DNA of 63,420 bases, filler included, from Lenisia limosa (GCA_001655205.1; 7 parts of 7 records of this genome joined end to end with filler, not necessarily neighbours in it); one strand, 5' to 3'; shown: positions 1 to 63,420, counted from the whole stretch's first letter. The notes: a model not told the origin generated them from the letters alone. Translations and numbers: made by a program.

Positions 1-269
1 GCATGTCCACGGTTTCCAACACCAACCTATATATATATATATGTATATGGGTCCTCAAAGCTCTTGACCCTTGTATTGGCCAATGTTTTAACACTAACAT
101 TGGCCTCACCCTCTTTAAGTGTTAAGGTGGTAGTTCAAGTTGCTCTAGAGGGTTGTACAAGCAAAATAGAATGAGTTACTGTCTGTCTCTGACATTAAAC
201 ATAAATAACTAAACACAGACAGAACAAGGAGACTAAAACATCCTAAAAATGAAGTAGAAATCTGGATTT

Positions 270-440
270 TATTTCACTTGTTACTGAGGTTCTGCAACTG
301 ATACCGTGTTGTTTTTTCAAAATATATAATTTTCAAACTTGTAATTATCTCACGATTTAGGTCAGCGAGTGTTGTATGTCATGAATGAAAGGGTAAGAGA
401 TGGATTGTTTATTTGTCCTGTTAAAAACCCTATCAATACC
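270..440. repeat. Dispersed repeat, homologous to ~34140-34300
   Basis: Shared blocks in the same order and orientation at both sites: aggttctgcaactgat, tttagg, gtaagagatggattgtttattt.tcctgtt. Confidence 0.75.
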
Positions 441-599
441 CATTTCTTATTCTACAAGCGTAAAGTTATTGTATTTCCGGTCTATTTCCCACTCCTTTAC
501 ATTAGGGGAGGTTTTCACGAAGTCACCTGTATGGGTCTAGAAATAATCAAGACAACTATATCAGGAACAAGAACCTCTGGGAAGGCCTTACTTTAGCCA

Positions 600-3340
600 A
601 AATTCCCTCAGAAGTGAGGTCTTATTTCTCAAATGCTATCAATACCTCGCCAGGTAAAGATGGAATAACTAACAGATGCTAAACCTCATGCCAGACAACG
701 TACTGGAACTTATTGGAATGCCTCCGGCATGGGCTTTCCCCTTCTATTCACAGAAGCTGCCTCGTCAGCCCTATCACAAAGAAAGAAGGAGATACAGCGC
801 TTCCGTTAAAAGACCAATATCCCTGCTTCCCTGCATCTCCAAGGGCCTCCCTCACTGCCATCCTTCAAATGTTAAAAGATCATCGAATCCAATCCAAACC
901 TGATCCACCCCTCACAGCAAGGTTTTATCAGCGGAGGAAACACCACGAACCAGCTCAACGCCCTTATCAAAATGCTCGAAATAACTCTGAAAGAGGAAAA
1001 GGTGGGACCACTGAAACCTATCTATATTGCTAACCTTGACTGGTTTGAAGCTTTTGACTGCCCCTCTATGAAATCTATTGCAATTTCCCTCCAAGCCATT
1101 GGAGTCCCCAACAATTTCATCAATTTTGTCACTAGCCTCAGAGAAAATGCCACCGGGCAAATCTCCTAAGATGGTTGAAGGAGACACACTTAATAGTCGT
1201 TGGGAGATTTCCAGATTAGTGAAGGAACATTTGTTCAAATTTAGGCCAATATTGTGAAAGTCTGCAAATTCGAGAGTGATTTCAAATTTTGTAAGTAATT
1301 AGTCCTTTAGACCCTGAGATGACGGGTCTGTTTCTCCGGGGATTTTGCTTACAAAGTGGGATTTCTGAGGTCCTTGATTTTCAACGGTTTTGTGTTAGAA
1401 TGGTGTCCTTGGTAAGAATTGAGTAGTCTAATTAGGGTGTTTAGGAAAATGGCGTATAAAATAGGGGATTGGCTATCTCCTTGCGGAAGCCCTTTTTCAG
1501 TTGGAAATGGTATTGTTTTGTACCCATTGACGCGGAACTCCGACTTGGCAAAGCTTGGGAACTACTCAAAGAGAAAGCAGAATCTCTCAGTGGGTATCTC
1601 AACCTTTAACTTACACCCCAAACTCCTTGGAATGTTCATCAAACCTATGTTAATAGCAGAGTCTACATTGCCCAACACATTGGCCTCAGTGAAAACCAAG
1701 CTCGGATACCTCAACTATTGCATTGCGAGAGGAATCTGCTCATGCCTTAAACTAGGAAAATCTCTGCCCACAGATTTCATTTATCTTTCAAAAGAGAATG
1801 GTGGACTTGGTTGGTATCCAGGCCCCTAGTGTAGCCATCAAATCTGCACAGATCGTGGAATTTGAAGCAACATGTTCAACGATAGTAGTCATCTAAAAAT
1901 TCTCTGGGTAATTGGGAATTTCAACCGATATCAATTCCTTCAGAAACGTCATTCAAAATGAAATTATTCGACTCAAAGAATACATCAAATCTCAAGGAAA
2001 TGAAATTAAATTTGATTGCTTTACCGACGGTTCGTTAATGGATCACCCAACAACCAATGAAAAACAGTAAAAAAGGGTGATATTTTTCTCTTCCCCTGCA
2101 AGCATTAACATGCACCTCCGAGCCGCAATAAACGATTTTCTACCTTAGCCTGTGCGTTTTCATAATCTATGAATAACAACGCAACTTTCACTATTAGGGT
2201 AGATAATCAATCCGCTTTAATGATGAATCAACTCAAGAACACTAGCAAGACCAAAGGGAGGGCCTGCCTTCGAATCATTAACAAACAATGTGACAAAATA
2301 GCGAAATCCGGAACTTTTTTTGACATTTGAGCACATTAAAGCCCATCAAGATAGTTTGATGCTACTTGATCAGTTGTCCTATGAGCCAAAGGCAACTGCG
2401 CAGCTGAAAAACTGACCAGTTTCTACCAAAATTGATAATAGGAGAACCCAAACATTGTACATAGTACATACTGGACCCAACCCTTCAATAATCTAATTGC
2501 CTCGAAGTCCTGGCCACTGTCCTTTTCATGACGTAACGGATTGAGTCAAGCCAGCTGAATTTTCCAACTTAAGAGAATAACTATTGCAGGTCAGTTCTAC
2601 AGGTTGATCTTATATCATTGGTAATAAGCTGGACTGACAAATTTGTTAACCTCCTGAAGTGCAGTGGTTGGCCATAGGTTACAGCTTGCCTAAACTCAAT
2701 TAACATCCTGAATCGTCCCGGCAAATTGGAAAAATTCAGAGCCAAACTCCTGACCAAACAACTAACAAAAAGAAGTTTGAATGTAAGCTTATTAACTCCC
2801 CCAACTGTACCTTATGCTCACTAGGTTCACCTTGATCCATTCAACACCTTCTCTGAATGTGACAACGGCCAGAACATCAACTCTAAATAAAGTCAAACTG
2901 GCTTTCGGCAATCTTTGAAATCTAAAACTCCATAATGTCGTCCAAAGATTATGTACATTACAAGATTGGCCTTTTGATACCCTGTCCGCCACTCCAAAGG
3001 GAGGACTCCCCAGCTCACATTTATGACGCAAATATTCCATTCCACTACTTAGCAGCCAGCCTAGTGCCCAAATTTAGTGAACTGTTGAATTTTGTATCCC
3101 TTATATGAGGCAATTTCCGGCTTCAAAAGCTGTCACATCTTGCGATGGCTCATACGAAACGAAATATGGAATATAAGGAACTCCCTTGCCTCAAACTAAT
3201 CCAATAGCCCAATCCACTCTCGGAATTATCTTCCCCTCTCTATACAACCCCGAGGCAAGCCTAATTATTTTGGGCAAGCCTTTTGTTAAAGTGGATCCTT
3301 ATTCTATGGGACTATCTTCCATCACCTTGGAAACAGATTA
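600..3340 (+). mobile_element. Dead non-LTR retrotransposon (LINE) with RT, RNase H and C-terminal CCHC zinc knuckle
   Basis: Motifs in the expected order across frameshifts and stops: SPGKDGIT (~650); PITKKEGD..RPISLLPCISK (~770-845); ANLDWFEAFD..GVPNNFINFV (~1030-1130); G-L-P-Q-G-D-S-Q-S-P-I-L-Y and GLNLNK (inverted block); YLSKENGGLG (~1785-1810); RNase H FTDGS (2020-2034), IRVDNQSAL and EHIKAHQD; C-T-L-C-x7-H-x3/4-C (~2806-2860). No endonuclease seen. Confidence 0.9.
1148..1550 (-). other. Internal inversion of the LINE RT core
   Basis: The minus strand of this block encodes KSEFRVNGYKTIPFPTEKGLPQGDSQSPILYAIFLNTLIRLL...FHNIGLNLNKCS, which continues the plus-strand RT on both sides. It is bounded by inverted 5-mers TGCCA (1148-1152) and TGGCA (1546-1550). 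Confidence 0.85.
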
Positions 3341-4639
3341 CTACTATTGCTTTCTTCCCCCTTCCCTGAAATCACACAGAGGTGTGACAGACTGAGCCTG
3401 GTNNNNNNNNNNNNNNNNNNNNNNNNNNNNNNNNNNNNNNNNNNNNNNNNNNNNNNNNNNNNNNNNNNNNNNNNNNNNNNNNNNNNNNNNNNNNNNNNNN
3501 NNNNNNNNNNNNNNNNNNNNNNNNNNNTATATATTTGTTTCCCAGATTTTTAATGTGTATTGTTTCTCTTGTTGACAACCCTCATCACGGCCTGGCGCGC
3601 TGTTGCCTTGGACACCTCGCTGGGAGAGTCGTCCGTCATCGCCATCGGCAGCCTTTTGGAGGACGGGCAAACGGGCACTGCCCAGACAAAGGTAAGTGAT
3701 GCATACAGTATTGAGGTATTGATCACTCATTGTAACCCATCAAGGTGGACGCCACCCCTTCGGTTGATAGAAGCCATATGCCTTTCTTCTGCTCAACTGC
3801 GGTTAAGAAGTCTCACCATTTTTGAACTCATTGAGGGCCATCCCTACCATTCACAGTATCTGACGATCCAGTTTTTTGGAGATACATCACTCTGCTCAAT
3901 GACGCTATTTTCATCTCTTTCAACGCAAATTGAGATGCCGAAGATCGAACAGAAATCCAAGCTCCAGCAAGCTGCTGCGCTTGACATTCAAAACATTAGA
4001 AACTCCCTCAAGAAGGTACAAACAATATTGAAACGAAGAGTACGGGGGAATCATATCACCCTGATTTACACCCCTTTACTTCCCCCTGTTCATTCAGGCA
4101 GATCTGCCCTTAAAACACACACACACACTGGCTGCAGTAAATCCCCCTATCCTTTCCCTCCAATCTGTTAACAACCCCAGAAACGTTCATCACGCATTGT
4201 TTACATGGCCTTCAGGCCAAATGGTAAGAACAAGAGCTATGTATGGGATACTCAGGGAAGATCTATGCAAGGCTGATATACTGAGGATGAAGCAGCCTAA
4301 TTTACGATCCATTCCTTCCGCCATACAAGTAACTGATATGTCTATCTCTGAGGCCGACAAAATGAGGAGAGGTGGTTTGAAATCGATTAGAATGATGCGT
4401 AACTACGACCATTCCTTACTACCATCTTTACCGTGTTTGGGTTAATTGAGGGGTGTTTTGAGTCCTTTCAAGACTCTAAAGCATTGTCATCCAACATAGT
4501 TGTTCTCCTGACACTGTAAATCATGGTTGAACAAACATTCAATACTCGTATACATATCTACAGTATATGTACTATCTATACTATATCTATCACATTAAAA
4601 ATTAACACTTGTGAAAAAAAAAGAAAAAGTACTGGTTGT

Positions 4640-5578
4640 TTAAAACCGCGAACATGATTAAAACTGCGAACAAGCCATAAATCGCTTCAAAACACCCTTT
4701 TTAGTGTGAAATTCGGCAGTTTTGAGTACTAGACTATCAATAATATCAAAACAAAGAAATTTTGAGCAAAAAGAAGAAAAAATAAAATGAGGAGATAAAA
4801 AAATCGAAAAAAAAAGATCTTTTGATCAGAATCGAACCTGGTCGGGGTCACCCAGTTTCCTTTACGCGAAAATATTTCTTGAAACCCCCCTTCTTTCAGA
4901 ATAATAGCATTTTGAGCCTATTAAAGTGCCCCACAATAGAAACGCAGATTTTTAAGGAGAATTCGAATTTGAAGTCCATTTTTGGAGAAACTGTAGTGAT
5001 TTTGAGGTATTTAAGTCAACTTTTGTGACGGTTTTTTCAAGAATTTTTCTTGTTCAGTCTATAATGGAGCCAATGGACGAAATAGACGTCTGATTAAAGC
5101 ATATGCTGCGTCAACAACCCATTTACGTTCTGGAACGGCACAAAAGGTCAGAGTCAAATTCGCTTGATTAATTAACATCTTCTATCATATTTTCGCCCAT
5201 TTATGGGTAATTTACGCTCATTTTTTGCCCAATTTGTCTCGTATTCTCTACTTAAATGCCTTTAGGTTACTCAAGAGTGGAAAAAATCAAATCTGATGGT
5301 GCAAGAACGTCTTTACTTTATCGCAGGGACATTCTAGGCCCATAATCAGTGCTTTTATTGTATTTCACATGAAAAATTGAAGTACCATGAAGGTGGTATT
5401 TTGCATGTATGTTGATACCCCTGCCTATTCTTCTGAACAAAACCCTGTATAAAGGAGCGTTTCGGGCGATAATTTTCAAAAAAATGCGAAAGAGGCGTAA
5501 ATAAGTAGCCTATTGGCTCAAAAATTGAAAGAAAAGCTTCCTTTTTGTTCGCGGTTTTATTCATGTTCGCGGTTTTAA
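4640..5578. mobile_element. Putative non-autonomous DNA transposon (~940 bp) with ~34-bp terminal inverted repeats
   Basis: ttaaaaccgcgaacatgattaaaactgcgaacaa (4640-4673) is the near-exact reverse complement of ttgttcgcggttttattcatgttcgcggttttaa (5545-5578). The interior is AT-rich with no recognisable ORF. No TSD established. Confidence 0.6.
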
Positions 5579-5815
5579 CTATATATATATATGATATACT
5601 ATTACCCAGAAATTTGGTAATGGTCCCCATTTATTGGGAAAAAGGTAAAAAAAGAGTATAAACAAAACTCTGTAATATATCCGTTCCAAAAGTCCATTCA
5701 TCCCAGAATAAGCTATAGGTTTGGAAGAAAATATTACCAGACTCCCACATTCATAAAATACAAGAGAGCTTCCAGAAAAAAGAAAAAAAATAACATTGGT
5801 GAAACCATGTCCATC

Positions 5816-6054
5816 TCACCTCTTCGAATCATCCTCTGTTTCAGATACCGAAAACTTAATAACAGCCTTTGAAAGTGATTCACCAATTTGTTTATCACCA
5901 GGTTTTACAAGGTCCAGAGGTAATATCCCATTCTAAGTAAGGTTTACAAGAAAACATAATCTTTAATAGTGGGGTTAGCACCAGCATTCAATGAAACAGT
6001 CAAACATTGACAGTGCCCAGTTTGGGAGAGGTGGTGAAGAATTGTACGTCCTTC
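5816..6054 (-). CDS. 3' exons of an ankyrin-repeat gene
   Basis: Exon 6054-5956 (cag|...|gt, 99 nt) encodes EGRTILHHLSQTGHCQCLTVSLNAGANPTIKDY, one ANK repeat. Exon 5932-5816 encodes NGILPLDLVKPGDKQIG...SKR*. The intervening intron would be only 23 nt, which is short for this genome. Confidence 0.7.
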
Positions 6055-6269
6055 CTGTTACTATAAGAAAGCAAATGCTCATTGTGAGAAGATTGATTAT
6101 TCAGGGTGTTGTATATTTTGATAAAAATAACTCAAATATGATTTTGGTTCATCTTTGAGACGTTGTCAAATGATTTTTGTATTTAATTTGTTTTACAAAC
6201 AAAAAAGATATTTGGTGAATATTTGTGCGTTTTCCGAAGAACCCACGATAGATTTGAAATTTCACCCTT

Positions 6270-6560
6270 TCTAGGTGGTCTGAAACTCCTTGAAAAGTGT
6301 GACAGATCAAAGCTTGGGTTATGAAAGACGCTTTCCACATTGTCCCACTACGCACCTCAAACTTCAACCGAGTCTGATTCAAGACCCCATCCGGCATCAC
6401 TGGTCACTTCAAATGCCTACCAATGGGTTTGAAGGACTGTCTTATCATCTTCGATCTCATCTCCGTTGCCTCCAACGAAGTTGTCAAGCTCCGCATCATG
6501 AACAGTCACATACTGAATGGTGACAACGATCTCGAGCATCACGTCATTCCATTATCATAG
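6270..6560 (+). pseudogene. Central reverse-transcriptase fragment of a YR (DIRS/Ngaro-like) retrotransposon
   Basis: MKDAFHIVPLRTSNFNRV*FKTPSGITGHFKCLPMGLKDCLIIF matches the D-x-K-D-A-F ... L-P-(F/M)-G-L RT motifs. The YxDD region is degraded or deleted. Confidence 0.75.
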
Positions 6561-6639
6561 AAGGGTATAGGAAAATAGGCATGTATATGAATATATGCAC
6601 CACGCTAGTGAAATCTCATAACTAAGTTAAATTGAGAAC

Positions 6640-7689
6640 GCGCCTCAAGCATGTAAAAAAGGACATCCTGAAATCCGCCATAAGCAAGACCTCGGTGAAA
6701 ACATACAAGTCCGCATCAAGTCGTAATTGGACTGCTGCGAGGAAGTGAAAACGAAACCACTTCCCAATTCAGAAGTTAGTCTATCATTGTTAAGGTAACA
6801 TTATACAAAGTTTTGAGGTTGAATTATGTTTGGCCTACATCTCCCTGCGCATTAAGGAAAGACAGATCTGCTCAGGTGTACACCCACTACGCAGCCATAA
6901 ACGGCCAGCCTCACCCCATCATCAAGGGACGTTATGCAGCCCAAAGGTATAATGATTACGAGTCCATACCTTACTAATTATCCAGAATGATTCTGAGCAT
7001 CAACAAGGCCAACAAGTCCAAGCCAGTGAAACAGGCCCCCGAGATGTCCTCCACCCAGTTTCATAAACTCGTACGCACTCGCCCCCCAACTGGCCCAACA
7101 AGAAGAAGAATATCCTCATCCGAGCCATTTACCTCGCAGTACTACGGAATCTGTCGCATGGGCGATCCCCCCCCCCCCCCCCNNNNNNNNNNNNNNNNNN
7201 NNNNNNNNNNNNNNNNNNNNNNNNNNNNNNNNNNNNNNNNNNNNNNNNNNNNNNNNNNNNNNNNNNNNNNNNNNNNNNNNNNNNNNNNNNNNNNNNNNNN
7301 NNNNNNNNNNNNNNNNNNNNNNNNNNNNNNNNNNNNNNNNNNNNNNNNNNNNNNNNNNCCCTCCTTGACCATGATCCCGTCCGTGATCTCCGAGCGCTCT
7401 AAGCCCAGTCCGCCGCTAACCCAGCCAATACCCACAGAGCTGTCTTCTACTGGTATGACACAGGAACAATCGTTTGGACTAGAGCCATGTACAGCATCTT
7501 ACGCAGCGAACTAAAGGAGTCAGGAATGGACGACAAAGCTGCTGGAAAGTTCACCATCCACTCACTCCGTCACACTTGTGCTACCGTCCTTCGCAACGAA
7601 AAGAAGAGATCGCCTGAAGCAGTAATGCAGGACAGTGGATGGGGCTCTCTCCGACAAGCCAAGAAATAAATGCACTAATGAGGTGTTTA
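6640..7689 (+). pseudogene. Tyrosine recombinase of a YR retrotransposon, copy A, with two predicted introns
   Basis: N-terminal SAISKTSVKTYK..PLPNSE|VELCLAYIS; box I IRAIYLAxYYGICRMGD (Arg 7155-7157); box II FTIHSLRHTCAT; SGWGSLRQAKK*MH, where the catalytic Tyr codon is TAA (7667-7669). Introns at 6775-6817 and 6947-6985. Interrupted by an N gap. Confidence 0.9.
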
Positions 7690-8367
7690 AGTGTTTTTTA
7701 TTTATTATTATTATAATCTTCATTTTATACAATGCTTTCCCCAGGGACAAAGCGTAATTAACTTGATTTCAGCGATTTGACCATTATCCACAGAGTTTAA
7801 TTCCCCGCATCCCGGAATTATTAACATATCTAGAAGTGGTTAAAGTCACAATGTGTGAAAAAAATGATGTTTATGTTTTGTCAATAATAGCTTATAGAGT
7901 TGGAGTTTGATTAAACAGAGTTTTCAGAAATACTATAAGTCAAGCCAAAATACAAGCCAACCGAATAGCCTTGCCGTAGTGGAAGTAGCACAGCGCGGTG
8001 AGGGTGTTGGGGAAGGCAAGCCTGAAGTGATCAATGGTTATACCGCGGACGAAAATTCTTCACCAGTAACGACGGTGACACGCTGTGAAGAAATCAGAAC
8101 CATCCAAATAAAGTACTTGCCACCGACGACCAGGTGCTGTCAACGTGGATGGTGTCACACTCCTAATGGGGTCGGACAGCTCGAGTAACAGCTCAAGCTG
8201 GCTGGCGGACATGATGTGAAGAGTCTATAGGCCCAATGTTGTTCTCGATCTCCTTAGCCTTACGCGCACGTTGGATAATGCCAGCATGCTTGGGGGTGCA
8301 TATATAAGCCGAGGACTTGTCGTACACATGCTTAATGCCGGAGGTGATGGATAAGCTGTAAAAAAAA

Positions 8368-8647
8368 CACGATTTAGCTGCAAAAGTGTGGTTAACATCG
8401 CTCTTGTTCAAGATATGGAACAACAAATATTGAACAAACAACCTCGAGTGTCAATGTCTCAATTCCTCCTTATTACGTACTAAGGGGGGGAGAAAATGAC
8501 ACCCACAAAGAACAATCATATCCAAAAAAAAACGGTTATGCATGAAATGGTCATAATTCTACCAGATTCAATCAGGGTTCTCTGAAGAATTAAAGAGTCT
8601 ATTTTCAAGCTCAGTTCACTTGTATTTAGTGAAACCCCCTTTTACAA
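8368..8647 (+). repeat. Terminal repeat 'A1' of the YR retrotransposon, directly upstream of the gag-like ATG
   Basis: Colinear homology to the reverse complement of 14570-14784 (cgatttagctgc.aaagtgtggttaacatcg...ggttatgcatgaaatggtca...cagttcacttgtattta), with an extra ~55 bp in this copy. Confidence 0.85.
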
Positions 8648-8658
8648 TATTGCCCACA

Positions 8659-9801
8659 ATGGTCGCTGGTACACGTAATACCAGTGCTAGGAAGCGTACT
8701 GCTACCACCCCCAAGCCTATTGCCTCCCGTATCCACTTGACAAGAAGAAAGCTAAGGACGTCGTCTTGGTTTAGAACGCGTCGAGAAGGCAGCCAAGTCG
8801 GCTCCTTCTCAGCAACAACAGCAACTTCCTGCTCCCGTCTCCTCAAGTGGCGACTTCGCCTTGGCCCTTATCAAGGAGTTGAAGGTTCGCCTACATTGTC
8901 AGATAAAGACTAGCAGATGATGTTTCAAGCATTGTACCCAATGCAAATCAATAATGCCGAAATCCTCACGTTTCAGAACAACTCCGAGCTCCGTGAGGTC
9001 TTTGGTGAACTCTACAAGTCCTCTGACACTTCATCCTCGAGAACACAGCTCTTGACTTGCGTTCCGGCAGGCGAACTAAAGGGTGCCAACGAGGTCATTC
9101 ATGTTACTGTAAGGTCTCATATATTTGATTAAAAATAATGAATAAGGCTGATAAGTTAATCAATCTGTTTATTGTAATATTAAGCAAGAACTTTCCTTAT
9201 AAGGAAGGTGTGTTTCTCAGATGATTAGTGTGGATCATCCTAAGAAATTTTGTGAACCAAACTCACCCACACAGAACTATCAACGACATTCTCCCGGATA
9301 TCGAGTCCCTCTACATCCAGCATGTCATCTCTACTATCTTCCGCGCCCTCGGCCAGACCTCCACCCTCGTTGACACCAACATCTCTGCTATCGGTGCCCT
9401 CATTGAGGAAGGCTTCGTGTCTCAGGCCGCCAATCAGATCAATGCACCCCCTTCGTCGATTACTCTCTCGAGGACAGTCCCTTCTTCGCGGCCGCCCCGG
9501 TTCTGGCGCCCATCTCTTCCAACAAAAAGAAGTATGTGGGTATTACATATATTTTCACATATCAATACAGTATGTTGAATAATCATGTACGTATGCGTCA
9601 TTGAAATGTCGTGGAAACGATCATGTATACATTCTAACATATTTAGCAAGCTTATCTGCTGCGACTTCAACTCCGATCGCGGTTGCCGCCGCAACTCCTG
9701 TCCTCGCAACCACTCCTGTTTCTTCTGTATGCAGGCGGGTCTCCCCAAGCAGGACTGCCCCAGGCGTAAAAGCTAAATGCTATTTTGTGATGGTGTATTG
9801 A
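8659..9801 (+). pseudogene. gag-like first ORF of the YR retrotransposon, intron-containing and decayed
   Basis: Starts 12 nt after repeat A1 and precedes the RT. Removing intron 9532-9646 (GTATGT...CTAAC...TTTAG) joins two ORFs in frame. A further donor lies at 9109 (GTAAGG). The call is positional; no diagnostic gag motif was recognised. Confidence 0.55.
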
Positions 9802-9958
9802 TGCAACTCCCTTTTTCTTCATTATCAGGCTGAATAAAATTTAATTATCTGTCACCGAATTGGGATATAATAAGGGAATCTGAAGCCAGAAGACAATAGA
9901 GTATTACACCCCCGAAGCAATAAATAACGTAATAGATTCAACATTCAACGACCCCAAC

Positions 9959-10470
9959 GTGCACCCGGCTCTGGCAGATTACTCAATACACCACCCGAGC
10001 CACAAAAGCGTGAGAGACTCCGCCCTAGATCATGAGAAGATAAGGCAGCTCAACACCAAGGGGCTAAAAAGAGTAAACTGTAAGCTTTTTAGGGACCTTT
10101 TCAAAAATGAATTGTCCCTTTTCAATTTCCAGCATATTGAAGTTCCGAGCTATCCTGGAATACGGCGACGACCTCTGCATTGACCCCAATGCACCCTTCT
10201 CCCGCCACACCCGCAACTGGCCTTATGCTAATGAGCACTCTAAGCTTATTGATGAGTCCATTAAGGCCCTCAACAACAAGAATGGTACTCCCCCCACCCA
10301 CGAATGACATTCATGTCAATCCACTGGGCATCGCCACAAGAGAAGTCCTCCACCTGAACAAGGTCAAACATAGGCTGATCCTGGATGGCAAGGCCCTATC
10401 TGAGTACACCCTCGGTGCCTTCTTCGGCCTCGACCGAACCACCCAGCTCTACAACATGCTGCAAGAGTGA
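9959..10470 (+). pseudogene. N-terminal reverse-transcriptase region of the YR retrotransposon
   Basis: FRAILEYG...NWPYANEHSKLIDESIKAL...DIHVNPLGIATRE...KHRLILDGKALSEY matches the (S/N)PLG..K..RLI(L/H)D..LN pattern of DIRS/Ngaro RTs. Possible intron 10073/10080-10132. Truncated at ~10470. Confidence 0.75.
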
Positions 10471-11049
10471 CAGAAATCAAGAACCAAACACCTGATAAGA
10501 ATTCACGAAGTAAGGCTGCTTTGCAAACGACCAAAGAGTATTTGAAAAAGTAACATTTTCGAAAGTTTGAAAAGAGGAATTCAAAAAGAAAAGCTGCTGC
10601 TAAAATAGTAGAATAAATGGGTAACCAAGTTCAGTTCACTTTTATCTAATTTCGTAACAATATAATTGTCTTTTTTAGTGTTGTTGTGATGTAAATCTCA
10701 GTCGAACTTTCCTTCTGATAAGTCTTTTGTGCCTTTTGTATCATATTCAACAAGAATATCAAATGTCTATTGGCGCCCTATCTGAGTGTGAACACGGCCA
10801 ACTATTTTTTTGAAGAAACCCCCCATTTGCCACGAAAGCTCAATTACACTCATCAAGCTTCTAGAATATGGGGATGTAATCACTCTACTTATAAATATCT
10901 TGATCATTTTAAGCTGAATTGTATATTAAAATGATATTTTATTACTTGTTGATTCGAAAAGCACCTAAAGATAATCTTCAAAAAAAATGTATTGAAACAA
11001 GACTAGCGACCGCGAGCACGAGTGCCCACCCCCTCTTTCCGCGAACTCA

Positions 11050-12010
11050 ACGACCTCTACTACGAGCAGTTAGAGGAGAAATTTTATCAACAATCACAGC
11101 AGCAGTACCTCTTCCTCTACTTCTGCCCCACGACCGCGAGTTCTTCCAATAGCAACATCGTTCACAATAACACCAGCACGTTTACCTTCCTCAATTCCAA
11201 CAGCATCATTCAGCCGCTTTTTCTTCATTCTGCCTTCTTTAGCTTGATCAGCCTCTTCTTGAATCCGTTTCTTCACAATTTCTCTGAATGCTTCCTCCTC
11301 TGTTACCAGAGCCAACAGTGGGATATTTTGAGTACAGCATGGAATTATTAGCCCAAGGAAGTTCACCTGCTTCAGCACAAACATGATGTCTTTCAAGTAA
11401 CTCTTTGGTCTTCAAATCAGCCATATCCTTGAGTTATCCATATCACCATGTTTTGATTGCTCCAAAAACTTTTGTATCAACACGTCACAATATAAAGAGT
11501 AACCATATTGGTATCAGTATCTTACGATCAGTTTTACATTCTCAAAAGATTTTGTAAAACTTTTCTTTAAGATCACCAAGGCGAAACACTTCGATATTAG
11601 TATCATCTGAGGCATCGTTGAAGGTTTCATCAGCATTGATGAAGAGCATTGCATTAAGTGTATTCTTAAGAGAAACCTCAAATACAGTTGCAAAATATTG
11701 CTGTATTTTAACAGACAGCTCCTCACTAATATATGATGATACAAGATAGCGTGATTTCTACAAAAATTATAATACAAAGCCTACTCCAAATATATATTCC
11801 AATCTTTGTGCCTTTCCATGAAGCCTTTAACCCAACAGTCTGGAAAATATTGGAACATGCTTTTTCAGGGAAAAGAGTCTTGTATCTAATTTCACCCCAG
11901 AGAAACTAAATTTATTGAATGCAAAGCTTTTCAATAATGTCAGATTTAGTGACAGCAACATCATTATAAGTAGCATGTAGAAGACCAGCCAGTAGAGTAA
12001 GCTCAGCTCT
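11050..12010 (-). mobile_element. pogo/Fot1-like (Tc1/mariner superfamily) transposase remnant
   Basis: LLAGLLHATYNDVAVTKSDIIEKL...CWVKGFMERHK (CENP-B-type HTH, ~11805-11990); LFINADETF (first catalytic Asp, 11623-11637); charged C-terminus LVTEEEAFREIVKKRIQEEADQAKEGRMKKKR. Most of the DDE domain is missing. No TIRs found. Confidence 0.65.
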
Positions 12011-13450
12011 AAGCCCCACGGAGCCTTACAAGCCCCATAGAGTGCCATAGAGCCCCTTCCAAGCTCCACTTGTGTTCTTTGTGCCATAGAATAGAATAGA
12101 ACCTTCCTAGATCTATTTAAACTATAAAAAAATTCCTTTCTAACTAAGGCAAAAAAAAAACGCTATGCGTTTGCATTTGCCACTCGCTGCGGCATGGTAT
12201 TTAACGAAACCAATTCACCAATTCTTACCTGTTCTCACCGCCTTTTTTACTGTGTTTGCTTTGAAGAAGTTTATTGTAGTAGAATAGCGGGAGGGGCTAG
12301 AAAAAAGAGGAGAAAACAGGAACTTCACAGGGCACAACGGAGCCCCAACACTCACTTCTCTCAGCGGTGCTGGACCACAACCAGAAGATGGGAAAGGTGG
12401 GCCTGATGTAGTGCACTTTAGTATCTTCTCGTTCCTCTGAAAGTCCGTCAAAAACTGTCAGACTACCTTCGTCATATCGTCTTCTGCCCATTGCCTAGAA
12501 GATCTTCAACATGCAGGTCTGTTTGGATCGTTGTTCTTTTGATATCAACATTTAATGTTGTCTTCCATCTTGTACTGACTTTCTTAGCTGCGCTTTTGGA
12601 GAAGGACTGTGTTTTCCCTTGGTGAAGATTGTACCACTGTCAACGTCCACGTTCTTAACGAGATACATTCCTTCGCCAATCAGGATTCACCTTGCACTTG
12701 TGTCGACTTCGTTCAGCATGCTATGTGCCGTGTGTAATGGCTATGAAGACACGTGTGTGCGGTACTGCGGCTGCCGTTGTGAGAGCTCGTGAGAGGGATT
12801 ACATTTGTTGCTTTACGTTTGTTGCTTCAAATTGATTTTTGTTTATTACACCTCGCTGTGATTCTCTCATTCCCTAGTTAGTCAGAAAGAGGCTGAGAAG
12901 GAGGTCATCAAATGGTATGTGCTGCCAACGACTGTGCGAGGCTCTCTCTCTTCCATCTCCAACACCATCAAGAGACCCCGTACTGCCAAGGCTAGCAAGT
13001 ATCTTTTCAACTCTTTAAAATTCCATCCGAATTTGGCAGTAACACTTCAGGGCTGATCGCCGCAAGAAGGGACGTCAGGACCTTGTTGCTCTCGGTCAAG
13101 CAGTTCAGCTGAATGCCAAGGAGACTGCTCCTCCCCTACATACCCTGTCCCTCTTCCACCTTTGCTCAGTGAAGGAGTATGCTTCCCTTCGCGAGATTTT
13201 GCATGCCAACTACTAGGAGGACCCCAATATTGTCTTCGATATTGCCAAGCTAACCTGGTGATGCCTGAAAGTTGTTATCATCATCGATATATTAATTAAT
13301 ATTAATTGCCCGGGGCTCTAATTTTTACCCATAATTCCAATGTAGAGACAGGGCTGTTTATACGAGACAAAAATTATCTCGAGTCCCACCTTTAACGCAA
13401 AATCGAAAAAAGTACTGCAACAACTTACAATTGTTTTTTAAAACACAAAC

Positions 13451-13591
13451 CTTATCTTGAACATTTATGTTTCCACCATGATTTGAAAGGAAGAGTATTA
13501 AAGGACTATGTCCATGAAGAGCTGCCACATGTATTGGTGAGAGCCCATTTCCGTCCAGTACAGAGGGATCTGCACCGGATGCCATTAGCAT
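13451..13591 (-). CDS. Ankyrin-repeat exon (AKR1/ZDHHC17-like ANK segment)
   Basis: ttttag|MLMASGADPSVLDGNGLSPIHVAALHGHSPLILFLSNHGGNINVQDK|gtttgt, 141 nt, phase 0 at both ends. A weaker upstream exon ends at 13817. Confidence 0.8.
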
Positions 13592-14365
13592 CTAAAAAAA
13601 ATGGTTAAAACAAACTTCAAATATGATGATTAAAATATCACAAAAAAACGAAGAAAAATCTGTTTTCAACACAAAATACGTTTTCAAAATGGTTATGTAA
13701 CAGTATTATATGGTAATGCCCTTCTTGGACAAATATATTTGCTTTTGACCTCAAAAACTGAAAAAGCCAGATCCATTACTTCTTTGCTATAAAATTGACC
13801 CAGTCTGACGACTAACTCTGCAATCCCTCTTGTCGCACTCCAGCGCAGTCGGGGCAAGCAAAGTCATATGTCCTCAGACTTAAACCCGTCTTATGCTACC
13901 GTTCCACGAAGGACCAGTGCAAAAAAAGAAACCCCCCACCAAATTAGGACCTGATAAACATTACGGGAAGAGGAAAGAACAGCCAATACTACCGAAGAAG
14001 AGAAGTTCATCAGTACATTGGAAACATCTTGTGCTTGGTTTTGCACATATAACTGGGAGACAGCAAGCCTCATGTTTGCAACACCAATCCAAGATTGCTT
14101 ACATGGATACCGAGGAGTTGTATTTACAAAGCTAAAGAGGTGAGGTAAACGAGTAGAAAATGAACACAAACAGAGGCTGATTAGTACATAGTCTGTTGAT
14201 AAATAGGCTCAATCTCACCCAATTCCTTTTGTCATCAGAACTTACTGGGTCGTCAACACTTCCAAAAATTTACTTGAGAAGAAAATCTATTTGTCAGCAG
14301 GACAAAAAACTTGGAGAAAGGAATTTTTATCCAATGTTACATATTAATATTGTATTACAATGAAG

Positions 14366-14928
14366 TTTGTATTTTTCTTCTTGTTATTGCACACAAACAT
14401 TCTAACTTGCTTCTGTGAGACTGTGGTAAGGTTACACGTAATTGAGTGTGGTAAGATCTCTCTAGATCCGAACCAAAGCCCCCATAGAGCCCTAGTATGT
14501 ATTAATACATAGGTGGCACAAAGGGGTTCGCGGAGGGAGGGGTGCCGACAATGGGCTTAGAGGTTTTCTGTAAAAATAGGTTCTCACTTAAATACAAGTG
14601 AACTGAACTTGACCATTTCATGCATAACCATTGGATATGATTGTTCTTGTTTGTGGGTGTCATTTTCTCCCCCATTAGTACGTAATAAGGAGGAATTGAG
14701 ACATTGACACCCGAGGTTGTTTAATATTTGTTGTTCCATATCTCGAATAAAAACGATGTTAACCACACTTTCGCAGCTAAATCGAGTTGTATTCTTCTTG
14801 TTATTGCACACCAATATTCTAACTTCCTTCTATGTGATACTGTGGTAAGGTGACACGTAATTGAGTGTGAAGAGGAGAGCTATGCTAGCTTTTCTAGTCA
14901 GATCTTCTGAGATCCGGACCAAAGACCC
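14366..14928 (-). repeat. 3' terminal split direct repeats (B1-A2-B2) of YR retrotransposon copy B
   Basis: Read on the minus strand after the YR: B1 (14928-14785), A2 (14784-14570, homologous to 8368-8647), a ~90-bp spacer, then B2 (14480-14366, a direct repeat of B1 sharing ttcttcttgttattgcacac...ctgtggtaaggt.acacgtaattgagtgtg...agatccg.accaaag). Confidence 0.8.
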
Positions 14929-15215
14929 AAAATAACCCAAATTAATTACGTTCCACAATATCTTTTACCTCCTCCCATCCCACACCTCCCAAGCCACCCA
15001 ACCTCTTGACCTCCGCACTTTTAGTGTTCTCAAGACCATCCTCCACTCCACCCTCCGTACCAACCTCATCAAGAAGGCCCCTACTGACGTCTCCAACGCC
15101 GCTCACAACCGCTGCGTCGCCATTGCCGCATGCCTCGAGGCCTTCCATACCGCCAAATCTCCCCAGAAGATCAAAAGTGCTTTCGCTGCTGGGGGTCTTG
15201 TTGTCAAACACCTCA

Positions 15216-16260
15216 TTAGTGTATGTACTTCTTGGCTTGTCGGAGAGAGCCCCATCCACCGTCCCGCATAACCGCTTCAGGCGATCTCTTCTTTTTGTTG
15301 TGAAGGGCAGTAGCAAGAGTGTGACGGAGAGGATGGTGAACGAAGGACGGTAGTACGAGTGTGATGGAGAGTGGATGGTGAACTTTCCAGCAGCCTTGCC
15401 ATTCATTCCTGACTCCTTCAGTTGTCCTGACTATTGTTTCAGTGTCAGGCCAGCAGAAGACAGCTCGGTGGGTATTGGCTGGGTTAGCGGCGGACTGGGC
15501 TTAGAGCGCTCGGAGAGCACGGACGGGATCATGGTCAAGGAGGTGAGAGGATTCGTAGGTAAAGGTGACGGGGGAGTGAGGGGAATTCTTGGTAAATTTC
15601 AATGTCAGCTCATCGTCGGCGGACTGGGCTTGGAGAGGACTCGTAGGTAAAGGTGACAAGGGAGGGAGGGTTATTCTTTGTGAATTTGACTGTCGTGCTG
15701 GCCTCATCGTCATCAAACTGGATGTTGTTGATGGTGGGACCTTGGTGGTTGGGGGGAGGAATCGCCATGCGTCAGATTCCGAAGTAACTTGCGAGGTAAA
15801 TGGCTCGTATGAGAATATTCTTCTTCTTCTTGGGGCCAGTCGGGGGGCGGGTGCGTACGAACTTGTGAAACTACGGGGGACGACATATCGGGGGCTTGTT
15901 TTAATGGCTTGGTCTTGTTAGCCTTGTTGATGTTCAGGAAAATCTGGATAACTAGTAAGGTATGGACTAGTAATCACTACCTTTGGGCTGCATAACGCCC
16001 TTTGATGGGGTGGGGCTGCCCATTTATGACTGCGTAATGGGCGAGAGCGGAAACATAGCCTGAGCAGGTCTGTCTCCCCTTCATGCGTGGGGAGATGTAA
16101 GCCAAATATAACAACCTAAAAGTTATAATGCTACTCTAACAATAATAAACTAACGTTCTCTTCTGTAATGGGAAGTGGTTCCATTTTCACTTCCTCGCAG
16201 CAGTCCAAGTACGACTTGATGCCGAACTTATACATACGTTTTCACCCAGGTTTTTGCTTA
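15216..16260 (-). pseudogene. Tyrosine recombinase of the YR retrotransposon, copy B, with the same two predicted introns
   Basis: EPLPITEEN|..YLAYISPRMKGRQTCSGYVSALAHYAVING...ILIRAIYLASYFGI*RM...GGWGSLRQAKKYIH** (Tyr 15225-15227). Introns at 16154-16116 and 15980-15944. Frameshifted, with internal tandem duplications. Confidence 0.9.
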
Positions 16261-18116
16261 CAGTCTAAACATAAGAAGAGCAGAACATAACGTTGGAGAG
16301 AAGTTAAGCAAGGATTTGATTTGAGGAAACAAATGCAGAGATTTGCCTTAAAATAGGATGAATCTGTTTTTAAAGCTTACGATGGTGACGCACGCAGCAA
16401 GACTTGCAAGCGTTGCAGTTCTTGGCATTGCACGAAAGGAAGGCTTCAGTGGTGTTGTTAGAGGACCAACACGGGTCTGAAGGGTGTTGACATGCCCATT
16501 CTTAGGATGCTTGGCCTTCTTGAGCTTCTTGAGAAGAACAAGTAGAGCAGTCCCGCGAACAATTCCGGCCAAGAATTGCGTCAGTTTTGGCAAATTTCTT
16601 AAGCTGTGGCATGTTTAACTCTTGATTCTTTACTGATGAGCATAAAAGTCAAAAAAATCAAAACTTCACTAAAATACAATATTAACATGGGGTAACATTG
16701 CTCAAAAATTCCATACTCCGAGGTTTTTGTCCAATAACCACCAAGACAGTCTTCAATTGTTCGAAATAGTATATGTTTAAAATAAAAAAGATGAATAACG
16801 AGAAACTTTTGTTGAAACAGTTTATTTTAAAAGGGTTTCCTTGACTTGCAATGATAACCTGAACGACCATTAAGATGGCTCAGTCCTTTTTTGATTTTGG
16901 AAAAAATAATTAAAGTGTGGTAAGTAATTAAAATGAGCTTTCTGGCGCAGGGCAGTTTTTCGTATAAAACAGCCCTGACATGGAAATTCTAAAAATGGGT
17001 GGGGAATGTGTTTAACCAAGGCTATCTGAGGCTTATACAACAATATTTCGACGATGAGTAGGTGTTGGTTTTGCGTACTTGGGTGCAAAAGTGTGGTTCA
17101 CATCGCTTTTATTCGTAATGGAAGGAATGATCGTCAAATTGGAAATATGCTACATTAGTAATTGCTTTGATTTGTGAAAAGATGCAAGAACGTGTTTGCC
17201 TTCTCAAACTAGATTTTGAACAATTGTTGCTTGATTTTGGTGAATTTTGAAGAAAAAATTTAAATAATATGTAGGTGGTACAGATTTTCATACCCCTAAT
17301 CACCTAATCATGCAACAGTAAACTCTTAGCCTATTTTGGGGATATTTGCAAACAAACTGAAGGGGGGTTAACAAGGAATCCTTGTGTCCAAAAACGAAAG
17401 AAAAGCCCTATTGGTTTTCACAATATTTTTTATATTAAATAATATGGTGGGTTAGAATTCCGATACAAGAATCTGCGACGGGAGGAGGAGTAAAACGAAG
17501 AAAAAAAAAGAATAGTGGCNNNNNNNNNNNNNNNNNNNNNNNNNNNNNNNNNNNNNNNNNNNNNNNNNNNNNNNNNNNNNNNNNNNNNNNNNNNNNNNNN
17601 NNNNNNNNNNNNNNNNNNNNNNNNNNNNNNNNNNNNNNNNNNNNNNNNNNNNNNNNNNNNNNNNNNNNNNNNNNNNNNNNNNNNNNNNNNNNNNNNNNNN
17701 NNNNNNNNNNNNNNNNNNNNNNNNNNNNNNNNNATCTACAAAAATTAGGCATGGTAATAAGTATGGGAGGGGCGGCCGGGGATGAAATATGGGAGTTAAT
17801 AAGGAGAGACAACAGTTAATGTATCACTTGTTGAAATTAAGGTGGTTCTGTAGTTGTTTGAATTGGCAAATTATTTGAAGCCATGTGTGCAGTTTTGAAA
17901 AACATTTCGGAATTAGGGTCGTCAAAAACTTCAAAAAGGTTTCTGCACAGTTCCTTCCTCATATGAATCAAACAAAGAGGATATTATCACATCTTGGATT
18001 TAGCAAGATCAAAAACTAATTTGACTCTATCAAGGCTCATTTCCTTGTAAAACATCTTATTTATTGTTGGTGCCAATTGAAGAATATTGAAACCCCTCCT
18101 CCCCCTGACCCCTTAC

Positions 18117-18216
18117 NNNNNNNNNNNNNNNNNNNNNNNNNNNNNNNNNNNNNNNNNNNNTTAATTAATTAANNNNNNNNNNNNNNNNNNNNNNNNNNNN
18201 NNNNNNNNNNNNNNNN
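18117..18216. other. Artificial contig-joining spacer (44 N + TTAATTAATTAA + 44 N)
   Basis: The identical 12-mer, with stop codons in all six frames, lies at 18161, 33466, 36092, 39981, 46111 and 48617, each embedded in N runs. Confidence 0.95.
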
Positions 18217-19417
18217 AACCATTAACTGCCTCCCTCCCCAGACACTATTGCCGAACAACGGACATCTGTTCTGGAGTCCCTCATCTCAGTCGACCGTGAA
18301 CTGCTTGCTGAAGTTATCCAAGGGAATGAGCTCAAGTGGGGGGAGCGGGGGGAGTCTTTTTTTTTCTTCATTTTGCTCTTAAATTCTTTATTGTATCTTT
18401 CTTCATTCTCTCCGTGTTCTTTTTGCTTTTATCATTTTTTTATCAGTGTTGATTTTCCCTTTTTTCTCANNNNNNNNNNNNNNNNNNNNNNNNNNNNNNN
18501 NNNNNNNNNNNNNNNNNNNNNNNNNNNNNNNNNNNNNNNNNNNNNNNNNNNNNNNNNNNNNNNNNNNNNNNNNNNNNNNNNNNNNNNNNNNNNNNNNNNN
18601 NNNNNNNNNNNNNNNNNNNNNNNNNNNNNNNNNNNNNNNNNNNNNNNNNNNNNNNNNNNNNNNNNNNNNNTCTCCTTCAAATGAAGAAAAAGACCCAAGA
18701 AGAGATTGGATTATCCGTTTCAGTCAGGAGCGAAACCTCATTTTGTCCAATGCTCTGGCTATTCAAGTTTGAGGATTTCGATTTGCTCATCAATCAGCGA
18801 AATATGTCGATATTACTTTTTTTAGACTGTAAGACATATTCAGTCTCTTGTCTATAAGGACTCTGTGCCTCTTATGATAATATTTTGACAATATTTGAAA
18901 ATGTTTACGCGATTTAAATGTCAAAACTCCACAAATGATATCCTAGTTACTCAATCTGCTTTAAAAATTACCCTCATTATTTGTGATTATAAAAATTGGA
19001 TATCGTTTGTTTTATCTCGAGTTTCACAAATTATCATACTTAGAGCTTCACTTCGGTTCGCAACATTCCGATATATATTGAGATTTTAATTATCAAGAAA
19101 TTAACCGACGTGAAGCTCTAATCATTCTAAAAGAGATAATACCACCATTGATCTTACTCCCAAAAAGGAGGCCTACGAGGCGGGAACGTCCCTCGACATA
19201 CTGAGGTGGAAGAAGAGGGGAAGTATGAACGGATTGACAAGGCTCTTTCCAATTCCAACTTCTACCAAGGTAATAGGAGGATAGCCGCCCAAATCGTTGT
19301 TTATCCATGACACTCAAATTTTACACCTTCCATATTTCTAAAAAAAAACTTCAGAAATTTTGGTGTATTGTTTAATGTACCAATACTGAAGGTAGCATCA
19401 CCTTACCATAAAACCTA

Positions 19418-19565
19418 CATCACCATCACCATCATCATCATCATTATTATGATTATCATCACCATCGTCAGCATCTTATCAGCATCACCACCATCGTCAT
19501 CACTATTGTCACCATCTTATATCACCACCATCATCATTAATTCAAGTATCTCCATCATCATGACG
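19418..19565. repeat. (CAT/ATC)n-like low-complexity tract
   Basis: catcaccatcaccatcatcatcatcattattatgattatcatc... Confidence 0.85.
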
Positions 19566-19659
19566 ACCTACGAGCGCACTCCCCCACTATAACTATCGTT
19601 ACTCACATTAATCCTCCATTACCCATCAGGAAGGGACAATGTTCCAAAATAACCTGGGC

Positions 19660-20170
19660 TGGGAAGTCGATACTGAGAAGCAAGTGTGTACCTTGGACTT
19701 TAGCCAAGTCGGCCAATTGACCTGTTGTGTCCCTCAAATGATCAGGTCCTTGTATGTGGATTATGCTAGGCTTGTGAAATCATGTCATGCTATCTGAACA
19801 ATAAGGATTAGTAAGATGGATGGTGGTGAGATATTTTGTACGTGGTTCTGATAGGTAATGAGGGAGAATACTCAAGAACTGTTATCTGATTGCTTTATTA
19901 CCCCTCTCCCATTTCCACACTGCATCCCTTCTTTGTACATTTTTTTGCAAAGAATTCTCTCTTTTGACACAAGGATCATAGAGATATGGCGGTTGAATTG
20001 TACACAAGTTCAGTCATCATCCCCCATTCTCCACTATTTACCACTCCTCATTTTGGTGATTGATTCTCTTGTATTGCTATCCATAATTTTATCTCCATTT
20101 TCAACAATAACTATAGCTATATATCATCTCTAGTTGTTCCCATTCTCTTCTATTGCTCTCCCTCACTATC
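19660..20170 (-). mobile_element. Second, highly decayed LINE RT fragment
   Basis: RESITKMRSGK*...GDDD (pre-RT KSPG.DG-like) and GPDHLRDTTGQLADLAKVQGTHLLLSIDF (LL.IDF.KAFD-like), in the right order; many stops. Confidence 0.5.
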
Positions 20171-21499
20171 CTTCATCCTGGTATTTATTTTCTATTGTCC
20201 CTAATCGTTGCTTTCATCCCTAATTTTCTACTAATTTTCTACTGTTGCTCTTCCTTCTTATCCCTAATCCTAGCATTGCATCCCTCCTCCACGCCAACGG
20301 ACAACAACTTCTCTTTCGCCCCTATCCCCGGGAATACTCGCTCGATTCTGATCCGACCACCCCCCTCGAGCCCGTTAACTGGGAACTGGTGGGGGGGGGG
20401 GGGCATTGNNNNNNNNNNNNNNNNNNNNNNNNNNNNNNNNNNNNNNNNNNNNNNNNNNNNNNNNNNNNNNNNNNNNNNNNNNNNNNNNNNNNNNNNNNNN
20501 NNNACTTTGGTATGAAAAAAAACCGGTACAATATCGGTAGTTTTCGAGGATTTATCGAGAAATTCTGTCTTTTTTTTTAACCGAAATGAATCATTAGTTG
20601 GCAAGCGACATGATGTGGATGGTTTCGGCCAGATACTATATGTTATTTTCCATTTCTACATACATGTATATTCCTCGAAAATTATCGATATTATACCGGT
20701 TTTTTTCGGATCGAAGTGAAGCCCTAAGCATTTGTGATATCTGTGACATGCAATGACTATTTCCGCAGGACCTGGCCTCGCCAAAAGTAGATATTGAACG
20801 AAAGAAGGAGCAGACTCCAGAGGAGCGGGAGATAGATGCTCAGCATGTGGGGGGGGGGGNNNNNNNNNNNNNNNNNNNNNNNNNNNNNNNNNNNNNNNNN
20901 NNNNNNNNNNNNNNNNNNNNNNNNNNNNNNNNAAAATATTACTACATTTGCCACCAAAGGATGTTCCCACCCTAAACAGCTATTATTTTACCCCTTACTC
21001 CGAATTTTACAACCCTCTTCCTTCCACATTACTCAAACTAATTGACCACCTTGATCACATAACTACAGCTAATCTCAGCCACCCCCTCAACTAGCCAAAC
21101 ACATCTAATGTTTGTATTTTATTTTGTATATCAAAGAGTCTATGTGTTCTATTTATTTCCCTCAACCACACGCTGTAGAGTCAAAAGCCTTCCCTTTCTT
21201 CTTTTCTAGTATACATAACCCCTTTTTCCAAATGCATAAAAAATGAAGAAAAAATCACGGCAAACATTTTCAATGATGTTTATCCATGAAAAAAGAGATC
21301 CGGGCAATAATATTAATGTTAACAAAAATGATTTTTGTTCATCGAAAACATTAATGTTATTAATATGCTCACGGTCCTAAATGGTGTCATTAATTCCGAA
21401 ATGGTGTCATTAATTCGGAAAAGGTGTTGTGAACCCAAAAAACAAACATTTTTCCCTTATAAAACTTATCAAATACCAATTGCATCAAAACAAAAACAA

Positions 21500-23030
21500 A
21501 CCAATACCAGCAGCCATCATTGGAATGCAAACTAAATTGCTCAATAGTTATCATCAAACTGGAATCCAATCGGCTATCCAAACATACAATCAGGCTTTCT
21601 TTTCTTTTTTGCTGGCTTCTTGGCCTCACGATCAGCTGGTCGCTTGGCTTGACGCTTGGCTTTATCCTGCTCTTGGTGAGTGCCTTCACACCGCCCTTTT
21701 TGACGGCTGTCAAGTGGTTGATGATGGCGCCATTTGATGTGTCAAGAGCAGTTACGCGTATAGGTGTGACTTTGACCTCGATCTCCTTGCAAATGTCCTA
21801 GAGCAGTTATATAGGGAGGGCACTAAAATGCAATATCTTTTGAAAGAGCTGCAAAAAAATGCCAAATAAAGCATACAACTATGCCCCTGACAAACCTCTC
21901 CATGTTTAAGAATAGCAATCTTCTTGCCAGCCGGAATGTGAACTACTGATAACGGTCTTGAAACTCGCTTCACGATAGCACCTTGCTGTACTGCAGACTG
22001 CACGGCGTTAACAATGGTGTTGGACTGAGAGTTTATGTTCTCTTCAGAAGCAACAGCAGCATGGCTTAGCTCCTGTACACGGGTTATCACAGCTGGAAAC
22101 TTCATGGAGGTTGCAGCAAGCATTGCAGTGGCTCCTTTTAAAAAGGCCGCATTATCGGAACCTTCTGTTACAAGGTTGGAGGCCTGTTCAGATAAAACCT
22201 GCTCAAATACAAGCGTTCCTTCGGGCTTGGTAGTATTGATGTCAGTCAAAGCAGTTGCCCTCTCCAGGATTGTGGGTTTACACGACACTTTGATAAGAGC
22301 GGTGATTTGAGTGTAGAGGTTTGGTGCATGGACAGGGGCATGGGTGTTAGTGAAGGTAAATAGTTTCTTGAGGTATTGTTGAGTGGTGACGAAGGTCGAA
22401 ATATAGAGCCTTTCACGTACAAACTGGCTGGAATCTGCATTGGATTATACCCAGTGAGCTCATAGCCGCAAGACTTTTGGGATGCTCTGATGACTGCAGT
22501 ACTTGGAGAAGCCATTGCTTCGGCAATAATACCAAAGACCTCTTCCTCCTTCATAGCTCTGAAAAATTACCCTCGGTATCAAATCATGATGAGTAGAATT
22601 ATATCAAGCCATCTTATGATAGCATGGAAATGAGGCCATAATAATCAGAAAATCACTCATAGTGCGTACATACCTTCTAGCAAAGGCCTCTTTCCACTCA
22701 GCAATTAAGGAATAGACGCGGTGGTTTACTTTTGCATGATTATGCGAATCTGCAACCTACTTCAAAAAATAATTATCGCGAAAGGAAAATATCAAATATT
22801 GAACAAAAGTAGATTATACCTGGAGGAAGTGGCTGGTGAATGCAGGCTCGATGATAAGAATGACACCATACAGCAAGAAGATAGACGCGCAAACCTTAAT
22901 GATTATTACAGAGTCTCGTCAATGTCATCAGCATCATCAAGGGACATTAGCTCATTCAGGAACTCCGTGTTAGCAGGAAGATCACTTTCCATTACTGCGT
23001 GACAGGTTGAAACCATCTGCTTGTGGTATG
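21500..23030 (-). CDS. Hypothetical multi-exon protein with a Lys-rich C-terminus
   Basis: Long open segments (QFVRERLYISTF...ERATALTD...PAGKKIAILKHGEVC; DICKEIEVKVTP...KKGGVKALTKSRIKP) linked by GT-AG introns. No family recognised. Confidence 0.45.
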
Positions 23031-24069
23031 TCACATGTGACAAATATCCATTTTGATTTTATGTATTGAAAAACATTCATAATTTCAAATTCCAGAAAAA
23101 CCCGACTTTTGGAAATTTCAAAATGTATTTTGTTCAAGAAACTGGTAAATAAATGCAATATACTCACATTTTCTTTTGCATCAGTTCCGGGGGAACATCC
23201 CAACAAAAAAAAATACAGACCTCAAAGAGGCACCATACTTGCCGCTCTGCAGCCATCATCTCCAGTTACCCGCTTCAATCCTTCTGATGCGAAGGTTTGA
23301 CCCCCTTTGCCAAACCGAGGCAAAAGTCAATTGACTATTTTCAAAAAAATCTCTTCTGCTGAGTGTATAGCAAAGAATATTCTTTTGACCCTCTAACTTT
23401 CTTATCACCCTAAACACTTTACTTAGTTAGTATGTCTATTTGTGTATTAATTCACGTAACACATACTATGTTATTTTTCGTCTATTGTCTTAACCCCCTA
23501 AACCATCTACTCTTATCCTCCTCATATACCTAAACACTACAGCTATTCTCCTCCTCAAACACAAACCTATAACTAATTCCACTCCCAAAGGCCGACAATT
23601 ACCTCGACATTCTGTGTCAAGTTATGTATCTCACAACGAGAGGTATCCCCTTCTTCCACGACACTATTCTGGAGAAGCGATACGCTTTTTCGCAGAAAAC
23701 TTTGCTCCAGTAGGTTTTCGGTGTTATTATCATATATCATATAATCATATGAAATGTATTCATATCATACAACCCAACATGGCCGAAGTTGTCATTATCG
23801 TATTTTAAAGATACCTTGAGTAATAGTCAAAGCCCACGGTTATAAGATATCTTGAATAAATATTCATGTTTAACATTTTCCCTTCCCGCTTATTTACATT
23901 TCTCTATTTATTTTCCAGCACGCTGACGAGACCTCCACTTCTCCGGACAAACCATAGAAAAGTCCCACTAACCTCGGACGAGCTTCTTGTTATCTACACT
24001 AGTAGACGAGGTGGGTGGGGGTGTGCGTGGAAGGAGGTGAGAAAAGGAGGGGTGAAACTACATGGGAGG

Positions 24070-24160
24070 TAGGGCTTCACTTCGATTCGAAAAAGACTAA
24101 ATTTCTCGAAAAATCCTCGAAAACTAACGATTTTTTACAGGGGTTTTTTCACAAGCCCCA
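24070..24160. mobile_element. hAT-type MITE copy with partly deleted right TIR
   Basis: tagggcttcacttcgattcgaaaaagac...aagcccca. Confidence 0.75.
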
Positions 24161-25246
24161 GTACAGTGTCCGTGAGAGGTGTTGATCGATGTGACATCAT
24201 GTTGCAAATTGGTCAGGACATATCCTGGTCACGCGATGCAGGATTTACTCTGCCGCTCTTTAACACGGTCACAATATATTTAGCAAATACCTGTCAAAAA
24301 AACTGGGACCTGTGTTTGTTTCCTCCCTAAAAACTGCCCTCCCCCACAGAGAACGTGTCAACCGTGTGGCCCATGTGGTGATTATGTAGCATTAGTAAAA
24401 GAGATATCAATTGCATTATTCTTGTAATATCACTGTTGCAACTGGGATTATAGCGCGTCTTTGATGATTTTACTGGTATTTTTACACTCCTAGCGAAACC
24501 TGTACTCCCTGAACATCTTCTCTTGCTCTTCAAGACAGACAAATTCCTGACATCGCCTGAAAAAGACCTCAGGGNNNNNNNNNNNNNNNNNNNNNNNNNN
24601 NNNNNNNNNNNNNNNNNNNNNNNNNNNNNNNNNNNNNNNNNNNNNNNNNNNNNNNNNNNNNNNNNNNNNACTCAATTCAATCATTAGACAGGGAAATGTT
24701 ATCATCAAACAGCTATGCTATACTACAAGTTCAATTTTCGATACCTAGCCAGGAATCTCTCCGTATCTGCTTGAATGTAGATCTATGATCCATTTTCAGT
24801 CAAAGAGGAATAGACTGGTCAAGTTTTTTTATTCATAAAATTAAAGGGAAATGGGATATAGATGGAATGGATAATAAAGTCGAATAATCCTAGAAGTGGA
24901 GGGAACAGAGAACCCCTTATGTTTCTCTGTATTTTGAACAAGAGAAATAATAGATACTACATTAGAAATCTGGAAATTTAAATCCTCCAGATATTATAGT
25001 TTAGAATGGTTTGAATACCCAATAAATTATGTTATAGAATGAGTACATTACACAATGCCGCAACACGCTGAAGAAATACCCAATCCAAGGTAAACACTTG
25101 CTGAACTGGACTGATTCAAGATTTATAAAGATATTTGTGTATTGTTTAAACAAAATTATGAGGAATTTCTTTCCAAATCGGTAGTTTTCGCGGATTTATT
25201 GAGAACTATTTTCGGATCGAAGTGAAGCCCAACCCTATCTCAAACC

Positions 25247-25346
25247 TAGGGCTTCACTTCGGTTCCAAAAATGGTTGAATTTCTCGATAAATCCTCGAAA
25301 ACTATCGATAATTTGCCAGTATTTTCCAAACCTAAGTGAAGTCCTA
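25247..25346. mobile_element. hAT-type MITE copy (100 bp) with degenerate 8-bp TSD
   Basis: tagggcttcacttcggttcc...cctaagtgaagtccta; flanks ctcaaacc / ctcacact (6/8). The right end of another copy lies at ~25175-25230. Confidence 0.8.
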
Positions 25347-25572
25347 CTCACACTGCTTTAGCTGCCCCTTCGCCGCAACCGAGGCTCCTGTATCCGGAAC
25401 AAGGTATGCTGTTGTTTTTTATTTTTACTGTGGAGGCATCGGCATGCAAAAGGCTGTGTGCTGAGTTGTAAGGCATATATAATTGGTAGAATCAATATTT
25501 CACTACTATAATCCAGTATCTGTGGACGACTTCGTCGAGATACAACCTTGTTTTCTTTTTTTTTCACCTCTA

Positions 25573-25656
25573 TACACAGTGACCAGGATAAATGTTGACC
25601 AATTTTCCTCTGGAAATCACATAGCAAATCGGTCAAGACTTATCCCGGTCACTGTA
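25573..25656. mobile_element. Tc1/mariner-type MITE (~85 bp, TA-flanked)
   Basis: ta(ca)cagtgaccaggataaatgttgaccaattt...aaatcggtcaagacttatcccggtcactgta. Related copies at ~29108-29212, 32350-32400, 33061-33131 and 39865-39936. Confidence 0.7.
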
Positions 25657-28600
25657 TATCACATAGCAAATGGTCAAGACTTGACCTGGTCACAGTATAA
25701 TTTAATGATATTAGCCCGTCGCCTTGCCAAAAGACGAGCCCCCATGTACGAAGACCAGCCAGCTCCCCGTAAGCCCTATTTTGGGTTAAAACACTTGTGA
25801 TGCAGTAGGATATCAATTATGACACGATTGGATATGTATTTGAAATATGCATTGTAGCTCCACATTTAGGCTACAAATATGGGCTCTTTTAAAAATGGGG
25901 TGGCAGCGTCTGTAGTTAAGAAATAAAAAGTGATAAAAATGGTATTTATATGAAAATTCAAAAATAAAAGTCAATTTTTGTAACTATAAACCGTTTTTTA
26001 AAGAGCCATATTATTTTTTAGACAAGCTCAAATACGTACCACCCCGAGTGTTTATTTTTTGGAGTTCCACACCCCCACAATATGTTGAAACAACATGATA
26101 TATTCCTGTTTATCTCTTACCGCACCCAACATCAGAATATCCTCTAACCTTGTTAGAACAGCAAGAAAGGTATCAACCCCGGTTTAGTGAGCGTTATGCA
26201 CATCGTGAGAGGGGCAGCTCTTATTTAATAATGCAAGGCTGGTAGTGGCAGGGCTATTCTTTAATAATGAGGGGTGAATATTTTTTGAGGTGGTGGGGGT
26301 GTACTCTTTGTATGGGGGAGGATTACAGCTTCACGGAAATGAAGGTGCTTGAGGGTGTTTGACACAATTTTAAATTATCTATAATCTAATCCAAGATCTT
26401 ATATAAGTGATGGTATTGACGGTTGCGGCTGGATACCACCGTTTCATATTATTAGACGCAACTCCCCACCCGCACAGTTCGATTTGATCGCAATCCTTCT
26501 CGTGGGATGGTTTTATAGTAGTTTCAACGATCTTGTCTATGTTGAACACAGCGTTGTTTGACATTCATGTAATCTAGAATATGGACAATGGCTAAGCGAC
26601 CTAAATTTCTAGATTTGTAATTTGTGACAGTGTTGGACTGATTTCAATAAAATAGACTACGTATTTAATTTCTCTGTGTTACCTTTCATATCACATCTTA
26701 AATGTTGCTGAGGTGAAACTTTTAAAAAAAAGCCCAAATCAACTCTNNNNNNNNNNNNNNNNNNNNNNNNNNNNNNNNNNNNNNNNNNNNNNNNNNNNNN
26801 NNNNNNNNNNNNNNNNNNNNNNNNTTGGGACAATTATCTTCAATAATTCCCAAAATCAAATCTGTTGGCAAATAAACAATATATACAAGGGTTAAGACGT
26901 AAAAATAGAAAATATTTTATATAAAAAAAAGTCAAAAATCAACTCTGTTAAAAAATTGCTCATCTCATTTTTGGCCCAAATTCCTACCTCGTTTTAAGAA
27001 ATTGGGCCAAAAAAGGGATTGCTGGAAGAACAAGGGTCTAAATAAGACTGAATTCTCGATAAATCCTCGATAAATATCGATGCTTAACAGGGAACAGAAA
27101 GGAAGCTGTAGTTAAAAGATTACTAAGGGAACTCAAGTGTAGTACTCCAACAATGTGTATGGGTCTTATTCCCACCTAGCAACATACCCCTGTTACAGTA
27201 TCAGAAGATATGCATTAATTTCCTCTNNNNNNNNNNNNNNNNNNNNNNNNNNNNNNNNNNNNNNNNNNNNNNNNNNNNNNNNNNNNNNNNNNNNNNNNNN
27301 NNNNNNNNNNNNNNNNNNNNNNNNNNNNNNNNNNNNNNNNNNNNNNNNNNNNNNNNNNNNNNNNNNNNNNNNNNNNNAAGTATGAGTGGAATGATGAGGG
27401 AGAGAATGAATAGTTTCGTAAAGCATCGAATTTGAAGAGCCTCACAAAAACAATGTTCGGAGACACAGAATATGAGCACTTTTTTTTGAACTTGTTGAAA
27501 TGAAAATGAAGAACACAAAGTCTGTAGACTGTGTTCTAATGAATAACGAATGTAACGTATTAATCGAGATTTCAGCCTTTTCTTATTATAATGGTTAAGT
27601 TATGGATTATGGGGGAATCAACAAACAAGAACCAACCAAACGAAAAAGCTCTATTATACCTTTTAATTTGCCGTCAAAGTCGTCTGCCTGATGATAGAGG
27701 CAAATGAAAAGTTAAGTTGGTGATAAGTCTCAATGAAAAATCAGATTTTTTGCAGGTTTTCTGCTTTTCTTTCTCTCTCCTCGGTCTCTCAGTGTTTAAT
27801 TACTCTCGNNNNNNNNNNNNNNNNNNNNNNNNNNNNNNNNNNNNNNNNNNNNNNNNNNNNNNNNNNNNNNNNNNNNNNNNNNNNNNNNNNNNNNNNNNNN
27901 NNNNNNNNNNNNTTAACTTAACTTTTTCTGCATTACGATACCCCCCCCCCTTCCTCCTGTAGGCTAATATATTCTTATTTGTATATCAGAATTAGAATTC
28001 TGAATTTCATACATTTTCATTGTGGCCTAAATCCAATCAAAATCTGGAACAATGATATAATCCTAGCTAAGGTTTTTGTTGTTGGGTGGGAAAAATGGGT
28101 GGGANNNNNNNNNNNNNNNNNNNNNNNNNNNNNNNNNNNNNNNNNNNNNNNNNNNNNNNNNNNNNNNNNNNNNNNNNNNNNNNNNNNNNNNNNNNNNNNN
28201 NNNNNNNNNNNNNNNNNNNNNNNNNNNNNNNNNNNNNNNNNNNNNNNNNNNNNNNNNNNNNNNNNNNNNNNNNNNNNNNNTTATTATTTGATATTGTTTT
28301 AATGGAGCGATTGGTAGAACTTTATCTTGACAATAAAATACTGTTTAGCCTATGATCATATGACAAACATTAGAGTCGAATTATTAACCCAGACATTGCC
28401 GACTGATTTTCAAGTCGAAATGATGAACGAAGATAACACGAGGGTTCATCCCGAGTGTATCAGAGTATCATTGAGACTTGAATTATCATACGAGTGGATA
28501 TGAGGCATCATATCACTACGTGGAAATGATAGATCACGAACCAAAAAGTGATACGACTCAATATCGGTAGTTATTGAGGCTATATTGAGAATTTCTGACG

Positions 28601-29983
28601 CTCTTGGGTTCGAAAACAGCCTCAACCTGAAAATGGAAACAACATAAATAATCGACTTGAAAGACCGTTCACCATTACACCGGTTTTACCGTCTTGATTT
28701 ATTTTACTTGGTCGGAATGACAAGCTTTTCAACGGGCTTCAGTTTTCTTCGTAGCTTTGCTGCCATCTTTCTCTGCTCTGTTTGTTTCCTCACCAGGGGG
28801 TATCGAGGGTGCAAAAGTGGGGTCATCTTGAAAGTTGTCGGCCTTTACAATCTGTGGGAATAAAATTAATACAAAAAATAAGGAAAATCATCGCCAAAAT
28901 CACAAAAGTGTGGGAGTTACATAATCATGATCTGAAACAAAGCTGCATAGGCTATTCACCCCCAGAAAGAACTTGTCAATAATTCTGTTATGGTGCCTCA
29001 TGTAAATGTGTACTATTCTTGCTTTAAAAAAACTTGAACCACAATTAAAATAAGTTGTTATGCGGAACCTTTCATTAAATAAAGACCTTCCCAACACACA
29101 CACCCCTTTATCCTTGACCGATTTGCTATGTGATTTCCGATTTGCTATGTGATTTCCGATGTGATTTCCCGAGGAAAATTGGTCAACATTTATCTTCGTC
29201 ACTGTGTATAGAGGTGAAAAAAACAAAAACAAGGTTGTATCTCGCCAAAGCCGTCCACACCATCACGCTTAAGATACAGGATTCCTTTATCGACAACAAT
29301 CAACCCATGTAATTCTATCATTATAAAACAAAATCTGAATCGTTCCCCCCACCTTCACAGTCTTTGAAGACACAGCATCATCTAGTAGTAAAGAAACTGC
29401 CAAGTGGCCTCTTAAACTGGCGCTATTTTGGGCAGTGTGTCCGTTCTNNNNNNNNNNNNNNNNNNNNNNNNNNNNNNNNNNNNNNNNNNNNNNNNNNNNN
29501 NNNNNNNNNNNNNNNNNNNNNNNNNNNNNNNNNNNNNNNNNNNNNNNNNNNNNNNNNNNNNNNNNNNNNNNNNNNNNNNNNNNNNNNNNNNNNNNNNNNN
29601 NNNNNNNNNNNNNNNNNNNNNNNNACTAGTGGGGATTGACTACAACTACCCGTTTAAATCACAACTTTGCAGAACACCCCCTCTCCCCCCTTCGGAATAT
29701 ATAGCAGAGAAATAAAAAAAAACGTTGTTTCTGTCCGAAGCCGTCCACACCATCACGTATTCAGAGATATGGTATAATACTAATTCACCCAATCATTTGC
29801 CTTACATCTTTGTACACACACGCAGCTTTATTCCTGCCTCCCCAGCATACTGCCCTTTGAAATAGTAAAACACACCATCATCAACCCCCCCTTGCTGAAT
29901 CATGGCTAAGTACCGGAGAGCAATTTATAAGATGGCACCCCCCCTCCCAGAAACAATTATACGTGATATCTGTCCCCTCTTAC

Positions 29984-31463
29984 TGAGTCGTAACTAAGGA
30001 CGGCACCATGGCAAAGAAGAGCAATAACAGTCGATAAATGACCGAAAAAGGCCGCGTTATGCAGGGGAGTCCGCCTGACCTTGAAGGGTGAGAAACATTA
30101 GAAGTTGAGCTTCTCTTTCGGTTCCAAAAGACTGATAAAATATCAATATTTATTGAGGATTCATCGAGAATTCAGTCTTTTTTGGAACCGAAAGCGAAGC
30201 TCTAATTAGAAGGGCTCCACTCAGTGGGAGAGGGGCTTCAGTGTAATTATCTAAGGTCTTTCAAGTCTTTGAGAAAAAACACTATCACCTCTGATATTAA
30301 CAATAACACCACTACCAGTAACACGGTATCGGTTCAGTTCGGTTATTGCTGGGAAATACTAAGTTGGTTTCGGATATACTTAGGGCTGCACTGCGGTCAA
30401 AAAAGACTGAATATCTCGAAAAATTCTCGATAAATATCGATATTTTACCGGTCTTTTTCGGACCGTTGGGAAGCCCTAGATATAACCAAACCGAAGTGAA
30501 GCATAGGGTTTTACTTCGATTCGGAAAAGGCCAGTACAATATCGATAGTTTTAGAGGTTTTATCGAGAAATTGTCTTTTTTGAACTGTAAAAAGACCTAG
30601 ATATGACCGAATCACAATGAAGTGAAGTACCTACGCAAACCTCATTACTAGTTGATTCTGATATGGAAGCACCGGCACAAACCTCATTACTCGTATTTAC
30701 AACGGCTCCGTGTGCGATGAGAAACTCGCACAATTCGGTATGCCCCTCCGCTGCTGCCACGTGTAAAGGCTGCTCTATTGACTGAAAGGTAAGTAATCAC
30801 AGGGACTTAAATGACGACACGGAATGCTGGAGTTTTGAAACACTTTCCAAGAATTGTTTGTTGATAAAAATGATATCATGGGAGAGGGAAAGGAGTTGAA
30901 ATATAGTATGTTTGTCACAAAACAACCCAAAAAGTCAACTCTATTGGCCAAGCATTTCAGAAGCAAAACTTAGAAAAACAAACAAATCAATGTGCAGGAG
31001 GGATTTGAATTAGCATGTAAATGCATCTCTCTTCTCTCCACACATTCTCCACCACCGCCACCCCTCCCCCTACTTGCCCATCACCCCTTTCTCTTTCTAC
31101 TTGAGCCCCGTGCAATTAATTTTTTGAAGAAATTAATCGACAAAATTAGAAATTAAAGTGTCTGTAATAGGGTTCTCGCAATATGTTCCACGTCAATTTT
31201 GCAATTAATTATCCAATTATTAGCAAGGGGCCTTAATTACTAGCATGGAGCCTTAAATACTAGCACGGAGCCTTAATTAAACGGGGTCAAGACTTCTCAC
31301 ATTCAGTCTCCATAACCATCACCATTCCCCTCTCCCCCACTCTCTACCACGCCCCCCACACCGGGGTGGATGGCGGCCCCTCGGGTTTCGCTCCATATTC
31401 GATGAGCAATTTTGCCATTTTGACGCAGCCGAGCTCCGCTGCCGGGAACAGTGCGTTGGCACC
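29984..31463 (-). CDS. Ankyrin-repeat gene fragment, one repeat per exon
   Basis: Exons 31463-31362 (GANALFPAAELGCVKMAKLLIEYGAKPEG...), 30781-30683 (SIEQPLHVAAAEGHTELCEFLIAHGAVVNTSNE) and 30079-29984 (VRRTPLHNAAFFGHLSTVIALLCHGAVLSYDS), all AG/GT-bounded and phase 0. A further degenerate repeat (NGHTAQNSASLRGHLAV) lies at ~29390-29447. Confidence 0.8.
30105..30204. mobile_element. hAT-type MITE copy (100 bp) with perfect 8-bp TSD
   Basis: TIRs ttgagcttctctttcggttccaaaagac / gtctttttggaaccgaaagcgaagctcta, flanked by attagaag at 30097-30104 and 30205-30212. Confidence 0.9.
30381..30599. mobile_element. Two adjacent hAT-type MITE copies (30381-30478 and 30504-30599)
   Basis: The first is flanked by gatatact / gatataac (6/8). 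Both share the family interior tctcgataaa..tcga..a.tatcgata. Confidence 0.8.
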
Positions 31464-31783
31464 CTGGAAAAGAATAAATGTTGGAGAGTTGCAGCCCGGG
31501 GAAATAATAAAAAAGGGGGGAAATATTCAGGAAAAACATATAAAAAATACATCTGTTGGGAAGAGATTATGAAAATAGAATGGGAATAGTGTTTTTTAAT
31601 TGGTTATTTCTTACCCTATGCTTGGTTTTGCTTATACACACCAAATCAGGTCAACAGCAAGTGAACAACGCACAGTTTAGCGCACCTTATCCTATACATA
31701 GTTTTCATAACTTATAATAACACCTTCATGGTTTTGTTTACTTCATACCACAAAATGGGTTACTTTAACATATGATACAATGA

Positions 31784-31867
31784 CCACTTCATACCTTATA
31801 CATTGTTTTGACCCCTTCATACCTTATACATTGTTTTGACCCCTTCATACCTTGTGCATGGTCTTGG
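31784..31867. repeat. 28-bp tandem repeat x3
   Basis: cc(a/c)cttcataccttatacattgttttga; the third unit is degenerate. Confidence 0.9.
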
Positions 31868-32984
31868 CTCCGTATTTGAGAAAGAAGGACACAATATCAT
31901 AGTGTCCATAGACAATAGCGTGATGCAGGGGGCTCGCATTGAGGCTACACAGAGTTAAAAAAAACCCGCTTAATCGAAATATCTTGAAGAAAATCTCATT
32001 GTCTCAAGTAAAAAATGAGTTTGTCAAAAATAGGGTAATTTGTAAACTTCGTGGAAAATTACGAAAATATCCAACGGCTTTCCCTTATCAGACTAAACTA
32101 GGACCAATTCATATTTCCAATCGGAATTGGACACATAAAACAGAATGTTTTTATTTATTTTCAAAAAATGTTTTTTCTATTCCCTCTTACGGCTCGCCAG
32201 CTGATCGACTGTACGCATTGACATTGACTACCCATTTACTAGGAGGTTAAAGACGTTGAATATACCAATTGAGGCTTCAGGCCGGTCCCAAAAAGACCGG
32301 TAAAATACCAATAAATTGAAATAAGAAATAGAAGTATCTTAACCGATTTGATATATGATTGTCCAAGGATAATCGGTCAATACTTATCCCGGTCACTGCA
32401 CAAAAAAATGGTAATAAGACATAGAGGTATCTTGAGAGATCCTTTCATACCATCAAGTTCAGAAGAGATATTGATGAGAGTACAATTTCACCAATCATTT
32501 GCCTTAATTACCCAGCCACTTTTTTTATCATTTTATCCTAAAGGCTTTACCATCCTACTTCTTTAACATTGCTTTAATGAGGTTCAAGTGTCCGTTACGA
32601 ATGGGAACTTTCAGGTTTGCTTGCTGTCAAATGAAGAACGACTTTGTAAAATATACTGTCCAAATTCAAAAAAATTGGTATTTCAACACATGCTTTATTT
32701 ATTGTCTCAAAATAAAAATAAACACGGCAACTGTGATTAGTTCTGACACAATTAAACAACCCAGCAGAAACAAGAAAAAAATATCGGTGTAAGACTTATC
32801 GCGGATAGCGCTGTACTACAACAAAACAAACAATACTCCCAAAATAAGAAAACACATATAAATATACAATACTATTTCAACAGACAAAATATAACGCTCA
32901 GACTACCCAACATGCCCTACAATAGTTGCTAAACAAAAAAAACCACTCCACTCCCCCACATGTCTATACATGTCACATGCATAT

Positions 32985-33131
32985 TAGAGCTTCACTTTCG
33001 GTTCCAAAAGACCGACAAAATATATATCGTGAATTCAGTCTTTTTGGAACCGAAGTGAAAGATAAGTCTTGACCTATTTTCCTTCGGAAACCATAAAGCA
33101 AATCGGTCAAGATTTATCCCGATCACTGTAC
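32985..33131. mobile_element. hAT-type MITE abutting a Tc1-type MITE
   Basis: tagagcttcactttcggttcc...ggaaccgaagtgaa (32985-33058) runs directly into gataagtcttgacc...gatcactgtaca (33061-33131). Confidence 0.7.
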
Positions 33132-33904
33132 ATTACATCACATCCTCCCCTCTAACCTGTAACTTTCTTAAAGATTTTTCCACAAACTGCACAGCAAACT
33201 CCTCATTGCTGTGAGTCTCGTAGATATTCCACTAAATTATTATTACATGATTGCAAATGATGCAAATGATGCAAATGATTGGGTAAGTTAATGTTCTAAT
33301 TCAACACCTCTTCGGACAGATGGCTTCGGCTTGATACAACTTTTTTTTGCTCATCTTTATATCAAATACTATTACATCACCAACAATAAGAATAAATCCT
33401 CCCTCGAACTATAAGAACACANNNNNNNNNNNNNNNNNNNNNNNNNNNNNNNNNNNNNNNNNNNNTTAATTAATTAANNNNNNNNNNNNNNNNNNNNNNN
33501 NNNNNNNNNNNNNNNNNNNNNACATGTACACTTAAATATTGGTGGACCTTATCCCCCAGGAAAGTATTCCGAAGTCAGCCGATACCACTCTATAGCGCCG
33601 TACCACACCCCCTCTGCGGCTCTGGCATGGTACCACCCCGTCCCGGCCGCCTCGTATATTCACTACAGGTTGGATGGAGGCTATAGACTCACTAGATTAG
33701 CATTTGCGAACAGGGGTTTTTTTAATCGCTAGATTGTAAAAGCTTAGCGCTTTGGTTGGTATTTTAGTTGCTAATCTGGTGAAAGCCTGATGTTTGTTGG
33801 ATGGACAGAGTTATTACTCTTGTATTTAGGGCTTCACTTCGGTTCGAGAAAGACCGGTAAAATATCGGTAGTTTTCGAAGATTTTTTTAAACAACTTTTC
33901 CCGT

Positions 33905-33990
33905 TTTACCCCAGTGATGGGACGCGGTGCTGCGGAAGCGACTGGCCTTGGATCTGTTGTTTTGTTATCAACCCTTGTGTGTTGTCAGCC
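33905..33990. repeat. Dispersed GC-rich repeat; inverted copy at ~36155-36235
   Basis: agtgatgggacgcggtgctgcggaagcgactggcc versus the reverse complement agtgatgggatgcggtactgcagaagcgactggcc. Confidence 0.8.
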
Positions 33991-35457
33991 AACANNNNNN
34001 NNNNNNNNNNNNNNNNNNNNNNNNNNNNNNNNNNNNNNNNNNNNNNNNNNNNNNNNNNNNNNNCCCTGAGCCGAATCGTGATGAAACGCAGGTTGGTCTT
34101 GAAATGGGTTTTTGTTATTATTATTTCTTATTCTTTTTATTCCACTGGTTATTAAGGTTCTGCAACTGATGTTTCGTTAGTTCAAAACATTGATTATTTG
34201 AAACTTGTGATCATTTCTCATTATTTAGGTAAGTGGAGTGTTGTGTGTCGTGCATGAAGGTGTAAGAGATGGATTGTTTATTTCTCCTGTTGAAACTTAT
34301 CACTTACTTTTCTTATTCGACTATGATAGTGTAAAGATATTGATATCGGTATATTGATAGCTAAGATTGCAGTGTCAGGAGGACAACCATGTTGAACGAT
34401 TGTGTATAGGGTTAAAACCCATAACACCTACCCTTCATGAAGCCCAATTGTATATTGAAGAAAAATATAGAGCCTAGTTTAGGAGTATAATAGGAGGGTG
34501 GGCTCAAAAATATTTCAAAAGAGGAATTGTTTTCAAATTTTGTGTTAAATCTCTGATGAACTGAAATAGTCTCTTAACATATTAACGATATTAAAATTAT
34601 GTGATTATGTTTCTGCTATCATTGTTTCCTGAAATAAAACTATCATTAAACACACTGCTGCATTTAAGATTATTTTTTTTCTATTTTATTATTTCTATTA
34701 TTTTACTATTTATTCTTTATTACTTTATTACTTAGTATATTTTTTCTCATATGTGCAAGTCAGATACGTTTTTTCATTGAATATAATATAGAGAGAAGAA
34801 ATAAAATAAGGCTGCATCTGGCCTAAGCCGTACACACCATCACGAGATATTAGATTGAAGAATAATATTAATTCTCCACACATTTGTCTGTCAACTCTGT
34901 GCACACAGATTTCTGCGTGCCTCTCCAGCATATTTGCCTTTTAACTCTGTGCACACAGCTGCCTTCGTGCCTCTCCAACAAACATTGTGTAATTGTTCTA
35001 GATCGCCAATGCCGAACACACTCTTCCGGACCCCCCACCAAGCTACTACGACCTTCCCCTCCCTCCCACTCCTCCAGGCTCCGACGCCCCGGCACCTACC
35101 ATATTAGGTAAGAGCCAGCTTACCATATAAGGCAGTAGCCTAATTGGGTTAGAATACCCTGAAAGTGTTCGGTTTGCATTTCTTATATCATGGCAAGAAA
35201 TACCCCACACACACACCCTTGTTTACGCACACAGGAGTTGCGCGCGGACGCACAGTGGATGTTTTCGTTTTGAGGGAAATTGCTAGGTGNNNNNNNNNNN
35301 NNNNNNNNNNNNNNNNNNNNNNNNNNNNNNNNNNNNNNNNNNNNNNNNNNNNNNNNNNNNATCATATGTCATTAACTACACGCAGTCTGATACATAGATA
35401 TCGACCGGATTTGACCTTGCCAATCTCTCTAAAGCATAAGAGAACATACATATTAAT

Positions 35458-35541
35458 TAGGGCTCCTCTTCGGTCAAATTCTTGATAAATTCTCGAAAAC
35501 TCGACATTTCCCTGGGTTTTTTCGAACCGAAGTGAAGCCTA
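35458..35541. mobile_element. hAT-type MITE copy
   Basis: tagggctcctcttcggtc...ttcgaaccgaagtgaagccta. Confidence 0.75.
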
Positions 35542-35925
35542 TTAACCCATGTATCATATCTGACCATTCAGCGCCACGCCATATCCCCCCATGAGCGAAT
35601 ACAAACAGCCCGATTTTTGATCAGTTCTATTTTATTTTTTCCTTGACACGTGTGATGTATTTTCTTACTATTAAAACTGGGTTTTAATTTTAGATTAACC
35701 TGGCGGGACAAGGATTGTGAAAATAGAGAGGATATTGAGAAATGCATTGTAAAAAATGAAGTTACTATGATGATCAAAAATTCAGCTATAAACAGAGGTT
35801 TATGAAAAAGTAGTCTCGGATCCGAAGTGCTCCGTTTTACGCGTCATATTGAAAACACTCTGAAATACCTCGGCTTCGCCTGACCGTCGGATTAAACGTG
35901 ATCTTTAGCACATAGTACAACCTTT

Positions 35926-36000
35926 CCCCCATTGTAATACATTAATGGTACCCCCATTGTAATACATTAATGGTACCCCCATTGTAATACATTAATGGTA
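35926..36000. repeat. 25-bp tandem repeat x3
   Basis: cccccattgtaatacattaatggta repeated three times. Confidence 0.95.
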
Positions 36001-36479
36001 CCCCCCCCCCCTGAGCCTTTTGTCCAAACAAAGGAAACAAGCTATACNNNNNNNNNNNNNNNNNNNNNNNNNNNNNNNNNNNNNNNNNNNNTTAATTAAT
36101 TAANNNNNNNNNNNNNNNNNNNNNNNNNNNNNNNNNNNNNNNNNNNNGAGAGTTAAAAACAACAAAACACACAAAGCCCAGGCCAGTCGCTTCTGCAGTA
36201 CCGCATCCCATCACTCCAGCGTACGGGGGTAAATATGGAAAGTTGGTGAAACACATTTAACTGGGGGTGGGGTGCGTGGTTGATAATATTTTTTTTAATA
36301 AGAATAAGTAAAATTTGTAAAATAAAAAAAAAGGTAAAATTGTAACCATAACTTTATCAAACTAAGGCAGAATTAACATTTGAAAATACGTTAATTGTAT
36401 TTTTTTTTTTACATAGTTTAAAAATATTTTTCTATCAATCGCGGCCTAAGAATAGAAAGTAGCATCCTCAGAAGCCTAC

Positions 36480-39160
36480 CTTCAAGAGAGTTGAGGTACT
36501 GATATGTTTTCAGCTTCAAAAGGACAAGATCATCTGAAAAGGTCAGCAATTGGATAAAAGCAAAACCATCTACTTAGCTTTAAAAACATATCAAATCAAA
36601 TCCCCTTTGGAATAAACACACAATCCAAAAAATATATAATAAAACACGCAAATCAGATGGATTATATGCTGTATTATCATAAAAAAATTACCCAATCAGT
36701 ATAAAGGAATAGAAGAGAGAAAAGTCATTCATAAGACTCACCCCCCAACCCGAGATTACAGCAGTAAAGGTATCATGAATGGCCTTGTCATTCCACATAG
36801 TCTCAAACGTAGCGTCCTCATGTTTTTTCACTGTTTTATTTGGGATTTCGGGTTGTTGCTTGGGGGTGCTTGCAGAAGGGGACGGCCTGATGGGGGGGAT
36901 TAAAGTTTGGAAAATTCCGGAAAAACAAAAGAAGCCCCAAAAAAAATCTGTTTGCTGATAACACAGGAGGGCTGAAAACATCAAAACCAAAAAAAAACCC
37001 AGGCCAAAAGCGTGAAGGGTGGGGGTAAACACTCGGATCGGACTAAACCTTCAGTAAACTCAACAGAGAAACTGACGGAGTGAGATCCTTAACTCTTTGG
37101 AAAATGAAAATCAAAAGAAACCCACTAATGCTTAATAAAAATGTAATACCTTTCATCTAACTTTCTTATCTAATAAATACCCGATCTGATAACTCACACC
37201 GAATCACCACTTAATGTACTTATCCAACCCCCACGTACAACGGAGCCGTATTGGCGAGAATTGCAACCGGAGCCACTGGCAGATCACCAGCCTTGAGCAG
37301 AGTTTTGGCGTCTGCGTGGATATCAGAAATACAACATGTCACCGTTCACACCATCACACTTATACATTTACACATAATAGATACATGTACATATAGTATA
37401 GAAATCAGAAATATAACAAGGAAGCCGTTCACCATCGCACTTTCTGATATAATATGGAAATCAGAAATAAAGCCATGATACTCTGAAGGCCTCCACATCA
37501 CAACCTTCTTCAGATTTACCTCCATTTCCCCTGTCACCTTTTTTCTTCTTGCTTTTGGCATTTTCAAGTTCGTCTGCACGGTCAATGATCATCTTCTCGA
37601 TCAATTCCGAGGAGTCCATGTTGAGGGAAGGCGATGGAAGCTAAAACTGTTTTAGAAGGGTGTGGATAAGAGAAAGGCATGGTAAATTGCAAATTGCCCA
37701 AAAAAAAGGCTTGGTTTCCTCAAGCAATTTGGCAGGATATGGAGTGAGTAGATGAACAGAGGGTTGTCGTTGACGGGCATTCAAGTCGAGATGATGAATG
37801 ACGATAACATAAGGTTTCATCCAGTGTTACATCATGTAACTGAGTGGAAAATGATAGCTCATGATATAAATATCCTCTGATACTGTAGTAATGTCGACAA
37901 ATGTTGTATTATTCATCACTATTGAACTTTAACAGCAACAAGCACAAGCCAGGCTTACATTCATAAACTCCTCGATAGAAATGTTCTTCTTCTTCTTTCT
38001 CTTCTTCTTGCCATCTTTGTGCATCTCCTCCCCCAGTTCTTCCTCGGCTTTTTCTACTTGATTAAGGTCAATACTATAGAGTGGTGTGCTCTTGCTTGGC
38101 GCCCACTCAATATTATTAAGGTCGTCGTAATATTTACAATTATATGTATGTATATCTTGCTCATAATCCCCCATACCCCATATGAGGGAGGATATATTCT
38201 AAGCCTGGGGTAACATTATTAGGTCTGGATCGGTTTCAGTTATGGCCACGGTCCCTTCCGTTCCAAAAAGACCGGTTAAATATCGAAATTTATCGAGGAT
38301 TTATCGAGAAATTCGGTCTTTTTAAGGTGAAGTAGGGAAGCCCTTAACATTTAAGGAGACGAATGGGCGTTCGTCCCAATAACATTACCACAACCCCCCC
38401 GACCACCTTGCTCAGTTGACTCTTCATTATCAAATCCTTGCTGCATATAGGCCTCAAAATCAAAGTCTCCGTCTAAAATGTCAAATTGAATCCTGATGAG
38501 CGTTGCATATCATGATGAAGTTACGTCGAAATCAAAACACCTTGACATTGAAAAACCCTTTTCTTCTTTTGCAGTGTAAAAATTAAACTGACATGTATAA
38601 TTTCAAATAATATAACATAAATTAACATAATATAAATATATATATCCCCTCTCCCACCGAAAAACATAATATGAATATGAATCTCCCACCTACATACATA
38701 CATATTATGCACATCTAGGGCTTCACTTCGGTTCGAAAAATACCGGTAAAATATCTGTTAGTTCGAGAATTTATCGAGAACTTCAGTCTTTTTTGGAACC
38801 GAAGTGAAGCCCTTTAGTTAGCAACCAACCCTATATCTTACACCAACGACGCAACAAACCCTGATGCTCCATTTTTGCAGCTTTGGACTCCTGTGCCTCC
38901 GGGCCTCCTTTACCAGCCCCTTTCTCTGACTCCCTTTTATCATGCAACGACTCGAGCGCAGACACAAAGTTCAAAACCGTCTTGTCCTCGGGTACATCAA
39001 CAGGCAGTATCCTCTGGACGCCCTTCGCTGTTTCCACAGGGGAATACCACGCGCTCTGCATTTTCAGCTGCATGGCCTCAAGTTTTTCGGCTTCTGACAG
39101 AACGTGGTCTTCTTCACCGCTCGGGGCAGCACGGGTGTAGGGGTCACCGGGTGATCTGGG
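36480..39160 (-). CDS. Hypothetical multi-exon, highly charged protein
   Basis: GT-AG-bounded exons: SPGDPYTRAA...MEHQGLLRRW; DGDFDFEAYMQQGFDNEES; YDDLNNIEWAPSK...KKKRKKKK; SSELIEKMIIDRADELENAKSKKKKG; DATFETMWNDKAIHDTF. Two introns contain MITEs. No family recognised. Confidence 0.5.
38716..38814. mobile_element. hAT-type MITE copy, intronic (another at ~38241-38346)
   Basis: tagggcttcacttcggttcgaaaaatac...gtcttttttggaaccgaagtgaagccct. Confidence 0.85.
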
Positions 39161-41219
39161 ATATTATTGAATATGGGTTGGGTCTAGGGCTCCGTGCAAA
39201 TAATTATTGAGGAAATCAATGAGATCTGCTAGGATAAGGGTTAACCGACGGTACTTTTGAAATCTTGGGAGATCAGAATGTGAAAGGCTCTGATTTCTTC
39301 AACTAATCAGTTGTATACCCGGCTAGTTGGTGTTCCATACAACAAGGTAGTGTCTGAATAATGTTTTAAACCCATGCAATAACGGAAGTTCTCATTATAG
39401 CTAGAGATACAGGCTGAATCAGGCATTTTTTTTGGCTTGGAAAATTCCGAGCTCCCAGCTAGTTAGGATGGTCCTTGTGCTAGCAGAACCCATTGACAAA
39501 TTGACATTAAAGTGTCTGGAGTAGGGTTCTCGTTACAATATGTCCGACTTCAAATTTTGAAATTATTTTGTCATTATTATAATCAATTTGGAGATATTGA
39601 ATGGGGGCATATATCAACACGGGTTGAAAACAAACAAACAAAAAACAAAAGGACCAGACCAGTACAATAAGATAAATCTCCCATCCCCCCATCAATAATA
39701 ATAATAGTTAATTCTACAAGAATATATGCTCCAGCTACCCCCCCCCCTACCTGGTTCTCGGGATTTTTTCTTTCTTTGAGGCTTTCTTTCCCTAAATTGT
39801 AAGGTTTATTTATTCCTTTCTTTTTATTATTAAAAAAAGGCAAGCCTACCTCATCACCCCCCCTCCTGTACACAGTGACCAAGATAAGTCTTGATCGATT
39901 TGCTCTGTGATTTCCCAAGGATAATCGATCACAACTNNNNNNNNNNNNNNNNNNNNNNNNNNNNNNNNNNNNNNNNNNNNTTAATTAATTAANNNNNNNN
40001 NNNNNNNNNNNNNNNNNNNNNNNNNNNNNNNNNNNNTGATAGATAATATACTATAATAAACTCAACACGCCGTTCTGAAATGGAGTCCAACACCTTGCAA
40101 ATAAAACCTCAAATGGGACTGAGTTTTATGTCTCTCTAGGAAACCAAACAATGAAGGATGAAGAGACAAATGAGGAAGAACTGCTTGCGGAATACTAAGG
40201 AAAACTTCGGGGGCGGGGACAAGGTTTGACAAAAAAAGAATGTATATTATGTGAANNNNNNNNNNNNNNNNNNNNNNNNNNNNNNNNNNNNNNNNNNNNN
40301 NNNNNNNNNNNNNNNNNNNNNNNNNNNNNNNNNNNNNNNNNNNNNNNNNNNNNNNNNNNNNNNNNNNNNNNNNNNNNNNNNNNNNNNGAAGAAGCAGATG
40401 ATACTGTCCCTCCAACTTTCCCTTATCCTTCTCCTTTTCATATGGCAGCTTTTCACATCCCTTAATGTCGCTTAAAAGAATACACCCTAAAGGTTGGACG
40501 CGAGTATCCTACAATACTAAGTGACCACTACATTTGAAACAACAGGCATTTTATCAGAGATACGGAGACTTCAAAATAGTTTCCTTCAAGTCCCTCAAGA
40601 TTAATCAAACCTTTTCTCGCGAAGGGTCAAAATATGACAAGGACTGCTCAGAGAGAATAAAAAATCTCAGACGCCACTAAACATAAGATAGAAAAGGGAA
40701 AGATAACCCTACTCCTTTGTGTTTCCCTCCTTGTTTGCGTAAAAGCCCTTGGAACATCGTATAATCGCTATCACAATTATTGCATCACTAAATTTGTTTC
40801 AAAACTTGAGTAGAATAAGATGAAAGAGCTCTATATTTAGTGCTACACAACAATCAAAAAAAAGTAATTCGAATCTTTTATCTTGAATAATATATAACAC
40901 AATATATGATAGATCTTTAGATAGTGTATAAGATGGAAAAACTAGGAAACTGGGAAAAAGATGAAAATCAATATTGTTTGGTCTTGTACCAGTAACCGTA
41001 CCAGGTGTGATATTACGCATTTTTCGCCTTTCGCCATTTCGCCACGCCTTTTGAACCCCCAGAGATTAATATATTACGTAGAGATATATTTATTACCCTC
41101 CTTCTCTTAATCTGAGTCACATCTGAATTCAAGCGAAAATGCTAGTGAAGGCCCTTCCCTTTCTATTCCCCCTACTATTATTGTTTTCTTTGAGTCAGTT
41201 TTCATTTGCCGAATTGCAG

Positions 41220-44200
41220 TATGCGAGGAAAATCCGTTGACTCTTTTTCACTTTCCTCGGTTTACGTTGCAGTATCCTTCAGAAAGCTGATAACACCGTT
41301 TCCTTACCAACTACAACTGTTGATGGTGGGTGTTTGCTTCTCATATACTACATATACTATATCATATACTTTTTAGGTGATGTTACATATATAGTAGTGT
41401 ATTATGGAGTATCATGATTACTAGTATGGAGTATCATCGAATATTTATGCAATTCTTACGTTGTAGGAGCTTTTGAAGTCTCAGGAGACTTTTCAATACA
41501 GGGGACCAAACAGGCCTTAAGTGACTGGGGGAGGGGGGGCATTGCCATGCAGTTTTGCGCTCGGCTTTTTTTTTTTTNNNNNNNNNNNNNNNNNNNNNNN
41601 NNNNNNNNNNNNNNNNNNNNNNNNNNNNNNNNNNNNNNNNNNNNNNNNNNNNNNNNNAAATCGTCCGCAGCCATTGTAAGACAAGAAGTGATTACTAATT
41701 TGTTAGGTTACCACAGACCTCACTATTGACCCTTTCACCTTTGAGGTCAGTTAGTTATTTCATTCAATTTTTGAAGATCTTGATTAATTTCCTTCCAAAT
41801 GATTTGCTTTAGATGTGGTTTCTTTTGGAGGAGACAGGAAGTTTCTTGCCCATTATCTCGTACTATTCGGATGTGAGTTGAATTGAAAGACAGCCGGATA
41901 GTTACCACTCACATTTATATGACTATTTTATGAGATTTCTGTGTGTGATGGATGTTCTGTGATTGATATTTAGGATTTTGGTGTTTTTCGTATTTCCATT
42001 GTCATCTTTTCTTTTTCCTCAAACTCATTCTGTGATTCCAAAATTCAGACTTATTCTGTGACTTATCTAGAGGGAGAACAGTCTAAGTGTCATTTACAGA
42101 CAAGGTTCAATCCTCATCCATTTCCAAGATGTGAGAGGTTACATTGAATTTGTATCACATTTTCAGTTTGACATATTCTTTTATTGAAAAAGTCAGAGCT
42201 ATTTGTTCATTTTCTAGACAAAGTTCTATGCAAACCCTAATGCACCAATTAAACTGAACACATGGCATTTCATCAGCGTGTCTTACGACCCCAGTGCAAA
42301 AATGACTGTTGCTCTTGGTAAGCATCTATTACTGCATTTCTCTATTTTCTTTTTTCATAATCCTTTTTTGTATATCAAAACTGACCCTTTTCACAACACT
42401 GGATGACACTCCAGATTTTGAAGTTCTTGTTGCACCACAGTCGGTGTTTATGGCCAATCAAACTGCTGGTTGGGAGGATGTAATACTAAAGGGAAACTGA
42501 TACAAAAAGTGGCAGCTTCTAATCAAATAGGTGGCTTTCTTATTCTGAGTCAAGAGCCAGACGGAACGTTGCCTGATGTTTGAGGCCAAGTTATGGTCTT
42601 ATATATGTCCAAGTTATGGTCTAATCCAAGCCCTTGATGATGGGTTTTTAAGTTAACCCTTGTAGCCAATGTCAGTCAGCTTAACTCAACAATCATCTGT
42701 GCTGGTAGATGATATGGCTCTGTACAACAAGGCCTTCACGGACCTTGAAGGTATAATAACTTGTTGCTTGACTGTTATTGAATGGAACTGCTTTTTGAGA
42801 TACTCTTCTGACGTTTTAGCTATGAAACTCCGAGCTGAATTTGGAGTCTCTTCTACCGCTATTGAGGATATCACATTTTTCAATGACTTTGAGCAAGAGC
42901 AATCCTTGAAGACCTTTCCCGTGGGTCTTGGAGATTTCATTATGATCATATTATGATGATAAAAATGATAATACTATGATGGTTATCAATCATATTATGA
43001 TAGTATTCATTGTAATATATGATATGATATTATAAAACATATCATGTATTGTTTCATCCTATTATTATATACTATTTGAATCTTAAGTAGGTATAGTATA
43101 TGTATAACATAATTATATCTCTTATAAGCGTTATGGTATTGCCATCTGATACTACATGGTTATATTTCGCAATTCTACAGCAGTATTATGTAGCTAACGT
43201 TTTAGAGTGTGGTTGGGCCAGATGTTGAGATTTTTGACCATTCATCCCTTTTAGAGGAAGTTTCCCGTGTTGTAAGGGGGGTAGATGAATACACGGCAGA
43301 GGAAATGTATCATTAATACATATATTATCGTGATAATATATAATAATCATATGACCAACATGAGGCTTCATCCCAATCACAGAGATTATTATACAAGTGA
43401 TATAATATGTATTGTTTATGATATTATAGAGCTGTGACTCTCTTCATATCCATTGTCCTGGAGACTCGTTTGCTCTCCGTCAACCCCATCAAGATACCAT
43501 TGTGAGGCATTTTCAAAAGTTGTTTCCACAACATTTTAAGCCATCATACCTTTCCTCCACCTGACATTCTTAGAACCTTGCTGCCAAATCCTTGGCGTTC
43601 TCACCAAGCTCAAGTTATGGTAAGTGGTTGTACGGTGCAGTCCAATTGTTCTTATCCAATCAGATTACCAGACATGTAGCCGCGTCTTTGCTGGTAACAA
43701 CCTTGTTAAAATTGTTGGGTGGGGACTTATGGTGAAATTCCTGCTTTACAATACCAAGTGTACTCACCACTCAGGCATTCTCTGGTCTCAGCCAGTACCC
43801 CACCACACAAATAACTGTGGATTCAGTCTATAAACGAACTGCCTCTGGTGTATGTTGAGGATAGATGGGACTGGGGTTTGCGTGAGGATAGATGGGACTG
43901 GGGTTTTTTCGACTTCACAATTGCCCTCTTAGAAATAAACAATTCTTTCAAATTCTCCAAGTTACTTCTAAATCTTCAGGGACATATTTCTAGCGGTGCA
44001 ACAGCATCTGCTTCCAATACTCTCAATATATACCCCGACGTCAAAGCGATTGTAGGTAAAATGTATATTACGACGTATCATATCGTCATATAGAATATGA
44101 TGTTATTGGAATGACATTCAGAGCTGACCTTTTAGATGTTCAATGGATATTCGTGCTCGGTCACAGGAAGCTTTGTGTTCCAGCTTAATGTTTGGATGAG

Positions 44201-45030
44201 AATGACTTGGACTATAAACACAGAAACTGGTTAGTTGCATGATTTCCTCGCATAGATTTCTTTTTCTGAATTCCTTTCTTTGAGATTCCTAACCTTTAAA
44301 ATCGATATAATATCTCAGGACTGGCTACGCTCTTTTTGAACGGGGCTGAAGAAGGCTCCTGTTCCCTGGCTGCGGCGAATGTTGTGACCATTCCCGACCA
44401 AAACAACTTCATTGTGATGCTTGGATCTGTATGCGTGGGATAAGAGACGATACCTACCTTTGCTTTCATCAAAAAGTCTTATCTATTAGGATCTTGATGG
44501 CTCAATTAGTGGAATCACGAACAAGGAGTTCCTCAATGCTGAAATATCCACTGTGAGAATGGGTTGCTACCGAATGATATTGATATCATCTGAACTGAAT
44601 TCCTTTCATTTTGAATGGCCACAGTCTTCTTTCACCTAATAGTTTGCCATCTATAACAAGGCGCTGACTACAGAGGAAATTAACTCTCTCACTGGAATGC
44701 GAGTCATGTACTTTGCCCAGCATTTGACCACTAACGTTAAGTATGTGGTCTCTGTTTTTCATAAGTTCTTTCTTGATTTTATCTCATACTGCAGTCTGTG
44801 CGATTCCCTCAGTTCTGTAACAACTAACTCTGGCACTTTTGCTCCTCCCACACTCAAGTCAATGATTCCGTAAGCAGAATTAATTAACACAACAAAGGAA
44901 AGGTGTTGGTGTTTGAAAATATGTAAATTAGTACGTCAGATTTTCACCTAGTATCCCTTTTGACCATCCAGTCTTAGGAATGACATGGCCCCCCAAACCC
45001 CTCATGAAGTACTCGAGGCAGACCTTATGT
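41220..45030 (+). CDS. Multi-exon protein with two laminin-G/concanavalin-like (LamG_3) domains
   Basis: Exons MWFLLEETG; KLNTWHFISVSYDP; LVDDMALYNKAFTDLE; LATLFLNGAEEG; FAIYNKALTTEEINSL match the W.H(V/F)..(T/S)YD, L(Y/F).NG and I.YN.AL..EEI motifs. Start and full frame continuity not established. Confidence 0.7.
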
Positions 45031-45049
45031 CCTAATTTGTTTTTATATT

Positions 45050-48000
45050 GTCAAAATTTAAAGCAACATCTTCAAGACCAGCGTCCTTGAGTCGGCGTTT
45101 TATCCTTCGTTGCGCCTCCGCACTGACCGAGTCGCCTGAGGAAGTTAAAAAAGGAATAACCATATTTAGCATAAGAGAAATGAAGGCTGACACATCAGAT
45201 CTTATAAGTAATATAATGATATTATTATGATTGCTACATAGTTACTATTATATAGTATATCGATCTATTAATATATAATACTATGATTCATAATATTTAT
45301 ATTTTGGCTAAAAAAAATTCCTTTGGTGAAACTACGGTTCATAGCATATCATACGACCTCACCCTCTCACCAGTTCTCTTCTCCCTTGCTTTCAGAAGTT
45401 CCTTGTAGAAGGCATGGTAGCGGATGTAGAAGGCAGCATAAAAGTCGGCGTATTGCTTCTTTTGTTCTGCAGACATTCGACGCACCTGTATTGATTAAAA
45501 CATCGATAAGGTTTTCCTTTTAATCCCCCCTCTAAACAAAAAAAAAAAAAATGATATGATATGACAGAAAGTGCACAAGTGTAATCACGGCATATGATAC
45601 CCCACCAATTTGTCCCAGTTGATGCCTTGAGAATCGCTGACAGTACCCGGGGTGCCTCGGAGTTTCCCAGGTTGAATGACCGCCTAGAAGAAATAAGACA
45701 GTCAATCAAGATATAATAAAATGTGGTCAACCAAGCCACCAAGCCACCTGTCGGAACCTGTCCCAGGTTCTCTTCCAGTCCTCCAGTTTGACAGGCTTGT
45801 CGAGCTGATTTCGGGCGTGATAGCCTCGGTGGCGGTCCACAATCACAAAGGACTGGCTGATCTCTGCACGCTTCTTGCGCTGGCTGCGCGTGATACGCTC
45901 CAACCTCGGCATACATGCCTTCTCGAAGTCTGTTGACGGCACACCACCAAAGTAGCTTTTGCCAGTTTTGTCGGCGTCGGACGCAATCCAGTTGTGCGTG
46001 GTGGCACTGGTGCCGTCACCAAGGGTCGAGTCAATGGCTTTTCGTTTGGCTTGGAGGAAAGCCGCTNNNNNNNNNNNNNNNNNNNNNNNNNNNNNNNNNN
46101 NNNNNNNNNNTTAATTAATTAANNNNNNNNNNNNNNNNNNNNNNNNNNNNNNNNNNNNNNNNNNNNGCACTTGCACAGTAGACCGGCTTTCCAGGGATTT
46201 GACACGCTCTGCTAATTCACGGGTTTCTGAAATCGTAAGGAGCAAGTTAACCAGATTGAGTTTTCAAAACAAGTCGGCTTCCTTCTCGAAAACTATCACA
46301 CATCTGATCTATTCCTGTCATAACTATCACACACCTGATCTATTCCTGTCAAGCTCATCACGCTGTTTGCGATTCTGTCTGTCCTTGAACTCCACAATCT
46401 TCTGTAGGCGCGAAAGGGTATCGGAATATCCTTCCCGTCGGTTTTGGGCCATTTTCAGTGCCTCTCCTGGGGGGTGATACCATAATGATGATGGTGACAG
46501 GTGGGATTGATGATGATAACAGTAAAATGTGCCAAACAGCATCCAAGTCGGCACATACCCCCTCACCAGCAAGAGTCTTGGGCCCCCTCTGGAGACAGAC
46601 AATAGCAAGGACTGCGAACATGGCTGACTTCAGGCGCAGCCTCGGAGGTACTACAAGGTCAGGGGATGCCAAGTTAGCAAAGAGCAAGATGAGGTCAAGA
46701 ACCTATATAACGACCCATTCTCTCATCAAGATACTATTCATGGGGTCATCCAATTGATTTCTGTCAGCTTACTCCGAGGGCTGAATATTGACCGGGTGTT
46801 CTTCCGTTTTGGAGTAATTCCAGGCCGAGTCACTGCCGGGCCTGTGTCGTCATATATCACGAGAAAAACCTTCGATATTATCGAGAAATCCCCCCACCTC
46901 CACTCCCCATGGAGTTGAGAATATCCAAGAGTGTGCGTTCTGACTCCTCAAACTCCGTCAAAAGCCCGATAAGGTACCTGAAGGAGTGATGTTACCCCCA
47001 TCATGAGTGTCTGCTTGGGGTTCAGTTTCAGAGCCATTAATATAAACCCTTTATTCACTCTCAGCTCCTTTGTTTCCTGTCTACCACCGCCCACTTTTTC
47101 TGCGCCACAAGGGAGGTGCGCGAAGCAGTCAATTTGGCCACTGCTACTCTCAAATCAGAAAGTTCGTCATTCCTGTCTCCCTCCCGAAGGCAAAGGAGGA
47201 TCTGGNNNNNNNNNNNNNNNNNNNNNNNNNNNNNNNNNNNNNNNNNNNNNNNNNNNNNNNNNNNNNNNNNNNNNNNNNNNNNNNNNNNNNNNNNNNNNNN
47301 NNTATGACCCCCTCCAGTCAACCCTGTTGGCCAAACAATTGACAAACACACGAGGGTTGAAACCAACAAAACAAACAACCCAGACAGCAACACTCCACAA
47401 ATGCACAACTCTAAACACACTCCCACGGTGTTGACTGCGCGCGCCACGTCACTCGCCGTTTGCGTGACAGTCTCCCCCAGGGGAATGTTGAGGGCTCCAC
47501 AGAGGTTGTCGAAGGTTCTCGAAACCCGGACCAGGCTCTCTTCCGCTGTCGCCAACCTGGGGGGTGAACCTAACCTGGGGGGGACATACCAGAATAATTC
47601 CCTCATACATTGGGTATCAATATGCTTGAATCAAGCAAAGATATTGGATAGTCAACAAAGAAGACCTTAAGACCCCCCCACCTTGTCTGAAGACTTGTGG
47701 TCTCTGCCGACAGGACGGTGTTGGCTGTTTGCATTTCATGCGCCTATGGAACGTGACTACCATGTGCAAATGTGTNNNNNNNNNNNNNNNNNNNNNNNNN
47801 NNNNNNNNNNNNNNNNNNNNNNNNNNNNNNNNNNNNNNNNNNNNNNNNNNNNNNNNNNNNNNNNNNNNNNNNNNNNNNNNNNNNNNNNNNNNNNNNNNNN
47901 NNNNNNNNNNNNNNNNNNNNNNNNNNNNNNNNNNNNNNNTAGCCGATTCGAGTCTCGAGATGGCATCATTCAACGACCTCACCTGGGGGGTCAGTCCAGC

Positions 48001-48572
48001 CCTGGCTAAGAGATATCACACTATACCCACCTGCAGGGCCTGGCTGTCAGCCTCAACCTTCAAGGCACGTGCTTCTGAAAGTGCTTGGTCCCTATCACGT
48101 GACAGCGACTCGATTGTCGCCTCCAGTCTGGGGGGGGGGGTAAAACGAAGGAAATTTTGNNNNNNNNNNNNNNNNNNNNNNNNNNNNNNNNNNNNNNNNN
48201 NNNNNNNNNNNNNNNNNNNNNNNNNNNNNNNNNNNNNNNNNNNNNNNNNNNNNNNNNNNNNNNNNNNNNNNNNNNNNNNNNNNNNNNNNNNNNNNNNNNN
48301 NNNNNNNNNNNNNNNNNNNNNNNNNNNNNNNNNNNNNNNNNNNNNNNNNNNNNNNNNNNNNNNNNNNNNNNNNNNNNNNNNNNNNNNNNNCAAGGGCACA
48401 CCTTTTGATTTCTTCATCCGTTCGTTGAGAGGCATTGAGACGATCCTTCAGGTCCATAACCGTGCTATTGGAGAGGGCAAGGTGGTCCTCCTTCCTCTGC
48501 GACGAGCTTAGTACGCGATTGAGGTCATTGTCCATGCGGTCTATCTCCAGGTTTTGGCGGTTGATGGTGTCT
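45050..48572 (-). CDS. Hypothetical coiled-coil protein or pseudogene, broken by gaps and a spacer
   Basis: Heptad-like segments (DRMDNDLNRVL...LKDRLNASQR; RLEATIESLSRDRDQALSEARALK; NDELSDLRVAVAKL; LSRLQKIVEFKDRQNRKQRDELDR), GT-AG introns, higher GC than the surroundings, and one apparent in-frame stop near 46856. Confidence 0.4.
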
Positions 48573-48712
48573 NNNNNNNNNNNNNNNNNNNNNNNNNNNN
48601 NNNNNNNNNNNNNNNNTTAATTAATTAANNNNNNNNNNNNNNNNNNNNNNNNNNNNNNNNNNNNNNNNNNNNAATACGAAGGAAACCCAAGTATTAAAAA
48701 AAAACACCAACC

Positions 48713-50005
48713 TTCTGGGGGAGTGAGAGCGCGAGCGTCTTGACCGCTTCTCTTCAGCAATCCTAAAAGATCACTGTGCTTCTATCAACGGCTCAATGCA
48801 GGCAACAGCAAGTCCTCAAAAAGACGACCAAAAGCTGTTTTGAGGTTTAAAATAAGAGAAGAAATTCACAAAAGAGAGGGAGAGAGAGAGAGAGAGAGAG
48901 ACTGCATTAAATATTATCATTTATTGGATAGTCCATCACTATTGCCCCCCCAAGTAGTGGGCAATCATTTGATATTGTTCCGTTAACGACGGTGTTGATC
49001 AACCTAAGTGAGATCAGCAGGGCCCACGCACAACACTGCATCACAAGCATTGTCCTACCTGACTTTTGAGGTGTTTTACCTGTTATACTATGTTTAACCC
49101 TTGTCAGTATTCCAAAGGGAAACTAACTTGGTATGAACTAAAAAGGAAAAGGGACGAGGCTAAGGTCGAAAACCTATTGTATGGTGTTAAGGTTTGAGAG
49201 AGGAAGGGAACACAATCAACAGAAAGCGCACCAAAACAATAAGCACCAACCCCGCTCCTTTGTTCTATTTATGTTTTATATACATACATGCATATGGAGT
49301 TTCCATGTCTGAAAAGCCGCTCAATAACCACTCACTTTTTGACGGTGACATCGTCCATCTTGCTCATCTGAGCAGCGAACGGCAGGGAAGGGTCCAGCTG
49401 CACGTCGTCCGTCACAAGGGTTTCTTCAACCTTCTCCTCAGCAAAGTCTCCAGCTCCATACTTTGTGGTGAGGAGGGGGGTATATTTAAGCTTTTGATTT
49501 AATGAATACCAACATACCTGCTTCTCACGAGTATCAATCTCAGTGGACACGCGGGTGACTTCCTCCTTCTTTCTCTTGAGCTCTTCCTTCTTCTTCTCCA
49601 GGAAGATCGCAGGGATACCACCAACAGACTCCTGGGCTGAAATCAGAAGTGCCCAAAGCTCAGAGCAGAAAGCTGGAGTCTTTCGTTCCAAAAAACCAGT
49701 CAGTGAGATCTGCATTGCCTTGGCATCTGGGTACTAGATTGGGTTATAACAGTAAAAAGAAACCCTACCCTTTCCTCAAGGGAGTTGAAGGCAAAGTTAA
49801 CAACGACTTCGTCTTCAAAACCAAGAACTTCTGTAATTTTGTTTGTCATCCATTCCTTGATAACTTCAAGATTGACCTTCTCCATGTCAACTTTCTTGCT
49901 CATGTGTTCGGGAAAGGTGGTCTTCTTGATCAGCTTCTTCATCTTGTTTCCAAAGCGGCCATCTTGTGACTCAGAGACACCTCTGTAGTTGCAGCCTCCT
50001 TCCAT
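48713..50005 (-). CDS. SRRM1: PWI-domain serine/arginine repetitive matrix protein (SRm160) homolog, 3' end lost in gap
   Basis: Exon 50005-49769 (YRGVSESQDGRFGNKMKKL...KKVDMEKVNLEVIKEWMTNKITEVLGFEDEVVV); exon 49733-49518 (YPDAKAMQISLTGFLERKTPAFCSELWALLISAQESVGGIP); RS exon EKRSRRSRSHSPR at ~48713-48765. Confidence 0.9.
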
Positions 50006-50342
50006 GATGGAAAATTGGCAAAAAAAGGTGCTTAGAAAAGGAAAAACTGACTCTGTTCTTTGCTCAACAAGAAACGCAAATTGTCAGCTTGTGAAATAAA
50101 TAACACGTGAAGAATAGCAGAACAGCACAGTACTCGGGTAACTCGGTGAGGAAACGAAAACCTAGGAGGTGTATATAATATCCTATACACCTCCTAGCAA
50201 AACAATATTCCGGCTCCCGGAGTTAGTGTTGAATTGAGGACCCTTTCTCACTAGCCCTTCACCTTGCCTGCCTTCAAGAAAAAGCAGCCATTTGGTACTC
50301 CACCGTATAACGATACAAGTGTAATTTCACGGCTGATTGGTA

Positions 50343-52050
50343 TGGTGATGGCGACTCTTTTCTGGATAGGTCTCCTATCAGTACTCTCATTGGGAGTTGG
50401 ATTTACTCGTCATTCTGATGGTAGTATTGAAGCAAACGAATTTAGGGTCAGCAAGATTGATGGTGAGGGAGTGGAAGTGGCTGAACTGTGTAATGTGTAC
50501 TCTAAGATTCCTTTTTTTCATGAGGATAGGATCAGGGGATGGAGCACCATCAATGTTTATCAGCGAAATTGCAGTCAGATGTAGGTTGATCGATTGGGGT
50601 ATTTATGATTTTATAAGGTCATTATGTTTTTGTATCTCTTTTGTTTGACATCAGCGTCCATTTTGACCACGACACGTTCAGCTCTCTTTGCAACCTCGCA
50701 CATTTCTATCACCAATGCCACCAAGCCGCAGTTGGACATATCAGCCTTCCCAGCCGGTTTCGATCTTACGCTCTCGGTCTGATTACAAATTTACATCACA
50801 CTTCCCAATCCTCTAAGACCTTGTCATTTTTCTTTTGATTTCTTTCCTCAGGCCCGGTCTATGAGTAGCATGGCAGAATACGCCACACTGAGTGTTGACG
50901 TGGCTACCCCTCTCATTGACTTCCCTTCTGCCTCGTTCAACGGGCCGTCTGTCTTCCAAGTGCGTGTCGGAATGTGTCTGTTTCATTAACATAATAGGTT
51001 TGCACAGTGTATAGCGGAAGGGAAATATGCAGTCCTGAGCTGTACTTCACACTTACCGTAACTGAGTAAGCTACAGCTGTAATAATCTATGCATTTTTGG
51101 AAATGTTTGGTGGGTATGTTTTCGTTCTCAATTGCAGAGGAGCCTTTGTTTTCGGCTCGCCATCGGCAACATCACCATCAACCGCTGAATTTTATGATTT
51201 CCCATCAGACTGGACAATTGAGGTGGGCCAGAGGGATGTTTTATTATTCGGTTCCGTATGCAAATTGTGTTCTCTCTTCTTGGCACAAGTCATTTTTCAG
51301 CTTGTTGTATTGGTCCCTTCAAGCCAGCCCTTCGCTCAGTTTGTGGGGATACAATCAAAGACTGTACTCTTTGTGTTATTTTTGAAGCGTTTCTAATTGC
51401 ATATAGCGCTATGATAATGGGTTATTCTGCTTCTTCGAATGGAGATGCCCTTCTCATTAGCCATGTTTGAGGGAGTTATCAATTGCACGACTGGGCCTTT
51501 TTTGATGATTGTGTACTCTCCCATATTGTTGATTGATGGTGTAGACTGATGCGAACTTGTTTTATCTTCATTACCAAGGAAGTGCCCAGGGTTTTAGTTT
51601 TGAATTTACAGGTGGGGATGATAATGCAATATAATGTGATAGTATTATTTTTTAATTAAATTTATTGAAATTTAAATTCACTTCTATAATAATTTCTGTA
51701 CAAAATACTTTCTGAATTACTCATAAGTAATGAATTATTATGTAGTATTATATTTTGATATTAGGATACTACTATGATAGTGAGTGAGCTGTTGTTGACC
51801 TTCAAAGCCGATGTCTTTCACCATATTGCACTCACAAAGACTGGTAATACGATGTCAGTCTTCATGGACGGCGAAGCGCAGGTGAGGGGGGTTATGTATG
51901 GATTAAAAAGTCATCAGTTATTCTGTGATTCGGACAGAAAATGTACCACTTTTTTAAAAAATAAGATGATTTTTTCTCACATTCTCTAGCAAGTTGACAT
52001 TTCTGTTTCAGCTGGTGGACTAACAGGAGGAGTATGGGGGTAATTGGAGG
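50343..52050 (+). CDS. Putative secreted protein with a LamG-like domain, possibly a pseudogene
   Basis: Signal-peptide-like MVMATLFWIGLLSVLSLGVG; FYDFPSDWTIE and VFHHIALTKTGNTMSVFMDG motifs. Some exons could not be joined without stops. Confidence 0.5.
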
Positions 52051-52119
52051 TGTAATACAATAAACACTACTCTCCTCCTTTACACATTAGACTATCACTC
52101 TACCTACCCCTTTAACACA

Positions 52120-55100
52120 TTAGACCGTTATCCTTGGCGCTGACCACGACCAAAGCGCCGGGAATATATATACTGGAGGACATTTGGTTCCCCAGGGTAC
52201 AATCGTAAAGCTTGTAGGTGGAGTAATAAATATCGCTTTGATACCTGTCACAAGAAAGCTCTTGTTACCATTTACGCAGGCTAGGGTGTGGAAATCTCCT
52301 CTTGATAGTGCTACCATTTCCAATCTCTCTTCCCAAGCACACAGCTGCTCCATCACGCCTGCGAACCCTGTATGGTAAAATAAAAAAACACAATTTTCAC
52401 AATATTAATTAGCTATGATCTTATATTAAACGTGTTGCTCTTATTGCCGTCTCGGCTGTGATTGCAGTTTTAATTTTTGATGCCCAAGGCTGATGCAACG
52501 TTGGAGTGCACCTTTTCCGGTGCCTGCAACATTGGGCCAAACCTGATTCCACGCACCGCGACCTCCACTATCCAGGAAATCGACTGTCTTGTGTAAAACA
52601 GAAAGCAAGTTTTATTTAGTAGAAGCCCTGACAGATGTGGGCGTTGGAACAGGAATTGAACAAATGAGGTACACATATGCATACTTGTAAAATAAAACCT
52701 GTGAATAATTAAGAAGTGTGTAAAAAAGACATTCATCTCGCAAAGGACATCAGAAACATGGTTTAAATAGGAAGTGGGGAAGCTGTTTATTTGCAGATAC
52801 AGAGCTGTTCTCGAAGGATCTCGCTGAATGGTCAGGTTTGTGTTGACAAAAGCCTCCCCCCATTCGCTTAATAATCCCACTTGGTGAAATGCAGCTGCTT
52901 ATTGGATATCAAGAATAAGCAAACTTGGTCATCTCAAATAAACAACGTAAAATCTGTCCATCTGGCCAAATTTCCCAAACCAACAGAGAGCAACAAGATG
53001 GTGGTTACCCTTCTTACTAGAGGTGCGGGCCAAACTTCATGCCTGACAAACAGCCGATGTAGGGCTTAAACTTGGTAGACTGTCTGAAGCCTCCACCAGG
53101 TTCCATCTATTAAATGAGAAAGGTGTCGGGGATCCAAACGAGAAAAAGGCACTCGGCTCACTTTGGAAGCCTTTTCATAGAACTTTTCCCAGTCCTCCCT
53201 GCCCTCTTCAGGTCCCAAGTAGACCTAGGGGCATGAGGAATCATTTAGAACCATGTGTTACTAAAAGCAAAGCATTTCACCCAACCTGGTCTGGAGTTAC
53301 CATATATCGCGCATATTCAAAGGTTGGGTAGAACGGCCTTGAGCCTTTTTGGTCGGCTATCATATAAACATGGTAGGCCTGGGTATGAGTAAGATACGTA
53401 AGAGTTTTTGAACATTCAGAATTGTTTCCATTCTCTTCTTAGAGATACTATTAACTGGTGTTACGTATTGCACAGCATAGTACACGTTTTTAAAGACTTA
53501 CCTCTCGCCTAATGGGTTGGAGAAGTCGGCCCATATCGTCAATGTAATCGGAGGAGAACGCAGTTTTCTAAACGGTTTTATAGTGAAGAAATTCTCGTAT
53601 AATCAACTTCCAATCCGCTCTTTTACCCCCCTTTTTTTTATTACACCAACCGCGTTCAATGAGAACTTCAGCTCGTAGCATTTATGTCTTTGATCCTTCG
53701 TAAAATATCGATCCTAAAAGGTCAGGCAAATACTGGTAAATATTTGCCTAAGTAGAAAAGGTTCAACTATTAGTCGTGAAGTTACCATCATTGTGTCGTA
53801 GTGGTCTTGCACCAACTTGAGAACGTCCTCCTGTAACATGAGAACTGAACTGAAGAGACACGGATGAAAATTTGAAAACGCTGCATACATCAGTTTTGAA
53901 AGTGGCATATTTCTTTGGAGAAGGAGGGGCAGCGCACTGAGTGTCGAAGCCTTGGGATGAATAACAAGGAAGATCTGTATCAGACTATTTTTTTTTGCAC
54001 CGAACAAGCCCTAACATCTGTATAGGTCCCACAGAATGTCTAATAGAACCCCTGTATTCAAAAAAATGAAGTCTACCGACATACCCGTTGTTGGTAAATG
54101 AGAGGCAGGACGGTAGTCGATAGGAGTGAACACACTGTGTCCTAACTTAAAGAATGAACTACTACTATTCGAAATGACGATACTCACTAATAATCATCTC
54201 AAACAACGTACAGACTAAAAGCTCCTCTCATATTCCTATTGTGCACAATGCCTACCCGAAGGAAGTGGTTGTCACGGTACGTATCATGGACTGGGAACGG
54301 GTAAGTAGCAAGGTGGCGAATAGAGGGTGCGATGTCAATCATTGCTATCCTTCGTTTGAGATTGACCTCCACTGCCGCCCTAAAAGACTTAGGCCAGGGG
54401 GACAAGCATCTCATATCATACACGATGAATTCAGAAAGAAGTATTGCCTTATCCACCAAAACCCACTGCAACTCAGGGTAGTTCTCAATAATGTCATTGG
54501 ACATCATTGTTGCCATGTACGTGTTGTGATGATCATATGATCCTGGAATACGTAAGATAAGGCTTAAGGTAAAAACTCCACCCACCAGCATCAGTGGCCA
54601 TTGCAGGGCCAAACTGAGGTCCATGATCACCATGCATGATTATGACCAGGGGGTAGTTATGCGTCTTCGAGTGAGTAATCAGATACTCAATAAATCCAGT
54701 CATTGCCTAAAACGTCATATTGGATCCAAACAAAGTGTTTTGAACTGTGAATATCTTACATTCATGCAGTTGTGGTGATACTGAATGACAAATTTATTGA
54801 GAGAATGTTCGTTGAAAGGTGTCAAGAGTTCGAGTATAAAGCAAGATGGATTTGAAGGATATTAGGGATTCCTTTTGCCAATAAAGAATATTACTAACTC
54901 CAGTCTTTTTCAGAACAGATAATACGATAAATGTCATACACTTGCAGAATCCAAACTGACCTTGTCTTCACCGATACAACAAGAGCCATAGGAAATGGAG
55001 GTTGTGTGTGCATTAAATACCTATGGTGTTAAACATACAAAAGATTGAACACCTAATATGTCTACAGCAAACGACAATGAAGGTGTTAACAGCCCAAACA

Positions 55101-58100
55101 GGATCATCACGACCCACATCGGTGTAGGTGTATACGGGGAAGCCAGGTGCGGCGTATCTCTCAGTGAACGCAGCCGCTCCGTTGAACCGACCACTGGGGC
55201 CATGTCCCGTGGCGGTGGCGTCATAGTGCTGCCGTGTTATGATTTATATGTTGAATTCTTGGCGATACAGAAACAAAACACTGTACCTCCACTCAATGGA
55301 AACGTGTGAAACAAAAATCAGCTGTCACTCCTCCATCATTCACTTAGATCTTTTTTCCTCAGAAAGAAAACAAAACCCAGACCGGTCAGTTTTACAAGAA
55401 TTATTATCAGTAATCGTTTTTCACCCATGAGAAGTTCTCACCTTCTCAGTGATGGATCCATAAGAGTATCGCGTGTGCAGAGGATGATATGATGCTGCTG
55501 ACATGGCATAATAGGTCTTGTAACCAAGGGCTGCCGGATGTAAAAGGAAAAGAGAATAATCATGGTGTAACGGGAATGTAAAATAGGTTAAAAAATGCAA
55601 GCTTACATCCAAGGAAACTAGGGTTTGAGGAAAAGGGGCAAACTTTGGTGAAATCTCGATTCATCTAAAAATAAGGAAGCAAGGGGATGAAGGGAGAAAA
55701 TAAAAGCAAAGACTCAACAAGAATATTTATGATATGATATCATATTAATACAATGGGCATACAGTGTTATCAGGTTCAAGAAGCTCGTTGATGGGACCGA
55801 ACTGGGCCTAAAACCGTCATTAAACAGAAATGCTTGGTTTTGCAGAGAAAAATAGAATTCCGCTTACTGAAGGCTTAGCGTATGGGAAATACGTATAGCC
55901 AGTATCTGAAGCCATTCTATTCGACGCGGAGCTGCTGTGCGTCAATCGATGAAGCTGAAACATCAGGCGCATCGAGCAATTTTTGCTGATTTCCACCGTT
56001 TCAAAAAAGAGGGACGATAAAGTATCGGTAAAAATAGCTATTTTCACCAGTCTTTTTGCACCATCAGTTTTCTTTTATGTTATGGTTGGGAGCACAAGTG
56101 CATTGATATGGTTGACTAAGTGAACCTACTGGGTATTCCGTGTTTGTCATTCCGTCAATATCAGACTGCACGAGTTTGCGGAGTGTGGGGTACGCAAAAT
56201 CCACGGTCTAGATAATGGGTAAGAAGTGGAATAACTCTTAAACATAGAAATTAAGTCCAACCAACCAAATATCCACCACTCTCGATGATGATGTGGTGAA
56301 TGTGCGGCGGATTGTCCATCAGATACATCGACTTTCCTTTGTCTAAATGTCAGTTCATCAAATCAACTGGCCTTCATTATAGTCATCGCATCCCTTTGTA
56401 CCATCATGTCCTATGGTAATTGATGTTGATTGCCCCGCATACTCAGCCCTCGATCAGCCATTTTCTTCATTGCGTCTTTTCTATTCTGTAAAGCAACAGC
56501 ACAGGCTTGAACATCGGGCTCAGACATGACTGGTGGATTCTGCGAAATCAGGACCAAACACCAAGAAAACAGTCTAGGTTCCACCAACACTGAGATTTGG
56601 AGAATCAGGGACAGAGAACGCAGCCTGGGTGAAACCTGTTTCACGGGTACTGGGAAGCAGTGCAGGTGGCGTTTGAATATCACAAAGCACCATAGGATCC
56701 GTGGAATCGGGGCTACAGAGAAATGAGCAAAGGCCAATAAAGGACTTACTCAGTAGTTGACTCGTCGAAGGGGAGGAGACTTAGTCTACCGTGGAACTTC
56801 TCATGACCCACACGGACATCAAACTCCTCGTGATCTGGCAGCTCAAAGTGCTCAAGGTGGGGGCATGTCTACGGGATGAGAATGATGCTTGGACAACAAT
56901 CACAGTTACTCCAATGCCAACATCGGGGTAGGCTCTGGCATCCTTGTGGAACTTTCTTGGAACGGTTGGTGGCTTCGGCTACATACTATCAGTACATGTG
57001 GTGACATGGTGGCATAGCTTTAATCAACGCTCAGACCTTCGGAGGCCGGAAGCTGTGATCCGGCAAGTCAGCTTCGTCATCTTCTTCTTCAGACTCAGCG
57101 GTCTCAGAGATATCGGAGCTGGGTGACTCTTCACTCAGCTCAATAGCATTCGAGGACTCGGAAGTACCTTGAAGTAGGATTAGTGCATGTCATCTGGCAC
57201 CCTTGAAAAGATATTCACAGCTCTCTACAAGCAACACTACCACACTTTTACTCTTAACATTCATTCACGCTCTAACTTGGTGATGTGAAGGGCTCTTCTA
57301 CTACTGAGGAGGATGGAATAGGCTCAGAAGAGAATTCGGGAGGGGAGGTTGATGATGGGTCAGGCTCGGTGTGAGATGATGCGACTAAGGAGTCACATGT
57401 AGAAAGATAAGTAAACGAAATTAGGTAAGATTCAGAGTTGTATATTTTAAGATGGTTCTGATTGCACCTACTGCTTGGGGTTGATTTAGGAGGGGTGGTC
57501 TCCTTTTCGCTAAGCATAGACTCTGAAACGGTTTCGGTTGCAGGGTGTGTACGGTTGACTGGAACATCCTACATAGTTTTCAACTTGAATTCAACCCTTA
57601 ACTCAATTACATTTTTTTTAAAAAAAAATGCAATTAATCAAAATATACACTCCTCTACTGTCATCTATTTGAAACAAAGTATGTTTTTGATGGCCATTCA
57701 CTCTGGCCTACCTGAACCATGGCACTTGCCAACGCGGAAGTGAAACGGTTCTTTCCACGACTCTAAGCGATGAATGGATGCAACAAAACTTGCAGGATTG
57801 CTTTCTCAAGAAATGGGTGCCAAAAGAGAAAAGAAGTAAGCCAGATCCAAAATATCCAACAAACAATAGTTTCCGGAGACAATGAGTAGAAGAACTAGAG
57901 AGTTAGAAAAGGATACAGTCCGTATTCCTGAGATGGCAGATAAAAACGTTTCCCAATGTTTCCACACATACCACAATTTGAGATACAATAAAGACCACTA
58001 GCAATATCTAAAGTAGTGAGAGGAGGATGGAAGGAAAGGCAAAAGACAGACAGATGAGGAGGTTCAATAGAGGAAACCACCTACGAGAATGACCTGAAGG
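52120..58100 (-). CDS. Large multi-exon membrane protein with an alkaline-phosphatase/sulfatase-superfamily (DUF229-like) domain; may be two genes
   Basis: Hydrophobic N-terminal region and Ser/Thr/Glu-rich linker (56950-57580), then PHIHHIIIES, LGYKTYYA, CCIGEDK, VIIMHGDHGP (~54620-54650), NLKRRIAMIDIAPSIRHL and GHSVFTPI. The C-terminal exons (52120-54000) are unassigned. One apparent in-frame TAA near 54860. Confidence 0.55.
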
Positions 58101-58796
58101 GCCCTCTTCCTTCTACTGGTGCCTTCAGACATTTTAGAGGTAGGTTGCAGGATAGCCAGCTGGATTGCTTGCTTAGCTCGTGAGCCTCAAGGATACATCA
58201 TCATACCCTTGTTCCCTGTGATGTGTCTATTGAGGAAATAATCAACTTATATTATATATAAATATTATTAAATGGGCTGGAGTGTGGCTGGAGGGTTGTC
58301 TGTAGCAGCTGAGAACTGCTGTGAAAAAATGAAGAAACCAAACGCCAACGCACAATTCACGTATTTTCCATTGCCCGGCTCACCCAGGTTCCACCTCTCC
58401 CCAACCTCTCCCCTCGACTCGCCTCCTCCATCTCTCCACCTTCCCGAACCCCAGGTTCTTGGAAAAATTATTCTTCCCCGATAGAAGTTCCCCCTTCCCA
58501 CCCTTGTTGCAACCCCTGTTGTCAGGCTGTTTTCCTTTTCTCCTGGATGATTTTTGAAAAATCAACAGTTTATTCATTCATTCTGCATTTTGATCCTATA
58601 TCTGAAAGCACCAAACGTAGTCCACAGCCTCCTCGGTCCACAGTCGTCTGAATTCACCGATGTTCTTTTTTAAGGTTTGGGTGGTTTTGTTGGCTCTTAT
58701 GACTAATCAAGGAATACAGTCTTGTTTGCCGATCCTGATTTGAAAATTTGAAAAGATATTCATGATATTTTTTGAACGATCGTTTATCTTCACAGC

Positions 58797-60073
58797 CACC
58801 AAAACCCTCAGTCTTCCGGGTTCTACTGTGTGGTGAACCTGGAACAGGTAAAACGACTCTTCTTTACCTTCATCTTCTTGACCCCAAGGAGTCTAAGAAG
58901 GTTTGTTTTGTTGTTTTTGATAGTAAAGCCCAAATATGTACACATATCATAATAATGTAGTATAACACATATAGATATGATAATATATACATCATAGTAT
59001 ATAGTTTGCATTGCATTATAATTAGTAAAAAACAGACATACATATGTATATATATGATACATGTTTACTCTGTATGCAGCATACTTATATAATATATAAA
59101 TCGCTGTTACTACTAAGTGTTATATTCCTCCTAAATGTTGCGTATCATAGTTTTTGATGGACTCAAGTTTGCAAAATTCCATCCAACGACAGGAAATTCG
59201 CCTGCTATTCCAACAATAGGTGTGTTGCCATGAAGGTCACGATGCTTCATATTTTTCAAACCATTAATATGTAGGATTCAATGTTGAGAGTCGAAAAATG
59301 GATGGGAAAGAGTACCAATTTTGGGACATTGGAGGGTCAGCAGCAAATGTTTGCTGGGGAATTTGTAATCGAAGCTGGCTCTGTGAAATGGTAGTATTAT
59401 TCGTATATTGCTCTATTGCTCAGGAAAGAGTTATTTTTTCATGATCCGAATATAGTCCATATTCATGATTAAATGTAGGCGCACTTACATATTTTTCATT
59501 TGTACAGTATATCACATCGACATTTATACCGTTGAGCTTTTTCGATATCTAACCAAAAAGATGTATAGATTGTGGTGCCATTACACAGCACATGTTGTTC
59601 TCTTTACCGTCACCAAGCCCTGTATCAGCGATTGGGCTGATCGGTTGAGTGAAATCATGTTTTCTAGGCCTGGTGTTCCACTGGTGGTATGTGGGACCGA
59701 ATAATGAGGTTGTTGTGTCCAAATGTCATTTTTGTAGATTCTTTGTATGAAAGGAGACAAAAAAGATGAGCAAATCAGTGAGAAGGATGCAATTGATTCA
59801 CTAAAACTCACAAGTCTTGAATGTCAATGGACTGTCAGGGTAAAGGGGTATTATATGTATGTAAGTGTACTAGTTGAGATCTCATATTGCTTTTAACCAA
59901 CTCAGTCAGTTTGTTCAGCAACAGGAGATGGCGTAGAAGAATTATTTAATCTTTTGAAGTCTCTTGTGGAGTAGGCAGTTGAAGCTTTCATTCTACCTAG
60001 AACACCAGTCAGCCTCCTCTCAAATCAACAAATCTCTGAACTGCAGAAGGAACTGTACCCATCGCGCACCTAA
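58797..60073 (+). CDS. Arf/Arl-like small GTPase, divergent; 5' end uncertain
   Basis: G1 GEPGTGKTT; PTI|GFNVE; WDIGG; RLWCHY..VVLFTV; G4 position MKGD; CSATGDGVEELF; six to seven GT-AG introns. Confidence 0.8.
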
Positions 60074-60285
60074 AACACCAGAGATATGTCTTTCTTAGAC
60101 GAATTAACGTGAATATTGGTAATGCAATTTATCCAAAAAGGAACTTATTATGAAGTATTATATCATATCTACTACGAACACTGTACACAACAATGAACTC
60201 CTTCCCATTAAATGCAAACATAATTCAGACTACACAGAAATTACACTCTCACCGCTACCCATACGGGTGTTTCCGCAGCTGTGTG

Positions 60286-61430
60286 CTAAAAAGTCACCAT
60301 CACGAATGTCAGTACAATGGTAAGGAGTGGTAAACCAAGACAAACCTTAGAGCTGGTGATAGTGGTGTCTCCAAGATTATACGAGGGATAAGCAGCTGAT
60401 GAGAACTCAATGTTGCCGTAATTGCCTTTCATATATGCCCTATCACGATAAGTAAACAAAAAACATGTGCTCACCCCCCCCCCTCGCCTACACTGCATCA
60501 CTGATGTCGGTNNNNNNNNNNNNNNNNNNNNNNNNNNNNNNNNNNNNNNNNNNNNNNNNNNNNNNNNNNNNNNNNNNNNNNAAGCAAGCATGATCATCTT
60601 CCATCCTGAATGCATCAAGAATAGAAAGGACGCGAAGTTACCTATACAGGACACTGACATATCCGGTCGCAGAGCAGTCATGGCCAGCAAGATCTAATCC
60701 TGAGAGTTATGAGACTTTATCCATTGCAAAAAAAAAAATCCCAAAAATAAACTCTTGGCTTTACCTTGTGCCTGTTTTTTTTTAAAAAAACTATCCGACT
60801 TTTGCAACAAACAAAAGAACAGACCGTGGATAAATTAAACCAACCTCCGCCTGAAGCGCCAGTTCTTCGGGTACTGAGACCATTTGTCTTGGCTTTTGGG
60901 CGGTAACCATACTGCTTCCCGTCGGTGTACCACTGGTGTGTCAGTTTCATCAAGAAAACAATGCTTGGTTCAGAATATCTTCCACATTGTTTGAAACAAC
61001 AGCATACATCCGGACTGTAGAATGCATCAACACTGACACATGATCCATCGTCCGATGAGCTGGTGCTAAACGCCTTTGCTTGGTCGAAGGTTGAATCAAA
61101 CATGAGCGTATTTTTTTTGTAACATCATCATATTAACAAGAAGAAACTCACCATTTGACCGAAGATGTCAAAGAAGTCATTATTAAGTCCCATAATATAT
61201 TCAGTCGGTTTGAATTTCAGGTACCTAACAGGGATAGAGAAGTCGGCAGTGGCGTCAACGCCAAGACGTGCCTGGTTCTAGGGTTGGTTAGATACCATAT
61301 GATTTTCTTACATACACGTCCAGTGCTTACATAGTCATCGTAGTGATTGTAAAGCATATCAGCCGCAGGGTACTTCGCATTAGCCTTGGCAACATTATAA
61401 ACTAACCACAATGCAATACGCCTGAACAAG
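60286..61430 (-). CDS. Hypothetical protein with a hydrophobic, GPI-signal-like C-terminus
   Basis: GT-AG exons (RIALWLVYNVAKANAKYPAADMLYNHYDDY; EYIMGLNNDFFDIFGQM; MFDSTFDQAK...) ending SSKVCLGLPLLTIVLTFVMVTF*. Confidence 0.45.
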
Positions 61431-62789
61431 TAGACCGTTATTGAGAGAGAGGTAAACAGCACCCGAGGCAGTTATTTCATCACAGGATTCAATGATACGA
61501 GGGCCCGCCTCGAGTTCTTAACAGATTATACTGTGGTATGATGAAAATATATTACATAAATTAATATCTACAATGGACAATATCATATCATATATTATAT
61601 ATAGCAATGTGCCACACCACACGCTTTTTGTATAATATAAATTCACCCAATCATTTGCCTTACAACTCATATAGTGTATATTATATCATATCGAGATGAG
61701 GAAAACAAGTTTGTATCTGGCCGAAGCCGTCCACCCCATCATAATATGATATCATATATAGTAATATATCAGATCATATCATAATGTAAGATATGATATG
61801 ATAATAGTATAAAAAAAAAAAANNNNNNNNNNNNNNNNNNNNNNNNNNNNNNNNNNNNNNNNNNNNNNNNNNNNNNNNNNNNNNNNNNNNNNNNNNNNNN
61901 NNNNNNNNNNNNNNNNNNNNNNNNNNNNNNNNNNNNNNGAGTGAAAGCAATCCCACTTCCATTGCCGTCTTTTAAAAAGTGACTTAGTTATCAATTGGCA
62001 ATATCACCTAGGGGTATAAAAGTTTATACTCCCCCTAGATATCGCCATCAGTCAGGACCCTTTGAAGAAACAAAGAGAAGTAAGGGAACAGTGTTACCTA
62101 CGTGAATTTTCAATCGCAAAATTGGATGAAACTACCCCTTCAGAAGATGCTGACTCCCTACAGCAATGAGAGAAATTCGGTGCCATGATAATCTTCTTCT
62201 GATACTTATCTTCTCCCCACCAAACCAAAGGGCAGAAGAAGTTACAACGGTGAAGAATAAAAGTACACTTATGATGACAGTAAACATCTTGGTGATTGTC
62301 TAAGTCTGAGTTGTATATGAGTATTTATAATATATTTATCGTTAATTCCAGGTATATGGGTGTTCAGTGGGTGTTTAGTCTATACAAATAAAATCTTTAC
62401 TATAATCAAACCCCCCAAAAAACCGGGGTGGAAACCCGGGGATTTTGGCCACCGCGGTCCGCTACCTTATGGTTCTGGTTTAACGTCCTTTTCAGTCAGT
62501 CCCGTAGTCTCGTACCTTTGTGCTCTTAATACTCTTCTTCCCGTGGCTTCTTACCCGTCTTTGGTACGGACATAGATAATAGACGCAGAAAATGCCCGTT
62601 TTTCACTGCTTTGAAGTTTTCCCTTTTCCCCCTTTATCTTACTCTTAAGGTCCATTGCCCTTGCTGCCAAACCGCCCAGCTACAATCACGGACTCAGTGA
62701 TTAAGGGATATTGCCTGCTTTGTCACTGACACACCTGGGGAGAGACACATAACTAAAACTACACTTTCAACTTTCCTGTTATTCCACAG

Positions 62790-63170
62790 TTGGATAGATT
62801 AGGAGGGTCAAGTCGCGCACTTCAACTTTACCCCAATCCAGTTTAGCCAGGAGAAGTCAGCTACCATCGAAGAGGACCTCAACCGACTCTCTACCAACGC
62901 CCGTCTCCATTTCCCTTATTCTACCCTCCGTTCGCGTCTGCGCTCATACCTCCTTCTGGTAAGCTTAAAAGAGTTTATTTTGTATTATTCGTTTTTCTCT
63001 CTCATAATACGGGTTTGATTTTCTCTGTAACAATTCATTCAGCTGCCCACTTCATTGTCTCTTGGGTTTGTTGACGCTCTGTACATTCTCCAAGCAGCCC
63101 CCCAAGCTGTAATAGATGCCGTAAACTACAACATTTACCGTCACTACCTTCCCCTCCTTGAAACCAGAGC
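62790..63170 (+). CDS. Hypothetical gene fragment running off the window
   Basis: Two AG/GT-bounded exons: ...SATIEEDLNRLSTNARLHFPYSTLRSRLRSYLLL|LPTSLSLGFVDALYILQAAPQAVIDAVNYNIYRHYLPLLETRAN. Confidence 0.35.
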
Positions 63171-63420
63171 AAATGTATAATCCTGTTGTTTCATTTACTA
63201 CTATTGGACCTAATGAAGAATATTATCATATCCCTTATATAATACACTGTGACAGTGTGTTTTTCCAATTTTATTTGTACATATAATAGATATATGATGA
63301 TATATATCAAGTATAGTATATCATATGTATTAACTACCTATATCATATATCATATATACTATATAATATATCACACCGTCCATATATCTGTGAATTTTCC
63401 TCTATCTGTGAAAACAAGCC

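Follow-up and report, generated by a model that had tools for sequence, protein, structure and literature searches.

A Ngaro-like retrotransposon family of Lenisia limosa with predicted spliceosomal introns in its gag, pol and tyrosine recombinase genes

Copying through RNA normally strips introns, and their retention in all copies of a retroelement is therefore unusual. Tyrosine recombinases (YRs) can perform excision and integration alone, and the YR genes of Cryptons typically contain introns. Retroviruses and LTR retrotransposons have unspliced full-length RNA as their genome and use spliced RNA for some of their proteins. Penelope-like elements retain spliceosomal introns after retrotransposition, which has been called highly unusual (PMC8557442), and the suggested cause is an antisense template or an unspliced sense one (PMC3846280). 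Split direct repeats are a signature of the reverse-transcribing DIRS, Ngaro and PAT elements (PMC13465315).

The window analysed here, a stretch of 63,420 nucleotides from Lenisia limosa, contains decayed members of a Ngaro-like retrotransposon with gag, reverse transcriptase (RT)/RNase H and YR genes. The family has in common with Ngaro-like elements the gene order gag–RT/RNase H–YR, split direct repeats A1 (5′) and B1-A2-B2 (3′), the apparent lack of a methyltransferase domain, insertion into unrelated flanks, and distant YR matches that include a mollusc YR–GDSL/SGNH hydrolase protein. However, it has at least seven intron-like interruptions over all three genes, and its YR is very divergent. 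DIRS1-like and PAT-like elements also combine RT/RNase H with a YR of the Phage_integrase type, and PAT-like elements have split direct repeats; both carry a methyltransferase after the RNase H, whereas the RNase H and the YR lie approximately 170–450 bp apart here. The inverted terminal repeats and internal complementary region of DIRS1-like elements were not seen in the window family. Cryptons resemble it in that their YR has an N-terminal SAM-like domain and its gene often contains introns, but they are devoid of RT, RNase H, gag and split direct repeats, whereas RT is joined to the YR in many copies of the window family. Penelope-like elements likewise keep spliceosomal introns; however, they form a separate telomerase-like RT clade, employ a GIY-YIG endonuclease where the window family has a YR, possess pLTRs, and usually contain one or a few introns, in contrast to the seven across three open reading frames here. 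Retroviruses and LTR retrotransposons produce gag-pol from unspliced RNA, whereas gag, pol and YR of the window family would all need splicing.

Copies in the window and linkage of the RT to the YR

Two decayed YR genes are located in the window, copy A at 6544–7688 (plus strand) and copy B at 16300–15206 (minus strand). Their features are as follows.

6320..6548, plus strand: RT fragment of copy A, domains 3–4 (KDAFHIVPL..LPMGL), an 88% match to positions 195–422 of the RT in contig C6216
6581..6774, plus strand: YR exon 1 of copy A, with a possible ATG at 6581, similarity to copy B from 6681, and a private TAA and frameshift
6775..6817, plus strand: predicted YR intron 1 (I5) of copy A, 43 nt, GTTAGT..GAG, GC 0.28
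6818..6946, plus strand: YR exon 2 of copy A, VELWLAYIS..YVSALA..NGQPHP..GRYAAQR
6947..6985, plus strand: predicted YR intron 2 (I6) of copy A, 39 nt, GTATAA..TACTAAT..CAG, with an in-frame TAA, GC 0.33
6986..7669, plus strand: YR exon 3 of copy A, with an assembly gap at 7183–7358; Phage_integrase E 2.6e-4 on 7487–7666
7689..8360, plus strand: DNA downstream of copy A, of which the first 77 bp alone are common to other copies; 7767–8360 is low-copy (depth table)
14366..15205, minus strand: 3′ region of copy B, with B1 at 14869–14792, A2 at 14788–14610 (to about 14451) and B2 at 14450–14375
15219..16260, minus strand: YR of copy B, with exon 1 at 16260–16155, exon 2 at 16115–15981 and exon 3 at 15943–15219; predicted introns at 16154–16116 and 15980–15944

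The preliminary description of this DNA proposed a YR retrotransposon with several introns, all copies of which are dead, and in these respects it stands. The RT motifs that it reported, NPLG..RLILD and KDAFHIVPL..LPMGL, are where it placed them, at approximately 10300–10400 and at 6320–6440, respectively. They are the two halves of one RT, lying approximately 23 nt apart in other copies, and in contigs C6216, C4048, C5765 and C6177 the N-terminal RT part adjoins the middle part. Therefore, the window copy is circularly permuted or split. After the RT fragment of copy A, an internal deletion jumps to the spacer preceding the YR. A full set of YR motifs had also been claimed: Box I (CRMGD), HSLRH and GW are present, and copy B has the catalytic tyrosine (KKYIH), but in copy A it is replaced by a stop codon. 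The arginine of Box I precedes the assembly gap of copy A, and HSLRH, GW and the stop follow it. Both sides of the gap are collinear, on the same strand and in the same order, with copy B and other copies, and continuity of the sequence as such, irrespective of reading frame, is therefore plausible across it. The points matching the gap edges enclose 207 nt in copy B, versus 176 estimated N in copy A, where a poly-C run precedes the gap. Copy A has further private frameshifts, such as an 11-nt deletion in exon 2, and exon 3 of copy B contains a private tandem duplication (15545–15606 and 15633–15694).

RT and YR are linked in one element, which places the family among YR retrotransposons (the DIRS order in the broad sense). 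The preliminary description had drawn this link from terminal repeats shared within the window; however, the repeats concerned (8366–8553 versus 14788–14610, 87% identity) belong to two different copies, the first being A1 of the piece that carries gag and the second A2 of copy B. The linkage is instead provided by at least six other contigs (C6675, C10141, C8371, C11024, C4005 and C11398), in which RT/RNase H is followed, on the same strand and at a constant spacing of approximately 330–450 bp, by the YR. A Crypton-like DNA transposon beside unrelated RT fragments would agree with the window alone, where no intact element unites the YR copies with the N-terminal RT part, but the order in the other contigs refutes it. 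The related proposal that the YR copies arose by segmental duplication is contradicted by their self-comparison, in which identity is just 74–81% (81% for 6681–7176 (+) versus 16260–15751 (−), and 74% for 7360–7688 versus 15543–15206) and no flanking DNA is common to both; the copies elsewhere in the genome also sit in different flanking DNA. Both explanations are extremely improbable.

The RT and RNase H are putative assignments from motifs and from sub-threshold or indirect matches. The RT piece of the window family (family 1) is homologous to that of family 2 (E 3e-7), which matches Pfam RVT_1 with E 7.6e-6. Its best match in the PDB is the Ty3 RT, which is weak (E 0.21), and the look-alikes in the atlas belong to RVT_1 (0.93) and RT_RNaseH/RVT_3 (0.96) clusters. 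The C-terminal YR pieces match Pfam Phage_integrase below the threshold, with E 2.6e-4 and 3.8e-4, and the YR of family 2 is above it (33.5 bits). The YR is so divergent that a set of 1.84 billion representative proteins contains just a handful of close relatives; the ones traced are from the same organism. Its distant matches are YRs of molluscs and glomeromycetes, including one mollusc protein in which a YR is fused to a GDSL/SGNH hydrolase, a combination typical of animal Ngaro elements.

The family is old. At least 30 fragments of it are present in the 49-Mb genome, and a YR query has matches in 36 or more places, with 68–93% identity. Every copy examined is degenerate, and none was seen with all exons open. 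Many copies have internal deletions, such as those that fuse gag directly to the YR at loci L002, L011 and L015. The assembly is fragmented and contains gaps, and the window copy is itself rearranged.

Termini and element class

Repeat A1 forms the 5′ end of the second partial element of the window, which carries gag and the 5′ part of pol, as follows.

8361..8643, plus strand: split direct repeat A1; similarity is lost just before 8360–8364 in 26 DNA contigs
8659..8774, plus strand: remnants of gag exon 1 (ATG at 8659) and of predicted intron I0, with a private deletion in the window copy
8775..8884, plus strand: gag exon 2, ..ERVEKAAK..ALIKELK
8885..8976, plus strand: predicted gag intron I1, 92 nt, GTTCGC..CTCAC..TTTCAG, phase 0, GC 0.40
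8977..9100, plus strand: gag exon 3, NNSELREVFGELYK.., with its 3′ end lost
9101..9274, plus strand: predicted gag intron I2, phase 2, GC 0.31
9275..9531, plus strand: gag exon 4, TINDILPDIESL..APISSNKK
9532..9646, plus strand: predicted gag intron I3, 115 nt, GTATGT..TTCTAAC..TAG, phase 2, GC 0.30
9647..9776, plus strand: gag exon 5, CX2CX4HX4C zinc knuckle and stop codon
9990..10072, plus strand: pol exon 1, starting with ATG in other copies and ATA in the window
10073..10132, plus strand: predicted pol intron I4, 60 nt, GTAAAC..TTTCCAG, phase 0, GC 0.33
10133..10467, plus strand: pol exon 2, N-terminal part of the RT, ILEYG..IDPNAPF..NPLGIA..RLILD; similarity to other copies ends at 10467

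The layout of the element is A1, gag with a CCHC knuckle, RT/RNase H, YR and B1-A2-B2, in which repeat A has a mapped size of approximately 190 bp or more and repeat B of approximately 78 bp. The histidine of the knuckle is changed to leucine in the window copy, and zf-CCHC matches locus L037 with E 0.002. The B-A junction and the second B recur at L002, L004, L012, L014, L019 and L024 and in copy B of the window, which ends at approximately 14366–14372, and A without B stands at the 5′ ends of copies. A1 adjoins at least seven different flanks and B2 at least eight. The spacer that separates the RNase H from the YR, approximately 330–450 bp in family 1 and approximately 170 bp in family 3, produced no match in a domain search, and its length indicates that a methyltransferase domain is absent.

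The architecture is Ngaro-like by its repeat layout and by the spacing that puts the YR after RT/RNase H with no room for a methyltransferase, rather than by RT or YR phylogeny. A DIRS1-like element was rejected on the grounds that the family has split, direct terminal repeats and too small a spacer for a methyltransferase. A PAT-like element would agree with the split direct repeats, but not with the lack of a methyltransferase judged from spacing. The family is not a Crypton, since its YR is linked to RT/RNase H and gag and split direct repeats are present, and a Penelope-like element was discarded because the integrase is a YR and the sole PDB match of the RT, weak as it is, is that of Ty3.

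Predicted introns in gag, pol and YR

Short intron-like segments interrupt all three genes of the family, at no fewer than seven sites: gag has four, the beginning of pol has one, and the N-terminal YR domain has two. The four candidates of the preliminary description are all supported, and three more raise its count of about four to seven. The coordinates that it gave for the gag intron 9532–9646, the pol intron 10073–10132 and the two GT-AG introns common to both YR copies are exact. All seven segments have GT..AG ends, a CTAAC, CTAAT, CTCAC or CTGAT motif 8–25 nt upstream of the AG, and stop codons or a frame shift. Their removal joins open exon frames, with phases 1, 0, 2, 2, 0, 0 and 2 for I0 to I6. 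The GC content is 0.33 in the introns versus 0.53 in the exons and changes at every boundary. These signals, frames and compositions identify the segments as predicted spliceosomal introns. In copy A, splicing of I6 had been expected to restore the frame; it would remove the in-frame TAA, but the 39-nt length leaves the frame unchanged. Frames had appeared unclean at approximately 9100 and after 10132 because of private deletions in the window copy: one of 15 nt, which removed the end of exon 3 and the 5′ splice site of I2, and one of 2 nt, respectively. In other copies, I2 reads GAG|GTATGT..CTCAC..CACAG and is approximately 170–200 nt long, and I0 in the fuller copies (L041, L011, L051, L037 and L043) is approximately 190 nt long, GTTTGC..TTTAG, phase 1.

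No intron is missing in the 4–10 non-redundant copies available per site. The segments are retained in 6/6 spanning copies for I1 (72–99 nt), 5/5 for I3 (83–128 nt, depending on the subfamily), 4/4 for I4, and 10/10 for each of I5 and I6, and no read-through or intron-less copy was found among those examined. Within the family, substitution rates are equal in exons and introns, and indels are modestly enriched in introns. The equal rates indicate that the decay is neutral, and conservation within the family is therefore uninformative on function.

Comparison beyond the family covers the two YR introns; the gag and pol introns are predicted from composition, reading frames and splice signals. 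In family 3 (L032), 226 codons are open after the removal of a 40-nt GTTAGC..CACAG segment, which is at the exact codon and phase of I5 and has an unrelated sequence. At the I5 site, YR homologues are continuous, as are families 2 and 3 and external homologues at the I6 site. The distant homologues match the YR profile from positions 14–20, the first residues of exon 2, skipping 16 intron-encoded residues. When both introns are removed, the exon pieces abut without a gap in alignments to 13 homologues.

It is very unlikely that the segments are insertions into, or decay of, a non-functional, non-autonomous master copy that relied on intron-less autonomous relatives for its amplification in trans. 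Such an origin would account for the death of every copy, the frequent internal deletions such as the gag–YR fusions, and the similar substitution rates of exons and introns. However, it would not be expected to yield splice signals, branch-like motifs, correct phases and low GC in seven of seven segments, or an unrelated segment at the identical codon of an otherwise open frame in family 3. Both YR segments interrupt conserved motifs yet leave no gap relative to homologues, and the intron-less relative was not found among the copies examined.

Retention of the introns during spread

Since the introns persist in every copy examined, each at a separate insertion site, they must have been part of the molecule that was copied and integrated. 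It is probable that the proteins of this intron-rich Ngaro-like family were translated from spliced mRNAs, whereas the template of the RT was an RNA that escaped splicing. The gag, pol and YR proteins would be made from the spliced mRNAs, and reverse transcription could copy full-length sense RNA left unspliced, in the style of retroviruses, or an antisense transcript, as proposed for Penelope-like elements.

A third route could be movement as DNA, in which an RT and YR element with real introns multiplied as a YR-excised circle, like Cryptons, or as eccDNA or by rolling-circle replication. Introns would then be kept trivially, making a special RNA template unnecessary, and the autonomy of YRs and the intron-containing YR genes of Cryptons agree with such spread. 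One unit is circularly permuted in the window copy, and a similar string of approximately 15 nt stands at its two outer junctions, a pattern that would fit a circular or longer-than-unit DNA intermediate; however, this copy also includes a 594-bp stretch of low-copy DNA and may be an artefact of assembly or of amplification. Spread as DNA is unlikely, because the A1..B1-A2-B2 arrangement is that of reverse-transcribing elements, and RT/RNase H is retained in three diverged sister families, which argues for its use.

With regard to splicing, a single polyA RNA run covers little of the element, with two short contigs, less than 90% identical, both inside exons and crossing no junction. The genes of the host also use short, loosely defined introns.

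Organization of the element and its domains

The reverse transcriptase (RT) motif blocks recognized in the preliminary description are real and represent two halves of a single RT: its N-terminal part, which extends to position 10467, and its middle part, which starts at 6320, are separated by approximately 23 nucleotides in contigs C6216, C4048, C5765, and C6177. Fuller copies have no interruption across RT domains 5 (ISIYFDDVFG) and 7 (LGVLLDT), the latter being followed in the 3′ direction by a thumb-like part and RNase H (IWCTDAS..INVLEL..CDN). In C6675, C10141, C8371, C11024, C4005, and C11398, the RNase H is followed on the same strand by a spacer of ~330–450 base pairs and the tyrosine recombinase (YR) gene. 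This one-strand order in six contigs, together with varied flanking sequences, rules out that the YR belongs to a Crypton located beside an unrelated RT. A CX2CX4HX4C knuckle (zf-CCHC, E 0.002) closes the gag-like ORF located upstream. The element is bounded by split direct repeats: repeat A, of ~190 base pairs or more, forms its beginning, and the 3′ region has the order B-A-B, with B being ~78 base pairs long. The B-A junction is found again in many loci. The element has no room for a methyltransferase domain. The layout is of the Ngaro type (PMC13465315).

The putative domain assignments for the family represented by this element (family 1) are indirect. The C-terminal pieces of its YR match Pfam Phage_integrase with E 2.6e-4 and 3.8e-4, both below threshold, and the YR of sister family 2 (locus L031) scores above the Pfam threshold, with 33.5 bits. 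An RT piece of family 2 matches RVT_1 (E 7.6e-6) and is homologous to the family-1 RT piece (E 3e-7), the best PDB match of which is a weak one to Ty3 RT (E 0.21). Look-alikes in the Atlas comprise clusters of RVT_1 (0.93) and of RT_RNaseH/RVT_3 (0.96). A Pfam search with short family-1 RT, RNase H, and gag pieces gave no match, nor did a PDB sequence search with the RT palm/thumb and RNase H pieces.

The window piece studied, contig C8344, contains two YR copies:
6544–7688 (+): YR gene, copy A
16300–15206 (−): YR gene, copy B

Self-comparison identified these as one gene in opposite orientations, with 6681–7176 (+) being 81% identical to 16260–15751 (−), and a second block, 7360–7688, being 74% identical to 15543–15206. 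The same comparison detected a 190-base-pair repeat (8366–8553 and 14788–14610, 87%). The YR translation includes an N-terminal SAM-like part (..YVSALA..NGQPHP..), Box I (AIYLA.YYG.CRMGD), and then HSLRH and GGWGS. The catalytic tyrosine is present in copy B (KKYIH), and copy A has a stop at its position. Copy B also contains a private tandem duplication, 15545–15606 / 15633–15694 (−), with 84% identity, of the segment ..KFTKNSP.SPVTFTYESS... The assembly gap at 7183–7358, which comes after a poly-C run, has an estimated length of 176 N, versus 207 nucleotides between the matching points in copy B. The gap is most likely a simple unread stretch within YR exon 3, because the sequences on either side of it line up collinearly with copy B and other copies, with strand and order kept.

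The YR query matches at least 36 places, with 68–93% identity, in the searched 49-Mb, 11,727-contig eukaryotic assembly. Differing sequences adjoin the element at no fewer than seven loci at the 5′ end and no fewer than eight at the 3′ end, and the similarity ends exactly at 8360–8364 in 26 contigs of the DNA run. Self-comparison found no flanking DNA common to copies A and B. The absence of common flanks and the variation of flanks across loci rule out segmental duplication as the origin of the two YR copies. All the copies examined are dead, and many have internal deletions: gag is fused directly to YR in loci L002, L011, and L015; in L008, the N-terminal part of RT is joined to intron 1 of YR; and in window copy A, the middle part of RT is joined to the spacer that precedes the YR.

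Intron-like segments in gag, pol, and YR

Seven interruptions, I0–I6, are defined by multi-copy alignments.

Intron-like segments of family 1: gene, window position, length, splice signals, and phase
I0: gag; mostly deleted in the window, remnant to 8774; ~190 nt in fuller copies; GTTTGC..TTTAG; phase 1
I1: gag; 8885–8976; 92 nt; GTTCGC..CTCAC..TTTCAG; phase 0
I2: gag; 9101–9274; ~170–200 nt in other copies; GTATGT..CTCAC..CACAG; phase 2
I3: gag; 9532–9646; 115 nt; GTATGT..CTAAC..TAG; phase 2
I4: pol; 10073–10132; 60 nt; GTAAAC..TTTCCAG; phase 0
I5: YR; 6775–6817 (copy B 16154–16116); 43 nt; GTTAGT or GTTTAT .. TTTAG; phase 0
I6: YR; 6947–6985 (copy B 15980–15944); 39 nt; GTATAA..TACTAAT..CAG; phase 2

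The 5′ site of I2 has been lost in the window via a private 15-nucleotide deletion. Besides the GT..AG ends and the frames, base composition, a position shared between families, homologues outside the genome for the two YR segments, and retention across copies favor reading these candidate segments as introns. The GC content is 0.45–0.57 in exons (mean 0.53) versus 0.23–0.40 in introns (mean 0.33), and it changes at each exon/intron boundary in both window copies. Host introns in the genome DNA examined, as represented by two introns of PRP8 and the spacing of tubulin exons, are short and of a similarly loose type: the PRP8 introns are ~140 nucleotides (GTATTT..TTTTAG) and ~60 nucleotides (GTAACC..TTTAAG) long, and the tubulin exon gaps ~45–170 nucleotides. 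Another example is the GTATGT that follows the ankyrin exon of the window. In one polyA RNA run from the study of the DNA run, two contigs match 7361–7420 and 9354–9440 with less than 90% identity; both matches lie inside exons and include no junction.

One further candidate intron, between RT domains 4 and 5, was rejected: the frame shift there in C6216 is a private 13-nucleotide deletion, and L067 is open straight through to ISIYFDDVFG. Where a poly-C tract precedes NPLG, the change of frame is likewise indel noise.

An alignment-based census of non-redundant copies was used to assess retention, and a fuzzy-anchor version was set aside as too permissive. The segments are kept in every copy counted: six of six for I1, five of five for I3, four of four for I4, and ten of ten for both I5 and I6. 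No precisely intron-less copy was seen in this census. The length of I3 is subfamily-specific, 83–128 nucleotides, beside length-stable exons. Within the family, substitution rates in exons and introns are alike, and indels are modestly more frequent in introns. The similar substitution rates indicate that most of the divergence is neutral decay after insertion; therefore, the comparison of exon and intron divergence is uninformative.

The position of I5 is shared with family 3. The YR of its copy L032 is open for 36 + 190 codons after removal of a 40-nucleotide segment, GTTAGC..CTGAT..CACAG, located between ..FPMTDEK and VELWIAEV... This is the codon and phase of I5 in family 1 (..PLPITEEN / VELWLAYIS..); the intron sequences are unrelated, and that of the second family-3 copy, L087, is different again. 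Homologues from outside the genome, which cover I5 and I6, were sought with a profile of family-2 and family-3 YRs among 1.84 billion representative proteins. The search found distant eukaryotic YRs from molluscs and a glomeromycete, and one mollusc match joins the YR to a GDSL hydrolase. The matches begin at profile positions 14–20, the first residues of exon 2, and skip the 16 intron-encoded residues, though the homologue proteins extend upstream. In an alignment of 13 homologues, exon 1 ends one column before exon 2 starts. I6 lies within the conserved ..F(L/I)VKK(I/L)L.G.. helix, which has no gap in this alignment, and neither family 2 nor family 3 is interrupted at the site of I6. A word-indexed search with the 206-residue YR ORF of family 3 gave no match within the length band.

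Possible routes of intron survival

Because copies at independent sites all contain the intron-like segments, the molecule that integrated carried them. In one possible route, the template would be unspliced full-length sense RNA, and gag, pol, and YR would be produced from spliced mRNAs. The logic is like that of retroviruses; unlike in retroviruses, each ORF here would need splicing. Alternatively, the template may be an antisense transcript, in which the introns would be invisible to the spliceosome, as proposed for Penelope-like elements (PMC3846280). A third route, movement of the element as DNA via its YR, is less favored than either RNA template, since the presence of split direct repeats, along with RT and RNase H being conserved across three diverged families, favors the view that reverse transcription was used. 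It is a serious, still tentative possibility that a Ngaro-like YR lineage, with at least three sister families here, replicates from never-spliced RNA, either protected sense or full-length antisense, so that at least seven introns persist while gag, pol, and YR are made from spliced mRNA.

Retrotransposition via spliced RNA is expected to remove introns. Some YR retroelements have been described with a single intron. Penelope-like elements are treated as the exception for intron retention (PMC8557442, PMC4209133), and a survey covering the DIRS and Ngaro elements of fungi (PMC3783388) nowhere uses the word "intron". As far as the literature was searched, it contains no description of seven introns over all three genes of a YR retroelement. 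If replication from never-spliced RNA is true, the element would have more introns than any other retrotransposon described. It would also be a second instance, alongside Penelope-like elements, of retroelements that keep their introns, one with an independent origin in a different order of retroelements. Such an element would provide a natural system for studying how a retroelement separates translated RNA from copied RNA, the candidate separators being a packaging signal located in an intron, the export of unspliced RNA from the nucleus, and an antisense template. Annotation of transposable elements by ORF or domain searches that is blind to introns will miss or fragment such elements; most element pieces here are not recognized by Pfam.

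Permuted copy, sister families, and other window contents

The family-1 window copy (6296–10490) corresponds to one unit in circularly permuted order. Its RT middle part to YR (6320–7766) is followed by 594 base pairs of low-copy DNA and then by A1, gag, and the RT N-terminal part (8361–10467). In intact copies, these two breakpoints lie next to each other, and in the window copy a similar ~15-nucleotide string is present at both outer junctions: TGACAGATCAAAG and TGACAGAAATCAAG. The copy could be a re-inserted circle or have originated as a longer-than-unit or rolling-circle copy; alternatively, it could be a chimera created during amplification or assembly.

Family 2 is represented in the window by a YR C-terminal fragment at 4160–4551 (+), ..GGLKSIRMMRNYDH. 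In its copy L031 (C10742), 1665–3530 (−), RT, RNase H, and YR are on one strand, and the N-terminal domain of YR is deleted. Family 3 has a nearly intact YR in L032 (C11548), 119–1019 (+), and L087, 9484–10306 (+), with one stop codon at a position where family 2 has R. Of the three families, this best-preserved one is probably the youngest. L087 and L088 are contigs of a second public assembly, ENA ERZ3820729, that are 100% identical to contigs of this genome (C11398, C6886); longer and gap-free, they are useful for re-examining the family. For the window contig itself, an exact look-up of one window ORF in the second assembly returned no record.

The window also contains remnants of another RT at 676–1830, with motifs such as SLLPCISKGL and an RVT_1 match at 1412–1549 (−) with E 5e-4, apparently from a different type of element. 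An interspersed repeat at 4637–5560, unrelated to the YR elements, is 87–92% identical to parts of L004, L033, and L009. The ankyrin-repeat exon at 13361–13591 (−) (Pfam Ank families, E ~3e-7), which is followed by the GTATGT 5′ splice site, is probably part of a host gene or pseudogene located between element fragments.
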